Source: Sulfuricella sp. (lineage in GTDB: Bacteria > Pseudomonadota > Gammaproteobacteria > Burkholderiales > Sulfuricellaceae). From it: DNA of 64,000 nt. The position numbers and the translations under genes are program-made. Shown here piece by piece: positions 1-64,000 of the stretch (position 1 is its first letter; every line of letters starts with the position of its first letter). Below the pieces are notes generated by a model. That model was not told the origin of the DNA. It ran no database searches and worked only from the letters and a program-made list of their open reading frames with translations. The DNA is taken from positions 22,345-86,344 of the forward strand of contig JBAZID010000011.1 of the NCBI GenBank assembly GCA_041651995.1. The letters are read 5' to 3'.

Positions 1-349
1 CGGGCAGGTAGCCGAACTGCGCCGCGAGGGTGGGGCCGATCAGCGGGCCGGGGCCGGCGATGGCGGCAAAGTGGTGGCCGAACACGATCCAGCGGTTGGT
101 GGGAACGAAATCGCGCCCGTCGTCGAAGCGTTCCGCCGGGGTGGCGCGGGTTTCGTCCAGGGTGAGGACGGTGGCGGCAATCCAGGCGGCGTAGAAGCGG
201 TAAGCCAGGGCAAAGACGCAGGCGGCGGCGGTGATCAGCCAGATGGCGTTGATCGATTCGCCGCGGTTAAGGGCGATGCCGCTCAGGGCAAAGGCGCCCA
301 GAATGGCGACCAGCAGCCATCCCAGAGCGCGCACGGCAATATTGTTCAT
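1..349 (-). CDS. cstA: Carbon starvation protein A / peptide-pyruvate transporter, N-terminal part (runs off window)
   Basis: Manual translation from ATG at 349: MNNIAVRALGWLLVAILGAFALSGIALNRGESINAIWL...VFGHHFAAIAGPGPLIGPTLAAQFGYLP, the CstA signature. Confidence 0.9.
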   Translation of the reverse strand, partial: MNNIAVRALGWLLVAILGAFALSGIALNRGESINAIWLITAAACVFALAYRFYAAWIAATVLTLDETRATPAERFDDGRDFVPTNRWIVFGHHFAAIAGPGPLIGPTLAAQFGYLP

Positions 350-468
350 GCGGACAGTTTCCGGAACCAGACCAGGCGAATGATAGCAATAGCGTGGGCA
401 ACTTGGGAGCGCGTTGAGGGGGCGATCCATAGTAAAATCCGGAGAAACTGGGAAGGTAAGGAGTTTGC

Positions 469-1278
469 ATGGCTATGGATTTGCGCCGCTGGTTCGGTAT
501 GGGGGGCGTGCCGCCCCACGACAATCCACGCGCCTACGTCTGGGAGCATCGCCTGCACTGGATCATGGTGGTCGTCGCGCTGCTCGCCTTGCCAGCCTTT
601 TATCTGGAGGTGCTGCAAAGCAATGCGCCCCTGCAACACATCGGCTGGGAACTGGACATGTTCATTTTCCTGGCCTTCAGCCTTGAAACGACATGGATGC
701 TGTACCTGTGCCATGACTAGCTGGCTTATCTGAAATACAACTGGCTCAATGCCCTGATTATCGGCGCCTCAGGACTTGGCCTGGCCGGCCTGCCCAGCGA
801 TTGGCTGCCGCTGGTGCGTCTGTTGCGAATTGCCTACGTGGCCCTGGTCGTGGCGCGTCTGCTGACATCCGTGCGCACCCTGCTCTCCACCAACGCCATT
901 CCCTACGCGTTTATCCTCGGCATTATCGCCCTGACCGTCGCTGGTGCAGGATTCTACTGGCTGGAGCCGACGATACACAGCTTCGGCGAAGGCTTGTGGC
1001 TGGCCTTCATTACCGGCGCGACCGTGGGTTATGGAGATTTTGTTCCGACTTCCACACCCGCGCGCTTTTTGGCCGTAATCATGGTGATCGTCGGGTTTTC
1101 CGTGCTTTCTCTGGTCACCGCGAGCATTTCCGCCTTTTTCGTGGGCGAGGATGAAAAAAAGCTGCGCCACGAAATGCATCACGATATACAGGAACTGCGC
1201 AGGGAGATCGGGATGTTGCGCTCGGAGCTACAGTCGGGTGGCGCGGTTCAGGGCGCGACAAAAAAAGAAGCTGACTGA
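469..1278 (+). pseudogene. Voltage-gated-type K+ channel interrupted by in-frame TAG at 718-720
   Basis: ORFs 469-720 and 814-1278 share one frame; 721-813 reads LAYLKYNWLNALIIG...LPLVRLLR with no other stop; TVGYGD filter; C-terminal coiled-coil-like tail. Confidence 0.8.
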
Positions 1279-1338
1279 ACGACGTTTGTGTATCACCCCC
1301 TACATTGACTGGTGCGGCCAATTGGAGTCCCACCAATG

Positions 1339-1393
1339 ACGCCAACCCTGTGCTCAAGCGGGGTTGCGCAAAAGCGCGCCCCATACGTTCGAC
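1339..1393 (+). mobile_element. Degenerate integron attC-like site (L' box apparently deleted)
   Basis: acgccAAC-cctgt-GCTCAAGC-GGGGttGCGC-aaaa-GCGCgCCCC-atac-GTTcgac: R'', 5-bp spacer, L'', central palindrome, R'. Confidence 0.5.
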
Positions 1394-1418
1394 ATAGAGT
1401 AGCGATGCGAGCTAGAAT
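1389..1418 (+). promoter_or_regulatory. Sigma70-like promoter of the TA operon
   Basis: TCGACA (1389-1394) - 18 bp - TAGAAT (1413-1418). Confidence 0.55.
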
Positions 1419-1449
1419 TGCCTCGTTAGTTTTGAATGGAGTCCAGATC

Positions 1450-1677
1450 ATGAACACGCCACTCTTGCAGCAAGCTCGTGTGCTCGACATCGACGAGCAG
1501 ATCGAACTGGCTGAAGCCATCTGGGACGGTATCGTTAGTCGTGGTGCCGCGCCATCGTTGACCGAAGCGCAGAAAACGGAACTTGACCGACGCCTCGCAG
1601 ATCACCTGGCAAATCCAAACGATGTGGTTTCCTGGGGCGAAGTAAAAGCAGCCGCTCTTGCCAAAATCAGGCAATGA
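1450..1677 (+). CDS. Addiction module antitoxin (TIGR02574-like)
   Basis: MNTPLLQQARVLDIDEQIELAEAIWDGI...LTEAQKTELDRRLADHLANPNDVVSW; ATGA overlap with the toxin. Confidence 0.85.
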   Translation: MNTPLLQQARVLDIDEQIELAEAIWDGIVSRGAAPSLTEAQKTELDRRLADHLANPNDVVSWGEVKAAALAKIRQ

Positions 1678-2003
1678 GCCTGCCCGTCACTTTTCATCGT
1701 GCCGCCAGTGCAGAGTTCATCGAAGCAAGTGCGTGGTATGAGACCAAACGAGTTGGCCTTGCTCTTGACTTCATGACCGAGATTGACCGTTGCGTGTCGC
1801 TGGCATCTGAACACCCTCTCCAGTTTGCCGTTGTTCGTGAGGACATTCGGCGTGTTGTCGCCAATCATTTTCCGTACAGCGTTTATTTTCGTGCGGAGGA
1901 AAGCCGCATCGTTGTCTTGGCGGTATTTCATGGCAACAGAGACCCCTCCATTTGGCAAACCAGAACTATCCGAACTGCTGGCGAAGGAAGTGACAGAGCA
2001 TAA
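1674..2003 (+). CDS. RelE/ParE-family toxin
   Basis: FHRAASAEFIEASAWYE...FPYSVYF...IVVLAVFHGNRDP, typical ParE pattern. Confidence 0.85.
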   Translation: MSLPVTFHRAASAEFIEASAWYETKRVGLALDFMTEIDRCVSLASEHPLQFAVVREDIRRVVANHFPYSVYFRAEESRIVVLAVFHGNRDPSIWQTRTIRTAGEGSDRA

Positions 2004-2120
2004 TTCATCGTCACGGCCCCAGTGAACCATCTGTTTCATCGGGCGTTTGCCGTAATTGGATAAACCCTTGTCGGTCATGCTAAAATTCCCGTTTTTTCCA
2101 AAGCCGAGTGAAAGGCCACC

Positions 2121-3368
2121 ATGTTCAGCGCAAAAAATACCCTTGCAAAGGATGATCCCGATCTGTGGAAGGCGATCGAGCAGGAACGCCAGCGCCAGGA
2201 AGACCACATCGAACTGATTGCCTCCGAAAACTACACCAGCCCGGCGGTGATGGAAGCACAGGGCTCGGTGCTGACCAACAAGTACGCCGAGGGTTACCCC
2301 GGCAAGCGCTACTACGGCGGTTGCGAGTATGTCGACATTGCCGAGCAGCTTGCGATTGATCGCGTCAAGAAACTGTTCGGCGCCGAGGCAGCCAACGTGC
2401 AGCCCAACTCCGGCTCCCAGGCTAATCAGGCCGTATTCATGGCTTTCCTCAAACCCGGCGACACCATCATGGGCATGAGCCTGGCCGAGGGCGGTCACCT
2501 TACCCACGGCATGGCGCTCAACATGAGCGGCAAGTGGTTCAATGTCGTCGCCTATGGCATGAACGAAAAGGAAGAAATCGACTACGACCGCATGGAAGCG
2601 CTGGCGCATGAGCACAAGCCGAAACTGATCATCGCCGGCGCATCGGCTTATTCACTGAAGATCGACTTCGAACGTTTCGCCAAGGTGGCCAAGACTGTTG
2701 GTGCAATTTTCATGGTGGATATGGCGCACTATGCAGGGCTGATCGCCGCCGGCGTTTACCCCAACCCGGTGCCGCATGCCGACGTGGTCACTTCCACCAC
2801 CCACAAGACACTGCGGGGCCCGAGGGGCGGCATTATCCTGATGAAGGCGGAGCACGAAAAAGCCATCAACTCGGCCATTTTCCCCGGCTTGCAGGGCGGG
2901 CCGCTGATGCACGTCATCGCCGGCAAGGCGGTGGCTTTCCGCGAGGCCATGGGCAAGGACTTCAAGCATTACCAGGAGCAGGTGCTCGCCAATGCGCTGG
3001 TGATGTGCAAGGTGCTTACCGAACGTGGCTTGCGCATCATCTCGGGCCGCACCGAGTCCCATGTTTTCCTGGTCGATCTGCGTGCCATGAAGCTGACTGG
3101 CAAGGAAGCCGAAGCTGCGCTGGGCAAGGCACACATCACGGTAAACAAGAATGCCATCCCCAACGACCCGGAAAAACCTTTCGTCACCAGCGGCATCCGC
3201 CTCGGCACCCCGGCCATGACCACGCGCGGCTTCAGGGAGATCGAAGCCGAGCATCTGGCCAATCTGATCGCCGATGTGCTGGCCGCCCCCACCGATGAAG
3301 CCGTGCTGTCACGCGTGGCCAGCGAAGCCAAGGCGATGTGCGCGAAGTTTCCGGTGTATGGCGCTTGA
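2121..3368 (+). CDS. glyA: Serine hydroxymethyltransferase
   Basis: [23 protein letters not shown] and [12 protein letters not shown] motifs. Confidence 0.98.
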
Positions 3369-3372
3369 CGAG

Positions 3373-3434
3373 ATAGGCGTGGGGTGTGAGGAGGCTGGGG
3401 TTTACTCCTCACTCCTCACCCCTCACTCCTCACC
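3373..3434. repeat. Heptamer (C[C/T]CCTCA)n inverted-array element, short copy
   Basis: gtgtgaggag...ggggtttac-(ctcctca/cccctca)x4 between glyA and nrdR. Confidence 0.75.
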
Positions 3435-3440
3435 CGCTCA

Positions 3441-3890
3441 ATGAAATGCCCCTTCTGCGGCGAAGCCGATACCCAGGTCATTGATTCGCGCATCAGCGAG
3501 GAAGGCGTCAGCGTGCGCCGCCGCCGTCGTTGCACGAGCTGCGAGAAGCGTTTTACCACCTACGAAACAGCGGAGCTCAGGATGCCGGCGGTGGTGAAGC
3601 AGAATGGCAGCCGCGAGGAGTTCAGCCGCGAGAAGATCCGCACCAGCTTCATGCGCGCCCTCAACAAGCGTCCGGTTTCCACCAGTCTGGTGGATGGTGC
3701 CATCCAGCATATCGAGCAGAAAATGCTCAGCCTGGGTGAGCGCGAAATCCCTTCCCTGAAGGTGGGTGAAATGGTGATGAACGAACTGCGCAAGCTCGAC
3801 AAGGTGGCCTATATCCGCTTTGCCTCGGTGTATCGCAGCTTCGAGGACGTGGACGACTTCCGCGACGTGATCAAGGACCTGGACAAATAG
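3441..3890 (+). CDS. nrdR: Transcriptional repressor NrdR
   Basis: MKCPFC...[19 protein letters not shown] cone, YIRFASVY. Confidence 0.97.
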
Positions 3891-3895
3891 CTTCC

Positions 3896-5056
3896 GTGTT
3901 TTCCGCCGCCGACCATGCTTATATGGCCCAGTCACTGCAGTTGGCGCAGCAGGGGCTTTACACCACCACGCCCAATCCGCGCGTGGGATGCGTGATCGTG
4001 CAAGGCGGCAAGGTAGTGGGGGAAGGCTGGCACGAGCGCGCGGGCGAGCCGCACGCCGAAGTCCATGCCCTGAAACGGGCCGGAGAAGCCGCGCGGGGCG
4101 CGACGGTGTATGTCACGCTTGAGCCGTGCAGCCATTACGGCCGTACCCCGCCCTGCGCGGAGGCGCTGATCAGGGCGGGCGCGGGACGGGTGGTGGTGGC
4201 GATGCGCGACCCCAACCCCATGGTGTCCGGGCAGGGCATCGCCATGCTGGAACTGGCGGGGATTCCCACCGCCTGCGGGCTGCTGGAAAACGAGGCGCGC
4301 GAACTGAATGCCGGTTTCATCTCGCGCATGGAGCGTGGCCGGCCCTGGCTGCGGCTCAAGGTGGCCGCCACGCTGGACGGCAAGACGGCGCTGAATAACG
4401 GCGTCAGCCAATGGATCACCGGGCCGGATGCGCGGCGCGATGCGCACCGCCTGCGCGCCCGTTCCTGCGCCATGCTGACCGGGATCGGCACGGTGCTGGC
4501 GGACGACCCCGCGCTCAATGTGCGCGAGGTCGAGACTTCGCGCCAGCCGCTCAAGGTGGTGGTGGACGCCGGACTGCGCATGCCGCCGAACGCGAAGATT
4601 TTGCAGGGCGCGAAAACGCTGGTCGTGACCGGTTGCGCAGACGAGGCTCTGATCCGGCCCTTGCAGGATGCCGGCGCCGAGGTGCTGGTGCTGCCGGCGC
4701 AGCAGGGCCGGATCGACCTGGTGCAACTGCTGCGCGAACTGGGCAGGCGGGGCTGCAACGAAGTGACTGCGGAAGCGGGCAAGGGGCTCAACGGTGCGCT
4801 GCTGCAGGCCGGTGTGGTGGATGAGCTGGTGATGTATCTGGCGCCCATGCTGTTTGGCGACAAGGCACAGGGCATGTTCGGCCTGCCGGAAATCGGGGCG
4901 ATGGAGCAGCGCCTGGAACTGGACCTCAGGGATGTACGCATGCTCGGGTGCGATATGCGCGTTACGGCGCGTTTGACGGCCAAGGCCGTTCCCCTCTCTC
5001 CTAACTCTCTCCCAGAGGGAGAGAGGGACGCTGTATCGCTGCGCGAGTTTTATTAA
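3896..5056 (+). CDS. ribD: Bifunctional riboflavin deaminase/reductase with repeat-derived C-terminal tail
   Basis: PNPRVGCV, HAEVHAL, TLEPCSHYGRTPPC motifs; GTG start. Confidence 0.96.
   Translation: MFSAADHAYMAQSLQLAQQGLYTTTPNPRVGCVIVQGGKVVGEGWHERAGEPHAEVHALKRAGEAARGATVYVTLEPCSHYGRTPPCAEALIRAGAGRVVVAMRDPNPMVSGQGIAMLELAGIPTACGLLENEARELNAGFISRMERGRPWLRLKVAATLDGKTALNNGVSQWITGPDARRDAHRLRARSCAMLTGIGTVLADDPALNVREVETSRQPLKVVVDAGLRMPPNAKILQGAKTLVVTGCADEALIRPLQDAGAEVLVLPAQQGRIDLVQLLRELGRRGCNEVTAEAGKGLNGALLQAGVVDELVMYLAPMLFGDKAQGMFGLPEIGAMEQRLELDLRDVRMLGCDMRVTARLTAKAVPLSPNSLPEGERDAVSLREFY
4990..5056. repeat. CTCTCTCCC/GGGAGAGAG palindromic element within the ribD 3' end
   Basis: Perfect 9-bp stem 5005-5013/5017-5025 plus a second CCCCTCTCTCC arm at 4991. 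Confidence 0.65.
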
Positions 5057-5068
5057 GGAAAAATCATA

Positions 5069-5665
5069 ATGTTTACCGGCATCATTCAGGCGGTGGGGAA
5101 AATCACCGCCATCGAACCCTTGCAGCAGGGCGTGCGCCTCTCCATCGACGCGGGCGGCCTGGATATGAGCGACGTGGCGCTGGGCGACAGCATCGCAGCC
5201 AACGGTGTATGCCTGACGGTGATCGAGAAAACCGCCAATGGCTACCAGGTCGATGTCTCGCGCGAAACGCTGAACTGCACCGCAGGGCTGGGCGAGCCCG
5301 GCGAAGTCAACCTGGAAAAGGCGCTGCGCCTGTCCGACCGGCTGGGCGGGCACCTGGTGAGCGGCCACGTGGATGGCGTGGGCGAAGTGGTGAAGTTCGC
5401 GCCAGTGGGCGAGTCGCACGAACTGGTGATCCGCGCCCCCAAAGCCCTGGCACGCTATATCGCCCACAAGGGCTCGATCACGGTCAACGGGGTGAGCCTG
5501 ACGGTCAACTGGGTGAAAGACGAGGACTTCAGCATCAACCTGATTCCCCACACCATTCAAGCCACCAATTTCAAACATCTGCGCGCCGGCAAACCGGTCA
5601 ACCTGGAAGTCGACCTGGTGGCGCGCTATCTGGAACGCATGCTGAGTTACGGCAAGGACGAATAA
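5069..5665 (+). CDS. ribE: Riboflavin synthase (alpha chain; ribC in E. coli naming)
   Basis: MFTGII start, GDSIAANGVCLTV, GGHLVSGHVDG. Confidence 0.97.
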   Translation: MFTGIIQAVGKITAIEPLQQGVRLSIDAGGLDMSDVALGDSIAANGVCLTVIEKTANGYQVDVSRETLNCTAGLGEPGEVNLEKALRLSDRLGGHLVSGHVDGVGEVVKFAPVGESHELVIRAPKALARYIAHKGSITVNGVSLTVNWVKDEDFSINLIPHTIQATNFKHLRAGKPVNLEVDLVARYLERMLSYGKDE

Positions 5666-5823
5666 ACCTGGAAAAATCAGTTAACCACGGGGCACACAGG
5701 GTACACAGGGTAAAATCGAGGACTATGAAGTATTGGGTAAATATTCGTTATGAGAACGGATTCCCAGGCTCAAACGCTCTTGCCTTCCCCGTGATCCCCG
5801 TGGTTAAGATTTAGTTTTAAGGA
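5666..5823. mobile_element. MITE-like element family A (TIR about ACCTAGAAA; inner TTAACCACGGGG arms), TAA target duplication
   Basis: TAA(5663-65)|ACCTGGAAA...TTAACCACGGGG...CCCCGTGGTTAA...TTTTAAGGA|TAA(5824-26). Confidence 0.75.
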
Positions 5824-5830
5824 TAAATAT

Positions 5831-6931
5831 ATGAATATAAGCCCGATACAAGACATAATCGCCGACTTCAAAATCGGCAAGATGGTCGTCCTGGTGGACG
5901 AGGAAGACCGCGAGAACGAGGGCGACCTGGTGCTGGCGGCCGAATTCGTCACCCCGGAAGCCATCAATTTCATGGCCAGGCATGGCCGTGGCCTGATCTG
6001 CCTGACCCTGACCGAGGCGCGCTGCCGCCAGCTCGACCTGCCGCTCATGGTGTCGAGCAACAAGGCGCCGCTGGGCACCAATTTCACCGTTTCAATCGAG
6101 GCGGCGGAAGGCGTAACCACGGGCATCTCCGCCGCCGACCGCGCCAAGACCGTGCTGGCGGCGGTGAAGAAGGATGCAAGCGTGAATGACATCGTGCAGC
6201 CCGGACACATTTTTCCGCTCAAGGCGCAGAATGGCGGCGTGCTGGTGCGTGCCGGGCATACCGAGGCGGGCTGTGATCTGGCTGCGCTGGCCGGGCTGGA
6301 ACCAGCCGCGGTGATTTGCGAGATTCTCAAGGAAGACGGCGAAATGGCTCGTCTGCCCGACCTGCTGGAATATGCCAAAAAACATGATCTCAAGATCGGT
6401 ACCATCGCCGACCTGATTCACTACCGCAGCCAGACCGAAAGCCTGGTGGAGCGCGTGGCGGAGAAAGCCGTGCAGACAGCCTACGGTGAATTCCAGTTGG
6501 TCACCTATCACGACAAGACCGCCAACGAAGTGCATCTGGCGCTGGTGAAAGGCGAGATCAAGGCTGGAGAGGAAACCCTGGTGCGCGTGCATGAGCCGCT
6601 GTCGGTGATGGATTTTATCGACACCACCAGTTTCGAGCATTCCTTCAGCGTGCACCAGGCAATGCAGGCCGTGGCCGATGCGGGCAAGGGCGTGATCGTG
6701 CTGATGCGGCGCGGCGGTGAGTCCCCTGCCAGCCTGCTGGCGCGCATCCAGCGCAGCGAACCCAAAGCCCCTGCCAAGGTGGATTTGCGCAATTATGGTA
6801 TCGGCGCACAGATCCTGCGCGACCTCAATGTCACCAAAATGCGTCTGCTCTCGCTGCCGCGCAAGATGCCGAGCATGACGGGCTTCGACCTGGAAGTGAC
6901 TGGCTATTACGAACCGAAACAGGAAAACTGA
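5831..6931 (+). CDS. ribBA: DHBP synthase fused to a degenerate GTP cyclohydrolase II domain (RibBX type)
   Basis: [18 protein letters not shown]; C-domain [10 protein letters not shown] lacks the zinc cysteines. Confidence 0.93.
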
Positions 6932-6933
6932 TA

Positions 6934-7401
6934 ATGGGAATTTCCAACAAACTGCCTGAATTCCATCCCGACCTGAACGGTGCCGGCCTGAAAATCGGCA
7001 TCGCCATGAGCCGCTTCAATATCGACGTGTGCGAGGGGTTGCTGGGCGCCTGCGTGACCGAGTTGCTCAAGCTGGGCGTGGCCAAGGAAGATATTTACCT
7101 GGCGAGCGTGCCCGGTGCGCTGGAAATTCCGCTGGCGCTGCAAAAGATGGCGAAAAGCGGCAAATTCGACGCGTTGGTGGCCCTTGGCGCGATCATTCGC
7201 GGCGAGACCTACCACTTTGAATTGGTGGCCAACGAATCCGGCAGCGGCGTGACCCGCATTATGCTGGACAGCGGCATGCCCATCGCCAACGTTATCCTGA
7301 CTGTGGAAAACGAGGAACAGGCCTTGGCCCGCATGGCGGAAAAAGGCGCCGATTCGGCGCGGGTGGTGGTTGAGATGGTTAATCTGCTGAAGAAAATTTA
7401 A
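6934..7401 (+). CDS. ribH: 6,7-dimethyl-8-ribityllumazine synthase
   Basis: [22 protein letters not shown]. Confidence 0.97.
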
Positions 7402-7412
7402 ATAGGCTCTAC

Positions 7413-7847
7413 ATGAAAAAAAACCGCCGCAAAGCGCGCGAACTCGCTGTTCAGGGGCTTTACCAGCGCCAGCTTACTGGCGACGCAGTGGAAACAATCG
7501 AAGCTCAGCTGCGCGAGCACGAAGAATTCGAAAAGATCGATGGGGAACATTTTTCCGCCATACTCCATGGCGCAATCAAGGATGTGACCAATCTGGAAAG
7601 CAAGCTCCAGCCCTGCCTCGACCGGCCCATGGAAAGCCTGAGCCCGGTTGAGCGCGCCGTCCTGCTGGTGGCGACCTACGAGTTCGTGCATCACCTGGAA
7701 ATCCCCTACCGCGTGGTGATCAACGAAGCCATCGAACTGGCCAAGTGTTTTGGCGGAACGGATGGTTACAAGTACGTCAACGGCGTGCTCGACAAGCTGG
7801 CTGCCAGCGAGCGGGCCAGCGAGGTCAACGCGGCAAAGGTAAAGTAA
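7413..7847 (+). CDS. nusB: Transcription antitermination factor NusB
   Basis: [31 protein letters not shown]. Confidence 0.97.
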
Positions 7848-7912
7848 GCAACCCCCGAATTAATACCGGACCTGCAATTCCGGTTTAATCTTCCGCCTTG
7901 CTCTGGCTATAA

Positions 7913-8090
7913 TCCCGGATTGTTTATTGGAATGCATGTGCGGTAGGAGCGCCGCCCCCGGCGCGAATGTAAGCAAAAATCGCGGCGAGGGCGCCGCTCC
8001 CACGGCGGTGTTTTGGCGCCAGGAATCCCAGTGGGGAGATGACGGGACTGTGAAATAAATCAGCGTCTCCCTAATGGAGATAATCCGGGA
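7913..8090. mobile_element. MITE-like element family B (TIR WCCCGGATTRTCCATT) enclosing a GTAG-type REP doublet; TAA target duplication
   Basis: TAA|TCCCGGATTGT...ATAATCCGGGA|TAA; REPs at 7943-7966 and 7980-8003. Confidence 0.8.
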
Positions 8091-8101
8091 TAATCAGACT
8101 C

Positions 8102-9814
8102 ATGGCGAAAAAACTCCGTTACGGTGATTATCTCGGCGCAGTGCGGCACCGGCAGCGCAAGCTCAGCTACAACGAAGTTGTCGCGCATACCCGGCGCTCT
8201 CCGCGTAAAACCAAATTGCGTCCGCGCGATTTTTATCGTCTCCTTGCCCCCTATATTGGCGTGCGTTTTGCCGAACAGTTGATGGCAGTCGTGCCGCTGG
8301 CAGCGTTTCTGGTGTTCTTCGAGGTTGCTGTGCTGGATTCGGCGGTGAGCGGCTGGGAAGGCATTGCCCTGGGCATGGCGGCGGTGATCCTTGGCCTGAT
8401 GCTGTTCATGGAAGGGGTCAAGCGCGGCCTCATGCCATTCAGCGAGAATATCGGCTATACCATGCCGGGCAAGTTTTCCACCCCGATGGTCCTGGGTGTA
8501 GCCTTCGTGCTGGGTTTCATGGCCACGCTTGCCGAGCCGGCCATCGGTGCGCTCAGGGCGGCCGGCAGTCTGGTGAGCCGCGATGAAACGCCATATTTGC
8601 ATCTTTTGCTCAATGAGCGCTCGGATTTGCTGGTGTTATCGGTGGGCTTCGGGGTCGGCCTGGCCGTTCTGGCCGGGGTGCTGCGTTTCATTTTCGGCTG
8701 GAGCCTCAAATCCCTGATTATCGCCACCCTGGTGCCATGTCTCGGCATGACCCTGTTTTTCTCCCTGGATGGCCGGCTGGAGCCGATCATCGGGCTGGCC
8801 TGGGATTGCGGTGCGATCACCACGGGACCGGTGACGGTGCCGCTGGTACTGGCCATCGGGATTGGCGTGTCTGCCGCCACCAGCAAGGAAGACAACCCGC
8901 TTTCCGGTTTCGGTATTGTCACCCTGGCCTCGCTGTTCCCGCCCATCGCGGTGATGTCGCTTGGCCTGGCGCTTTCATTGGGCGATTTTCCGGTGCTGGA
9001 TAGCGCTTTGAAAATTACCGCCAAGACGGCATGGTATGAGCGTTCCCCTTTTGATGACATCATCGCTGCGCTGCGCGCCATTCTGCCGCTGACCCTGTTC
9101 CTCTGGCTGGTGCAGCACTGGTGGCTGAAGAGCCCGGTGAAGGAAGGAAAAATCCTGCTGTACGGCATCGCCCTGGCGGTATTGGGCATGATGCTTTTCA
9201 ATATTGGCCTGGATTACGGCCTGACGCCCCTGGGCGGACAGGCGGGCGGGATGGTGCCGGCCGCTTTTGCCACTTTCCCGGACATTCAGGGTTCGCCGCT
9301 GTATCCATACTGGATGGGCATCGGACTTGCCCTGCTGTTTGCCCTGCTGCTCGGCTTTGGCGCCACGCTGGCGGAACCTGCGCTGAATGCCATGGGCGTC
9401 ACGGTACAGAACCTGACCGATGGCGCTTTTACCAAAACACTGCTGATGCATGCGGTGGCGGTGGGGGTGGGCCTGGGTGTGGCCCTGGGCGTGGCAAAGG
9501 TGATTTTTGCAATCCCGATTGTGCTGCTCATTCTCCCGTCCTATCTGCTGGCCCTCGCCCTGACGGTGATTTCCAGTGAGGAATTTGTCAATCTGGCCTG
9601 GGATAGCGCCGGGGTGACCACCGGCCCGGTGACCGTGCCACTGGTTCTGGCCCTGGGACTGGGATTGGGCAAGGCGGTTGGCGCACAGGATGGGTTCGGC
9701 ATCCTGGCGATGGCTTCGGTCGGGCCGATTCTAAGCGTGCTCCTGACCGGGCTGTGGATTCGCTGGCGGGTGAAGAGGCGTCGTATGGCTATGGAAAGGA
9801 CAAACCACGGGTGA
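8102..9814 (+). CDS. Fused double-DUF1538 polytopic membrane protein
   Basis: Two internal repeats, each with ATLAEPA and (D)xGxxTTGPVTVP; many hydrophobic helices. Confidence 0.85.
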   Translation: MAKKLRYGDYLGAVRHRQRKLSYNEVVAHTRRSPRKTKLRPRDFYRLLAPYIGVRFAEQLMAVVPLAAFLVFFEVAVLDSAVSGWEGIALGMAAVILGLMLFMEGVKRGLMPFSENIGYTMPGKFSTPMVLGVAFVLGFMATLAEPAIGALRAAGSLVSRDETPYLHLLLNERSDLLVLSVGFGVGLAVLAGVLRFIFGWSLKSLIIATLVPCLGMTLFFSLDGRLEPIIGLAWDCGAITTGPVTVPLVLAIGIGVSAATSKEDNPLSGFGIVTLASLFPPIAVMSLGLALSLGDFPVLDSALKITAKTAWYERSPFDDIIAALRAILPLTLFLWLVQHWWLKSPVKEGKILLYGIALAVLGMMLFNIGLDYGLTPLGGQAGGMVPAAFATFPDIQGSPLYPYWMGIGLALLFALLLGFGATLAEPALNAMGVTVQNLTDGAFTKTLLMHAVAVGVGLGVALGVAKVIFAIPIVLLILPSYLLALALTVISSEEFVNLAWDSAGVTTGPVTVPLVLALGLGLGKAVGAQDGFGILAMASVGPILSVLLTGLWIRWRVKRRRMAMERTNHG

Positions 9815-10108
9815 ACCCAGATCGGCCATTAAACCTATAAAAAGCAATTAACCACGGAGTTCACGGAGCACACGGAGTAAAAACCATAGATTGCATGATA
9901 TTTGGCATTCACCCGTTGGGTGAGGCCATAAATGACCGCAAACTGCCTTTCTCCGTGCCCTCCGTGCCCTCCGTGGTTATCGAACTGAGGTTTCTAGGTT
10001 AAATGCATGGGCATGCAGGAGCGCCGCCCCCGGCGCGAATTTGGCCGCAAATCGCGGCGAGGGCGCCGCTCCCACAGCGGTGTTTTGTCACAAATGGATA
10101 ATCACGGA
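9815..10108. mobile_element. Family B element (TGA target duplication) interrupted by a family A element
   Basis: TGA(9812-14)|ACCCAGATCGGCCAT...REP doublet 10015-10075...AATGGATAATCACGGA|TGA(10109-11). Confidence 0.75.
9833..9999. mobile_element. Family A MITE-like element nested in the family B element
   Basis: TAA(9830-32)|ACCTATAAA...(CACGGAGnn)x3...(CTCCGTGnn)x3...TTTCTAGGT|TAA(10000-02). Confidence 0.8.
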
Positions 10109-10473
10109 TGAATGAAGACATCATTGTATTGACCGATGTCGTGCTGATTACCGTCATCGTCCAGCGTGGCGTGGCGGATACGGTGGTGCAGGCCGCCCAG
10201 AAGGCCGGGGCGCAGGGCGCGACGATTTTCTATGCGCGCGGCACCGGGGTGCGCCAGCGCCACCTGGGCGTGCTTGGCGTGGCGGTCAATGCGGAAAAGG
10301 AAGTGGTGTATATCGTGGCTTCCACTGACCAGGCCGACCGGATTTTCGAACGGATATTCGTTGCCGCCAAGCTCGATACGCCCGGCATGGGAATGATTTA
10401 CATGACCCATCTGGAAAAAATGGCAACGCATGTGCCGCATGATCTGGTTGCCCGGATTGCCAGCCATGAGTGA
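10108..10473 (+). CDS. PII-like signalling protein 1
   Basis: ITVIVQRG...GATIFYARGTG...EKEVVYIV...PGMGMIY, PII fold pattern. Confidence 0.85.
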   Translation: MNEDIIVLTDVVLITVIVQRGVADTVVQAAQKAGAQGATIFYARGTGVRQRHLGVLGVAVNAEKEVVYIVASTDQADRIFERIFVAAKLDTPGMGMIYMTHLEKMATHVPHDLVARIASHE

Positions 10474-10816
10474 TGCCGGTTTGCTGCAATCTTACAAGGT
10501 GATCACCTGTTTCCTGCCTGCGGGCAAGGGCAAGGAGGTGCTCGATGATCTGCGCAAGCAAAAAGGGGTGTACAGCGGCTTTGTGCATCACGCACGAGGC
10601 GCGGGTGTCGACAGCAGGCGCGGCAATAATGCGCCGTTCTATGTGGAACGAGAGGTGATCACCGTGCTGGCGCCAGTGGCGCAGGCGGATGAGGTATTTG
10701 AATTTCTTTATTTCAATGCGGGCCTCGATCAGCCGCACGCCGGCATGGTGCTGATGGAAAAGGCGATTCGCGGGATGATGTGCAATCTTACCCCGGAAAT
10801 GGTGGATGAAGGCTGA
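10466..10816 (+). CDS. PII-like signalling protein 2 (divergent)
   Basis: KVITCFLPAGKG...HHARGAG...EREVITVL...AGMVLM; ATG at 10466 overlaps the PII-1 end. Confidence 0.75.
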   Translation: MSDAGLLQSYKVITCFLPAGKGKEVLDDLRKQKGVYSGFVHHARGAGVDSRRGNNAPFYVEREVITVLAPVAQADEVFEFLYFNAGLDQPHAGMVLMEKAIRGMMCNLTPEMVDEG

Positions 10817-10877
10817 GCCGCACCCGGCATCGGGGCAACCCGGCGGTTCTTTTGGCTGCGACAAGCGCAACAATGCG

Positions 10878-12320
10878 CTACAGCAGGAATAGGGTGGCGA
10901 GGCCGAGGAAAATGAAGAAGCCCCCGCTATCGGTGACGGCGGTAATCAGCACGCTTGACCCCACAGCGGGGTCGCGCCCGAATTTGTGCATCGCCAGGGG
11001 GATGAAAACGCCCATGCTGGCCGCCAGCAGCAGGTTGAGAATCATGGCGCCAGTCATGACCGCGCCCAGTGCCGCATTCTGGTACAGGGCGTAGGCCAGC
11101 AGGCCAAGGATGGAGCCCCAGATCAGGCCGTTGACCAGGCTGACGCCAATTTCCTTGATAAACAGTTTACGCATGCTGCTGGGGTGGATTTGCCCCAGCG
11201 CCAGGCCGCGCACGATCATGGTAATAGTCTGGTTGCCGGAGTTTCCGCCAATGCCCGCGACAATGGGCATCAGCGCCGCGAGGGCGACAATTTTCTCGAT
11301 CGAGCCTTCGAACACGCCGATCACCCGCGAGGCGATAAAGGCGGTCACCAGATTGATGGCCAGCCAGGTCCAGCGGTTTTGCATGGATTTCCATACCGAG
11401 GCGAACATGTCTTCCTCTTCGCGCAAGCCGGCCATGGCAAGTACATCGCTCTCCGCCTCTTCGCGGATGAAGTCCATCACTTCGTCAACGGTCAGGCGCC
11501 CCACCAGCTTGTTGTAGGAATTCACCACCGGCGCCGTCACCAAATCATAGCGCTCGAAGGCGGACGCGGCATCGCTTGCCTTGTCGTTGCCGTTGAAAAC
11601 CACCGGGACGTCCGACATGGCTGCCGAGACCAGCGCTTCCGGGTTGTGCAGCAAAAGGCGTTTCAGGGGCAGTATGCCGCGCAGCTTTTCCTTGTTGTCC
11701 ACGACGAACAGTTTGTCGGTATGGCTGGGCAGTTCGCCAAGTTTGCGCAAATCCGCCAGCACCTGCTCCAGGCTGATGTCTTCGCGTATGGTGACCATGT
11801 CGAAATCCATCAGCGAACCCACGGTGCCTTCCGAATAGGACAGGGCTGATTGCAGTTGAGCCTGTTCTTCCTTGTCCAGCGATTTGAACAGCTCTTCGAT
11901 CACTTCGCGCGGCAGGTCGGCGGCAAGGTCGGCGATCTCGTCGGTATCCAGCTGTTCCGCCGCAGCCCGCAATTCGGCGGTGTCCATGGTGGCGATGAGC
12001 GATTCGCGAACCGCGTCCGATACTTCCAGCAGGATGTCGCCGTCGCGGTCCGCCCGCACGAGTTCCCAAACCACCAGCCGCTGATCGAGCGGCAGCGCTT
12101 CGAGAATGTAGGCGACGTCGGCTGGGTGCAGTGCGTCCAGCGTATTCTGCAATTCCGCCAGATTCTGCTTGTGCACCAGTTGCTGCACCAGATCGTGGCG
12201 CGGCATATCCTGCTTGTTCACCAGCGACTCCACCAGCTCATGTTTGTGCAAAAGCTCGACCACGCGCTTCAGGCTTTCCTGAACGCTTTCGCGCGGGGCG
12301 TTTTGGTGGCTATCTGACAT
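10878..12320 (-). CDS. mgtE: Magnesium transporter MgtE
   Basis: HPADVA N-domain, CBS pair, MPIVAGIGGNSGNQT, DPAVGSSVLITAVTD. Confidence 0.96.
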   Translation of the reverse strand: MSDSHQNAPRESVQESLKRVVELLHKHELVESLVNKQDMPRHDLVQQLVHKQNLAELQNTLDALHPADVAYILEALPLDQRLVVWELVRADRDGDILLEVSDAVRESLIATMDTAELRAAAEQLDTDEIADLAADLPREVIEELFKSLDKEEQAQLQSALSYSEGTVGSLMDFDMVTIREDISLEQVLADLRKLGELPSHTDKLFVVDNKEKLRGILPLKRLLLHNPEALVSAAMSDVPVVFNGNDKASDAASAFERYDLVTAPVVNSYNKLVGRLTVDEVMDFIREEAESDVLAMAGLREEEDMFASVWKSMQNRWTWLAINLVTAFIASRVIGVFEGSIEKIVALAALMPIVAGIGGNSGNQTITMIVRGLALGQIHPSSMRKLFIKEIGVSLVNGLIWGSILGLLAYALYQNAALGAVMTGAMILNLLLAASMGVFIPLAMHKFGRDPAVGSSVLITAVTDSGGFFIFLGLATLFLL

Positions 12321-12385
12321 GGCGGGTTCGGCTGCTTATGGCAATGAAGGGGTTATTATAGTGGTGGCACTGGCTAAGGTTCTAT

Positions 12386-13078
12386 CTATCTGCGCATATT
12401 CCGGGCGCCGAATATCGCCGTTCCTATCCTGACGATGGTGGCGCCTTCGGCAATCGCGGCTTCCAGATCATTTGACATGCCCATGGACAGGGTGTCGAGC
12501 TGGAAGTTCTTGCGATTCAGCTGGTCGAGCAATTCGCGCACTGCCCGGAATTGCTGGCGTTGCAAAGCGGCATTTTCCGTCGCTGCGGGAATGGCCATCA
12601 GCCCGCGCAGTTGCAGGCGCGGCAAGGTGCGTACATGGGCTGCCAGGGCTTCCAGCTCCTGTGGGGCAACCCCGCCTTTGCTGGCCTCGCCGCTTACGTT
12701 GACTTCCAGACACACTTGCAGCGGGGGGAGTTGCGCGGGTCTGGCGAAGGACAGGCGGTCGGCGGTTTTTTCCCGGTCCACGCTGTGCACCCAGCTGAAA
12801 TGTTCGGCAACCAGGCGTGTCTTGTTGCTCTGCAAGGGGCCGATGAAATGCCATTCCAGCGGCAAATCGGAGAGCGCCGCGATTTTGCCCACGGCTTCCT
12901 GCACGTAACTCTCGCCGAACGCGTTTTGCCCGGCCCGGAAAGCCTCCCGTACTGCTTCCGCGGGAAAGGTTTTGCTGACCGCAAGCAGACGGATGTCCTG
13001 TGGTACTCTTCCTGCCCGCAAGGCCGTGCTTTCAATGCGCTGTTTAACGGCTTGCAAGGCGCTTATGATTGTTGTCAT
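12386..13078 (-). CDS. yggS: PLP homeostasis protein YggS
   Basis: LLAVSKTFP, FGESYVQE, WHFIGPLQSNK, LSMGMS, VRIGTAIFG. Confidence 0.96.
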   Translation of the reverse strand: MTTIISALQAVKQRIESTALRAGRVPQDIRLLAVSKTFPAEAVREAFRAGQNAFGESYVQEAVGKIAALSDLPLEWHFIGPLQSNKTRLVAEHFSWVHSVDREKTADRLSFARPAQLPPLQVCLEVNVSGEASKGGVAPQELEALAAHVRTLPRLQLRGLMAIPAATENAALQRQQFRAVRELLDQLNRKNFQLDTLSMGMSNDLEAAIAEGATIVRIGTAIFGARNMRR

Positions 13079-13134
13079 AATGACCTTATTCTATTCGGTC
13101 ATGCGGTCATGTGGCCGCACTTGGGGGATTATAA

Positions 13135-14178
13135 ATGGAAATCTCGGATCTACTCGCCTTCTCGGTCAAGAACAAGGCCTCCGACCTGCACCTCTCCGCG
13201 GGACTGCCCCCGATGATCCGCGTCAACGGCGATGTCCGGCGCATCAACGTCGATTCGCTGGATCACAAGGGCGTGCATGGCATGGTGTACGACATCATGA
13301 ACGACGGCCAGCGCAAGTTCTACGAGGAAAACCTCGAGGTCGATTTTTCCTTCGAGATTCCCGGCCTGGCCCGCTTCCGCGTCAATGCCTACAACCAGAA
13401 CCGGGGTGCGGCAGCGGTCTTCCGTACCATTCCCTCCAAGGTGCTGACGCTCGAACAGCTCAATTGTCCGCCCATCTTCAAGGACATCGCTGACCAGCCG
13501 CGCGGTATCGTGCTCGTGACCGGGCCAACCGGTTCCGGCAAGTCCACCACCCTGGCGGCGATGATCAACCACATCAACGAAAACGAGTACGGCCACATCC
13601 TGACGGTGGAAGACCCGATCGAATTCGTGCATGAAAGCAAGCGTTGCCTGATCAACCAGCGCGAAGTCGGGCCGCATACCCTGTCATTTTCCAATGCACT
13701 GCGCTCGGCGCTGCGTGAAGACCCGGACATCATCCTGGTGGGTGAGATGCGCGACCTGGAAACGATCCGACTGGCCCTGACCGCGGCCGAAACCGGCCAC
13801 CTGGTGTTTGGTACCCTGCATACCAGCTCTGCGGCCAAGACCATCGACCGGATCATCGACGTGTTCCCTGCCGCGGAAAAGGAAATGGTGCGTTCCATGC
13901 TGTCCGAATCGCTGCGCGCGGTCATTGCCCAGACCCTGCTGAAAACCAAGGATGGCAGTGGAAGGGTTGCCGCGCATGAAATCATGGTCGGCACGCCGGC
14001 GATCCGCAACCTGATCCGTGAAAACAAGATCGCCCAGATGTATTCCGCCATCCAGACCGGCCAGAACCTCGGCATGCAGACGCTCGACCAGTGCCTGACC
14101 GATCTGGTGCGACGCAATGTCGTGGCGCCGAACGAAGCCCGCACCAAGGCCATGAACAAAGACAGTTTCGGCGGCTGA
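13135..14178 (+). CDS. pilT: Type IV pilus retraction ATPase PilT
   Basis: ASDLHLSAG, GPTGSGKST, AIRNLIRE. Confidence 0.97.
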   Translation: MEISDLLAFSVKNKASDLHLSAGLPPMIRVNGDVRRINVDSLDHKGVHGMVYDIMNDGQRKFYEENLEVDFSFEIPGLARFRVNAYNQNRGAAAVFRTIPSKVLTLEQLNCPPIFKDIADQPRGIVLVTGPTGSGKSTTLAAMINHINENEYGHILTVEDPIEFVHESKRCLINQREVGPHTLSFSNALRSALREDPDIILVGEMRDLETIRLALTAAETGHLVFGTLHTSSAAKTIDRIIDVFPAAEKEMVRSMLSESLRAVIAQTLLKTKDGSGRVAAHEIMVGTPAIRNLIRENKIAQMYSAIQTGQNLGMQTLDQCLTDLVRRNVVAPNEARTKAMNKDSFGG

Positions 14179-14205
14179 TAACCAGAATCACAAAGCGATC
14201 CCGCG

Positions 14206-14298
14206 CCCCTCTTCTCGCCGGATTGAGCGGCTTTGCCGCCAATCCCGGCGGGGACACTCCTTCCGGGTGCTCCCCCGGGAGAGAGCAGGGAGAGAGGG
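14206..14298. repeat. Branched palindromic intergenic element
   Basis: Inner hairpins 14218-14248 and 14251-14274 inside CCCTCTTCTC/GAGAGAGGG outer arms. Confidence 0.55.
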
Positions 14299-14318
14299 TT
14301 CGATAAAGAGGACAAAAT

Positions 14319-15455
14319 ATGGAACGCGAACAGGCACAGAAATTCATGCACGATCTGCTGCGGCTGATGCTCAGCAAGAAGGCATCCGACCTGTTTATCA
14401 CTGCCGGTTTTCCGCCTGCCATCAAGGTCGATGGCAAGGTGACGCCGGTATCCAACCAGACCCTGACGCCTGCGCATACGCAGGAACTGGCGATGGCGAT
14501 CATGAACAGCAAACAGGCTTCCGAGTTCGAGTCCACCAAGGAATGCAACTTCGCCATCAGCCCGCCGGATATCGGCCGTTTCCGGGTTAACGCTTTTGTG
14601 CAGCAGTCGCGCGTGGGGCTTGTCCTGCGCACCATCACGGCCAAGATTCCGAAATTCGAGGAGCTTGGCCTGCCCGAAGTGCTCAAGGATGTTGCCATGA
14701 CCAAGCGCGGTCTGGTGATTTTCGTCGGCGGCACGGGCTCCGGTAAATCCACCTCGCTGGCGGCGATGGTGGGTTACCGTAACGAAAATAGCTTTGGTCA
14801 CATCATCACCATCGAGGACCCGGTGGAATATGTGCACGACCACAAGAACTGCATCGTGACCCAGCGCGAGGTCGGCGTGGATACCGATAACTGGTTTGCT
14901 GCGCTGAAAAATACCCTGCGCCAGGCGCCGGATGTGATCCTGATCGGCGAGATCCGCGACCGCGAAACCATGGATTACGCCATTGCTTTCGCCGAGACCG
15001 GCCACCTGTGCCTCTCCACTCTGCATGCCAACAGCACCAACCAGGCACTGGACCGGATTATCAACTTTTTCCCGGAAGAGCGGCGTGACCAGTTGCTGAT
15101 GGATTTGTCCCTCAACCTCAAGGCCTTTGTTTCGCAACGCCTGATCCCGATGAAAGAGGGCAAGGGCCGTGCCGCCGCGATCGAGATCATGCTCAATTCA
15201 CCGCTGATCTCGGACCTGATTTTCAAGGGGGATGTGCACGAGATCAAGGATGTCATGAGCCGCTCGCGCGAACTGGGCATGCAGACTTTCGACCAGTCGC
15301 TGTTCACTTTGTATGAGGAAGGCCTGATCAGCTACGAGGACGCCTTGCGCAACGCGGATTCGGTCAACGACCTGCGCCTCAAGATCAAGCTGCATGGGCA
15401 GGAGTCCAAGGACAAGGATCTCATGTCTGGTATCGATCATCTTGGCATCGTGTAA
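14319..15455 (+). CDS. pilU: Type IV pilus ATPase PilU
   Basis: ASDLFITAG, GGTGSGKST, GMQTFDQ; tandem with pilT. Confidence 0.96.
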   Translation: MEREQAQKFMHDLLRLMLSKKASDLFITAGFPPAIKVDGKVTPVSNQTLTPAHTQELAMAIMNSKQASEFESTKECNFAISPPDIGRFRVNAFVQQSRVGLVLRTITAKIPKFEELGLPEVLKDVAMTKRGLVIFVGGTGSGKSTSLAAMVGYRNENSFGHIITIEDPVEYVHDHKNCIVTQREVGVDTDNWFAALKNTLRQAPDVILIGEIRDRETMDYAIAFAETGHLCLSTLHANSTNQALDRIINFFPEERRDQLLMDLSLNLKAFVSQRLIPMKEGKGRAAAIEIMLNSPLISDLIFKGDVHEIKDVMSRSRELGMQTFDQSLFTLYEEGLISYEDALRNADSVNDLRLKIKLHGQESKDKDLMSGIDHLGIV

Positions 15456-15459
15456 ATCA

Positions 15460-15570
15460 GGTGAGGGGTTAGAGGTGAGGGGTGAGGCGGAAAGTCAAAC
15501 CCCCAAGCATGCACCGAACCTGGGTTTGCCCCTCACCCCTCACCCCTCACCCCTCACCCCTCACCCCTAT
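15460..15570. repeat. Heptamer (CCCCTCA)n inverted-array element
   Basis: GTGAGGGG arm - AAACCCCCAAGCATGCACCG core - (CCCCTCA)x5; includes the stop codon of the minus-strand gene. Confidence 0.85.
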
Positions 15571-16726
15571 CGTTCACCGGTTTCTCCCGCCGCATTCCTC
15601 CCGCGACCATCTTGTATTCGAACAGGCGGCATTCCAGCGGGCCGTTGAAAAGCGGTATGCGACGTGACGCGGAAAGCCGGATCAGCTTCGCCAGGCGGAA
15701 ATCAGCGGTGAAAAAATAGGCGCGCCAGCCGGTGAATCGCTGCTTCAATGCATGGCCCAGTTCCGGGTACATGGCGGCCAGTTCTTCCTGTTCGCCGATT
15801 CTCACGCCGTAGGGCGGGTTGGTCACCAGCACGCCTTCTGGTGCGGGTGCAGGCATTTCCAGCAGATTGCCTTGCTTGAGTTGTACTGCATCCAGCAGAC
15901 CGGCGGTTTCAAGGTTCTCGCGCGCCACTTTCAGCACGTCGCCATATAAATCGCTGCCGTAAATATGGCAGAACTGTACCGGCTTGCGTCGTGCCTCGGC
16001 ATCCTGGCGCAGTTTTGCCCAGGCCTGGGCATCGAAGCGATGCAGTTTGCTGAAGGCGAATTCGCGTCCCAGGCCAGGGGCGATGTCGAGTGCCATTTGC
16101 GCCGCTTCCATGAGGAAAGTGCCGCTGCCGCACATTGGATCGAGTAAGGTTTCACCCGGCTTCCAGCCTGAGAGGTGCAGAATGCCTGCCGCAAGATTTT
16201 CGCGCAGCGGGGCTTCCACGGATGAACGGCGCAGGCCGCGCTTGAATAGCGCCGGGCCGGAGGTGTCGAGGTAAAGTGCAAAATTTTCCTCTTCGAGAAA
16301 GGCGTGGATGCGCAGATCCGGCTCATGAGTGTCTATGCTTGGCCGTTCGCCGGTCTGGTCGCGGAACTTGTCGCAAACCGCATCCTTGATTTTCAGGGTG
16401 ATGAAGTCCAGGCTTTGCAGGGGGCAGCGCTTGGCGCTGACCTTGACCATGATGGTGCATGTTCTGTCGAACCAGTCCTGCCAGGGCAGCGCGTAGGCAG
16501 CCTTGTAAATGTCTTCCTCTCGGCGGTAGCGGCCACTGTCCAGGCGCCACAGGATGCGGCTGGCGATGCGGCTTTCCAGGTTGGCGCGGTAGCACAATTC
16601 GAATGGCCCGCTGAATCCGGCACCGCCGTCAGTGGCTTGCACCCCGGATGCGCCAAGCGCTTCCAGTTCGGCTGCCAGCGCGCTTTCAAGTCCACGTGGA
16701 CAAGGGGCAAAAAAATGTTCAGACAT
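15554..16726 (-). CDS. THUMP-domain SAM-dependent rRNA methyltransferase (RlmL-like)
   Basis: CPRGLE, ANLESRIASRIL, APLRENLAAG, DPMCGSGT, NPPYG. Confidence 0.9.
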   Translation of the reverse strand: MSEHFFAPCPRGLESALAAELEALGASGVQATDGGAGFSGPFELCYRANLESRIASRILWRLDSGRYRREEDIYKAAYALPWQDWFDRTCTIMVKVSAKRCPLQSLDFITLKIKDAVCDKFRDQTGERPSIDTHEPDLRIHAFLEEENFALYLDTSGPALFKRGLRRSSVEAPLRENLAAGILHLSGWKPGETLLDPMCGSGTFLMEAAQMALDIAPGLGREFAFSKLHRFDAQAWAKLRQDAEARRKPVQFCHIYGSDLYGDVLKVARENLETAGLLDAVQLKQGNLLEMPAPAPEGVLVTNPPYGVRIGEQEELAAMYPELGHALKQRFTGWRAYFFTADFRLAKLIRLSASRRIPLFNGPLECRLFEYKMVAGGMRREKPVNDRGEG

Positions 16727-16798
16727 GATGCGAAAATCTGGTGATGAAGGAAACAGGAATATACACTATCCAGCTGCCTGTGATTTCAAGGACGATGC

Positions 16799-16864
16799 AA
16801 CCACGGGACACACGGGGAGCACGGGGAAAACTTATTGCTTCTTACCCCCGTGTACCCCGTGGTA
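16799..16864. repeat. Family A inner-arm inverted repeat without outer TIRs
   Basis: AACCACGGGACACACGGGGAGCACGGGG...CCCCGTGTACCCCGTGGT. Confidence 0.75.
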
Positions 16865-16873
16865 AAAAGCTTT

Positions 16874-18520
16874 ATGAATTTAGCTCAACTACTCGCCCAA
16901 CATCTTTCCACGCCGGACCGGATTCTCTACAGCCAGTTCGAGGAAGGCGCATGGCGCGATTACTCTGCGGCTGAGGTGGTCCGGTTAGCCGCGCGCTGGC
17001 AGCAGGCGCTGCGCCGGGAAGGTTTGCTGGCCGGTGACCGGGTGGCGCTGTGCCTGAAAAACGGCGTGAACTGGGTGGCGCTGGATATGGCTGCCCTGGG
17101 GCTGGGGCTGGTGGTGGTGCCGCTGTATCTGGATGATAACGCTGAAAACATGGCCTGGTGCCTGCGCGATTCGGGCGCGCGTTTTCTGGTGCTGGAGAAC
17201 GCGCGCCAGTTTCAGGCGCTGCAGGCATGTGCATCCGAATTGCCGCCTGTCGTATGCGTGCTGGATGGGGCGGCAGGTGGCATTGCGCTGGCAAACTGGC
17301 TGCCGCCCGCGGCTACGCCGGATTTCGAGGTTCAGGCGGTTGCACCAGAGGTGCTGGCCACCATTGTTTACACGTCTGGCACTTCCGGCCGTCCGAAAGG
17401 GGTCATGCTCTCGCATGGCAATATTCTGGCAAATGTTTCGGCCTCAAGCGAGGTGGTGCACCTGCATGGTGAAGACAGCCTGCTTTCCTTGTTGCCCCTG
17501 TCGCATATGTTCGAGCGCACTTGCGGCTATTACCTGCCGCTGGCGGCGGGCATCAGAGTGGCCTATGCGCGTGGCATCCAGCAGATCGGCGAGGACCTTG
17601 CTCATCACCGGCCCACGGTGATGATTGCAGTTCCCCGGGTGTTCGAGCGCTTTCTGGCGCGGCTGGAAAAATCGCTATCCGAATCCTTTGTAAAGCGGGT
17701 CCTGTTCCGCCTTACCGTTCATCTCGGCTGGCGCCGTTTCAAGGGCCGGGCCGGCCGGCTGGAAAAAATGCTGTATGCCCTGTTGCACCATATGGTGGCC
17801 AGGCCGGTTCTGATACGCCTGGGCGGGCGCCTGGCCCTTGCCGTGGTGGGCGGGGCAAAGGTGGAGTTGCGCATTGCACGCACGTTCATTGGGCTTGGGC
17901 TCAACATGATTCAAGGTTACGGCCTTACCGAGGCGGCGCCAGTGGTGGCGGCAAATCGTGAATGGGACAATGATCCGGTAACCGTTGGCGCGCCGCTGTC
18001 ACAGGTCGAAACCTGCATCAACGCAGCGGGTGAACTGCTGGTACGCGGACCCTCTGTCATGCTGGGCTACTGGAACAATCCGGAAGAGACAGCAAAAATT
18101 CTTGCTGCCGATGGCTGGCTCAATACCGGCGATCTGGCCGAAATGCAGGATGGCAAGATCATCATCAGGGGGCGCAGCAAGGATATTCTGGTGCTTTCCA
18201 ACGGCGAGAAAGCATCGCCCCAGGATGTGGAAATTGCCATTCTTGATGATCCGCTGTTTGAGCAGGTGATGCTGGTTGGCGAAGGGAAACCTTTCTTTTC
18301 CTTGCTGGCCGTTACCCAGGAGGAGGATGAGAAAATTCTCGTCCGGCGCGCCAACGCCCGATTGAAAGCCTTTCCCCGCTACGTGAGAGTGCGCCGTGTG
18401 ATTGCTGTCAAGGAGCCATGGACGATAGAGAACGGGCTTCTCACGCCGACCCAGAAAGTCCGGCGCAGCGCGGTAGAGGCGCGCTACGGGGAGCTAATCA
18501 AGCAGCTCTATCAGACCTGA
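16874..18520 (+). CDS. Long-chain fatty acid-CoA ligase (AMP-dependent synthetase)
   Basis: YTSGTSGRPKG, QGYGLTEA, TGDL, GRSKD; ATG 16874 preferred over the ORF-track start. Confidence 0.9.
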   Translation: MNLAQLLAQHLSTPDRILYSQFEEGAWRDYSAAEVVRLAARWQQALRREGLLAGDRVALCLKNGVNWVALDMAALGLGLVVVPLYLDDNAENMAWCLRDSGARFLVLENARQFQALQACASELPPVVCVLDGAAGGIALANWLPPAATPDFEVQAVAPEVLATIVYTSGTSGRPKGVMLSHGNILANVSASSEVVHLHGEDSLLSLLPLSHMFERTCGYYLPLAAGIRVAYARGIQQIGEDLAHHRPTVMIAVPRVFERFLARLEKSLSESFVKRVLFRLTVHLGWRRFKGRAGRLEKMLYALLHHMVARPVLIRLGGRLALAVVGGAKVELRIARTFIGLGLNMIQGYGLTEAAPVVAANREWDNDPVTVGAPLSQVETCINAAGELLVRGPSVMLGYWNNPEETAKILAADGWLNTGDLAEMQDGKIIIRGRSKDILVLSNGEKASPQDVEIAILDDPLFEQVMLVGEGKPFFSLLAVTQEEDEKILVRRANARLKAFPRYVRVRRVIAVKEPWTIENGLLTPTQKVRRSAVEARYGELIKQLYQT

Positions 18521-18550
18521 CAAGCACGGGTGGCGGAATCCGTTCGTTAA

Positions 18551-18675
18551 ACCCGGATTGTCCATTGGAATGCTTGTGCATGTAGGAGCGGCGCCCTCGC
18601 CGCGAATGCAATCGCAAATCGCGGCGAGGGCGCCGCTCCTACAGCAATGTTTTGACTTAAATGGATTGTCTCGGT
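18551..18675. mobile_element. Family B element with a perfect 24-bp REP inverted doublet; TAA target duplication
   Basis: TAA(18548-50)|ACCCGGATTGTCCATT...GTAGGAGCGGCGCCCTCGCCGCGA/TCGCGGCGAGGGCGCCGCTCCTAC...|TAA(18676-78). Confidence 0.8.
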
Positions 18676-19085
18676 TAAAACGGCTTGACCACCACCAGAA
18701 TCACCGATGCGCTCAGTATCAGCACGGGTAATTCGTTGAACCAGCGGTAGAAGACATGGCTGCGGCGATTGCGCTGCCGGGCAAAATCCTCCACCAGCTT
18801 GCCGCAGTAGAGGTGGTAAATGATCAGAACCACCACCAGCGCCAGCTTGGCATACAGCCAGCCGCCACTGAATCCATAACCCAGCCACAGCCAGGTGCCG
18901 AGTGTCAGCGCCAGAATGGCCAGCGGGGTCATGAAGCGGTACAGCTTGCGCTCCATCAGGGTCAGGCGCTCTGCTGTTGCGGCATCCACGTCCATGGCGT
19001 GATTCACGAACAGCCTGGGAAGATAGAACAGTCCGGCAAACCAGGAAACAATAAAAATGATGTGGAAGGCTTTAATCCAGAGCAT
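18675..19085 (-). CDS. hemJ: Protoporphyrinogen oxidase HemJ
   Basis: KAFHIIFIVSWFAGLFYLPRLFVNH, MERKLY, FNELP. Confidence 0.93.
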   Translation of the reverse strand: MLWIKAFHIIFIVSWFAGLFYLPRLFVNHAMDVDAATAERLTLMERKLYRFMTPLAILALTLGTWLWLGYGFSGGWLYAKLALVVVLIIYHLYCGKLVEDFARQRNRRSHVFYRWFNELPVLILSASVILVVVKPF

Positions 19086-19252
19086 GGGGGGTATGCGCTT
19101 GTGCGGTAAGATGGGGGCAAATTATACGCCCTGATGGTTTACATGTTCCAAACCCGCCTCTTGATTATTGAATCCGACTTGCTGACAGCTCTGGCAGTGC
19201 CGCTGCCATCATTCGTGCTGATGCCTGATTCCTGCCTCAAGCAGGTTTTGTT

Positions 19253-19786
19253 GTGAAAAGTTGGCGTACATTTTTCACGGCCAGAAAATGGCGCCCGGAT
19301 GTCTGGACCCTGTTGCTGCTCGGTGCCATTGTTTACGTGTGGTTTCGGCCACCGGCCTGGGTCAGCGATCTCGATCAGCCGGTCCCCGCACTGCAGGTCC
19401 ATTTGCTGGACGGAAGCGTGGCGAGCATGGAGCATTTGCGCGGCAAGGTGGTGCTGGTGAATTTCTGGGCAACCTGGTGTCCATATTGCCGCCATGAAAT
19501 GCCGGCGATGGAGGCGTTCTATCTTGATTATCGTGCTCAGGGGTTCGAGATCCTGGCTTTGAGCCAGGATGATGATGCGGCCACAGTGGCTGATTTCATG
19601 GCCAGAGAGAACTATCACTTCCCGGTGGCGATGGGGGATGCGTCAAGCGCCGCGGCATTTGGCGGGGTGAGCCGTCTGCCGACATCTTTCGTGATCGACA
19701 AACGGGGCGTGGTGCGTCACAAGGTCAGCGGCCAGGTTCATTATGCCCGGCTCAAGGCGCTGGTCGAACCCTTGCTGGCAGAGTGA
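19253..19786 (+). CDS. TlpA-like thiol-disulfide reductase
   Basis: N-terminal anchor, VNFWATWCPYC. Confidence 0.9.
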   Translation: MKSWRTFFTARKWRPDVWTLLLLGAIVYVWFRPPAWVSDLDQPVPALQVHLLDGSVASMEHLRGKVVLVNFWATWCPYCRHEMPAMEAFYLDYRAQGFEILALSQDDDAATVADFMARENYHFPVAMGDASSAAAFGGVSRLPTSFVIDKRGVVRHKVSGQVHYARLKALVEPLLAE

Positions 19787-19796
19787 CTATTGATAT

Positions 19797-20336
19797 TCAG
19801 GGCTTGTTGCCCGAGCGCAGGTTTTCCAGACTCTTTTCCATTTCGCGTTTGTAGAAAATAAAGTCTATCTGCGGGGCTGGCGCGCCAAGGCGCACAATCA
19901 CGGCGGTGATCTGGCCGCGCAGGTGGGCGGCGTGGGTCATGATGTGGGTGAGCGCATCGCGTACCCAGATCTGTTGGGGTTGGCCCTGCGTGTTGATATA
20001 GCTTATCTGCTCGTCAAAGAAGTCTTCCGGCTGTGCTTCCAGCCAGCGTTGCATTTCACGTAACTCGAGCCGGAGCGCGTTCTTGAGTTCTTTCCAGTCA
20101 GCCACATAAAGCTCTTCCCGGCCTGTGTCCAGGCTGCCGCCCTTGAGACGCAGCATCCAGTTGCGTGTCACCAGCAGGATGTGGTTGAGGGTTTTGTGGA
20201 TGTTTTCGTACATCATGCCCTGATTTCCCTGGCGCGCTGCTTCGTCGAGTACGTCTACTGTCGCGAACAGGGCGTCGTTGGCCCAGTGCTGGTAATCGGC
20301 CTGGTAAACGAAATGCTTTTTCAACGTGGTCATCAT
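19797..20336 (-). CDS. DinB/YfiT family protein
   Basis: YQHWAN, TLNHIL, HIMTHAAHLRGQ. Confidence 0.85.
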   Translation of the reverse strand: MMTTLKKHFVYQADYQHWANDALFATVDVLDEAARQGNQGMMYENIHKTLNHILLVTRNWMLRLKGGSLDTGREELYVADWKELKNALRLELREMQRWLEAQPEDFFDEQISYINTQGQPQQIWVRDALTHIMTHAAHLRGQITAVIVRLGAPAPQIDFIFYKREMEKSLENLRSGNKP

Positions 20337-20388
20337 GTGGCTTCTCCTGATTGGGCTTCCAGTCGCGTCAAACACGATCCGCGTTTGA

Positions 20389-20891
20389 CTAATCAGAGGC
20401 TCCTAGCTGTTGTTCCAGTAGCGCGTGCAGTTTGACAAAATCCAGCTCACCCAGGGTTTGCTGGAGGATATGCCCATCCTTCCCGATAAGGAAGGTGGTA
20501 GGCGTGAGTTTAACCTGATTGAAGGCATGAGCCGCCTTGCCGTCTGTATCCAGCACAATGCTGAAAGGCAGGGCATTCCGGCGGGTGTAATTGCGCACAT
20601 ATTCCGGCGGATCGTAACTCATTGCCACAGCGATCACCTCCAGTCCGCGCTTGTTGTACTGGCGCCAGGTTTCAACCAGTTGAGGCATTTCCTTGATACA
20701 TCCGGGGCAGCTGGTGGCCCAGAAGTTGACCAGTACCACCTTGCCGCGCAAGCTGTCGAGGGATATCTGCTGGCCTTCCAGTGTGGTCAGGGAAAGGGAT
20801 GGCGCTGCCGGCTTCTGGGTCAGAGTGAGTGCTAACCACGCCAGCAGTGCCAAGATGCTGATGGTGATTAGAATGGGTTTCCTGGCCTGCA

Positions 20892-20892
<1 letters not shown>
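20389..20892 (-). CDS. TlpA-like thiol-disulfide reductase
   Basis: VNFWATSCPGC; ATG at 20892 overlaps the murU stop. Confidence 0.9.
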
Positions 20893-22558
<1,666 letters not shown>

Positions 22559-22623
22559 TTGTGGATTTGCTTAATTCGTGAAATTGTGCGATTTTAGCAC
22601 CTCTTCGAAGCACTCCAATAATA

Positions 22624-24840
22624 ATGCGCACGCGCCTCCCTATTACCGTCATTGCCCTGCTGACCGTGCCTGTCGCACTTCATGCCGAAGACGGCGCACT
22701 TGAGTTGCGTCAGCAAACCACGCTCATTTCAGTCTTTCCGCAAGAAGAGCAGACGCCGGTCTTTCTTGATGCCGACCGCATGTCGGGGCAGCAGGATGTC
22801 GAGATCGAGGCGGAGGGCGAGGTTGAACTGCGCAAGCGGGGGCAGGTGGTGAATGCCGATCGCCTGACCTACCGCCAGGCGGACGACGAAGTTCATGCCC
22901 TGGGCAATGTGAGCATCGAACAGGAAGATTCGCTGGTGACCGGGCCGGAGCTCAGGATGAAGCTGGGTACGCACCAGGGTTACATGCGTCAGCCGGTTTA
23001 TCAAATGACACAGCCTGATGCGCACGGAGCAGCCGGTAACCTGGAATTCGCCGGGAAAAACAAATACAACATTACGGATGGAACCTACACCACTTGCAGC
23101 CCGGATAATAATGACTGGTTCATGCGCAGCAACACCATGGAACTGGACCGCACTGTCCAGGTAGGAACGGCTTACCATGCCAGCGTGGTGTTCAAGGGCG
23201 TACCGATCCTCTATACGCCGTGGATGGAGTTTCCGCTCGACAATCAACGCAAGTCGGGTTTTTTGCCGCCCACTTTTGGCAGCAGCGACAAAAGCGGCGC
23301 CATGTTTTCTCTCCCTTATTACTGGAATATTGCACCCGGGCGGGATGCCACGCTGACGCCGCGCATTCTGAGCAGGCGCGGTCTGCAACTGCGCGGCGAG
23401 TACCGTTATCTGGATCAGCGCTATGCGGGCATAAGCAATCTCGAATTTCTGCCCAATGACAGCCTGAGCGGAACCGATCGTTACAATCTGTTGCTCAATC
23501 ACCAGCAGTCGCTGGGCGCGGGCTGGTCGGGCGCGCTGAATATACAGAAGGTTTCGGACGACAATTATTTTCGCGACCTGAATAGTACGATCGCCACAAC
23601 TTCCCAGGTCAACCTGCCGCGTGAGGGCACGCTGGCTTACAACGGTTATGGCCTGAGCTTCCTGACGCGGGTGCAGAGCTTCCAGACCCTGCAGGATCCG
23701 GAGGCGCCCATTACCCCGCCATACAGCCGCTTGCCGCAGATGCTGCTCAATGGTGTGTGGCGGAATTTTCCCGCAGTGGATCTGGGCCTGGCCAGCGAGT
23801 GGACGGATTTTAGCCATCCCACGCTGCTCAATGGCCAACGTTTTTCCTTCTATCCCAGCATCAGCCTGCCCTTGAATCAGAGCTTTGCCTTTGTCACACC
23901 CAAGATCGGGGTGCACCATACCCGCTATACGCTGACGGAAAACAATCCCGGTGGCGTGTCGGACCTGACCCGTACCCTGCCCATCCTCAGCCTTGATAGC
24001 GGACTTTTCATGGAACGGGATTGGGCTTTGCGCGGCAACGAATATTTGCAGACCCTGGAACCTCGGCTGTACTACCTTTACGTCCCCTATCAGGATCAAA
24101 GCCAGCTACCCAATTTCGACTCGGCGCTGGCGGATTTCAACTACGCGCAGATATTTTCGGAAAACCAGTTTATCGGCGGCGACCGGATCAATGACGCAAA
24201 CCAGCTGACCGCCGCGCTGACATCCCGCCTGCTCGACCCGGCCTCCGGCCAGGAATGGATGCGCGCAACCATCGGCCAGCGCTATTACTTCAATGATCAG
24301 CAGGTGGTTTTGCCGGGCGGGGTCGCGCGCAGTGACAAGTCTTCCGATATCCTGGCCGCATTCAGCGGCCGGGTGACGCAAACCTGGAGCGTGGATACCG
24401 GGTTGCAGTACAACACTGGCCGGCAGCAATTCGAGAAGAGCAATATCGGCGTGCGCTACCAGCCTGAAGTGGGCAAGGTGCTTAATCTGGGCTACCGCTT
24501 TACCCGCGATGCGCTGGAGCAGGTGGATATTTCCTCCCAATGGCCAATACATGGCCGCTGGCATGGAGTGGGACGCTTAAATTTTTCCTTCCTCGACAAC
24601 CGGCTTCTGGAGGGGCTGGCCGGGCTTGAATATAATGGCGGTTGCTGGGCGGCACGCGCGGTGATACACCAGTTTGCCACCGCCACTTCGGAGACCAGCA
24701 ATTCGATTTTGTTCCAGCTTGAGTTGTTCGGCATGGGCAAAATCGGCTCCAATCCACTGGATATACTGAAACGGAACATTTCCGGATTTTCTCCGGCCCA
24801 TCAACTTTCTTCACCGGCCACAACTTATGAACAGTACTAG
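22624..24840 (+). CDS. lptD: LPS assembly protein LptD
   Basis: YTTCSP, RKSGFLPP, PYYWNIAP, DRINDANQLT. Confidence 0.96.
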   Translation: MRTRLPITVIALLTVPVALHAEDGALELRQQTTLISVFPQEEQTPVFLDADRMSGQQDVEIEAEGEVELRKRGQVVNADRLTYRQADDEVHALGNVSIEQEDSLVTGPELRMKLGTHQGYMRQPVYQMTQPDAHGAAGNLEFAGKNKYNITDGTYTTCSPDNNDWFMRSNTMELDRTVQVGTAYHASVVFKGVPILYTPWMEFPLDNQRKSGFLPPTFGSSDKSGAMFSLPYYWNIAPGRDATLTPRILSRRGLQLRGEYRYLDQRYAGISNLEFLPNDSLSGTDRYNLLLNHQQSLGAGWSGALNIQKVSDDNYFRDLNSTIATTSQVNLPREGTLAYNGYGLSFLTRVQSFQTLQDPEAPITPPYSRLPQMLLNGVWRNFPAVDLGLASEWTDFSHPTLLNGQRFSFYPSISLPLNQSFAFVTPKIGVHHTRYTLTENNPGGVSDLTRTLPILSLDSGLFMERDWALRGNEYLQTLEPRLYYLYVPYQDQSQLPNFDSALADFNYAQIFSENQFIGGDRINDANQLTAALTSRLLDPASGQEWMRATIGQRYYFNDQQVVLPGGVARSDKSSDILAAFSGRVTQTWSVDTGLQYNTGRQQFEKSNIGVRYQPEVGKVLNLGYRFTRDALEQVDISSQWPIHGRWHGVGRLNFSFLDNRLLEGLAGLEYNGGCWAARAVIHQFATATSETSNSILFQLELFGMGKIGSNPLDILKRNISGFSPAHQLSSPATTYEQY

Positions 24841-26149
24841 AAAACAGCTGCTTTCCATCTATTTTGGCGTTTCCCTGCTGGGGGCCAGTGCGCTTTCCCC
24901 CGCCGCGGACACCGTGTCCGCCAGGGTGACCACGCTCGACCGCATCGTGGCGGTAGTGAACAGTGATGTCGTTACCCAGCTTGAACTCAATGAGCGTTTG
25001 CGCATGGTGACCCAACAGTTGCAGAAACAGGGGACGCCCCTGCCGCCGCGGGAAGTGCTGGAAAAGCAACTGCTGGAACGCGTCATCATGGAACGCGTAC
25101 AGTTGCAGTTCGCGCAGGAGACCGGGGTCAAGGTGGACGACGCGCAACTCGAAACCGCCTTGCAGCGTATCGCGCAGGAGAATCGGCTCAGCCAGGAGCA
25201 GTTTCGCGCTGCCCTGGAAAAGGATGGCGTGGATTTCGGCAAATTCCGCGAGGAAATCCGCAAGGAAATCACCATGGCGCGCTTGCGGGAACGGGAGGTG
25301 GATAACCGCATCGCAGTAAGCGATGGGGAAGTGGAAAACTACCTGAGCTCGCGCAGCGAAGCATTGGGCGGAGGCAACGAGTTCAACCTGGCGCACATCC
25401 TGATCCGGGTGCCGGAACAGGCAAGCCCGGAACAGTTGCAGAAATACAAGGCAAAGGCGCAGCAGGCGCAGGATGAGCTGCGGGCAGGCAAGGATTTCAG
25501 GCAGGTTGCCGCCAGCTACTCCGATGCGGCCGATGCGATTCAGGGTGGCGTCCTCGGCTGGCGTCCTGCCGGCCAGTTGCCCGCCCTGTTCGTGGAGGCG
25601 CTGGAGGCGCTGAAAACCGGCGATAGCAGCCAGGTGCTGCGCAGCCCGAACGGTTTTCATATTCTGAAGCTACTCGACAAGCGCGGCAAGGATGCGCCTT
25701 TCGTGGTGCAGCAGACCCGCGCCCGCCATATTCTGATCAAGGTAAATGAAGTCATGTCCGAGCTGGACGCCAAAAATCGCGCCCTGCAAATCAGGGAGCG
25801 CGTGGACAATGGAGCCGATTTTGCCGAACAGGCGCGGCTTCACTCCGAAGATGGATCGGCCAGTCGTGGCGGCGACTTGAACTGGTTATCTCCCGGCGAT
25901 ACGGTGCCGGAGTTCGAGAAGGCCATGAATGCCCTCAAGCTGGGTGCTTTGTCCGAGCCGGTGCGTTCTCCTTTCGGCTGGCATCTGATTCAGGTGCAGG
26001 AACGCCGCGACGAAGATGTCAGCAAGGAGCGCAAACGCCTGCAGGCTCGCCAGGAAATTCGCGCCCGCAAGGCCGATGAGGCCTATCAGGAATGGCTGCG
26101 CCAGTTGCGTGACCGGGCTTATGTCGAGTACCGGCTGGAAGAGAAATAA
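24827..26149 (+). CDS. surA: Periplasmic chaperone/PPIase SurA
   Basis: LDRIVAVVN, two parvulin domains ([19 protein letters not shown]). Confidence 0.96.
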
Positions 26150-26172
26150 AGACATTCCGGGCAACCCGAACA

Positions 26173-27300
26173 TTGGCCACAAACCCACCGATTATTGCAC
26201 TCACAGCAGGCGAACCCGCCGGGATTGGCCCGGATCTGTGCGTGCTGCTCGCCCAGCAGCATGTACCGATGCGGGTGATCGTGCTGGCGGACAAAGCCCT
26301 GCTGGCATCCCGTGCCAAGGCGCTCAAATTGCCACTGGCCATCATGGATTATGCGCCGTTCGCCGACCAGGCCGCTCCGTCCGGCGTACTCGAGGTGATG
26401 CATGTCCCCATGGCTGCGCCAGTCCAGCCCGGTAAACTTGATCCGGCCAACAGCGCCTATGTCCTGGAGACCCTGCGCCTGGCGGTGGAGGGATGCCTGA
26501 ACGGCTCTTTCGATGCCATGGTGACCGCACCGGTGCATAAGGGCGTGATCAACGATGCGGGCATCCCTTTTACCGGGCATACCGAGTTTCTGGCTGAAAA
26601 AACCGGCACGTCACGGGTGGTGATGATGCTGGCGGGCGGGACGCCTGCGAGCAGCGAGCAGGGCCCCGCGCAGCGGGATGTGAGCGTCCGCGAGTATGGC
26701 TCGGCACCGCCGGACGCAGGCGTTGCAGCCGCCTCCGGGGTCGCATCCCCACTTCGTGTGGCCCCTGCTCTGCCCTGCGGCGGTGCGATGCGCGTCGCCT
26801 TGGCGACAACGCACTTGCCGCTCCGGGCCGTTGCCGGCGCCATTACGCGGGAAAGCCTGGCCGAGGTCATTCGCATCCTGCATCACGATCTCATTACCCG
26901 CTTCGGCATTGCCCGCCCGCGCATCCTGGTGGCGGGCCTCAATCCGCATGCCGGAGAAGGCGGACATCTCGGGCGCGAGGAAATCGAGGTCATTTCTCCC
27001 GTGCTGGAAGCCTTGCGCGCAGAGGGGATGGACCTGCGCGGTCCATTGCCGGCAGATACCCTGTTTGCCCCCCGCATGCTGGCCGAATGCGACTGCGTGC
27101 TGGCGATGTACCATGACCAGGGCCTGCCGGTGCTCAAGCACGCCAGCTTTGGCGGCGGCGTGAATGTGACGCTGGGTCTGCCCATCATCCGCACTTCGGT
27201 GGATCATGGCACGGCGCTGGACCTGGCCGGCAGCGGCAAGGCCGATCTGGGCAGCCTGCTGGCGGCGCTGGATATGGCAAGTGCGATGGTGCGGCAATGA
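26173..27300 (+). CDS. pdxA: 4-hydroxythreonine-4-phosphate dehydrogenase with a 48-aa in-frame insertion
   Basis: [42 protein letters not shown]. Confidence 0.95.
26635..26783. mobile_element. 144-bp palindromic insertion in pdxA flanked by a GGCGG direct repeat
   Basis: GGCGG at 26635-39 and 26779-83, 144 bp apart; nested inverted arms. Confidence 0.8.
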
Positions 27301-28070
27301 AGCATATCCCCAGAAAACGTTTTGGCCAGAATTTCCTGATCGACCGCCAGGTCATTGCCGATATCGTCGCGCTCATCCGGCCCCAGCCTGATGACATGAT
27401 GGTGGAAATCGGGCCCGGTCTGGGAGCGATCACGCAGCCGCTGCTCAAGACCTTGCGCCACTTGCACGTGGTGGAAATCGACCGTGACATCGTGGCGCGG
27501 CTGCATCGGGAATATGCGCCCGAACGTCTGACGGTGCATGCCTGCGATGCGCTCAAGTTCGACTTTGGCAGCCTGGGCGGCGGGCTGCGTGTGGCCGGCA
27601 ACCTGCCCTACAACATTTCGACACCGCTCCTGTTCCATCTGGCTGACCATGTATCCTTAATTCGCGACCTTCACTTCATGCTGCAGAAGGAAGTGGTCGA
27701 GCGCATGGTGGCGGAACCGTCCACGTCTGCCTATGGCCGTCTGTCGGTGATGCTGCAATATTATTTTGCCATGGAAAATTTGCTGCACGTGCCGCCGCAG
27801 GCCTTTTCACCCGCGCCCAAGGTGGATTCGGCGGTGGTACGCATGATTCCATGGAGCGAGCGGCCATTTCCGGTTTGCGATGCAAGCCTGCTGGGGCAGG
27901 TTGTCACTGCGGCATTCTCCATGCGGCGCAAGACGCTGAAAAATACGCTGCACACTTATTTGAAGCCAGCCGATTTCGAGCAGTTAGGCATTGCCCCGGG
28001 GTTGCGAGCCGAGAATCTGGGCGTGCAGGATTATGTGCGAATCGTGAATCACCTGGACCGGAAGGCATGA
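27297..28070 (+). CDS. rsmA: 16S rRNA dimethyltransferase
   Basis: [24 protein letters not shown]. Confidence 0.97.
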
Positions 28071-29932
28071 GCAGCGGGCCTTCCGGTCTGGATGCATTGG
28101 ATTTCGAGGCCATGCCGGATGAGCTCGGATTGTACCGCTCTTACCTCGATGTCCTCGGGCGTGTCACCAATCTGCTGCTCGAAGATCCGGGGGAAGAAAG
28201 CTGGGAGGAAGTGCTGCGGCTATTGGCGGGCGCCGCGCGCATCAACCATTGCGCCCTGTATCTCAACCAGCCTGGCGAGGATGGCAGCCCGCGGGCGCAG
28301 CTGTGCTCCTTGTGGTCTGCCAGCCCGCTTGACAGCACCGGATTGCAGAGCCTGGACTATGAAAATTATGACCTGCTCAACGATACGCTGCATATCGGCA
28401 TGGTGCTGGTCAAGAACATGTCTGAACTGCCCGCGCCCGAGTTCAACCTTTTCAAAAGGATGCGCATCGGCAGTGTGATGTGCATTCCCCTCCTGGTGGC
28501 TGGAGAAATGTCCGGATTTCTCGGTTTCTTCAGTCCGCGCGCGAAATGCGACTGGCTGCCGATGGAGATCGATGTCTTGTGCGTTGCGGCCAGCAACTTC
28601 TCCGCCATGCTGGCACGGCAGCGCATGGAACATAGCCTGCGAGCCAGCGAGTCGCGCTTGCGGGTGCTGGTGGGCGCCACCGAAGATATCGTGATCGAGT
28701 TCAATGCCGGAGGAGAGATTCACAATCTCTGGTCTGACCACAGCCTGTTGCCCTCTTCATGCCAGCCCGGTACCTCGCTGAGCTCGGCTTTGCCCGCCGG
28801 CATGGCGCGGACCCTGCTGGATGCCGCTCCGGATGTGCTGGGCAGCGGTAAAAGCGAAGTGGTGAGTTTTGCGCTCGAAGATGCGCTGGGCGACCAGTAT
28901 TTTACCGGCAGGCTGCAAACCGTTCCTTCCGAGAGCGGCCAGGACATGCATCTGGTCGCGCTGATCCGCGACGTGACTGCTCAGACGCAGGCCGAGGCAC
29001 GCCGCCAGACCATGCTGGATACGCTCGATCTGCTGGAAGAGGCGATTATTGATATGACGCCACAGGGCAAGCTGACCAATGTCAGTGCCGGCTGGGAGAA
29101 ACTGCGTGGCGGAGAGAAGTCGGGGCGCGTGCCGCATGAACAGTCGCTGCTGCAGTTTGTGCATCCCGACGACCAGGGGGAAGTTACCGCCACGCTGGGC
29201 AAGCTGGAAGGCGCGCCGCAAGGGCCGGGAAAAACCCTGCGATTCCGCCTGGGCAGAAAGAGCGGGGAATATTTGTGGGTCGAAGCGCGCCTGCTCGCGC
29301 ACCGTTCGCCACAGGGACAGGTCACCTGCATGCGCGGCATCCTGCGCGATGTCACGGCATCCTATCTGGAGCAGAAGCGGATTACCCGGCTGGCTCTGCA
29401 TGATCCCCTGACCAGCCTGCCAAACCGTGTGTTGCTGCATGACCACTTGCAGCAGGCGATTGTCCGTGCCCAGCGCAACGGTTCAAAAGTTGCCCTGGGC
29501 TTTATCGATCTGGATCATTTCAAGCAGATCAACGATACGCTCGGGCATCAGGCCGGGGATGCCGTATTGCTGACCATGAGCCAAAGATTGCAGGGCGCCA
29601 TGCGGGAAATGGACACGCTTTGCCGCTGGGGAGGGGACGAGTTTGTGGCGCTACTGCCGGATACCGCACAGGAAGCGGATGTGCGGCACATCGCCAAGCG
29701 CTTGATGGAGGCGGGGCGGCAGGCGATAGCGGTGGAGGGGCAGGAAGTCATGCCGACGCTGAGTGCCGGTTTCGCCGTATTCCCTGATGATGCCAGCAGC
29801 GCCGAGTCGCTGATGGCCGTCGCCGATCACACCATGTTTCAGGCCAAGCGCAATGGCCGCAACAACGTCTGCTTCTTCAGCGACCTGCCGCCCGGGCTAG
29901 CGCAATTTGAATTGCTTGATCACCTGATCTAG
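28067..29932 (+). CDS. GAF-PAS-PAS diguanylate cyclase
   Basis: [29 protein letters not shown]-site, RWGGDEF. Confidence 0.92.
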
Positions 29933-31078
29933 CTCCGCCGAGAGGTTGGCCAGTTCTCTCGTGGCCTGCTCGCCGCTCATGGTGTCGACGGAAGCGTCCT
30001 GCACCATCTGGCTGATCTCATCGACATGGCCGCGAACTTCGGACACCATCTGATTCTGCGATGCTGCTCCGGTGGCGATACGTTCGATCATTTCCGAAAC
30101 CCGTTCCACGCTGAGAACGATTTCCTGTAATGCCCGGCCCGCTTCGGTCGCCTTTTCCACGCCGCCCCGCACTTGTTCGGTGCCGCTTTGCATGGTGGAA
30201 ATGGCATTCTGGGTTTCCTGCTGCACGCTCTGGATCATGCCGCTGATTTCCTGGGTGGCCTGGGCCGTTTTTTCCGCCAGCTTGCGCACTTCATCGGCCA
30301 CTACCGCGAAACCGCGGCCCTGCTCGCCAGCGCGTGCTGCTTCGATGGCGGCATTCAGGGCGAGGAGATTGGTTTGCTCGGCGATGCCATTGATCACCGC
30401 TACAATGGCGCCGATTTCATCGGACTTGCGGCCCAGGCTATCCACGGCTGAAGAACCGAGGGTGACTGATTCGTTGATCCGGCGCATGCCCTGAATGGTT
30501 TCCTGCACGATATTGCCGCCTGATTGGGCCAGATTGGAAGCTGTGCGCGCTGCCTCGGAAACCTGGCTGGCGCTACCGGAAATTTGCGCCACGGTTTCCG
30601 ACAGGGTTTCAGTGCTGGAGTTGATGCTGGCAACGGTCTGCTGTTGGGCGTCGAAGCGCTGGCGCACCCCTGCCATGAGTCCCTGAATGGTGTTGGCATC
30701 ACGGTTGACGTGGCCGCTCATGGTCGCCACTTCGCCAATCAGCTCGCGCAGGTTCTCTGCCATCTTGTTGAAGCCATGGATGATTTCACCGATCATGTCG
30801 TGGCTTTCCATGCCGCAGGTATGGCTGATGTCCTTGTTGCTGATGGCCGTGGCCACTTGCGAGATGCGCCGCAGCTTGGACAGCAGCACCCAGTTCACCA
30901 GCCAGTAATTGGCCAGCCCGACAATGGCTCCCGCGGCCAGTGCGCTGACCACGAACCACACCAGCATGCCGGGTTTCCACTCCACGAACAGGTTGGCAAA
31001 CACCGGAAACACCCCGCCCATCACCAGGCCAAGTGCCAGGAATGACAGCATCAGATTGCGCAGAACGCTAGGTTTCAT
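29897..31078 (-). CDS. Methyl-accepting chemotaxis protein without a periplasmic domain
   Basis: Two close TM helices, HAMP-like linker, [31 protein letters not shown]. Confidence 0.93.
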
Positions 31079-31101
31079 TTTGATTCTCCCCCCAACTGTT
31101 G

Positions 31102-31497
31102 TTACTTGTGTGCACTGCTTTTTTGTATGAATTCGATCGGGTACCCGTCCGGGTCCTCGATGAAGGCGATGATGGTGGTGCCCGCGTTCATCGGCCCGGC
31201 TTCGCGCACCACCCGGACGCCATGCCCGCGTGCTTCCTCGCAGGCCCGGGTGGCGTCTTCCACCTCGATCGCCAGGTGGCCGAAAGCGTTACCTTGATCA
31301 TAAGCGCTTGTGTCCCAGTTATGGGTAAGTTCGATCACGCTGTTTTCGGCTTCATCGCCATAGCCCACGAAGGCCAGGGTGAAGCGCCCCGCTGGATAGT
31401 CTTTTCGCCGCAACAGGCGCATGCCGAGGACTTCGGTATAGAAGGCAATGGATTTGTCGAGATCGGCGACGCGGATCATGGTGTGCAGGAGACGCAT
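31102..31497 (-). CDS. gloA: Lactoylglutathione lyase
   Basis: [26 protein letters not shown]. Confidence 0.95.
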
Positions 31498-31619
31498 GTG
31501 AGGGGTTCTCGCTCAGGTGATGTAACGGTGATGTGCGCTGCGATTTTTTTCATCATAGCGCGCTTGGCGGGCAGAAAAAACCCCGTCGTAAACAGGTGTA
31601 AAGGTGATGGGGGTGAGGT

Positions 31620-32375
31620 TCAGAACTGGTGGTAGTCCGAGCCATGAATTTTCAGGAGCCCGCGCAGTTCGCTGAAATCCGGGCACGCCTGTTCCACGGT
31701 CCGCCAGAAGGCGGGCGAATGATTCATTTCGATGCGGTGGGCCAGTTCGTGGACCACGACATAATCGATGACCGGCGGCGGTGCCTTGATCAGGCGCCAG
31801 TTGAGGCGGATGGCGCCTGTGCTGGTACAGCTTCCCCAGCGGGTACGGGCGTTGCTGAGGCTTAGCCTCGACACCTCGACATCAAGCTGGCGGGCATAAG
31901 CGCTAACCCGGTGCTGAAAAAATGCCAGGGCTTCGCGCCGGTACCATTGCAGAACCCTGCTTGCCAGCGCATCGGGGCCGCACTTTTCCGGCATGAATAC
32001 GCGCAGCACGCCTTCGGCGAGCAGCAATTTGCTCCTGGCGCCGCCATGTTCGACTGACAACTCGATCGGACTGCCGAGGAAAGGCAGAATCTGGCCCGTC
32101 TGCCAGACGATGGGCGGGGTGGCGCGGATGCGCATTGCATCGAGCCTGGCGAGAATCCAGGCGGATCTCTGCGCCAGAATTTTTTCCATTTCATGCTGTG
32201 GCAGGCGTGCGGGGACGCTGACGATCAATCCGCTGGGGTCGATTCTGAGACCGATGCTGCGCCGCCGCGAACTGCGCAGCAGCAGGTAGGATATTTCCTC
32301 GTTACCGAGAATGAGGCGGTGGCGCAAGCGGTCCACGTTCAAAGTCGCGCGCGATGTGCTGCATTTCCTGTTCAA
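31620..32375 (-). CDS. M48/YgjP-like zinc metallohydrolase
   Basis: TRWGSC, LNWRL, YVVVHELAH, NHSPAFW. Confidence 0.9.
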   Translation of the reverse strand: MNRKCSTSRATLNVDRLRHRLILGNEEISYLLLRSSRRRSIGLRIDPSGLIVSVPARLPQHEMEKILAQRSAWILARLDAMRIRATPPIVWQTGQILPFLGSPIELSVEHGGARSKLLLAEGVLRVFMPEKCGPDALASRVLQWYRREALAFFQHRVSAYARQLDVEVSRLSLSNARTRWGSCTSTGAIRLNWRLIKAPPPVIDYVVVHELAHRIEMNHSPAFWRTVEQACPDFSELRGLLKIHGSDYHQF

Positions 32376-33054
32376 TCCATGTTTCCACCTGGCTGTTCAG
32401 CGCGCCGGCTTTCATCCCGCCTGCCTGAATGGGTTTGCCAATGCTCAGTGTGATGGTGCCAGGGTGTTTCAGGAAAGCATTCTTGCCCCAGAACTCGCCG
32501 GCATTGTGCGCTATCGGCAGGACCGTTGCGTCGCTGTGCGTGGCGAGAAAGGCGCCGCCAATATTGTATTTACCGCTGACGCCCGGCCTGACCCGCGTGC
32601 CTTCAGGAAAAACCACCACCCAGAAGCCTTTTGCCAGCCGTGCCTTGCCCTGCTCGGTGATCTGCCTGAGCGCTTCTTTTCCGGCGCTGCGATCTATGGC
32701 GATCGGGCTGGTCATGGCCAGGCCCCAGCCGAAAAACGGAATTCTGAGCAATTCCCTTTTCATCACCCATACCACCGGCGGGAAGACACACTGGAATGCC
32801 ATGGTTTCCCATGCCGACTGATGCTTGGCGAGAATGATGCAGGGATGACCGGGTATGTTTTCCGTTCCAATAACCCGATAAGACAGGCCGCAGGTGAGTT
32901 TCATCCACCACAGCATGATTCGCGACCATAGTGCTATGAAGCGCGAGCGGGTGAGGGGGGGCAAAGGGAAGGCCAGCAGGGCGAGGACGGAAAAAAGCGG
33001 GGTGGTGACCAGTAGCCCCAGCGCATAAAGGGAGGAGCGCAGCCAGGTCATCAT
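32302..33054 (-). CDS. plsC: 1-acyl-sn-glycerol-3-phosphate acyltransferase
   Basis: KHQSAWET, FPEGTR. Confidence 0.92.
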   Translation of the reverse strand: MMTWLRSSLYALGLLVTTPLFSVLALLAFPLPPLTRSRFIALWSRIMLWWMKLTCGLSYRVIGTENIPGHPCIILAKHQSAWETMAFQCVFPPVVWVMKRELLRIPFFGWGLAMTSPIAIDRSAGKEALRQITEQGKARLAKGFWVVVFPEGTRVRPGVSGKYNIGGAFLATHSDATVLPIAHNAGEFWGKNAFLKHPGTITLSIGKPIQAGGMKAGALNSQVETWIEQEMQHIARDFERGPLAPPPHSR

Positions 33055-33593
33055 GCGTTGCGCGAGATCAGGTACTGCACTGCTTCAGCCAGGTCGGCGA
33101 ACACCGGCGTGCCTTCCGGCAGGCCGCCCGCGGACAGGGTCTTTTCACCTTTTCCGGTGCGCACCAGGATGGGTTGCGCACCCATGGCTGCCGCTGCCTG
33201 CAGGTCGCGCAGCGAATCGCCGATGGCGGGCACGCCAGCCAGTTCAATATTGAAGCGTTTGCTGATTTCCTCGAACATGCCCGGCTTGGGTTTGCGGCAA
33301 TCGCATTTCGAGTCCGCCGTGTGCGGGCAAAAGAATAGTGCATCGATGCGTCCACCCGCCTGGGCCAGGGCCTTGTGCATCTTGTCGTGAATGGTGTTGA
33401 GCGTGGTCATGTCGAACAGGCCGCGGCCGATGCCCGACTGGTTGGTGGCCAGCACCACGCGGTAGCCCGCCTGATTGAGGCGGGCAATGGCTTCCAGGCT
33501 GCCGGGAATGGGCTTCCATTCATCCGGGCTCTTGATGAACTGGTCGGAGTCGAAATTGACCACGCCATCGCGGTCGAGAATGATGAGTTTCAT
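33051..33593 (-). CDS. gmhB: D-glycero-beta-D-manno-heptose-1,7-bisphosphate phosphatase
   Basis: MKLIILDRDGV, TNQSG, CPH...CDCRKP; start 33593 because the upstream frame is repeat-derived. Confidence 0.95.
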   Translation of the reverse strand: MKLIILDRDGVVNFDSDQFIKSPDEWKPIPGSLEAIARLNQAGYRVVLATNQSGIGRGLFDMTTLNTIHDKMHKALAQAGGRIDALFFCPHTADSKCDCRKPKPGMFEEISKRFNIELAGVPAIGDSLRDLQAAAAMGAQPILVRTGKGEKTLSAGGLPEGTPVFADLAEAVQYLISRNA

Positions 33594-33601
33594 GATTTTT
33601 C

Positions 33602-33682
33602 GGTGAGGGGTGAGGGGTGAGGGGTGAGGGGTAAAACCACCATGCACCGCTTAGGCCCATCACTCATCACTCTTCACTCCTT
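33602..33682. repeat. Heptamer (GGGGTGA)n inverted-array element
   Basis: (GGGGTGA)x3-GGGG - AAAACCACCATGCACCG core - degenerate TCACTCA arm. Confidence 0.8.
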
Positions 33683-33686
33683 ACGA

Positions 33687-35860
33687 TCAAGCTGCAAGTT
33701 TGGAAATATCCGCCACCTGGTTCATCAGGCCGCCGAGGGATTTGAGCAGGGCGAGGCGATTGTTGCGTATCAGCGGTTCATCCACCATCACCATCACGCC
33801 GTCGAAAAAGTTGTCCACTGCCTGACGCACGCCTGCCAATTGAGTCAGGGCGCCGGTGTAGTCCTCGTTCTGGAGCAGGGCCGCGACTTGGGGTGCGAGC
33901 TGGTTTACCGCAGCCAGCAGGTCGAGTTCGGCGGCGTCCGTCATCAGTGCCGGGTCGGCGTCGCCGCTCGGGGCCTCGGTCTTTTTTAGGATGTTCTGAA
34001 TGCGCTTGTTGGCGGCAGCCAGGGCGGCGGCTTCGGGCAGACCGGCGAAGGTGCGCACGGCGGCGAGGCGCTTGGGTATGTCGCCCAGGCGCTGCGGACG
34101 TTGCGACACTACGGCATCAACTTCCTGCGCCGTGTAGCCTTGCTCGCGCAGGCTGCCGGCGAGACGGTCGTTAAAGAATTCTAGCAAGTTGCCCAGAACA
34201 GGAGAGTTCGCCGGATCAAGGTTTTGAGCGAAGGCCGCCTTGTCAGAGCCACGAGTGGTTGTGCCAATCTGGTTCTCAATCATTTGATCCATGATCATGC
34301 AACATGCACGAAGAAGTTCCTCCATCTTGAGAGGAATATCTCCCTCCATCAGCATGCGAATCACGCCCAGTGCATGGCGACGTAGCGCGAATGGGTCCTT
34401 GTCACCGGTCGGAATCTGGCCGATGCTGAACATGCCGACCAGCGTTTCCAGCTTGTCGGCCAGTGCCACGACGGTGCCAACCTGACCGCGCGGCAGGCTG
34501 TCGCCAGCAAAGCGCGGCTTGTAGTGATCCTCAATGGCATCGGCGATATCGGTAGCGAGACCATCATGTAGCGCGTAATAACGGCCCATGATGCCCTGTA
34601 GTTCCGGGAATTCGCCGACCATATCGGTCAGCAGGTCTGCCTTGGCGAGTAGCGCGGCCTGCTCGGCCTGGAGCGCGAGCGCTTCGTCGCCCAGTTGCTG
34701 GCCGATGGCCTTGGCGATGGCGCAGACGCGCTGCACGCGTTCACCTTGCGAGCCGAGTTTGTTGTGATAGACGACCTTGGCCAGGCTCAGCACGCGGGAC
34801 TCCAGCGTGTTTTTGCGGTCCTGGTCGAAGAAGAACTTGGCATCGGCGAGTCGCGGGCGCACCACCCGCTCGTTGCCGCCGATCACGGCGCTAGGGTCGG
34901 AGGGGCGGATGTTGGACACGATCAGGAACTGGTTGGTCAGCTTGCCTGCCGCGTCGAGCAGGGGGAAATACTTCTGGTTGGCCTTCATGGTGAGGATCAG
35001 GCATTCCTGCGGCACGTCCAGAAATTCCTCCTCGAATTGGCCTGCCAGCACGTTGGGGCGCTCCACCAGTGCGGTCACCTCGTCCAGCAGGGCATCGTCA
35101 TCAATCGGCCTCAGGTTGGGGCCGGCCTTGGCGGCGGCATCCTGCAACTGGCGCACGATGTCGGCGCGGCGTTTTTCAAAGGAGGGAATGACTGCGCCCT
35201 CGCTTTCCATCTGGCTCTCGTAACTGTCTGCATCCTGGATCGAAATGGCGGCAGTAGCGGCCTCGAAGCGGTGACCCCGGGTCATGCGGCCGGAACTCAG
35301 GCCAAGGATGGCGAGCGGAACGATGTCCGCGCCGTGCAACGCGACCAGGCCATGCGCCGGGCGAACGAAATTGACGGTGCTCCAGCCATCTGCCAGCTGG
35401 TAAGTCATCACTTTCGGGATGGGCAGCGCAGCGAGTGCGGCTTCCAGCGCTTGTTGCAGGCCATTGGCCAGCGTCGCCCCCTGCACTTCGGTATCGAAAA
35501 ACAAGGCTTCTGCCTTGCCCTCGCCTTCACGCTTGAGCTGGGACACGATTCCAGCATCCAGTCCCATGCCCGCCAGCCTTTTCAACAATGCCTGGGTGGG
35601 CTGGCCATTGGCATCCAGCCCCACGCTCACCGGCATGAGCTTGTGCGATATCGGCTTGTCGGCCGCCTGAGTAGCGACTTGCGTGATATGCGCCGCCAAA
35701 CGACGCGGCGAGGCGTAGGGGGTGACGCTCGATTCTTCGCTCGCCAGTCCTTGTGTCTTGAGAGATTCGAACAGCCTGGTGGAAAAGGCGATGCCCAGTT
35801 TTTTGAGCGCCTTGGGCGGCAGTTCTTCGACAAACAGTTCAACCAGAAGATTGTTCATAT

Positions 35861-35864
<4 letters not shown>
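33687..35864 (-). CDS. glyS: Glycine-tRNA ligase beta subunit
   Basis: [42 protein letters not shown]. Confidence 0.97.
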
Positions 35865-36778
<914 letters not shown>

Positions 36779-36872
36779 GAAGGAAGGAAGCCGCCAAAAA
36801 GCGCTGATTTTACTGTATTTCAGGGGTACGGGGAAATTCCTGCTGAAGCTTGGAAGAGCCTGTGCATCCAGC

Positions 36873-36901
36873 TTGAATATATATGGCATTAAGTCCATAA
36901 T
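36873..36901 (+). promoter_or_regulatory. TA promoter with overlapping operator palindrome
   Basis: TTGAAT-17-CATAAT; TATGG-N8-CCATA inverted repeat; ATG 7 nt after the -10. Confidence 0.65.
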
Positions 36902-36907
36902 TCGCCC

Positions 36908-37285
36908 ATGAGATGGGCTGTCCTCTTCCACGACGATTTTGCCGCTGAGTTTTCGCTGCTGGCCGAATCCTTGCAGGACGAACTGCTTGCTCACGCTCTG
37001 CTGCTGCGCGATTTCGGCCCCGGCTTGGGGCGTCCGACAGTGGATACGTTGAAGGGGTCGAGGCACGCTAACATGAAAGAGTTGCGCTTCAGCTGGGCAG
37101 GCGAAGTATGGCGCGTTGCCTTTGCCTTCGATCCGGCACGGCAGGCGATTCTGCTGGTCGGTGGCGACAAGGGCGGCTCGGACCAACGGCGCTTTTACAA
37201 ACGGCTGATTTCGCTGGCAGACTCGCGGTTTGATGCACATCTGGCCGCAACGGGCAAGGAGCACAAACATGGCAAGAAATCTTGA
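36908..37285 (+). CDS. RelE/HigB-like toxin (toxin-first operon)
   Basis: [15 protein letters not shown]...MKELRF...WRVAFAFDP...ILLVGGDK. Confidence 0.88.
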
Positions 37286-37592
37286 TCACCTGCTGGCCGA
37301 ACTACCAGCCAAACGCCTGACCGCCATTGAGGCGCGCGCCGGTGAATTGGCGACACTGAAAGACTTGCGCCTGGCCGTGGCGCAAACGCAGCAAGATCTC
37401 GCTGCCGCGCTGGGCGTGGGGCAAGACACGATTTCACGTTTGGAAAAACGTAGCGACATGCTGCTCTCCACCTTGCGTCGTTATGTCGAGGCGATGGGTG
37501 GCAAGCTGGAGCTGGTGGCGCAATTCCCCAACCGTCCGCCAGTAGTCATTGACCATCTGGCTCCGGAAAGCAGCCCGCGTAGGGCGCAATAA
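37269..37592 (+). CDS. XRE-family HTH antitoxin (HigA-like)
   Basis: [24 protein letters not shown]...[12 protein letters not shown]. Confidence 0.88.
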
Positions 37593-37610
37593 CCGAAGGG
37601 CATTGCGCCG
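37579..37610. repeat. GTAG-family REP, left flank of the RAYT
   Basis: GTAGGGCGCAATAACCGAAGGGCATTGCGCCG. Confidence 0.9.
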
Positions 37611-37614
37611 AATG

Positions 37615-38145
37615 TTAATCATCGTAACCCAACCCCCTTTCGTCTCCGCCAGCCCAATCCGGCGGATAGACACCTTCGGCAACCAGATGGTGAAACGTCG
37701 AATAAGGCCAATCGGCTACACGCCTGACCAACCCATGTTTCAACGGGTTGATATGCACATAATCCATGTGCGCCCGGTAATCCGCCTCGTCCCGAATCAG
37801 GTGTTCCCAATACCGTCGTTGCCAGATGCCTCGCTCGCCCCGGCGGACGCGCACGGCGGATAATTTCTCGCCGCGCGGTATCACCTTGGAAAAGCCCATT
37901 TTGATCAATCGCCACCGGGTCGCGAAATCCGCATCTTCTGGTGGCAACTCGATCACGCAATGCAGGTGGTCGGGCAAAACCACCCAGCCGTGGATGTGGA
38001 AAGTGTGGCGTTTACGCACAGCGCGAACAGCTTGCCGCAACAAATCAATATGCTGCGTGAGCAGGTCGTTTCCGTGCCGTTGCAGCAAATTGACAGTGAA
38101 AAAATAAGTTCCGCCCGGATGCCAGGCTCGACGGTAATCAGGCAT
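37615..38145 (-). mobile_element. REP-associated tyrosine transposase (RAYT, HUH/Y1)
   Basis: GGTYFFTV, VVLPDHLH (HUH), WQRRYWEH, DYVHINPLKHG. Confidence 0.93.
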
Positions 38146-38172
38146 GGGGCGAGTATCGGGGCATTTGACATG

Positions 38173-38204
38173 CGGCGCAATGCCCTACGGTTATTGCGCC
38201 CTAC
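38173..38204. repeat. GTAG-family REP, right flank (inverted, 31/32 identical to the left copy)
   Basis: CGGCGCAATGCCCTACGGTTATTGCGCCCTAC. Confidence 0.9.
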
Positions 38205-38230
38205 GGGAGCTGCATTTCAGGGAGGCCGGG

Positions 38231-38255
38231 AATGGGGCGGAGAACCCGCCCCATT
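38231..38255. terminator. Perfect 10-bp stem-loop 3' of the cytochrome gene (no clear U-tract)
   Basis: AATGGGGCGG-AGAAC-CCGCCCCATT. Confidence 0.45.
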
Positions 38256-38264
38256 GGATTAAAC

Positions 38265-38840
38265 CTAGAACAGCGGACGCTTGATGGTGAATGCGCCGCG
38301 TAATTGGCCCAGGGTGTAGCCGGTGGCCTTGTCGTGGGGGAACTCTGTTGTCAGGATATCCTTTGCAGCTTGAGCGCGGACCTCATCCGTGCCGTGGCAC
38401 TTGAGGCAGACGTCCTGCAGCGGGATCGCTTTCATGTAGCGGAAATATTTGCCCTGCGGCTCGGTGACGATTTCGGCGAAATCCATGTTGGCCGGGTTTT
38501 CCTTTTCCAGGCGCTTGTCAAAATCCACCAGAACTTTCTGTTCCCATGCATCGGGTGTTCCGAGTAGTGGATTGCGCACTTTCAGCGATACGCGGCTCAC
38601 GTGCCAGCCGTTCTTGCGTGAGGCTTGGGAGGCGATGGCGGGGGCAATGTCGCGGCATACCTTGATGGAGGAGGCGGGGCCGTTGGCTTCCATTTCCTTT
38701 TTCAGTTCACCGCCCAGCTGAGTGGCAAACTCTTTCACAACCTTGCGGGCTTCGTCCTGATATTTGGCCATGTCATCGGCCATGACGGGAAAGGCGATGG
38801 AAGTGGAAAATGCTGCGGCAACCAGATAGTGCAATTTCAT
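38265..38840 (-). CDS. Periplasmic monoheme c protein, DUF3365/Tll0287-like
   Basis: Signal peptide, IKVC, RVSLKVRNP, FRYMKAI, CLKCH, GQLRGAF. Confidence 0.85.
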   Translation of the reverse strand: MKLHYLVAAAFSTSIAFPVMADDMAKYQDEARKVVKEFATQLGGELKKEMEANGPASSIKVCRDIAPAIASQASRKNGWHVSRVSLKVRNPLLGTPDAWEQKVLVDFDKRLEKENPANMDFAEIVTEPQGKYFRYMKAIPLQDVCLKCHGTDEVRAQAAKDILTTEFPHDKATGYTLGQLRGAFTIKRPLF

Positions 38841-38970
38841 GTTGTGGCTCCTTCGGTTTGGTTACGCGTATGGCGTCAATGAGGCTTGTCGACCCGGATC
38901 AGCCCGGAAATAGATGATCTTTCGATCACGGTTCATTGTATTTGCGTTTGGCTGGATAGGGAAGCCTGCC

Positions 38971-39240
38971 TCAGTTTTTCGCACTGCTCGCCATGAGCGC
39001 ATGCTTGGCCGCGCGGTTCAGCTTTTTGAGCGCCGCTTCGCGCCGTGAGGCGGAAGCGCGGTCGGCGTGGGGCTCGGTATAAACCATCTGCACTGGCAGG
39101 CGGGAGCGGGTGTATTTTGAGGCCGTGCCATCGTTATGCGCGCCGAGGCGCTTGTCCAGATCATTGGTGATGCCGGTGTAAAGCGTGCCGTCGGCGCATT
39201 CCAGCAGGTAGCAGAACCAGCTCAACGCCTGAATCGCCAT
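38971..39240 (-). CDS. GIY-YIG nuclease family protein
   Basis: CYLLECADGTLYTGITNDL..RL..HN.G..SKYTR. Confidence 0.88.
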   Translation of the reverse strand: MAIQALSWFCYLLECADGTLYTGITNDLDKRLGAHNDGTASKYTRSRLPVQMVYTEPHADRASASRREAALKKLNRAAKHALMASSAKN

Positions 39241-40721
39241 GTCGCAACGAGCAGCAAGGCCATCAGCAGCAGCGCGGGCAGATTGCCGAAGCGGACGAAA
39301 GGCGTGCTGCCCTGAAAGGCTTGCGCCTGAACTTCCAGAATCGTGGTTGTGAAAACCGGGGCTTGTTGTTCAACCATCCCGCGTGGGTTGATGATGGCCG
39401 TTACGCCGGTATTGGTGGCGCGCAGCATGGTGCGCCCGCTTTCCAGGGCGCGCATCTGGGCAATCTGCAGATGTTGCCAGGGGCCGATGGAGTGCCCGAA
39501 CCAGGCGTCGTTGGTGAGGTTGGCCAGCATGGTTGCCTGTGGCAGCTGGCGGATGATTTCCTCGCCGAAAACGTCTTCATAGCAGATGTCCACTGCCAGT
39601 TTCAGCCCGGTAACGGACATCGGCTGCTGCACTTCGGCGCCGCGGGAAAAGTCGGAGAGGGGAATGTGCAGGATATTCAGCACCCAGTCGAGCAGGGGGC
39701 GCAGCGGCAGGAACTCGCCAAAGGGGACCAGATGCGATTTGCGGTATGTTTGCGCCGGTGATGTTCCCAGGCTGAATGCGCTGTTGAAATATTCGGCGGG
39801 CGTGCCTGCCTCGGGAACGCCGAATACCACGTCGCCGCCACGCTGCTGCGCCAATGTTTTTAGCTGTTCGAGATAGAGCGTGGGCACGTCATCGATGAAC
39901 ATGGGCAGGGCGGTTTCCGGCATGATGATCAGCCGGCCACGGCTCTCTGCCGCCAGGCGGGCATAGGTGTCCAGCGTGGCACGCGCCTTTTCCGGGCGCC
40001 ATTTCATATCCTGTTCGATGTTGCCTTGCAGCAGTGAAACGGCCACCGGTTCGCCGACAGGTTCGACCCATTGCGCCTGGCTGAGCGCCCACCCGGCGCA
40101 TGGCACGAGAATGAGCGCAGCGGCCGCCCGGCGGCGCTGCTTGCCTGCCGCGAGGCTGGCCAGCGCCCCGGCACAGATGGCTGTTGCCAGCGAAACGCCA
40201 TAAACCCCGAGCAGCGGGGCGAAGCCGGACAAGGGGCTGGCCGGGACTTGTGAATATCCCACCGCCAGCCAGGGAAAACCGGTCAGGACCCAGCCTCGCG
40301 ACCATTCGCTCAGGGCCCACAGGGCGGGAATCAGCACCATCAGGCGCAGAGCGGATGGAGCAGATTTGAAGCGCCCCTGTAGCCCGCCCGCCAGTGCCGG
40401 GAAAAGTGCCAGTAATGCGCAGAACAGAGAGGTGGCTGCCACCCCCGCGGCGAGTGGCATGCCGCCAAAATCATGCAGGCTGACATAAATCCAGCTCACC
40501 CCGGTGCCGAAAAACCCCAGGCCGAAAGTGAAGCCTTCGAGGGCGGCCTGCTTTGCGCTGGTGGCTTTGTGCCAGAGGAAAAAAAGCCCGGCCAGGGCCA
40601 GTATGGGCAGCGGAAACCAGTAGAAGGGCGCGAAGCCGAAAACCGCCAGCGCGCCCAGCGCCGGTGCGAGGATGAAGGTCAGCAGGGAGCGCTGAACTTG
40701 TGGCGCGGCCATGTTTTTCAC
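39222..40721 (-). CDS. lnt: Apolipoprotein N-acyltransferase
   Basis: TGFPW, MPETA, KSHLVPFGEF, ICYED, TNDAWFG, RATNTG. Confidence 0.96.
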   Translation of the reverse strand: MKNMAAPQVQRSLLTFILAPALGALAVFGFAPFYWFPLPILALAGLFFLWHKATSAKQAALEGFTFGLGFFGTGVSWIYVSLHDFGGMPLAAGVAATSLFCALLALFPALAGGLQGRFKSAPSALRLMVLIPALWALSEWSRGWVLTGFPWLAVGYSQVPASPLSGFAPLLGVYGVSLATAICAGALASLAAGKQRRRAAAALILVPCAGWALSQAQWVEPVGEPVAVSLLQGNIEQDMKWRPEKARATLDTYARLAAESRGRLIIMPETALPMFIDDVPTLYLEQLKTLAQQRGGDVVFGVPEAGTPAEYFNSAFSLGTSPAQTYRKSHLVPFGEFLPLRPLLDWVLNILHIPLSDFSRGAEVQQPMSVTGLKLAVDICYEDVFGEEIIRQLPQATMLANLTNDAWFGHSIGPWQHLQIAQMRALESGRTMLRATNTGVTAIINPRGMVEQQAPVFTTTILEVQAQAFQGSTPFVRFGNLPALLLMALLLVATWRFRR

Positions 40722-40730
40722 CGGAGACGC

Positions 40731-41978
40731 TTATTCCGGGAGCGGTTTTTCGCTGGCGAAAAGCTGGGCGATCTGCTCGCGTTCGCGTACCAGGTGGATA
40801 CTGGACCCATCCGCCATGACTTCCGCGGCACGCGGGCGAGTGTTGTAATTGGAGCTCATGCTCATGCCGTAGGCCCCGGCAGACATGATCGCCAGCAGAT
40901 CACCCTCGGCCAGCGTCAGGCTGCGGTCGTGACCGAGGAAGTCGCCGCTTTCGCACACCGGGCCGACGATTTCGTAGTTTTGTGTAGCGCCAGTGGCGGA
41001 AACGACCGGCAGGATGGCGTGATAGGCGTCATACAGGGCGGGGCGGGCAAGGTCATTCATGGCGGCATCGACGATGGCAAAGTTCCTGGTTTCGCCATGC
41101 TTCAGGTACTCCACCCGGGTGAGCAGCAAGCCGGCGTTGCCGACCAGGGCGCGGCCCGGCTCGATGATGATTTTGTGGCGGTGCTTGCCAAGCCGCGCCA
41201 ACAGGGTTTTTGCATATTCCTCCGGCGATGGCGGGGTTTCGTCCTGATAGCGAATGCCTACCCCGCCGCCAAGGTCCAGATGGTGCAGGGCAATGCCGTC
41301 CTGCTGGAGGCGGTCAACGAGGTCCAGCACCTTGTCGAGCGCATCGGCGAAAGGCGAGACTTCGGTGATTTGCGAGCCGATATGGCAATCGATGCCCTGG
41401 ATGGAAATGTGCGGCAGGGTGCTGGCCAGGCGGTAAAGGCGCGGGGCATCCTGGTAGGCGACACCAAATTTGTTGCCCTTGAGGCCGGTGGAAATATAGG
41501 GATGGGTCTTGGGGTCGACATCGGGGTTGACGCGCAGGCTCACCGGCGCGGTTTTTCCCAGGCTGCCCGCGACCTGGTTGAGCCGCAGCAGCTCGCTTTC
41601 CGATTCGACGTTGAAGCACAGGATGCCGGCTTCGAGGGCTTGGCGCATTTCACCCGCCGTCTTGCCCACGCCGGAGAACACCACTTTCCCCGGATTGCCG
41701 CCGGCTGCCAATACCCGTTGCAGTTCGCCGCCGGACACAATGTCGAAACCTGCCCCGAGGCGGGCGAACAGGTTGAGAATGGCCAGGTTGGGATTGGCCT
41801 TGACGGCGTAGCACACCAGGTGCGCCCGCTCCGCGAGCGCGTTGTCAAAGGCCTGGTAGGCCTGGGTCAGCGCAGCGCGGGAATAGACGTAGCAGGGGGT
41901 GCCGAATGTAGCGGCGATGTCGTGCAGGGGAACGGATTCGGCGTGCAGTTCGCCATTGATGCGTTGAAAGGTACTCAT
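40731..41978 (-). CDS. lysA: Diaminopimelate decarboxylase
   Basis: YAVKAN, DIVSGGE, CHIGSQI, EPGR, GPVCESGD, MSSNYN. Confidence 0.97.
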   Translation of the reverse strand: MSTFQRINGELHAESVPLHDIAATFGTPCYVYSRAALTQAYQAFDNALAERAHLVCYAVKANPNLAILNLFARLGAGFDIVSGGELQRVLAAGGNPGKVVFSGVGKTAGEMRQALEAGILCFNVESESELLRLNQVAGSLGKTAPVSLRVNPDVDPKTHPYISTGLKGNKFGVAYQDAPRLYRLASTLPHISIQGIDCHIGSQITEVSPFADALDKVLDLVDRLQQDGIALHHLDLGGGVGIRYQDETPPSPEEYAKTLLARLGKHRHKIIIEPGRALVGNAGLLLTRVEYLKHGETRNFAIVDAAMNDLARPALYDAYHAILPVVSATGATQNYEIVGPVCESGDFLGHDRSLTLAEGDLLAIMSAGAYGMSMSSNYNTRPRAAEVMADGSSIHLVREREQIAQLFASEKPLPE

Positions 41979-42088
41979 TTTTGATCCTGTTGCGGAGCAG
42001 CGGGAGGCGGAGGCAGGTAAAGCGGGCCTTTATGGCCGCAGCTGGCGAGCAGCAGGCCGCACAGAACTAGCATCAAAACAGGCCGCAT
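41975..42088 (-). CDS. lptM: Small outer-membrane lipoprotein (LptM/YifL type)
   Basis: Lipobox LLLASC followed by GHKGPLYLP; upstream of lysA. Confidence 0.85.
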   Translation of the reverse strand: MRPVLMLVLCGLLLASCGHKGPLYLPPPPAAPQQDQK

Positions 42089-42140
42089 AGTATTCTTCCT
42101 CAGTAATTCAGCACGAAATTTTAACATAACGGTACCACTC

Positions 42141-42458
42141 ATGACCTCAAGCGAATTCAACCTGTTGGTGGAAACCACTCTGGCTCAAATCGAACAGTCC
42201 GTCGAAACGAGTGGCGCGGATATCGATTTTGAAACCACCGCCGGCATCCTCGAACTCGAATTTGATAACGGCAGCAAAATCATTATCAATCGCCAGTCCG
42301 CCACTCAGGAGCTATGGGTGGCGGCAAAATCCGGAGGTTACCACTATCTCTGGAAGGACAACGCCTGGCGCAACACGCGCGACGGCAGCGAACTGTTCGC
42401 TTCCCTGAGCCGCTATGTGAGCGAGCAGGCGGGAGAAGCGCTGGAACTGAAGCCCTAG
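42141..42458 (+). CDS. cyaY: Frataxin-like iron donor CyaY
   Basis: GILELEF, KIIINRQ, ELWVAAKSGGYHY. Confidence 0.95.
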   Translation: MTSSEFNLLVETTLAQIEQSVETSGADIDFETTAGILELEFDNGSKIIINRQSATQELWVAAKSGGYHYLWKDNAWRNTRDGSELFASLSRYVSEQAGEALELKP

Positions 42459-42461
42459 CGT

Positions 42462-44111
42462 ATGTCAGCTTTTCCCGGTCCGAAAAATGCGCCGATCGAT
42501 TTCCAGAACAAGACCTTTCTGGTTATCGACGACATCATCGGCGTGCGTTCCTCGATGCGCATCACCATCACCACCTTTGGCGGCGTCAAGGTCGACATGG
42601 CGGCGAATGCGGCGGATGCGATCAACAAGATCGAGCATCGCAACTACGACATCATTCTCTGCGACTATTCACTGGGTGAAGCCAAGGATGGGCAGCAATT
42701 GCTGGAAGAGCTCAAGCGGCGGCGCCTGATCCGGAATACCACCATTTTCATGATGGTGACCGCCGAACGAGGCTACGAGAAAGTGGTCAGTGCAGTTGAA
42801 CTGGCGCCGGACGACTATCTGATCAAGCCTTTCAGCGGCGAGGTGTTGCGCACCCGGCTCGAACGCCTGGCACACAAAAAAGCTTTCCTGGCGCCGATCT
42901 ACGAGTTGATGGAACGTCAGGAAATACGCAAGGCGGTGCAGGTGTGCGATCAGCGTTTGCAGGCCGCTGGCCCCTATCTGCTCGATGTGTTGCGCCTCAA
43001 GGGCGAGTTGCTGCTGCTGATTTCGGAATTCGCGAGCGCGAGCCAGGTTTATGAACATATTCTGGCCATGCGCGAAATTCCCTGGGCCAGAATGGGCCTG
43101 TCCCAGGCACGGTATTTTCTGGAAAACCACGCAGCGGCAGCGGAAGGGTTCAAGCAGATTATTGCCGATCACCCCAATTATTTGTCCGCTTATGACTGGC
43201 TGGCCAAGGCTTACACCGCCCTGGGAGACGAGGCATCGGCACAGCGGGTGCTGATGGAAGGGGTGGCCAGGTCGCCCCGGACATTGCAGCGGCAGAAAGA
43301 CCTGGGCGAAAGCGCCTACCAAAATGAGGATCTGGATACTGCGCAGGGCGCGTTTGAAGCCGTGCTGGAATTCGGCAAGTTTTCCTCTTTCACCGAGCCC
43401 GAGGATTTCGCCAACCTGAGCCGCACTTTTCTTGAAAAAGGTGAGTACGATCAGGCTTTGACAGTCATGGGCAATGCTCGCAAGGTATTTGAAAAATCTC
43501 CGCAGGTCATGCTGCATGCCGCCGTGATGGACAGCATGATTCACGGCAAGGCCGGCAACAAGGAAGCGGCTGAGCGCGCATTCGACGAAGCGCGTTCGCT
43601 GTTCGGCGCGGCGGGTGAAAAACCGGAGTCCCTGGCCCTGGATATGGTGCGTGCCTGTTATCAGCAAGGCGACCAGGCGGCGGGCGAAAAAATCACTCAG
43701 GATCTGGTCAAGAACAATCATGACAACCCGGCCGTGCTGAAGCGCACGGAGCAGATGTTCCAGCGCATGGGCATGCATGACCATGGCAAGGAGCTGATCC
43801 ACAATTCCTCGCGCGAAGTGATTGCGCTCAATAACCGCGCCGTGAAGCTGGCCCAGGCGGGCGACCTGAAGGGCTCGGTCGAGTTGTTGATGCAGGCTGC
43901 CGATCAGCTCAAGGCCAATAACGTGGTGGTGCTCAATGCCGCCCACGCGATTTTGACTTATCTGAGCCAGACTGGCTGGGACGAGCGGCTGGCGGCCACC
44001 GTGCAGGAATATCTGGATACCGTGAAACAGCGCGACCCCCAGCACAAGAAATACCTTACGCTGGCAGCAATTTACAAGGATCTTGCGAGCAAGTTCGGAG
44101 TCACGAAGTGA
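42462..44111 (+). CDS. Response regulator receiver + TPR repeats
   Basis: LVIDD, ILCDY, MVTAE, YLIKPF, then helical repeats; no DNA-binding domain seen. Confidence 0.88.
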   Translation: MSAFPGPKNAPIDFQNKTFLVIDDIIGVRSSMRITITTFGGVKVDMAANAADAINKIEHRNYDIILCDYSLGEAKDGQQLLEELKRRRLIRNTTIFMMVTAERGYEKVVSAVELAPDDYLIKPFSGEVLRTRLERLAHKKAFLAPIYELMERQEIRKAVQVCDQRLQAAGPYLLDVLRLKGELLLLISEFASASQVYEHILAMREIPWARMGLSQARYFLENHAAAAEGFKQIIADHPNYLSAYDWLAKAYTALGDEASAQRVLMEGVARSPRTLQRQKDLGESAYQNEDLDTAQGAFEAVLEFGKFSSFTEPEDFANLSRTFLEKGEYDQALTVMGNARKVFEKSPQVMLHAAVMDSMIHGKAGNKEAAERAFDEARSLFGAAGEKPESLALDMVRACYQQGDQAAGEKITQDLVKNNHDNPAVLKRTEQMFQRMGMHDHGKELIHNSSREVIALNNRAVKLAQAGDLKGSVELLMQAADQLKANNVVVLNAAHAILTYLSQTGWDERLAATVQEYLDTVKQRDPQHKKYLTLAAIYKDLASKFGVTK

Positions 44112-44821
44112 TCTCCCCGGAAGGCCGGCCCGAGTCACTGGCAACGCTTGATTTCGCTTCCCTGTTTGCCTCGGGCATCCATGAAGTCAAGAATCAGCTG
44201 TTCCTGTTGCAGAGCGCAGTCGAGGAAGTGAGCCGGGAAGACTGGGTCAGGGAGCACACTTCCGCCCAGACGGCATTAAACCGGCTTGATCAGGGTAGTG
44301 CACGGATCGGCCGGCAGCTGGCCCGCTTGCTTGGCCTCTACCGCATTGCCCAGGGGCATTATCAGCTCGATATCGCTTACCATGAGGCGGCTGAACTGCT
44401 GCAGGACGTTGTGCTCGAGCTCAGGCCTCTGCTGGGCGAACAACGTGCGGCAGAATTGGTTGTGGCGGGAGGGGAAGCACTGTACGGATTTTTCGACCGG
44501 GAAATCGTGCGTGGCATCTTGCTCAATGCCGTTCACAACGCCTTGCGCTTCAGCACAGGGAAGGTCCGCGTTAGCGCGGCTAAAGAGGGTGATTATCTGT
44601 GCTTCCGGGTCGAAGACGATGGCCCCGGTTTTCCGTCCGGAATATTGTCAGCGGAGGCTGCCCGGACAAAACTCGATCTGCGCGGAGGAAACTCGGGATT
44701 GGGTTTGTATTTTTCCGTCACTGCCGCTGCGCTGCATCATAGCCAGGGGAAAAAGGGTTTTGTGACGTTGCAGAACGGTGGCGCGCTGAAGGGTGCCGTG
44801 TTCGCGTTGCATCTTCCGTGA
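44108..44821 (+). CDS. Sensorless histidine kinase
   Basis: H-box IHEVKNQL, N-box NAVHNALRF, EDDGPGF, SGLGLYF. Confidence 0.85.
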   Translation: MISPEGRPESLATLDFASLFASGIHEVKNQLFLLQSAVEEVSREDWVREHTSAQTALNRLDQGSARIGRQLARLLGLYRIAQGHYQLDIAYHEAAELLQDVVLELRPLLGEQRAAELVVAGGEALYGFFDREIVRGILLNAVHNALRFSTGKVRVSAAKEGDYLCFRVEDDGPGFPSGILSAEAARTKLDLRGGNSGLGLYFSVTAAALHHSQGKKGFVTLQNGGALKGAVFALHLP

Positions 44822-44850
44822 CGGGTTCTATCCCCCTTCGCGAGTCTGGT

Positions 44851-45246
44851 TTATAGCAGCGTGAAGAACTTCAGGAACGGCCCCGCCAGTTGGGGTGTGC
44901 GGATCATTTTTCGATAATCGCCATGCCTGAAATGCAGCTGCCCGCTGGCGACTGCCACGCCCAGGCCGGCGATGCCGAGCCCTTCTTTTTTCCATTTAGC
45001 CCATTGTTCGGGTGTCGCGCGCAGATCCCAGTTGGCGGCAGGGCTATTGGCCGCGTTGTGAAGCCCCGCCTGCTCGATTCTGCCATTTTTCACTTCCACC
45101 AGTACCGCCGGATGGATTGCATCAATGAAGCCAAAGGCGATGACTGAATCGAAGCTGGCCGCTGCCAGCGGCTCCACCATGTCTGGATTGGCATTCCATT
45201 GAGTGGTGAAGCGTTCTGCCCATTCAGGTGAAAAGAGTCCTTCCAT
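44851..45246 (-). CDS. SCP2 (sterol carrier)-like domain protein
   Basis: LFSPEWA start, WDLRATPEQW, GQLHF..GDY; fold call by resemblance. Confidence 0.6.
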   Translation of the reverse strand: MEGLFSPEWAERFTTQWNANPDMVEPLAAASFDSVIAFGFIDAIHPAVLVEVKNGRIEQAGLHNAANSPAANWDLRATPEQWAKWKKEGLGIAGLGVAVASGQLHFRHGDYRKMIRTPQLAGPFLKFFTLL

Positions 45247-45249
45247 TTG

Positions 45250-46647
45250 CTATGCCCCCAGGGTTTTTCTGGCTCTTTGTATGGCGAGCCGGACCTGCTG
45301 CGGAGCGGTGCCGCCGATGTGATTGCGGCTGTTGAGCGAGCCTTCCAGCGTCAGGACGGCGAAGATATCCTCGCCGATCAGGGGCGAGAATTCCGCGAGC
45401 TGTGCCAGGGTGAGTTCGCTCAGGTCGCATTTCCGGCTTTCGGCATAACGCACCGCGCGGGCCACGGCTTCATGCGCGTCGCGGAATGGCAGCCCTTTTT
45501 TTACCAGGTAATCCGCCAGGTCGGTGGCCGTGGCATAGCCCTGGAAAGCGGCCTGGCGCATGGCATCCTTGTTGACCGTGATGCCGGTGATCATGTCGGC
45601 GTAGATGCGCAGGGTGGCGTTGAGGGTGTCCGCGGTGTCGAACAGCGGTTCCTTGTCCTCCTGGTTGTCCTTGTTGTAGGCCAGCGGCTGGGCTTTCATC
45701 AGGGTCAGCAGCGCGACCAGGTGGCCGGTGACGCGCCCGGTCTTGCCGCGCACCAGTTCCGGCACGTCGGGATTTTTTTTCTGCGGCATGATGCTGGAGC
45801 CGGTGCAGAAGCGGTCGGCGATGTCGATGAAGCCGAAGCGCGGGCTCATCCACAGGATCAGTTCTTCCGACAGGCGCGAAAGATGGGTCATGATCAGTGC
45901 GGCGCAGGCGGTGAATTCGATGGCGAAATCGCGGTCGGATACTGCGTCCAGCGAGTTCTCGCACACCCCGTCGAAGCCCAGTTCGCGCGCTACCATTTCG
46001 CGGTCGATGGGGTAGCTGGTGCCGGCCAGCGCGGCGGCGCCCAGGGGCAGGTGGTTGGCGCGCTTGCGGCAGTCGGCGAGGCGTTCGCCGTCGCGCTTGA
46101 GCATTTCGAAGTAGGCCATGAGATGATGGCCGAAAGAAACCGGCTGGGCGACCTGCAGATGGGTGAAGCCTGGCATCACGGTGTCGCTGTGCTGCTCGGC
46201 AAGATCCAGCAGGGCGGCCTGCAGATTGCGGATCAGCACGGACAGGGCGTCGATCTCGCTGCGCAGCCACAGGCGGACATCGGTGGCCACCTGGTCGTTG
46301 CGCGAACGGGCGGTATGCAGGCGCTTGCCGGCATCGCCCACCAGCGCGGTGAGGCGCTTTTCAATGTTGAGGTGGACATCCTCCGCGTCGAGAGACCAGG
46401 CAAACTGGCCGGAGCGGATTTCTTCCAGAATTTGCTGCAAGCCCTTGCGAATGGATGAAAGGTCGTCTATGTTCAGGATGCCGACGGCATGAAGCATGCC
46501 GGCATGGGCGAGCGAGCCCTGGATGTCGAATTCGGCCAGGCGGCGATCAAAGTCCACTGACGCTGTGTAACGTTTGACCAGTTCCGAAACAGGTTCGTTG
46601 AAGCGGCCGGACCAGGCCTGTGCGGCAGACGGGCTTTTATCTTGCAT
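45250..46647 (-). CDS. argH: Argininosuccinate lyase
   Basis: [39 protein letters not shown]. Confidence 0.98.
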
Positions 46648-46677
46648 CGTGTCGGGGTCTTATTCAGAATTAGGAAC

Positions 46678-47691
46678 ATGGCAAGTATAAATCAAAACCA
46701 GCGGCCCCCGGTGGCCCTGCCCAATTTTTGCAATCTGGGGGTGAACCTGCGCATTCTGCTCGCCGTAAATGGCATGAGCCTGATCGCGGCTGGCCTGAAA
46801 GCATCCACCTGGGCCTTGTTCTGGCAGGAGTTGATGGGAATTGCCGTGCTGGTGCAGCCGGTATTGCTGTTGAGCCTGCTGCTGCTGTGCACGGTGCGAA
46901 AATTTCTGGATCGCCTGCCTTATCGGGGCGGCATCGTGATGGTCGTGCTACTGGAAGAATTGCTGACCACGCTGGCGTATTTCCTGGGGCGCGAATTGCT
47001 GGATACGGTTGAATCATTTCAGCTGTACCGATACTGGATATTCACTTTCTTGCTGACAGCCACGCTGCTGGTTTATTTCAATTTACGCAGCCGCGCGCTT
47101 TCGCCAGCCTTGAGCGAGGCCCGGTTGCAGGCGCTGCAGGCGCGCATCCGGCCCCACTTCCTGTTCAATAGCATCAATGCGGTGCTGAGTCTGATTCGCA
47201 GCAATCCGAAAGCGGCGGAAACCGCGCTGGAAGACATGGCGGACCTGTTTCGCGTGCTCATGGCGGACAATCGCAATCTGGTCGGCCTTGAGCAGGAAGT
47301 GGCCTTGAGCCGCCAGTATCTCGGGCTGGAGCAGTTGCGGCTGGGAGAGCGTTTGCGGGTGATATGGCACACGGAAAAAATGCCGCACGATGCGCTGATC
47401 CCCCCCCTGGTTTTGCAGCCCTTGCTGGAAAATGCCGTATATCACGGTATCGAGCCGTCGATTCTGCCGGGCGAGATTTGTGTCAATATTTACAGTAGCC
47501 GCAACCAGGTTCATCTGGTATTGCGCAACCCCTATCGCAACGAAGGGAATCACCATAGCGGCAACAAGATGGCACTGGGAAATATACGCGAAAGACTGGC
47601 GCTGCATTTTGATGCCGAGGCAAGCCTGACAACGCAAATCAGCGATAACGCTTATCAGGTGCACATCGTGATTCCCTATATGAAGCAGTGA
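46678..47691 (+). CDS. fimS: LytS-type sensor kinase FimS/AlgZ
   Basis: LQARIRPHFLFNSIN, LQPLLENAVYHG; sits between argH and algR. Confidence 0.85.
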   Translation: MASINQNQRPPVALPNFCNLGVNLRILLAVNGMSLIAAGLKASTWALFWQELMGIAVLVQPVLLLSLLLLCTVRKFLDRLPYRGGIVMVVLLEELLTTLAYFLGRELLDTVESFQLYRYWIFTFLLTATLLVYFNLRSRALSPALSEARLQALQARIRPHFLFNSINAVLSLIRSNPKAAETALEDMADLFRVLMADNRNLVGLEQEVALSRQYLGLEQLRLGERLRVIWHTEKMPHDALIPPLVLQPLLENAVYHGIEPSILPGEICVNIYSSRNQVHLVLRNPYRNEGNHHSGNKMALGNIRERLALHFDAEASLTTQISDNAYQVHIVIPYMKQ

Positions 47692-47697
47692 GGGCCC

Positions 47698-48459
47698 ATG
47701 GCCGATCCAATAAGAATACTGATCGTGGACGACGAAGCGCCGGCGCGTAACCGCCTGCGCGAGGTGCTGGCGGATTGTGCGGAAAATCTGCCGGTAATTG
47801 CGGCGGGAGAGGCGGCATCGGGGCGGGAGGCGCTTGACTGGCTGGAGCACAACACGGTTGACGTGGTACTGCTGGATATCCGCATGCCGGAAATGGACGG
47901 GATTGAGCTGGCGCGGCACATGCAGAAATTGAAAAATCCCCCCGCAGTGGTTTTTTGTACCGCATATGATCAGCATGCCATTGAGGCATTCGAGGTTAAT
48001 GCCATCGATTATCTGCTCAAGCCTGTTCGGCGGGAGCGCTTGATCCTGGCGCTAAACAAGGCGCAGGCATATTCACGGCTACAGTTGAAAGCCGTGTCTC
48101 GCCAGCCACGGGTTAACCTTGCCATGTCCGTGGGGGGCAAAATAATGCTGGTGCCAGTGGCGGACATTGTGTTTCTTCGGGCGGAGCAGAAATACGTGAC
48201 GGTGAGAACGCTGATGCATGAATACCTGACGGAAGAGTCTCTGATGCATCTGGAGCAGGAGTTTGGTGAGCACTTTGTGCGCATACACCGCAATTGCATC
48301 GTGGCACGAGATTTTATTGCCGGTTTTGAAAGGCAGCAGCCCAGCAGCGAGGATGAAGCCGGAAGCTTTGCCTGGACGGTTTTGCTGCGCGGCCTGGAAG
48401 AGAAATTGCCGATCAGCCGCAGGCATCGGCATATCGTCAAGGAAACGGCGGGCGATTGA
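47698..48459 (+). CDS. algR: LytTR response regulator AlgR
   Basis: DDEAPARNRL, LDIRMP, RAEQKYV, FVRIHR, ISRR. Confidence 0.9.
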   Translation: MADPIRILIVDDEAPARNRLREVLADCAENLPVIAAGEAASGREALDWLEHNTVDVVLLDIRMPEMDGIELARHMQKLKNPPAVVFCTAYDQHAIEAFEVNAIDYLLKPVRRERLILALNKAQAYSRLQLKAVSRQPRVNLAMSVGGKIMLVPVADIVFLRAEQKYVTVRTLMHEYLTEESLMHLEQEFGEHFVRIHRNCIVARDFIAGFERQQPSSEDEAGSFAWTVLLRGLEEKLPISRRHRHIVKETAGD

Positions 48460-48485
48460 GTTTCTCAGGGGGAATGTAATATGTG

Positions 48486-48520
48486 TTGACATGCGGCCCG
48501 GGAAAGTAGAAAATGGCGCG
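48486..48520 (+). promoter_or_regulatory. tRNA-tuf operon promoter with a GC-rich discriminator
   Basis: TTGACA (48486-91), TAGAAAAT -10 region, GGCGCGC. Confidence 0.65.
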
Positions 48521-48530
48521 CTTCGTTAAC

Positions 48531-48615
<85 letters not shown>

Positions 48616-48630
48616 GGATTTGTAGGTGTA

Positions 48631-48655
48631 AAAGCGGCGTGAAAGCGCCGTTTTT
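48631..48655 (+). terminator. GAAA-tetraloop hairpin + U-tract between tRNA-Tyr and tRNA-Gly
   Basis: AAAGCGGCGT-GAAA-GCGCCGTTTTT. Confidence 0.4.
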
Positions 48656-48676
48656 AGTCGGTAAAAGTAATTAAGT

Positions 48677-48750
48677 GCGGGTGTAGCTCAATGGTAGAGC
48701 AGAAGTTTTCCAAACTTACGACGAGGGTTCGATTCCCTTCACCCGCTCCA
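48677..48750 (+). tRNA. tRNA-Gly (TCC)
   Basis: GCGGGTG...TTTCCAA loop...CACCCGCTCCA. Confidence 0.96.
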
Positions 48751-48757
48751 GATAGTA

Positions 48758-48832
<75 letters not shown>

Positions 48833-48864
48833 ATTAATTTCGCGCTAGAAAGGACGGCTAGATC

Positions 48865-50055
<1,191 letters not shown>

Positions 50056-50063
50056 TTCAAGAA

Positions 50064-50140
50064 GCGCTCAGCCGTCAGTATTCAGCCATCAGGAAAATCT
50101 GATGATGGCTGAATGCTGATAGCTGAGCGCTGACAGCTTA
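50064..50140. repeat. Inverted GCTGA(T/C)A heptamer-type array
   Basis: Arms 50064-50092 and 50099-50130 nearly complementary. Confidence 0.8.
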
Positions 50141-50145
50141 AACAC

Positions 50146-50221
50146 AGGCCAGTAGCTCAATTGGCAGAGTATCGGTCTCCAAAACCGAGGGTTGGGGGTT
50201 CGAGGCCCTCCTGGCCTGCCA
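50146..50221 (+). tRNA. tRNA-Trp (CCA)
   Basis: AGGCCAG...CTCCAAA...CTGGCCTGCCA. Confidence 0.96.
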
Positions 50222-50282
50222 TTCACAGCCGGCAATGCGGGTGTGTTAAACGTTCGCTTTGCAGTGGCTATATTAAGTACAC

Positions 50283-50636
50283 ATGACAACAACAGACAAG
50301 ATCAAGCTGGGCCTGGCGTTTCTGCTGCTGATGGCGGGAGTAGCCGGCTTTTACTATTTGGGCAATCAGGCCACTGTGATCCGGGTGCTTGCGGTACTTG
50401 CGGGAGTGGCCGCTGCCGCGACCGTGGCCTGGATGTCGCAACCTGGCAAGCAATTTCTTGCTTTCAGTAAAGAGTCCGTAGCCGAAACACGCAGGGTGGT
50501 GTGGCCAACCCGCAAGGAAACGATGCAGACAACAGGCGTGGTATTCCTGTTGGTGGTGGCAGTGGCCCTGTTTTTGTGGGTGGTGGATGCCAGCCTGATG
50601 TGGTTGGTGCAGTTGCTGATGGGGCAGGGGGATTGA
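50283..50636 (+). CDS. secE: Preprotein translocase SecE
   Basis: [13 protein letters not shown]. Confidence 0.96.
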
Positions 50637-51169
50637 TGTCGAAACGCTGGTATGTGATACACGCCTACTCGGGTTTCGAGAAGAGTGTGCAACGTGCATT
50701 GCTGGAGCGCATTGAGCGTGCAGGCATGCAGGACAAGTTTGGTGAGATTCTGGTGCCGCTGGAAGAAGTGGTGGAGATGAAGGGTGGGCAGAAATCCATC
50801 AGCGAGCGAAAGTTCTTCCCGGGCTACGTGCTGGCCCAGATGGAAATGACGGATGAGTCCTGGCACCTGGTTAAAAGTACACCCAAGGTAACCGGGTTCG
50901 TCGGTGGCAGCGGCAACAAGCCCACTCCGATTACGGATAAGGAAGTCGAAGCCATTCTGAGGCAGATTCAGGAGGGTGTGGAGAAGCCGAAACCCAAGGT
51001 GCTGTTCGAGGTGGGTGAAGCGGTCCGCGTTACAGAAGGTCCATTCAACGATTTCCACGGCAATGTGGAAGAGGTGAATTACGACAAGAACAAGTTGCGT
51101 GTGTCGGTGCTGATTTTTGGCCGTGCCACGCCGGTCGAGCTGGATTTCGGTCAGGTCGAGAAAGCATAA
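50636..51169 (+). CDS. nusG: Transcription factor NusG
   Basis: [26 protein letters not shown] domain. Confidence 0.98.
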
Positions 51170-51242
51170 ACAGGCGATTCGGAGCGCGGGGCTCCGAGTT
51201 GTTTTTAAAGGGCGCGCGTCTCAAACAAGATGCGCGTGCAAT

Positions 51243-51320
51243 ACGGGAAGGCTAGCAACTTCAGGCGCGGTATTGTCGTGCCGGAAAACCCCGATTTCCA
51301 GATTGCTGGCCGTTAGACCC
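51243..51320 (+). promoter_or_regulatory. Putative L1-binding autoregulatory element in the rplK leader
   Basis: ACGGG-AA-GGCTAGCAA...TTGCTGGCC-GTTAGA-CCC internal-loop hairpin. Confidence 0.55.
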
Positions 51321-51340
51321 ATACACAAGGAGTAGTTGAA

Positions 51341-51775
51341 GTGGCAAAGAAAATCATTGGCTACATCAAGCTGCAGGTTCCGGCCGGTAAGGCCAACCCC
51401 AGCCCCCCCATTGGCCCTGCTCTGGGTCAGCGTGGTCTGAACATCATGGAATTCTGCAAGGCATTTAACGCCGCAACTCAGGGCGTTGAAGTTGGTCTGC
51501 CGATTCCCGTGGTGATTACTGCTTTTGCGGACAAGAGCTTCACTTTCATCATGAAGACTCCGCCCGCAAGCGTGCTGATCAAGAAGGCATCGGGTGTGCA
51601 AAAGGGCAGCCCGCGTCCCCATACCGACAAGGTTGGCAAGCTGACGCGCGCCCAGGCGGAAGAGATCGCCAAAACCAAGATGCCGGATCTGACCGCATCC
51701 GACATGGATGCCGCCGTACGTACCATTGCTGGCAGTGCGCGCAGCATGGGTATTGAAGTTGAGGGGGTGGTGTAA
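51341..51775 (+). CDS. rplK: 50S ribosomal protein L11
   Basis: [16 protein letters not shown]. Confidence 0.99.
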
Positions 51776-51777
51776 TC

Positions 51778-52473
51778 ATGGCAAAAATATCTAAAAGAAT
51801 GAAAGCCATCAAGGGCTCTGTTGATCGCACCAAGCTTTACCCCTTGGTTGATGCACTGACCCTGGTGAAGAAAAACGCGACCGCAAAGTTTGACGAATCC
51901 GTGGATGTTGCCGTGAACCTGGGTATCGATGCGCGTAAATCCGACCAGTTGGTGCGTGGCTCGGTTGTGCTGCCACGCGGCACCGGCAAGAGCGTGCGCG
52001 TTGCTGTGTTTGCCCAGGGCGACAATGCCAAGGCCGCTCTGGAAGCGGGTGCGGATATCGTCGGATTTGAAGATCTGGCAGCAGATGTCAAGGCTGGCAA
52101 GATGGATTTTGATATTGTGATTGCGACGCCGGATGCCATGCGCGTGGTTGGCGCCCTGGGTCAGATTCTCGGGCCACGTGGTCTGATGCCAAACCCTAAA
52201 GTCGGTACGGTGACCCCGAATGTGGCAGAGGCAGTTAAAAATGCCAAGGCCGGTCAGGTTCAGTACCGCACCGACAAGGGCGGTATCGTGCAATGCACGA
52301 TTGGCCGTGCTTCTTTTGCTGAAGATGCGCTCAAGGAAAATCTGCTGGCATTGGTAGACGCTTTGAACAAGGCCAAACCGGCCGCTTCGAAAGGTGTCTA
52401 TCTGAAGAGAATCGCTGTCTCCAGCACCATGGGAGCGGGTGTCCGGGTGGATCAGTCCACACTGGCCGCATAA
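51778..52473 (+). CDS. rplA: 50S ribosomal protein L1
   Basis: [22 protein letters not shown]. Confidence 0.99.
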
Positions 52474-52509
52474 AGAATTGGGGAGGCCGGCGCGCTTTGC
52501 GCTGGCTCT

Positions 52510-52695
52510 AGTCCAAGACCGTGGGGACGGAGAGCGGACGCTCGGGGTTTAATGGCCTGGCAGCATGCAGGCCCCCTACGCAGACGGTGTAACCCAGAGA
52601 AAGAATGCCAGGCTAAGCTCTGCGATGCAGAGTGGATCCGAGGATGTTGGGCTTTAACAGGCAGAACACTGGAATTCTGATCAGGTCGCCGTAGG
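52510..52695 (+). promoter_or_regulatory. L10 leader (rplJ autoregulatory RNA)
   Basis: CCAAGACCGTGGGG...TTAAT...CCCTACGCAGACGGTG core. Confidence 0.75.
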
Positions 52696-52747
52696 TGGCA
52701 TGTGCCTAGGCATATGCTGTTTGTTGGCTTGATAGGAGGAAAGACTC

Positions 52748-53239
52748 GTGAGTCTCAATCTGGAAGATAAAAAAGCCGTCGTTGCCGAGGTTGCGGAACA
52801 GATTGCCAAGGCTCAGACCGTAGTGCTGGCTGAGTACAATGGTATTGAAGTTCCCAATTTGACCGTACTGCGCAGTAAGGCCCGTGAATCGGGTGTGTAT
52901 CTGCGTGTCGTGAAAAACACTCTCGTGCGTCGCGCTGTCGCAGACACCCAGTTCGCTCCTTTGGCTGAGCATATGACAGGTCCGCTGATCTATAGTATTT
53001 CGGCTGATCCGGTTGCTGCTGCCAAAGTGCTGAACGATTTTGCGAAGGGTAACGACAAGCTGGTACTGAAGGCGGGTTCTTATGCGGGCAAGGTATTGGA
53101 CAAGGCAGGTGTGCAAGCACTGGCTTCCATTCCGAGCCGTGATGAGCTGCTGTCGAAACTGTTGGGCGTCATGAAGGCTCCTGTATCCAGCTTTGCTGGT
53201 GCAATGGCTGCTATGGCCAAACAGCGCGAAACCGCTTAA
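52748..53239 (+). CDS. rplJ: 50S ribosomal protein L10
   Basis: [29 protein letters not shown]. Confidence 0.98.
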
Positions 53240-53292
53240 ACCGCGAAACCACGTAATCAATTTTTCAAGAGATTTGAAATAGGAGTATTGAA

Positions 53293-53664
53293 ATGGCTGT
53301 TACTGCAGAAGACATTCTTGAAGCCGTAGGCGCGATGACTGTAATGGAACTGAATGACCTGGTTAAGGCATTCGAAGAGAAATTCGGCGTTTCTGCTGCT
53401 TCCATGGCTATGGCTGCACCGGGTGCTGGTGCTGCTGCTGTTGTTGAAGAGAAAACCGAATTTGACGTCATCCTGACCGGAGCCGGCGACAACAAGGTTA
53501 ACACCATCAAGGTGGTTCGCACTATCACCGGTCTGGGCCTGAAAGAAGCCAAGGATCTGGTTGATGGCGCTCCCAAGGCTGTCAAGGAAGGCGTTTCCAA
53601 GGCTGATGCTGACGCTGTTGCCAAACAGTTGATCGAAGCTGGCGCAACTTGCGAAGTCAAGTAA
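53293..53664 (+). CDS. rplL: 50S ribosomal protein L7/L12
   Basis: [27 protein letters not shown]. Confidence 0.99.
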
Positions 53665-53686
53665 GCGGTAGTTGATGTACGGGTTC

Positions 53687-53714
53687 AGGCTGGTGGGAAA
53701 CCACCAGCCTTTTT
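53687..53714 (+). terminator. Intrinsic terminator/attenuator after rplL
   Basis: AGGCTGGTGG-GAAA-CCACCAGCCT-TTTT. Confidence 0.85.
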
Positions 53715-53732
53715 CCGTTTTTTTTGTCAGCG

Positions 53733-53786
53733 TAGAAGCTAGAAGAAACGAGGACTGCGTTCGTTCCATCGTTTCTTCTATCCTCT
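53733..53786. repeat. TAGAAG-heptamer-type inverted repeat upstream of rpoB
   Basis: TAGAAGAAACGA (53740-51) / TCGTTTCTTCTA (53769-80), perfect 12 bp. Confidence 0.65.
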
Positions 53787-53816
53787 GCAGCAGCAAGTAA
53801 CTCCATGGAGATCTCA

Positions 53817-56800
53817 ATGAGCTACTCATTTACCGAGAAAAAACGCATTCGCAAAAGCTTCGCCAAACGCGTGAGCGTGCAGGAAGTTCCCTTCCTGCTG
53901 GCGACGCAGATCGATTCTTACGCCGGATTCCTGCAGGCAGAAGTGCCTGTTGCCGAGCGCATGAACGATGGTCTGCAGGCGGCATTCAGCTCGGTTTTTC
54001 CGATTTCCAGCCATTCCGGCAATGCGCGTCTGGATTATGTCAGCTATATTCTGGGTGAACCACCCTTTGATGTAAAAGAATGCCAGCAACGCGGCTTGAC
54101 CTTCGCGGCTCCGCTGCGCGTCAAAGTGCGCATGACACTGATGGACAAGGAGGCTTCCAAGCCAACGGTCAAGGAAGTGAAGGAGCAGGAGGTGTACATG
54201 GGCGAGATTCCGCTCATGACCGACAATGGCTCTTTCGTGATCAATGGCACCGAGCGCGTCATTGTTTCGCAGTTGCACCGCTCTCCCGGTGTGTTTTTCG
54301 AGCATGACCGCGGCAAGACCCATTCATCCGGCAAGCTGTTGTTCTCGGCACGGGTCATTCCTTACCGTGGTTCGTGGCTCGATTTCGAGTTCGATCCCAA
54401 GGATTACCTCTATTTCCGCGTTGACCGCCGCCGCAAAATGCCGGTGACCATTCTGCTCAAGGCGCTGGGTTATAACCATGAGCAGATCTTGAGCATGTTT
54501 TATGCAACCGATACTTTCCACCTGGGCAAGAAGGGTGTGCAGTTCGAACTGGTGCCGGAACGTCTGCGTGGCGAAATCGCGCGTTTCGATATCACCGGCA
54601 AGGACGGTACAGTCATCGTTCCCAAGGACAAGCGCATTACCGTAAAGCATATCCGTGAAATGGAGCAGGCCGGTATCAAGAAAGTGTTCGTGCCGGAGGA
54701 ATTTATTCTCGGCCGCGTGCTGGGTGAAAATGTGGTCGATAAGGAAAGCGGCGAGATTGTTGCTCAGGCCAATGACGAAATCAGCGAAGACCTGCTCGCC
54801 AAGTTGAGCGAAGCCGGTATCGCAAAAATAAACACGATTTACACCAATGACCTGGATCAGGGCGCATATATTTCCCAGACTCTGCGTATTGATGAGACGG
54901 CAGATCAACTGGCTGCGCGTGTGGCGATTTACCGCATGATGCGCCCAGGCGAACCGCCTACGGAAGACGCTGTTCAGGCGCTGTTCGATGGCTTGTTCTT
55001 CAATGCGGATCGCTATGATCTGTCGAAGGTGGGCCGGATGAAATTCAATCGCCGTGCCTATCCCGAGAAGCGCGTCGAAAAGAGTGCCGAGTGGATTAAT
55101 CGCTTCCAGGATCGGGTCGGCCCGGTGGGTGCCGAGGGTGAGAGCATCCTCTCCAATGATGACATTCTCGCGACCATCATGATTCTGGTCGAATTGCGCA
55201 ACGGGCGTGGCGAAATCGATGATATCGATCACCTTGGCAACCGTCGCGTGCGTTCCGTGGGCGAATTGGTGGAAAACCAGTTCCGTGCCGGTCTGGTGCG
55301 CGTCGAGCGTGCGGTGAAAGAGCGTCTTTCCCAGGCTGAGTCAGACAACCTGATGCCGCATGACCTGATCAACGCCAAGCCAGTATCGGGTGCCATCAAG
55401 GAATTCTTCGGTTCCAGCCAGTTGTCGCAGTTTATGGACCAGACCAACCCGCTGTCCGAAATTACTCACAAGCGCCGCGTATCGGCCCTGGGGCCGGGCG
55501 GTCTGACGCGTGAACGTGCCGGTTTTGAAGTGCGCGACGTGCATCCGACCCATTATGGCCGCGTGTGCCCGATTGAAACGCCTGAAGGCCCGAACATCGG
55601 TCTGATCAACTCGCTCGCGCTGTTTGCGCGCACCAACGAATATGGCTTCCTGGAAACGCCTTACCGCAAGGTGAATGATGGCAAGGTGACGGACCAGATC
55701 GATTATCTTTCCGCCATCGAAGAAAGCCAGTATGTGATCGCCCAGGCCAATGCCAGCCTCGACAAGAAGGGCAAACTGGTGGATGAGCTGGTGTCCTGCC
55801 GTCATCACAACGAATTTGCCATGTCCACTCCGGACAAGGTCCAGTACATGGACGTGGCGCCTGCCCAGATCGTGTCCGTCGCGGCCTCGCTGATCCCATT
55901 CCTCGAGCACGACGACGCCAACCGCGCCTTGATGGGTTCGAACATGCAGCGTCAGGCGGTGCCTTGCCTGCGTGCCGAGAAGCCTTTTGTCGGTACCGGT
56001 ATCGAACGCACGGTGGCGGTTGACTCGGGCACCACGGTTCAGGCGCGCCGGGGCGGTATCGTGGATTACATTGACGCGAGCCGTATCGTGGTGCGTGTGC
56101 ATGATGCCGAAGCGGTGGCCGGCGAAGTGGGTGTGGATATCTATAACCTCACCAAATACACCCGCTCCAATCAGAACACCAACATCAACCAGCGCCCGCT
56201 GGTCAAGGTGGGCAACATACTTCAGCGCGGCGATGTCATCGCCGATGGCGCTTCCACCGATATGGGCGAGTTGGCCCTGGGGCAGAACATGTTCGTGGCG
56301 TTTATGCCGTGGAACGGGTACAACTTCGAGGATTCGATCCTGATTTCCGAGCGTATGGTGGCTGAAGATCGCTACACCTCGATTCATATCGAAGAATTGA
56401 GTGTGGTGGCCCGTGATACCAAGCTTGGCGCGGAAGAAATCACGCGTGACATATCCAATCTGTCGGAAGTGCAGCTGGGTCGCCTGGATGAGTCTGGTAT
56501 CTGTTATATCGGTGCCGAGGTCGAGGCGGGCGATGTGTTGGTGGGCAAGGTAACCCCCAAGGGCGAAACCCAGCTTACACCGGAAGAAAAGCTGCTACGT
56601 GCCATTTTTGGTGAAAAAGCTTCCGATGTTAAGGATACTTCATTGCGTTTGCCTTCCGGCATGACCGGTACGGTGATCGACGTGCAGGTATTCACGCGTG
56701 AAGGCATCGAACGCGACAAGCGCGCCCAGCAAATCATCGACGATGAACTGAAGCGTTTCCGCCATGACTTGAACGATCAGATGCGTATTGTGGAAGAAGA

Positions 56801-57950
56801 TGCATTTGGCCGTATCGAACGCCTGCTGGTGGGGAAAACAGCCAATGGCGGGCCGGCCAAACTGGCCAAGGGTGCGGCGGTCAGCAAGGAATATCTGGAG
56901 AAGGTGGAGCGCCACGGCTGGTTCGATATCCGCTTGTCCGAAGAAGATGCGGCACGCCAGCTCGAACAGCTCAAGGACAGCCTGGCACAGAAGCGTGTTG
57001 AATTCGATGCCATGTTCGAAGAGAAGAAGAAAAAGCTCACCAGCGGAGACGAACTTCCCCCCGGCGTGCAAAAGATGGTGAAGGTTTATGTTGCGGTCAA
57101 GCGCCGCCTGCAGCCTGGCGACAAGATGGCCGGCCGCCACGGTAACAAGGGTGTGATTTCCAAGATCGTTCCGATTGAAGATATGCCGTTCATGGCCGAC
57201 GGCACGCCGATGGACATCGTGCTTAACCCGCTGGGTGTGCCATCGCGTATGAACGTAGGCCAGATTCTGGAGACACATCTCGGCTGGGCGTCCAAGGGCC
57301 TCGGCAACCGTATTGGAGAGATGCTCGAAGCGCATGCCAAGGTTCAGGATATGCGCAAGTTTCTGGACAAGATATATAACAGCACCGGCAAGCAGGAAGA
57401 TATTGCCTCTTTCAGTGACATCGAAGTGCTTGAGCTGGCGAATAACCTCAAATTTGGCGTGCCTTTCGCGACTCCGGTATTTGACGGCGCCAGCGAGGAA
57501 GAAATCAAGGGCATGCTGGAACTGGCAGGTTTGCCGCGCAATGGTCAGGTGACATTGCATGATGGCCGCACCGGCGAGGCGTTTGAGCGTCAGGTTACGG
57601 TTGGTTACATGCACGTGTTGAAGCTGCATCACTTGGTTGACGACAAGATGCACGCCCGTTCCACTGGCCCTTACAGTCTGGTGACGCAGCAACCTCTGGG
57701 CGGCAAGGCACAGTTTGGCGGCCAGCGTTTTGGTGAGATGGAGGTGTGGGCGCTTGAAGCTTATGGTGCATCCTACGTTCTGCAGGAAATGCTGACTGTC
57801 AAATCGGACGACGTTACTGGACGTACAAAGGTGTACGAAAATATCGTCAAGGGCGAACACAAGATTGATGCCGGCATGCCGGAATCCTTCAACGTGCTGG
57901 TGAAGGAAATCCGTTCGCTCGGTATTGATATTGATCTGGAAAGATCTTAG
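53817..57950 (+). CDS. rpoB: RNA polymerase beta subunit
   Basis: [42 protein letters not shown]. Confidence 0.99.
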
Positions 57951-58066
57951 TCAGCTGGCAGCATCCATCCGTCAGGGCGCCATAATTACTGCCAACCCTG
58001 GCGGAATGTCTGAAAAACGTTTGTATTTATAGATTTAAGCTGACAGCTGAAAGCTGATAGCAGAAA
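57951..58066. repeat. GCTGA(C/A/T)A heptamer array with partial inverted partner in the rpoB-rpoC spacer
   Basis: GCTGACA-GCTGAAA-GCTGATA-GCAGAAA (58039-66); TCAGCTGGCAGC (57951-62) matches 11/12. Confidence 0.7.
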
Positions 58067-58085
58067 GCCAAAACCGGAGGTTTTC

Positions 58086-62281
<4,196 letters not shown>

Positions 62282-62285
<4 letters not shown>

Positions 62286-62310
62286 CAGCGGGGTATTAAC
62301 TCAATAAAAT
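62282..62310 (+). promoter_or_regulatory. str operon sigma70 promoter overlapping the rpoC stop
   Basis: TTGACA-17-TAAAAT. Confidence 0.85.
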
Positions 62311-62360
62311 TCTCAGTCTTTTTACATCCGGGTAATTTCTCGGGCGCAGGATTGAATTAA

Positions 62361-62388
62361 GGGACGGCTCTGCCGTCCCGTCATTTTT
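62361..62388 (+). terminator. Hairpin in the rpsL leader (possible rpoC terminator or attenuator)
   Basis: GGGACGGC-TCT-GCCGTCCC then gtcaTTTTT. Confidence 0.4.
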
Positions 62389-62406
62389 ATTTTAGGAATT
62401 TAACGC

Positions 62407-62784
62407 ATGCCAACCATCAACCAATTAGTGCGCAAGCCGCGCGCCCTGCAGAAAGAAAAGAGCAAGGTGCCCGCGTTGGAGAGCTGCCCGCAGCGTCGCG
62501 GTGTATGCACTCGTGTTTACACCACCACGCCAAAGAAGCCAAACTCCGCTCTGCGTAAGGTTGCCAAGGTGCGCCTGACGAATGGCTTCGAAGTCATTAG
62601 TTATATCGGTGGTGAAGGCCACAACCTGCAGGAGCACTCGGTTGTGCTGATTCGCGGTGGCCGTGTTAAAGACTTGCCCGGTGTTCGTTACCACACCGTG
62701 CGAGGTAGCCTCGATACGGCTGGAGTGAAAGATCGTAAACAAAGCCGTTCCAAGTACGGTGCCAAGCGCCCTAAAGCCGCTTAA
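62407..62784 (+). CDS. rpsL: 30S ribosomal protein S12
   Basis: [23 protein letters not shown]. Confidence 0.99.
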
Positions 62785-62799
62785 TTGATTGAGGTTTAG

Positions 62800-63273
<474 letters not shown>

Positions 63274-63305
63274 TTCAGTCTCTAGATAATTAAGGTTGCA
63301 TAGCT

Positions 63306-64000
<695 letters not shown>

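Follow-up and report, generated by a model that had tools for sequence, protein, structure and literature searches.

Five MITEs of probable IS1380 type with 5-bp WTNAW target duplications in a Sulfuricella genome

Introduction

Amongst small mobile elements, those of the Correia and RUP types duplicate TA, 3-bp TNA/TWA duplications are made by subgroups of the IS5 family and by the eukaryotic PIF/Harbinger elements, and insertions of the IS200/IS605 type are not known to produce a duplication or to need terminal inverted repeats (TIRs). In the bacterial MITE Chunjie the TIRs measure 21 bp and the repeats 9 bp (PMC3184786), whilst GTAG REPs and RAYTs have been described as a further system (PMC3733652). 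The transposases of the IS1380 family constitute the prokaryotic outgroup of piggyBac (PMC10813416), and relaxed end recognition has been described for ISEcp1 and ISPme1 (PMC9330008). A literature search for MITEs derived from IS1380 retrieved no description.

Here we analysed a 64,000-nucleotide stretch of a Sulfuricella sp. contig (JBAZID010000011.1), referred to as the window. A sequence-only reading had recognized in it five gene-less elements of two families, A and B, and had attributed them to IS1031/ISL2-type transposases of the IS5 family with 3-bp T(A/G)A duplications. Our analysis indicates that the five elements are very probably IS1380-type MITEs with CC...GG ends and 5-bp WTNAW duplications, mobilised in trans.

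Results

All five elements were recovered where they had been placed, each end being displaced by no more than one base (Table 1), and the sites named for the repeated triplets also proved correct, namely the ribE and DUF1538 stops, the TTAA in which the hemJ stop lies (18675-18678), a TATAAT hexamer and a site within B2. The inverted ends and the identical triplets on both sides were confirmed, though the triplet is only the core of a true duplication of 5 bp. As the repeat extends to one further base on either side, each body is one base shorter per end than originally read, and the first and last bases of the previous "TIRs" form part of the target duplication. The element bodies (123-292 bp, under the MITE limit of about 600 bp) all terminate in CC...GG, carry no gene and fold end to end into a hairpin (DNA parameters; z -2.4 to -11 versus shuffles). 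Terminal inverted repeats are present, the right or left ends being degenerate in B2 and B3, and the right side of B1 holds about 50 additional bases. The sequence-only reading had also proposed that element ends are recruited as translation signals; with the 5-bp reading, however, duplicated host pentamers contain the whole of the PII-like start codon and of the hemJ stop, neither of which extends into element sequence. The left target copy of B2 is one change from the ATGAA of relatives. The TATAAT hexamer at the B1 site is kept in four relatives, and no sigma-70 promoter was called at it. Elsewhere in the window there are position-conserved hairpins with heptamer arms, and the phased-repeat arms of many A-type copies resemble TIR-less heptamer-arm hairpins elsewhere in this genome.

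Table 1. Coordinates of the five elements, their target copies and internal features (positions within the window)
Feature	Position	Strand	Description
A1 left target copy	5662..5666	.	ATAAA, with ribE stop TAA (5663-5665) inside
A1	5667..5822	+	Family A, 156 bp body, ends CCTGGAAAAATCAGTT... / ...AAGG
A1 arms	5681-5701 and 5787-5807		9-nt repeats
A1 right target copy	5823..5827	.	ATAAA, 3 nt 5' of ribBA ATG (5831)
B1 left target copy	7909..7913	.	ATAAT, most of TATAAT hexamer 7908-7913
B1	7914..8089	+	Family B, 176 bp, TIR CCCGGATTGT.../...ATAATCCGGG
B1 REP doublet	7940-7966 / 7980-8006
B1 right target copy	8090..8094	.	ATAAT, 7 nt 5' of DUF1538 ATG (8102)
B2 left target copy	9811..9815	.	GTGAA, with DUF1538 stop TGA (9812-9814) inside
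B2	9816..10107	+	Family B, 292 bp counting nested A2
B2 REP doublet	10018-10041 / 10049-10072
A2 left target copy	9829..9833	.	TTAAA, within B2
A2	9834..9998	+	Family A, nested in B2, 165 bp
A2 arms	9849-9880 / 9948-9979
A2 central palindrome	9909-9923		TCACCCGTTGGGTGA
A2 right target copy	9999..10003	.	TTAAA
B2 right target copy	10108..10112	.	ATGAA, source of the PII-like gene ATG (10108-10110)
B3 left target copy	18547..18551	.	TTAAA
B3	18552..18674	+	Family B, 123 bp
B3 REP doublet	18582-18605 and 18619-18642		Perfect; GTAGGAGCGGCGCCCTCGCCGCGA and its complement
B3 right target copy	18675..18679	.	TTAAA, with hemJ stop (TTA 18675-18677, minus strand)

Precise empty sites with a single pentamer were found in the syntenic relatives L123, L124, L126 and L129, the DUF1538 proteins of which are 85-94% identical. 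Their junctions read 'ctggcTATAATcagact(c/t)ATG', 'ccacggATGAATGAAG', TAATG or ATGA overlaps at ribE|ribBA, and 'cagTTAAaacggc', such that the compact junction expected upon removal of each element is indeed seen in nature, and only one target copy is kept rather than both triplets. All five elements were missing from the equivalent sites in the relatives examined, A2 along with B2, and no copy of either family lay within the roughly 20 kb of syntenic sequence from five relatives; B3 was likewise skipped in related-strain contigs from two metagenome runs (X3 and X5). Because these relatives carry precise, single-target empty sites, the elements are true insertions, and the five repeats are genuine non-coding transposons (MITEs) of recent insertion. 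Both families are multi-copy and dispersed, in the source organism and in other genomes. In run X1, depth over the family-B left arm (B3) was about 9.5 times that of the flanks and further contigs at the same depth of roughly 240x diverged at 18546-18552, whilst A1-type arms were present in three copies in all, the two besides A1 being at equal depth.

The length of the duplication was assessed with copies from other genomes, the ends of which were anchored on CC...GG (49 of family-A type and 13 of family B). A perfect 5-bp repeat flanked 36 of the 49 and 7 of the 13, respectively, far beyond chance, whereas among these 62 copies a 4-bp repeat was seen once and 3-bp and 6-bp repeats not at all; the duplication previously given as a 3-bp T(A/G)A is in fact a 5-bp WTNAW. 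Left and right copies agreed at pentamer positions x1 to x5 in 46, 46, 40, 48 and 44 of the 49 A-type copies, the consensus being (A/T)-T-N-A-(A/T), and this pattern fits all five window elements and 11 further Sulfuricellaceae copies. Pentamer pairs mismatched at one or two bases occurred in L066, L069b, L030A and L230, with more mismatches in L106. In the metagenomic family-A logo the T-N-A-W portion was fixed by the search pattern itself; the unbiased target logos come from family B and from the insertion sequences (ISs) of Geobacter, Polaromonas and L166.

The ends of family A (CCTRKAAAAAKCAGTT) are also the ends of 1.6-1.7 kb ISs with the same 5-bp duplications, so an autonomous IS sharing the ends does exist for this family, outside the window. 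The full-length ISs (1614-1689 bp) contain a single ORF of 500-518 amino acids encoding a DDE transposase. They include the autonomous element at 274-1907 of L166 (TSD ATCAA/ATCAA, 518-aa ORF), further autonomous elements in L230, L164 and L202, a 1614-bp IS of Geobacter sulfurreducens with the TSDs ATAAA, TTCAA, ATAAT, ATAAC and ATGAA at five sites, and a copy on a Polaromonas plasmid with the TSD TTAAA. The partner transposase matched Pfam DDE_Tnp_1_4 and DDE_Tnp_1 above the Pfam threshold, as did those of ISEcp1, ISPosp7 and IS1380A. Its best NCBIfam model was IS1380 (E 2.6e-46), at 158 bits versus a cut-off of 180, and owing to this score NCBI records describe the enzyme only as 'transposase'. 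Identity to NCBI-annotated IS1380 transposases was 25-26% over 75-79% of the length. From these domain and alignment comparisons the partner transposase, of the DDE_Tnp_1_4 family, could provisionally be assigned to a distant clade of IS1380, and the IS5 attribution was not upheld, in that the autonomous elements found with family-A ends all encode this IS1380-like enzyme. As the sequence-only reading had stated, no transposase with these ends was detected in the window by tblastn, and the elements are gene-less and non-autonomous, needing mobilisation in trans; tblastn also found no such transposase in about 1 Mb of loci retrieved with the REP core, many of which are from Sulfuricellaceae. 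The full-length IS has a palindrome around its transposase start codon, seen in L166, L259 and the annotated IS1380 element L261, and the central TCACCnnnnGGTGA palindrome of numerous family-A-type copies is this same one. Since this palindrome is common to the IS and MITE copies, family A looks like an internal-deletion derivative of the full-length IS.

Family B consists of an IS1380-like TIR pair enclosing a GTAG-type REP doublet, its core being two inverted GTAG-tagged REPs, each a small palindrome, separated by a short spacer. The ends (CCCRGATTRTCCATT) match the ISEcp1 left end at 10 of 15 positions, and both families have a common end chemistry. Full-length B copies, with conserved CCCRGATTRTCCATT ends, move as one unit of about 111-124 bp. 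At least 120 stretches, belonging to numerous genera of beta- and gammaproteobacteria, contain the REP 22-mer, in most cases with no outer ends, and changes between the left and right REPs preserve the small stem of each (GCGCCG/CGGCGC versus GCGGCG/CGCCGC). Terminator-like sites, composed of a REP stem plus a T run, exist on both strands of family B. A full-length IS bounded by family-B ends was not detected in any of the sequences searched, and the case for mobilisation by an IS1380-type enzyme thus depends on the likeness of the ends and on the 5-bp duplication common to both, which suggest that family B may be moved by an IS1380-family relative or through relaxed end recognition.

Five of 15 Sulfuricellaceae copies were situated exactly on a stop codon (six counting B3, which overlaps one), against 4.4 expected if random T-N-A sites of the same spacer were hit (P 0.46). 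Relative to all tolerated T-N-A sites, 8-12% of which are stops, there was an approximately 3-fold excess (binomial P about 0.01-0.06), and in the wider metagenomic family-A set 3 of 40 copies were on stops versus 3.15 expected, using crude gene calls. The proposed enrichment at stop codons therefore holds at about three times the genome-wide background and disappears against same-spacer T-N-A sites, leaving the idea that elements survive at stop codons weak. Site choice may instead reflect a scarcity of WTNAW pentamers in a genome of roughly 58% G+C outside stop codons and A/T-rich signals, so that tolerated insertions would often fall on a stop, an ATGA overlap or a TATAAT, with the duplication giving each neighbour one intact copy of the target.

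Discussion

The most probable course of events is that an IS1380-like transposase, either encoded at another locus of the genome or since lost from it, would bind the inverted ends and move the family A and B elements in trans. That the hairpins are instead regulatory structures (terminators, attenuators or mRNA stabilisers) which arose in place would agree with the strong folding of all the elements, the terminator-like sites on both strands of family B and the position-conserved heptamer-arm hairpins in the window. Such an origin is nonetheless scarcely credible, given that close relatives (94% protein identity) lack all five elements and have clean junctions, that the same units are found at unrelated loci of other genomes with different flanking pentamers, and that the element boundary is exactly where other copies in the source organism cease to agree; the empty sites contradict it. 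An IS5 origin, involving inverted ends that start with W, 3-bp TWA/TNA duplications and an IS1031/ISL2-type transposase, draws on the T-N-A triplet repeated at every clean copy and on the 3-bp duplications known from IS5 subgroups and PIF/Harbinger. However, the bases beyond the triplet also repeat (x1 46/49, x5 44/49), which a 3-bp duplication does not predict, and the 'W' end bases are non-complementary between the ends and match the opposite flank, L092 even having C and G. The autonomous elements found with these ends all encode an IS1380-like enzyme, and no IS5-type gene was seen among the full-length elements found with them. We consider an IS5 origin very improbable; it is contradicted, and its rescue would need an IS5-family IS with CCTAGAAAAAGCAGTT or CCCRGATTRTCC ends.

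Family B could alternatively be a REPIN, its REP doublet being mobilised by a RAYT (an IS200/IS605-like tyrosine/HUH transposase) and the outer and flanking repeats being incidental. Its core is a textbook GTAG-type doublet, the REP 22-mer is mostly found without the outer ends, and the differences between left and right REPs maintain both small stems, all of which speaks for a REPIN. Against this, the full-length unit has conserved ends and a 5-bp target duplication, neither of which is known to be needed or made by insertion of the IS200/IS605 type, and the empty sites of relatives lack the whole unit whilst retaining one pentamer, making RAYT-driven spread improbable as the explanation of family B. 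A bolder proposal, which we hold to be unlikely if less so, is that IS1380-type ends have repeatedly enclosed host hairpin repeats, generating a widespread and undescribed superfamily of chimeric mini-elements reshaped by two machineries. The captured module would be the GTAG REP doublet in family B and, in many A-type copies, the arms of two or three phased 8-10-nt repeats. If true, the chimeras would be propagated by unrelated machineries, a DDE transposase plus RAYT or template-switch repair, and MITEs of an IS1380-derived superfamily would be found very widely among environmental bacteria.

Under the preferred assignment to IS1380-type MITEs, the annotation of these repeats is corrected from IS5 to IS1380-like and from 3 bp to 5 bp, and small elements can be recognized in very large numbers in metagenomes by the simple rule of CC...GG ends plus a repeated WTNAW. 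Where the target is an ATGA stop/start overlap or a stop codon, duplication of the pentamer can divide it without damage to the gene on either side, a caution for the interpretation of operon junctions in MAGs. As a clear example of a REP doublet carried in a DDE-type MITE, family B is relevant to the question of how REPs spread. The elements are an ordinary kind of mobile DNA, and the known working of such elements is unchanged.

The IS1031/ISL2 groups of IS5 are alike in their T-N-A target centre, but their 3-bp (2-3 bp) duplication was not encountered here, nor an IS5-type transposase at these ends. Like the bacterial MITEs Correia/NEMIS, RUP, Nezha and Chunjie, the window elements are small, have inverted ends and a target duplication, fold into hairpins and lie in intergenic positions beside genes and within operons, leaving reading frames unbroken; they differ from these MITEs in their ends and duplication. 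REP/REPIN/RAYT systems have an inverted GTAG REP pair like the B core and the same REP across many proteobacterial genera; the B doublet differs in being enclosed by DDE-type inverted ends, the unit being flanked by a 5-bp duplication. The TTAA target of the eukaryotic piggyBac has an A/T-rich T..A core like that of the commonest pentamers here (TTAAA, ATAAA and TTTAA), which differ in the bacterial host, the duplication of 5 rather than 4 bp and the free middle base (TCA and TGA occur).

Of the IS1380 family, ISEcp1, IS1380A, ISPosp7 and IS1247 were compared. The partner IS of family A is near to this family in size class (1.61-1.69 kb versus 1.62-1.67 kb), and common to both are a duplication of 4-5 bp (5 bp in the partner) and short inverted ends starting CC(T/C)(A/G)G, as in the ISEcp1 left end CCTAGATTCTACGT, confirmed as adjoining its transposase gene, and the ISPosp7 start CCTGAATATTTCAC. 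The IS1380-annotated L261 has the palindrome TCACCAAATGGGTGA at its start codon, as in the partner IS. IS1380A differs, making a 4-bp duplication (TCGA) and starting with CGCGG, hence not every member of the family has CC ends and a 5-bp duplication. The partner transposase is 60-100 residues longer than those of the family, about 25% identical to them, and targets a defined WTNAW pentamer; relative to IS1380 ISs, the window elements are gene-less derivatives.

Element boundaries and target site duplications

The five gene-less elements (families A and B) described from the sequence alone were recovered at the places reported, each with inverted ends and each, as a single strand, folding into a hairpin along its whole length (z -2.4 to -11 relative to shuffles). 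No Rfam family covered any of them at gathering or relaxed thresholds. The sequence-only reading had bounded them with 3-bp T(A/G)A duplications; in the window, however, the base preceding each left triplet is the same as the supposed last base of the element, and the base following each right triplet the same as its supposed first base. When element ends are taken as CC...GG, pentamers flank the elements.

Complete copies from elsewhere, anchored on CC...GG, were collected by a genome scan with the REP core (family B) or by nhmmer and a metagenome scan with the family-A end. Of the 49 A-type copies, 36 had a perfect 5-bp repeat, as did 7 of the 13 copies of family B; one copy in the same set had a 4-bp repeat and none had a repeat of 3 or 6 bp. 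Left and right flanks of the A-type copies agreed in 46, 46, 40, 48 and 44 of 49 cases at pentamer positions 1 to 5, respectively. The T-N-A-W part of the metagenomic family-A logo is no evidence, because it was imposed by the search pattern; the unbiased logo, drawn from family B (found via its core) and autonomous ISs, has T at position 2, A at position 4, a free middle base and mostly A/T at the outer positions. The W assigned to the start of the terminal inverted repeats belongs to the duplication, and is for that reason non-complementary between the two ends. What was originally observed is genuine and far exceeds chance expectation, but was mis-measured by one base per end.

Coordinates of the elements and associated features (L-numbers are loci from other genomes or metagenomes)
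Feature	Sequence	Position	Flanks (left / right)	Remarks
A1	window	5667-5822	ATAAA / ATAAA
A2	window	9834-9998	TTAAA / TTAAA	nested in B2
B1	window	7914-8089	ATAAT / ATAAT
B2	window	9816-10107	GTGAA / ATGAA	ATGAA in relatives
B3	window	18552-18674	TTAAA / TTAAA
Full-length IS	L166	274-1907	ATCAA / ATCAA	1634 bp; 518-aa ORF
Palindrome TCACC(A/C)AA(T/C)GGGTGA	L166	about 1856-1880
Same palindrome	L259	about 395-415
Same palindrome	L261	about 555-572
Same palindrome	window	9909-9923
Minimal family-A copy	L146	7782-7829	perfect 5-bp duplication
Minimal family-A copy	L180	6824-6877	perfect 5-bp duplication
Minimal family-A copy	L203	720-783	5-bp duplication, one mismatch
Minimal family-A copy	L190	2138-2215	5-bp duplication, one mismatch
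Family B inside family-A-like element	L106	3700-4010		Sulfuricella MAG; outer element with CACGGAT arms
ParA-like segment	L060	2369-3711		uncultured Sulfuricella MAG; 1.3 kb
MITE-like insertion	L129	20590-20760		Sulfuricella MAG
Heptamer hairpins	window	3370-3437; 15460-15573; 33602-33686
Heptamer hairpin	L123	5545-5640
Heptamer hairpin	L124	5525-5635
Heptamer hairpins	L126	5598-5688; 17158-17238
Heptamer hairpin	L129	5680-5768
rlmL ORF	window	15554-16726, minus		390 aa
V_AS9 match	window	5928-6028, minus		inside ribBA CDS
TNA+WCCYRGA pair	window	58086-62285		coordinates are those of the long ORF that contains the chance pair

Empty sites in related organisms

The window derives from a betaproteobacterial metagenome contig (ENA ERZ27247358, k141_135229), whose source organism has Sulfurimicrobium/Sulfuricella MAGs as nearest relatives. 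The gene order is ribE, ribBA, ribH, nusB, a DUF1538 gene and a PII-like gene, followed further on by an AMP-ligase gene and hemJ/UPF0093. The syntenic region of five relatives (DUF1538 protein 85-94% identical) contained no A or B copy over ~20 kb, and all insertion junctions were compact in the relatives compared: TAATG or an ATGA overlap at ribE/ribBA, ctggcTATAATcagact(c/t)ATG at nusB/DUF1538, the stop/start overlap ccacggATGAATGAAG at DUF1538/PII and TGAcagTTAAaacggc at AMP-ligase/hemJ. The empty sites keep one target copy rather than two, the target being a single pentamer. Related-strain contigs from two other metagenome runs skip B3, reading CGTGACA-GTTAAAAC and matching the empty site of the relatives. 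The five elements are insertions.

In one Sulfuricella MAG (L129), the AMP-ligase/hemJ spacer carries a different MITE-like insertion, with a perfect 19-nt inverted repeat CTAGCAGCCTGTCGGACTT that includes CTAG on each side, possibly a 4-bp target like that of the IS5 group; the spacer that holds B3 in the window would here have been hit independently.

A probable transposase partner of family A

A long ORF lay between two family-A ends in 4 of the 120 metagenome stretches carrying that end. The L166 protein, to which that of L230 is 52% identical, matches Pfam DDE_Tnp_1_4 and DDE_Tnp_1, and its top NCBIfam model is IS1380 (E 2.6e-46), with a score of 158 bits where the cut-off is 180. The protein has more than 8000 relatives in the collection searched; most of these sit on contigs of ~1.6-2 kb, which fits a multi-copy IS. 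Its matches on plasmids included proteins that NCBI annotates as IS1380 family transposases, ~25% identical across three quarters of its length. One relative, named 'transposase', is from Geobacter sulfurreducens; its 1614-bp element has the ends CCTATAAACCGCAGTTG / CCTAAAAACGGCAGTTG, and the five sites that match the element have the flanks ATAAA, TTCAA, ATAAT, ATAAC and ATGAA. A Polaromonas plasmid copy is flanked by TTAAA. These domains, the best NCBIfam model and the plasmid matches leave the earlier attribution to IS5/IS1031 unsupported, and the literature on IS1031/IS427 offered no usable target data. By protein similarity the family appears to be IS1380-like, not IS5.

Other candidates for an autonomous IS were rejected. 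In Thiobacillus (L019), the ORF between two TIR-like ends is cytochrome-like and not a transposase. The L060 segment has a family-A-type end (TAA/TCCTAAAAACCTCGGTTG) on one side and a family-A element on the other, but encodes a ParA-like ATPase and a small ORF, again with no transposase, and may be a captured cargo segment. A generic scan of the genome loci and window for TNA+WCCYRGA pairs returned only MITEs and chance pairs, with no autonomous IS.

Structure and origin of family A

Family-A copies have an end of ~17-20 bp in common and variable interiors. Their arms consist of two or three direct units of 8-10 nt (CACGGAG, CACGGGG, CACAGAG, CACGGAT, CGCAGAT, CACGAAA and others) with complements in the opposite arm, and many copies have a central palindrome, TCACCnnnnGGTGA. 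In full-length ISs a palindrome of this type (GGAGGACTCACCAAATGGGTGA in L166) encloses the transposase start codon, which suggests that family A was derived from the IS by internal deletion. Start-codon palindromes resembling that of L166 are present in L259 and in L261, the motif being common to the new IS clade and an NCBI-annotated IS1380 element (L261). Upstream in L166, a predicted hairpin CCTCCTGAT...ATCAGGAGG could sequester the ribosome-binding site; this arrangement around the start codon appears to serve translational control and to be conserved in the IS family.

Minimal family-A copies of 48-78 bp comprise little beyond two ends, most with matching 5-bp duplications, hence the two ends may be enough for mobilisation. 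Nesting of the two families was seen in both directions.

Structure and mobilisation of family B

The ends of family B, CCCRGATTRTCCATT, are identical to the family-A end at 10 of 17 bases. The interior is a GTAG-type REP doublet (REP GTAGGAGCGGCGCCCTCGCCGCGA), forming terminator-like stems with T runs on both strands. At least 120 stretches contained the REP 22-mer, most of them lacking the outer ends; their sources include Thiobacillus, Methyloversatilis, Rhodoferax, Limnohabitans, Chromatiales and Sedimenticola. MAGs of Sulfuricella, Sulfurimicrobium and Sulfuricellaceae yielded most instances of the complete unit, with near-identical copies in the Sulfuricella/Sulfurimicrobium MAGs JAUYEK and JAUYFW. 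In the source metagenome the left arm of B had ~9.5x the depth of its flanks, and further contigs at the same depth (~240x) diverge at 18546-18552, the element boundary.

The search for an autonomous IS with the same ends succeeded for family A (L166, L230 and others) but not for family B: no full-length IS with B ends was found among the genome loci, no transposase lay beside family-B-type ends in the metagenome loci, and extension of the left end in the source metagenome led to other MITE copies and REP variants, with no longer element. Since IS1380 members accept imperfect ends (PMC9330008; PMC3316993), it is possible that family B is moved by cross-mobilisation or by an unseen IS1380 relative.

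Insertion sites and clustering

With the duplication taken as 5 bp, the repeated host pentamers take in four host signals: the ribE, DUF1538 and hemJ stops and the PII-like start. At the B2 site the pentamer ATGAA held an overlapping stop/start, of which each gene retained one copy. The B1 pentamer is most of a TATAAT conserved in four relatives, at which a simple promoter scan called no promoter.

Whether stop codons are enriched, as had been suggested, depends on the background. Gene calls from a GC3-aware finder placed 5 of the 15 Sulfuricellaceae copies exactly on a stop (6 counting B3). This is a roughly threefold excess over all tolerated T-N-A sites, 8-12% of which are stops (binomial P about 0.01-0.06), but no excess over the 4.4 expected when every T-N-A of the spacer concerned has the same chance of being hit (P 0.46). 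A broader metagenomic set had 3 of 40 on stops against 3.15 expected, with crude calls from a length-only gene finder that mis-calls G+C-rich loci (the ribE stop, for example, was classed as genic). Such a pattern follows from a WTNAW target where the genome is rich in G+C and its genes are closely spaced; selection may have contributed. It is no separate mechanism.

All five insertions fall within 13 kb (window 5666-18679), and the remaining 51 kb contained no A or B element. Given metagenome depth ratios indicating only ~ten B copies and about three copies with A1-type arms per genome, this clustering suggests short-range hopping or a burst within this region.

Other hairpins in the region

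A third hairpin class, without IS-type ends, has arms of tandem heptamers, in the window GGTGAGG xN ... CCTCACC xN. At the glyA/nrdR and pilU/rlmL junctions the hairpins of relatives use other heptamers (GTGAARN / NYTTCAC; CAGCGNN / NNCGCTG), position being conserved whilst the arm sequences co-vary; a short CTGG(G)TTTG tract ahead of the 3' arm is common to them. Four loci from Chromatiales MAGs (L007, L021, L024 and L025) have hairpins of a similar kind. The rlmL ORF (384-388 aa in relatives) runs into the CCCTCAC arm of one hairpin, its final codons and stop (15554-15573) apparently being repeat-derived. A sub-threshold match to Rfam V_AS9, a Vibrio antisense RNA (37.6 bits against a gathering cut-off of 50), most likely reflects coding-sequence similarity.

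Comparison with known systems

The elements are MITEs, probably moved in trans by ordinary cut-and-paste. No description of IS1380-derived MITEs was found in the literature searched, and Chunjie was rejected as a relative, having 9-bp repeats. IS1380 is a prokaryotic relative of piggyBac (PMC10813416). The partner IS of family A appears to be a distant clade of IS1380, its transposase having the same two Pfam domains as those of ISEcp1, ISPosp7 and IS1380A, and the family-B end is identical at 10 of 15 bases to the left end of ISEcp1, as verified beside the ISEcp1 gene.

Follow-up and report, generated by a model that had tools for sequence, protein, structure and literature searches.

Nested non-autonomous elements part a DUF1538 membrane protein gene from its P-II neighbour in Sulfuricella sp., with the ancestral start codon probably preserved by target duplication

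In the 64,000-nt stretch of Sulfuricella sp. DNA analysed here (the window), 293 nt separate the stop codon of a DUF1538 membrane protein gene from the ATG of the P-II family gene that follows it, and two repeats lie in this interval (Table 1). The junction raises the question of whether mobile sequence manufactured the P-II start codon, as an earlier sequence-only reading had proposed, or whether it parted two genes whose stop and start codons were already in place. We suggest that the second answer is probably the right one: the interval would have arisen by nested insertion of two elements, B and A, with the ancestral ATG preserved by a 5-bp target duplication and not manufactured. Comparison with other copies of B and with related genomes establishes, at the level of sequence, how the junction is built, in which order the elements arrived, that stop and start overlapped ancestrally as ATGA, and that B duplicated 5 bp of its target. 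Two non-autonomous elements do lie nested exactly at this junction, as the earlier reading had recognised, and its coordinates for the stop codon and the ATG hold.

Table 1. Features of the DUF1538/P-II junction and the other copies of element B in the window (positions are those of the window).
Feature	Position	Strand	Details
DUF1538 membrane protein gene, fused two-domain	8102..9814	+	ORF; stop TGA 9812-9814; 570 aa
P-II family protein gene	10108..10473	+	121 aa; Pfam PF00543 E=8e-12; 1016 homologues
Second small gene of the operon, after P-II	10466..10816	+	116 aa; 8-nt overlap with the P-II gene (ATGAGTGA)
Element B, junction copy	9816..10107	+	122 nt of its own sequence, split by A; ends CCCAGAT...ATAATCACGG
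REP doublet, core hairpin of B	10018..10072	+	inverted pair, arms 10018-10041 and 10049-10072
B copy 1	7914..8089; with duplication 7909..8094	+	ATAAT/ATAAT, perfect; within the conserved TATAAT-N7-ATG that precedes the DUF1538 gene
B copy 3	18552..18674; with duplication 18547..18679	+	TTAAA/TTAAA, perfect
Left copy of B target duplication	9811..9815	+	GTGAA, ancestrally ATGAA; contains the DUF1538 stop codon
Right copy of B target duplication	10108..10112	+	ATGAA; carries the ancestral P-II ATG
Element A	9833..9999	+	167 nt; termini ACCTATAAA / TTTCTAGGT; interrupts B
A left target duplication, TAA	9830..9832	+	site within B
A right target duplication, TAA	10000..10002	+	second TAA copy

Two stretches of the product of the first gene match Pfam DUF1538 (E=1e-106), and we regard this protein as a candidate UmpAB-like cation/H+ antiporter. 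UmpAB, a DUF1538 pair, is a characterised Na+(Li+,K+)/H+ antiporter (PMC5484666). The P-II gene has a dN/dS of 0.045 against its counterpart in the nearest relative (L001), indicating that purifying selection on the gene overall is strong, and a Pfam search with the 116-aa product of the small gene behind it returned no match. Because an in-frame TAA stands at 10099-10101, 5' of the P-II ATG, a start upstream of 10108 is excluded, and because residues L8, T9 and D10 are invariant among 29 homologues, whose first ten residues are conserved as M-x-E/D-E/D-I-I-V-L-T-D, so is a start downstream of it. The ATG at 10108 is the sole credible P-II start. The one Shine-Dalgarno-like sequence now available to it is a GGA at 10096-10098, which precedes the ATG by 9 nt; these bases belong to the right end of B, so the earlier proposal that the element supplied the ribosome-binding position stands.

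The limits of B were set by homology: over its full length, the junction copy can be aligned with both other copies in the window and with those in L158 and L143, which places its ends at CCCAG (9816) and CACGG (10107) and not, as had been proposed, at 9815 and 10108. Besides the three copies within the 64-kb window, we detected B in L060, L143, L158 and L184, so that the comparison draws on only about seven copies in all, each non-coding and between 122 and 176 nt in size. Its terminal inverted repeats, CCCGGATTGT(T/C)… against the reverse complement of …ATAATCCGGG, are found in copies 1 and 3 and in L158, L143 and L060. At its core, two GC-rich imperfect palindromes (REP units) stand in inverted orientation, and the REP arm has 6 matches in the window versus 0 expected by chance. 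Copy 1 reads ggct-ATAAT-CCCGG…CCGGG-ATAAT-cagactcATG, the conserved TATAAT that holds it lying 7-8 nt before the transporter ATG, and its empty site, ggctATAATc(a/g)g.ct.ATG, is present in six relatives (L001, L002, L003, L005, L006 and L080). Copy 3 reads ttcg-TTAAA-CCCGG…CTCGG-TTAAA-acgg, and its right TTAAA holds the TAA stop of a minus-strand UPF0093 (HemJ-like) gene. Outside the window, the target duplication is (A/T)TAAA in L158 and TT(T/G)AT in L060, the left side in L184 is TTGAA, and the left end in L143 is short by two bases, with the duplication unreadable there. B is small, is present in several copies, has inverted ends and a duplication of constant length (5 bp), and its insertion sites are found empty in relatives; we therefore classify it as a MITE.

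Several other matches proved to be spurious. The right flank of the L143 copy carries a 12-nt match to the 5' end of the P-II gene, which is a coincidence, as the sequence diverges immediately after it, and a fuzzy match to the B end in L069 lies within coding sequence, with no element there. A scan of viral contigs with the left end of B gave 19 matches, all of them chance occurrences in unrelated sequence. Neither B nor A had a BLAST match among 72,556 plasmids, and no Rfam family was found in 7700-10600.

Bacterial MITEs such as the Correia elements of Neisseria and the ERIC/IRU elements of enterobacteria lie at gene boundaries and are co-transcribed with their neighbours, form hairpins in the mRNA, and can alter the expression of flanking genes. 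B resembles them in its small size, its lack of coding sequence, its terminal inverted repeats, its short duplication of an AT-rich target and its presence in multiple intergenic copies, but its sequence is unrelated, its target is a 5-bp WTRAW rather than TA, and its core is a REP doublet; it also differs in that its target here was a 4-nt stop/start overlap of which both codons were preserved. The inverted doublet is shared with REP/BIME sequences and REPINs. To our knowledge REPINs make no target duplication, whereas B has both additional terminal inverted repeats and a 5-bp duplication, and the REP core of B was found in >120 metagenome contigs, mostly without the B ends. It thus resembles a REP doublet enclosed in a transposon shell more than it does a REPIN. 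The window contains a single RAYT-like gene (37615-38145; Y1_Tnp at 22.5 bits against a cutoff of 23), and the REPs on its flanks are of another type than B's, whereas a cognate RAYT would be flanked by B's own.

The origin of the shell may be sought among known transposons. ISEcp1 of the IS1380 family produces 5-bp AT-rich duplications such as TATGA (PMC2887853), as B does. At 9-10 of 14 bases, the verified ends of ISEcp1 (CCTAGATTCTACGT and CCTAAATTCCACGT) agree with the B end CCC(G/A)GATTGTCCAT, both elements beginning CC.AGATT.T.C.T, though this similarity is modest and B differs in carrying no transposase. A tblastn search for an autonomous parent of B with the ISEcp1 transposase gave no match in the window or in ~290 loci, and IS1380 parentage is only a lead.

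The state of the junction before B can be read from related genomes. Our scan, limited to one genome per species, returned 80 loci encoding P-II relatives, and the seven closest (L001-L006 and L080) are of Sulfuricella and Sulfurimicrobium type, with P-II identities of 89-98%. All seven junctions are element-free and read ...CACGG-ATGA-ATGA(A/G)GAC, in which the stop codon and an ATG start share an ATGA overlap; in L001 and L003 the junction is CACGGATGAATGA(G/A)GAC. More distant relatives have spaced ATG or GTG starts, for example a GTG with a strong Shine-Dalgarno sequence in L007. As ATGA is found in all seven closest relatives, the target before insertion would have been ATGAA and the ATG at 10108 would be ancestral. 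The 4-nt ATGA overlap is the classic translationally coupled arrangement, and in these relatives it is combined with a weak Shine-Dalgarno sequence (-5.4 kcal/mol), whereas the two genes now stand far apart in the window. An ancestral coupled overlap of stop and start had been anticipated from the present sequence and is borne out, but with ATG in 7/7 of the closest relatives where GTG had been predicted. The G now at 9811 would then be a silent GGA>GGG change in the left duplicate, both codons specifying Gly at a four-fold degenerate position. Synonymous divergence from the nearest relative (L001) is dS 0.25-0.6, so one silent change here is unremarkable.

Whether the ATG was preserved or built depends on the length of the duplication made by B. 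The bases beside the TAA core are A..T in copy 1 and T..A in copy 3, and 4/4 of them equal the base in the opposite flank; at the junction, the bases beside the TRA core also match the opposite flank once the ancestral A is used. These variable bases would therefore derive from the target, which implies a 5-bp duplication and a B element that ends at G10107, in place of the 3-bp TGA duplication proposed earlier. The targets are roughly WTRAW pentamers. As read today, however, mismatches within the pentamer are concentrated at position 1 (2/5 copies, versus 1/20 for positions 2-5), since G9811 and A10108 differ and L158 mismatches there as well, which leaves a 4-bp duplication with an element-terminal A/T compatible with the sequences. 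Under such a scheme the ancestor also had ATGA, B duplicated TGAA, the A at 10108 was borne by the element and restored the ATG, and the original left A became G; IS1380-family elements do make 4-bp duplications too. The scheme demands that the element carry, at only one of its ends, an additional base that is unpaired and varies (A/T); the 5-mers flanking copies 1 and 3 are perfect, and with the ancestral A in place position 1 matches in 4/5 scorable copies. By our rough estimate this gives a likelihood ratio of ~15 in favour of 5 bp over 4 bp, and we consider the shorter duplication improbable.

Still less likely, and in our view very doubtful, is the scheme of the sequence-only reading, by which a GTGA ancestor received a 3-bp TGA duplication and the last A of the element, joined to the duplicated TG, formed a new ATG. 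It has in its favour the present left-hand junction, GGGTGA, and the fact that no copy of B departs from a perfect TGA/TGA or TAA/TAA core. Against it, the position equivalent to 9811 holds the A of a start codon, not G, in 7/7 relatives, and an element-free relative with ATGA is seen at 98% P-II identity, so that an extra ATG>GTG change would be needed before the insertion. It also needs variable bases at the ends of the element (T..A, A..T, A..A) that, in copies 1 and 3, would have to equal the flanking bases by chance. The same codon that the element was supposed to have built is already an ATG at the empty sites of the seven relatives. A spaced ATG in element-free relatives had been named as the observation that would overturn the replacement of GTG by ATG, and it is an unspaced one that does so. 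An element should thus be credited with codon building only once further copies and empty sites have fixed the length of its duplication.

We detected both halves of the junction, identical in sequence, in contigs from two independent Logan assemblies (SRR18595300 and SRR6484325), both of which break inside the repeats; because the two read sets are independent, the junction is not an assembly artefact. That the insert is an assembly chimera, or came from REP-REP recombination or gene conversion rather than transposition, is hardly credible, for although REP doublets of the B type are widespread without B flanks and the repeat does interrupt short-read assemblies, all three copies of B in the window have terminal inverted repeats and exact direct duplications, the empty site of copy 1 is precise, and both sides of the junction agree between the two assemblies.

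Element A is a second, distinct insertion. Its inner arms (9849-9880 and 9948-9979) are CACGGAG-NN arrays of 32 nt that are 84% complementary, and the array has 7 matches versus 0.44 expected. When A and one TAA are deleted, the junction copy of B becomes colinear with the other B copies apart from a single 1-nt gap, so B was inserted first and A second, the order that had been deduced from the junction itself. With inverted termini, a TAA/TAA duplication and the splitting of B, A has the features of a MITE, and the earlier description of it as an element flanked by duplicated TAA is upheld. Its description as a family is not established, since A is represented by one copy and by related array hairpins that are without its outer ends, and no second full copy was found in all the DNA compared. 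Among viral contigs, the array motif had 76 matches, all of them solo arrays rather than elements, and an Rfam search of three viral contigs bearing the motif found no family. L264 was considered as a full-length parent of A and rejected, because the 1.8 kb between its two facing array motifs contains ORFs of phage structural type but no transposase.

Taken in sequence, the events of the preferred reading, in which B and then A inserted around a preserved ATG, would be as follows. In the ancestor, the DUF1538 transporter and P-II genes would have shared four bases (…CAC GGA TGA / ATG AAT GAA…) and been translationally coupled. The 122-nt, non-autonomous B (ends CCCGGATTGT…ATAATCCGGG, with its REP-doublet core) would then have inserted in the pentamer ATGAA and duplicated its 5 bp, thereby copying the whole stop/start overlap, of which the left copy serves as the transporter TGA and the right copy as the original P-II ATG. 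With the TGA kept on the left and the ATG on the right, both reading frames would be unchanged. The 167-nt A would have inserted later at a TAA inside B, and the A of the left copy, freed from its role in a start codon, may have drifted silently to G. The junction may thus serve as a natural example of how target duplication lets a mobile element part coupled genes with both frames intact, and we regard it as an ordinary but tidy case of a bacterial MITE separating two coupled genes.

Such an insertion is expected to affect expression of the operon. With the 4-nt overlap gone and 293 nt with two long hairpins in its place, translation of the transporter and P-II genes is presumably uncoupled, and P-II initiation appears to rely now on the weaker, element-borne GGA. 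The predicted anti-Shine-Dalgarno duplex of this GGA is -3.1 kcal/mol, versus -5.4 for the AAGGA that stood 10 nt 5' of the ATG in the ancestral arrangement; in a relative with a spaced start the value is -11.4. The 331-nt region 9800-10130, which holds the REP and A hairpins, folds at -131.7 kcal/mol (z = -5.0). The gene downstream of P-II still overlaps it, so lost coupling, a hairpin spacer and a weaker GGA together would lower both P-II and the third protein per transporter, and the ratio of these two products to the transporter is probably lower here than in the relatives. Intercistronic REP hairpins in Escherichia coli stabilise the upstream segment of the mRNA, and by analogy the REP hairpins of B may add further bias. 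If the predicted drop in coupled P-II translation is true, this strain would be a natural uncoupling mutant of a DUF1538 transporter and its P-II-like partners. When 7800-10500 was searched with a simple sigma-70 consensus, neither element gave a promoter, although such a scan may miss one; a candidate noted by eye, TTGTCA (10085-90) with GATAAT (10097-102), was rejected because the two boxes are 6 nt apart, which is too close.

The DUF1538/P-II operon has received two independent insertions of B, one in the TATAAT-N7-ATG upstream of its first gene and the other in the ATGA overlap. One possible explanation, which we think unlikely, is that B homes to WTRAW pentamers, which at 58% GC would mostly be stop codons, -10-like boxes or overlaps of stop and start, that its duplication restores the signal on each side so that an operon is split and no gene is killed, and that both insertions were retained here as an adaptive uncoupling that retunes the ratio of transporter to P-II. 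The stop codon of a flanking gene lies inside the B duplication in four copies (the junction, copy 3 in the window, L184 and L158). A preference for WTRAW in a genome of 58% GC, together with selection against gene disruption, would leave B on expression signals that its own duplication rescues.

B, the small non-coding MITE with a REP-doublet core, struck the DUF1538/P-II operon (window 8102-10816) two times, since its copy 1 lies just 5′ of the start of the DUF1538 gene. A conserved ctggcTATAAT-N7/8-ATG lies directly 5′ of this start, and copy 1 is inserted within it (window 7909-8104), its 5-bp duplication restoring gATAAT-N7-ATG beside the gene. No Shine-Dalgarno sequence is present, so the TATAAT could serve as the -10 box for an mRNA that has no leader. 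In L004, one of the relatives whose DUF1538/P-II junction is element-free, a different hairpin element (about 1130-1290) sits 3 nt 3′ of the same TATAAT, which suggests that this upstream region is an insertion hot spot. Copy 1 also carries an additional ~54-nt segment (about 8018-8071) that the other B copies lack.

In the operon's transporter, two DUF1538 domains are fused. The only characterised DUF1538 members, UmpA and UmpB, make up a Na+(Li+,K+)/H+ antiporter of two proteins (PMC5484666). For the product of the operon's third gene (116 aa), a Pfam search gave no match.

At B copy 3, the AMP-binding enzyme gene stops at 18518-20, and the HemJ-like gene, on the minus strand, has its TAA stop provided by the right TTAAA duplicate of the element. 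The B copy in L060 (3785-3885) holds another nested insert, located in its right REP arm.

Additional repeat features of the window
Feature	Position	Strand	Description
B copy 3, including duplications	18547-18679		between convergent AMP-binding enzyme and UPF0093/HemJ-like genes
176-aa ORF between 52-nt inverted repeats	37567-38216	minus	repeats 88% complementary, GCGCAATAACCGAAGGGCATTGCGCC type
Periodic-array hairpins	3396-3435, 5780-5810, 15460-15573, 16800-16870, 33602-33686, 50063-50131		intergenic

The 19-nt REP core of B, GCGGCGAGGGCGCCGCTCC, was detected in at least 120 metagenome contigs (L081-L200), with up to 6 per contig among the matches listed, chiefly as plain single units or doublets that lack the ends of B. 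The 176-aa minus-strand ORF probably encodes a RAYT that has a REP family of its own; its match to IS200-like Y1 transposases was borderline (22.5 bits; cutoff 23). A REP of the type that flanks this ORF is inserted in the B copy of L184.

The inner-arm motif of A (window 9849-9880), TTAACCACGGAG-NN-CACGGAG, had 76 exact matches in 69 viral contigs (IMG/VR, L220-L288), nearly all followed by a third CACGGAG unit. These arrays were solo, with no inverted pairs among the 76 matches, and frequently lay immediately 5′ of a start codon (…CACGGAGGgggagaaATG); they had no match in Rfam. Several intergenic hairpins of the window, made of 7-9-nt periodic arrays with GGTGAGG, CACGGGG and CAGC-type units, share the architecture of A but are missing its outer termini. 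The nesting order of the window junction is reversed in L145, where a GCAGAGG-array hairpin contains a REP doublet.

Follow-up and report, generated by a model that had tools for sequence, protein, structure and literature searches.

An in-frame insert in pdxA is one copy of a dispersed, structured and probably mobile repeat family of uncultured Betaproteobacteria

Results

An in-frame insert in pdxA

The window, by which we mean the whole stretch of 64,000 nucleotides analysed here, contains a pdxA gene in the order lptD-surA-pdxA-rsmA, which is also the order in relatives; the contig of one close relative carries the label Sulfurimicrobium. The gene is interrupted by an insertion that is accompanied by two copies of a short G-rich motif, and the features at the locus are the following.

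26173..27300, + strand: pdxA, encoding 4-hydroxythreonine-4-phosphate dehydrogenase, the host of the insertion (ORF, Pfam and PDB matches, synteny)
26641..26784, + strand: in-frame 144-nt insertion, codons T157-G204 (protein alignment, DNA of filled and empty sites, G+C content, pLDDT)
26635..26639, + strand: GGCGG, G-rich target motif and left copy of the flanking direct repeat, directly 5' of the element (sequence)
26779..26783, + strand: GGCGG at the right end of the element, right copy of the direct repeat, where the family consensus reads CGACGGCG (sequence, junction table)

According to the ORF list, pdxA begins with a TTG start codon and encodes 375 amino acids. The Pfam family PdxA (PF04166) matches its product with E = 4e-108, the match being split in two at the insert, and PdxA entries of the PDB match the protein with E = 1e-124; the chains 1yxo and 1ps7 cover residues 8-154 and 205/206-373 and leave about 50 residues over. 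The 48 extra residues are T157-G204, coded by positions 26641-26784, with a G+C content of 75% as against 66% for pdxA and 58% for the 64-kb window. They are missing from empty-site pdxA orthologues, as is seen both in the protein alignment and in the DNA of filled and empty sites. The two GGCGG motifs (26635-26639 and 26779-26783) are spaced exactly 144 nt, and deletion of the 144 nt in silico leaves the same sequence as is found in empty-site orthologues, for example P0002. An earlier sequence-only reading of the window had claimed just this, namely 48 additional residues lying in frame in PdxA and GGCGG repeats 144 bp apart whose excision would restore a stretch of 11 residues; the ORF, the split Pfam match and the gap in the PDB alignment confirm the former, and the comparison with empty-site orthologues the latter.

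The alignment of PdxA orthologues that the same reading had proposed covered 118 homologues that could be scored, namely the window's own protein and 117 of the top 120. The turn at the insert site is 4-5 residues long in 110 of them and holds a 12-residue remnant in three, and the remaining five carry a long insert (the window, P0001, P0024, P0040 and P0080). The insert-carrying protein of 375 residues is identical in independent JGI, NCBI, ENA and Logan assemblies (NCBI copy MFA7318321.1).

An AlphaFold model built on an alignment of 18 sequences gives moderate to high confidence for most of the PdxA core (mean pLDDT 75.7) and a pLDDT of about 26-29, that is below 50, for insert residues 157-204, which it places between the strands 150-154 (VVMML) and 207-210 (RVAL). 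By this prediction the insert would sit at a beta-turn, where the PdxA fold is left undisturbed. The histidine of the TTHLPL motif, proposed beforehand as a metal ligand, is His214, and alignment offsets pair it with residue 166 of E. coli PdxA, which we take to be the Zn ligand of the published structure (1PS6/1PTM work). The insert thus precedes the putative Zn-ligand histidine by about 10 residues.

The insert belongs to a dispersed repeat family

When the peptide encoded by the insert (50 residues) was searched against 1.84 billion protein representatives, the module was also found in proteins other than PdxA: it follows the N-terminus of a TctC/Bug protein, likewise that of oligopeptidase A, and stands as a tandem pair in a short ORF. 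A profile of the module searched against a word-indexed protein database returned five short fragments only and missed the PdxA copies, and is unusable as a census. At the nucleotide level, a conserved 26-nt core led to 42 loci in about 20 GTDB genomes, with up to 5-6 loci per MAG, and nearly all MAGs with this core are uncultured Betaproteobacteria/Burkholderiales. An nhmmer profile made from these copies gave 72 non-overlapping matches in the fetched loci, spread over about 60 loci from some 20 MAGs. Over its whole length the pdxA insert can be aligned with copies from unrelated settings, and its peptide and DNA recur in unrelated genes and in intergenic DNA of many MAGs; the insert is one copy of a dispersed, multi-copy repeat family. 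As bounded by the family models, the element is offset slightly from the insertion given above.

26643..26785, + strand: repeat element as bounded by the family profile and the covariance model, full length, model positions 1-141 (nhmmer, cmsearch)

This copy matches the family profile over its full length with E = 3e-32 (nhmmer) and is the sole significant match to the covariance model in the window (123.5 bits, E = 2e-23; unfiltered cmsearch). No second copy was detected in the 64-kb window by blastn, tblastn, nhmmer or the unfiltered covariance-model search; the marginal covariance-model matches at 41760-41882 (17.9 bits) and 10847-10971 (15.5 bits), which are without the conserved core, were judged to be due to chance. 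The search for further copies that the sequence-only reading had suggested thus found none within the window, but many copies are present in other MAGs, in genes as well as between them.

Units of the family are 140-150 nt long, and in tandem arrays they measure 141 or 144 nt; tail-to-tail dimers and mosaics also occur (L042, L050, L023 and L027). Neither 72,556 plasmids nor viral contigs gave a match to the family, and the fetched loci contained no sign of an autonomous parent, be it a transposase or a pair of element ends bracketing a gene. A scan of metagenomes turned up the pdxA-type variant of the sequence in no genes other than pdxA and prlC, and the family may therefore be low-copy and no longer active in Sulfuricellaceae/Gallionellaceae-like genomes.

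A two-domain fold supported by covariation

Taken by itself, the sequence from 26630 to 26790 folds no better than its dinucleotide shuffles (z = -0.68 as RNA, z = +0.08 as DNA), so that palindromy is not establishable from the window alone. We therefore rely on a consensus structure computed with RNAalifold from 32 distinct full-length copies, in which the family folds into two adjacent hairpin domains with compensatory changes. In the window these are located as follows.

26643..26721, + strand: left domain, closed by helix P1, GCCTGCG (26643-26649) pairing with CGCAGGC (26715-26721) (RNAalifold on 32 copies)
26674..26692, + strand: invariant inner hairpin CGGGATG-TGAG-CGTCCGCG (alignment, alifold)
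26730..26782, + strand: right hairpin domain, CGCC...GGGGTCGCATCCCC-loop-GGCCCCTGCTC...GGCG (alifold, pair counts)

P1 is formed by the first seven bases of the element and a central segment, a closing helix that spans about 80 nt. It occurs in six complementary variants (GCCTGCG/CGCAGGC, GCCCGCG/CGCGGGC, GCTCGCG/CGCGAGC, GGACGCG/CGCGTCC, GCACGCG/CGCGTGC and AGACGCG/CGCGTCT), its columns 2-4/85-87 alternating between CG/GC, CG/AU and CG/UA. The inner hairpin belongs to a core of about 50 nt that is kept in all copies of the family, including half elements (those of prlC and the type-B half copies). Covariation in the right domain is seen at the pairs 112/141 (GC 20, AU 10), 101/153 and 102/152, and its apical stem appears in compensatory or extended variants. 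Across the structure, 97.5% of cells are paired as compared with 92.0 ± 0.4 in shuffles (0/500), slid controls reaching 37-51%, and double-change cells number 62 as compared with 22 in shuffles (0/500); as the copies are related, this shuffle control does not amount to a probability, and a better argument lies in how many independent variants P1 shows. Invariant G·U pairs identify the folded strand as the + strand of the element, which is the mRNA sense in nearly all genic copies. Rfam gave no match at E ≤ 1.

The sequence-only reading had described the DNA as a nested palindrome. The inverted repeats it listed are indeed present, but the single-sequence fold does not rise above shuffles, and as one nested hairpin the model fails on the 32 copies, with zero compensatory change and 81.8% pairing against 82.8% in shuffles. 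What it had set aside as an alternative pairing, ACGCCTGCG/CGCAGGCGT, is P1, the best-supported helix of all. The family has two conserved motifs, GAGCAGGG and CCCTGYTC, which are inverted, 94-96% complementary and free of covariation, and which lie 13-20 nt inside the ends; the outer arms of the formerly proposed hairpin are conserved inverted motifs and as such candidate terminal recognition sites.

Host genes, reading frames and a shared target motif

Copies in frame, with the Pfam domain of the host carrying on past the insert on both sides, were found in PdxA, Peptidase_M3 (two sites), MR_MLE, CHAD, Complex1_30kDa and TctC proteins. Five pdxA lineages have such a copy. In oligopeptidase A (prlC), one site lies after NCNFSPPVGGA and is occupied in six loci, the other being that of L037; an enolase-superfamily (MR_MLE) enzyme has a copy after MKIKVGG (L051), and further in-frame loci are those of a CHAD protein (L040) and of NuoC (Complex1_30kDa; L030). 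Nearly all genic copies have sense orientation; one antisense copy, partly deleted, keeps the frame of a UbiH-like gene on the contig that also holds the pdxA copy of P0024. We did not take open frames as a sign of coding selection, since owing to the GC content the reverse frames are open as well in 17-25 of 31 copies.

The TctC genes present a different outcome. In 17 diverged genes of this family the element stands directly 3' of NRxGAGG codons, the codon motif being identical throughout, and mean identity is 90.8% between the elements as against ~62% between the 120-nt flanks, the element being the more similar part in 136 of 136 pairs. Because element identity so far exceeds that of the flanks, the TctC insertions look, as far as sequence comparison goes, independent of each other. 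Six of these loci were translated in detail; in all of them the element is out of phase, so that the upstream frame runs into the TGA of GGGATGTGA while the half of the gene beyond the element continues in another frame, and a frame census agrees with out-of-phase insertion in most other TctC loci. Occurrence in phase in pdxA, prlC, NuoC and MR_MLE but out of phase in the highly paralogous TctC genes is what would be expected if the element is translated and not spliced.

At every junction, including those in TctC, prlC and MR_MLE genes, GGCGG or GGCGC is found 5' of the element, no more than a few bases from its conserved start GCGAGCAG. The right end of the element (...CGACGGCG) resembles this target motif, which agrees with the existence of tandem arrays. 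Direct repeats at the ends can be read as GGCGG for the pdxA copy and as GGCGGCGC for L051, and in most copies the right repeat is the element's own conserved end; the junction table of copies makes no regular target-site duplication evident. As to the effect on metagenomes, genes in MAGs are split or lengthened by the element and contigs broken (as at the contig end of L010).

Evolution of the insert at the pdxA site

Codon-based comparisons set the insert apart from its host gene. Between the window and L006, the insert has a dS of 0.00 (0/41 synonymous sites) with two non-synonymous changes, and the rest of pdxA a dS of 0.46; between L001 and L004, the respective dS values are 0.00 and 0.40; and between the window and L001, the insert has dS 0.13 and dN 0.15 and the rest of the gene dS 1.0 and dN 0.22. 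Overall, dS ranges over 0-0.13 in the insert versus 0.40-1.2 in the rest of pdxA, and dN/dS is ~1.1 versus 0.08-0.27. Judged by these substitution patterns, the insert is free of protein-level selection and behaves as DNA, and its low dS together with a dN/dS of about 1 implies either that it is far younger than the genes that host it or that it is constrained at the level of nucleotides. Divergence rises at the edges of the element, with 2/143 differences within it against 72/600 in the flanks (p = 2e-5); two further comparisons gave 2/143 against 95/600 (p = 1e-7) and 19/143 against 164/600 (p = 3e-4). Conservation at the level of DNA, a dN/dS near 1 and a structure supported by covariation are the reverse of the single-copy, protein-conserved and structureless insert that the sequence-only reading had named as the case that would overturn its view.

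On the PdxA tree, insert-bearing sequences are interspersed with empty ones. The window and L006 are sisters in the DNA tree (85% bootstrap), with 88.3% identity and inserts that differ by 2 nt; a protein-only NJ tree, in which the window and P0001 are not sisters, was dropped for that node as it is contradicted by the bootstrapped DNA tree. L061, whose site is empty, and the filled L006 share 96.8% identity, and L061 was the nearest neighbour of L006 in 1000/1000 resamplings, so that presence and absence of the insert must shift within ~3% divergence, by way of either recent gain or precise loss. L061 has an extra base at its empty site, which could be an excision footprint; given that its contig has many split genes, a long-read error is more likely. 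Intermediate states are found at the pdxA site as well: L002 and L003 are half-decayed, with the right domain alone recognisable, and Sulfuricella-type sequences retain a remnant of 21 nt of the right end, coding APALP. Decayed and remnant copies are still in frame. From these states we infer that the pdxA site is an insertion site that the mobile element has recurrently used, or vacated.

Discussion

The insert in pdxA is, in our view, probably a copy of a non-autonomous, structured and mobile repeat family with a unit of ~140-150 nt and a wide distribution among uncultured Betaproteobacteria. Its copies share a target motif, occur both in frame and breaking the frame, have a structure supported by covariation, and are polymorphic in presence among near-identical pdxA alleles. 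In the model that we propose, the element would consist of two neighbouring hairpin domains set between short conserved inverted motifs (GAGCAGGG ... CCCTGYTC), and would insert just 3' of a G-rich GGCGG or GGCGC, typically at Gly-Gly codons in GC-rich genes. As its own right end (...CGACGGCG) would remake the target motif, tandem arrays could form. The pdxA copy, being exactly 144 nt long with an open frame and falling into a turn between two beta-strands, would be translated as a disordered 48-residue loop rich in Gly, Ala, Ser and Pro, the enzyme presumably remaining functional, and the same site would have been hit or vacated repeatedly. In dispensable TctC paralogues, by contrast, the element would arrive out of phase and break the gene. 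Our best guess as to its movement, made by analogy with IS200/IS605 and REP elements, is that a target-specific transposase or recombinase acts in trans, possibly on a folded single strand.

The main challenge to this model comes from the evolutionary data, which could conceivably point to an insertion that is old and has been passed on vertically. Purifying selection would then keep its nucleotides, above all the ~50-nt core of the left arm, as a functional RNA or DNA module within the coding sequence, for instance as a site bound by a protein or, in the surA-pdxA-rsmA operon, as a structure or processing site of the mRNA, and the empty sites would be precise losses. The grouping of the window with L006 (85% bootstrap) does make a single ancestral insertion possible, although it would need unusually strong nucleotide conservation, the two inserts being 2/143 nt apart against a third-position divergence of 25%. 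Consistent with such constraint, element divergence amounts to a similarly small fraction of gene dS (~0.03-0.15) in shallow and in deep pairs, and 5 of the 6 prlC loci show 93-100% conservation of the left arm (lower in L029, which has another loop variant), whereas the remainder of the same insert is at ~60-65% by a rough estimate made by eye; a nearly invariant arm beside a diverged part of one insert hints at constraint. Yet the arm has become unrecognisable in L002 and only 21 nt are left in Sulfuricella-type sequences, both at the same site, an empty allele lies within 3.2% of a filled one, and the pdxA copies themselves contain changes that break pairs (C·A in P1 of L006, U·U at 112/141 in L001 and L004). 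The sense-strand structure, with its compensatory changes and invariant G·U pairs, would be in keeping with a host function, as would the restriction of the pdxA-type variant to pdxA and prlC, but covariation can equally come from selection for mobility among master copies, which requires no function in the host. We thus regard an old insertion maintained as a nucleotide module as unlikely. A bolder version of the mobile-element model is somewhat speculative and on balance doubtful: a selfish element, dependent on its structure, would home to GGCGG motifs that code for Gly-Gly inside genes and would, in one lineage after another, have entered or precisely left essential genes at the same codon, with the ~50-nt left-arm core under nucleotide-level purifying selection in pdxA and prlC. 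If this were true, either a putative single-strand recombinase would recognise the core, or the core would be an RNA or DNA module domesticated within coding sequence.

Two further explanations would dispense with the loop or with the element altogether. Were the element removed after transcription or translation, as a small self-splicing intron, an intein or a segment bypassed by the ribosome, mature PdxA would lack the 48 residues. The sense strand does carry a strand-specific, covariation-supported structure, nearly all genic copies are in sense orientation, and both halves of the TctC genes are intact in spite of the broken frame. However, group I and group II introns are known at sizes well above 143 nt and inteins are far longer than 48 residues; there is no Rfam match at E ≤ 1, and the insert is devoid of the C/S/T +1 and His-Asn residues of intein junctions. 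Open frames in the pdxA, prlC, NuoC and MR_MLE copies alongside frame-breaking TctC copies fit translation, an antisense copy in frame exists, and decayed and remnant copies stay in frame, all of which makes removal highly improbable. An artefact of assembly or chimerism, or a lineage-specific low-complexity expansion outside any repeat family, might be suspected because metagenome contigs often break or are mis-joined at repeats (as in L010) and because the single-sequence fold is not significant. Both readings, the first of which the earlier note had itself named as a danger, are effectively refuted: the same 375-residue protein occurs in several independent assemblies and sources, the insert is present in four more pdxA lineages, and the matches to profile and covariance model are full-length with E = 1e-23 to 1e-32.

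How, then, does this probably mobile family relate to known elements? The Rickettsia palindromic elements (RPEs) are repeats of ~105-150 bp that lie in frame in many Rickettsia genes (Ogata et al. 2000/2002; reviews PMC10969869, PMC3184786). Both they and the family described here are dispersed hairpin repeats of that size found in frame in unrelated housekeeping genes, where they add a peptide at places that the fold tolerates, and neither has a known transposase. The sequence-only reading had spoken of an RPE-like coding repeat in a beta-turn of a housekeeping enzyme of a free-living betaproteobacterium, and the unrelated hosts, the dispersal and the loop model lend it support. However, RPE hosts are obligate intracellular Alphaproteobacteria and not free-living Betaproteobacteria, and the present family is GC-rich, has a two-domain covarying fold and a pronounced GGCGG/GGCGC target, reaches the same codon in many paralogues and lineages, and breaks the host frame in many of its copies. 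"RPE-like" is thus meant to describe behavior and not family membership; given the host clade and the base composition, homology to RPE-1 to RPE-10 is unlikely.

Intragenic REPs have been described in several free-living species, among them the betaproteobacterium Thauera (Di Nocera et al. 2013, PMC3733652). Like the REP, CGTC- or GTAG-tagged repeats of REPIN-RAYT systems, our elements are GC-rich stem-loops, often clustered or dimeric and sometimes intragenic, coding tens of residues, and mobilization probably proceeds through a folded single strand in both. In contrast to the REP unit of 20-40 bp, with its terminal GTAG/CGTC tag and stems of 5-13 bp, the family has units of 140-150 nt and a long-range closing helix; its CGTC is not terminal and lies beside the hairpin loop, and no RAYT gene was seen in the fetched loci. 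We rejected membership in REP/REPIN-RAYT on these three grounds, the unit being too long, the terminal tag absent and RAYT missing from the loci. The BRE is a betaproteobacterial repeat (Bordetella, Polaromonas, Delftia) that is sometimes intragenic (Hot et al. 2011, PMC3110155). It shares with the present family a home in Betaproteobacteria, a propensity for tandem arrangement and occasional location wholly within coding sequences, but is ~90 bp long and bordered by T/A runs. Identity with BRE was likewise rejected: with five published BRE sequences, nhmmer --max gave a best E of 1.6 with a negative score, and blastn found no match.

MITEs with open frames, such as ERIC/YPAL, BOX and Correia, are said to have been described by Delihas in 2007 and 2011. 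The family resembles MITEs and the IS200/IS605-derived PATEs in being non-autonomous, short, structured and both intra- and intergenic, and its conserved inverted motifs may be terminal ones. Further likeness to IS200/IS605 may lie in insertion beside a short specific motif, the lack of a regular target duplication, strand-specific hairpins with G·U/G·T pairs and possibly precise excision. Unlike MITEs and IS, the family has no parent IS or transposase in the fetched loci, and its inverted motifs are short; TnpA in particular was not found there. The left-domain closing helix, with its span of ~80 nt, also differs from the local subterminal hairpins of IS200/IS605 ends. Thus, the kind of element is already known from RPEs and intragenic REPs, while the family itself appears to be undescribed in the literature searched; what is distinctive about it is the strong target motif, the two-domain covarying fold and the series of pdxA alleles.

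Taken together, in-frame coding repeats, which have so far largely been treated as a Rickettsia curiosity with scattered REP cases beside it, are now found in free-living, GC-rich Betaproteobacteria. The family brings with it features that can be tested, namely a defined target motif (17 TctC paralogues), a covarying two-domain fold, and outcomes that are tolerated in some hosts and destructive in others. Where genomes are annotated, it matters that the element alters the gene models of MAGs and interrupts metagenome contigs. Above all, the filled, empty, decayed and remnant alleles of pdxA constitute a natural series in which one may follow how mobile DNA gives rise to new protein loops, how essential enzymes come to tolerate them, and what machinery moves the DNA.

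Alleles and gene contexts beyond the window copy

An empty-site pdxA allele (L061:10001-10987) is 96.8% identical to the filled allele at L006, and it carries one additional base precisely at the insertion site (GGGCGGCGGCGATG versus GGGCGGGGCGATG), which splits its ORF. Since further genes on the same contig are split as well, this base is likely a long-read indel error, the rival reading being that a base gained at exactly this position could be the footprint of excision.

Elsewhere, the repeat family is found in an unrelated gene:
L001:1743-1793, antisense and in frame, partly deleted family copy within a UbiH-like FAD monooxygenase gene (1136-2458, - strand)

The contig that holds this copy also holds the pdxA copy of homologue P0024, and the two belong to different subfamilies.

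Among the PdxA homologues, P0051 has another 48-residue insertion (protein alignment A1, columns 321-368), which bears no relation to the repeat family. The adjacent segment seems to have been duplicated in tandem there, and the insertion could be an assembly artefact. Further along the window, downstream of rsmA, the longest ORF of a PAS/GGDEF gene (27851-29932) begins within rsmA; because the gene as called in relatives encodes 619-621 aa and overlaps the rsmA end by a few bases, its true start probably lies further downstream.

Copies in TctC genes

At the GAGG site of TctC genes, the following copies break the frame, and others do likewise:
L016:1434-1580
L038:162-308
L024:619-765

The upstream TctC frame stops at the TGA of GGGATGTGAAC, which overlaps a GTG (GTGA) whose frame runs on into the downstream TctC half. 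One possibility is that the overlap acts as a signal coupling stop and start, which would divide the protein in two; the other is mere coincidence.

Each type B half copy is made up of the left arm and a conserved tail. The tail encodes AAAAVLIAQA, resembling how a signal peptide ends, and these half copies lie after IVPFPxGG in TctC genes:
L013:1114-1194
L014:3232-3315
L017:1929-1987
L018:1470-1553
L020:6472-6550
L036:2956-3036
L041:7382-7444
L043:4986-5044
L049:1360-1421

In L013 and L043, both translated in detail, the host N-terminal segment YPxxPVRVIVPFPxGG is found on either side of the type B element, and it likewise flanks the element on both sides in L023 and L027 (also translated in detail). 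This doubling looks like either a locus-specific duplication of ~50-90 bp or a recombination product.

The CAZEAX01 MAG, labelled 'uncultured Streptomyces sp.', contains the element and betaproteobacterial-type TctC genes at five loci (L016, L027, L041, L048 and L049); its bin label is probably wrong.

Architecture of the repeat family

Inverted tail-to-tail dimers occur in two different MAGs:
L042:5579-5818, inverted dimer
L050:2712-2951, inverted dimer

There are also chimeric junctions that fuse a variant right arm to the middle of a left arm (L023, L027, L032 and L035). The repeat family is a BIME-like mosaic comprising more than one type of unit.
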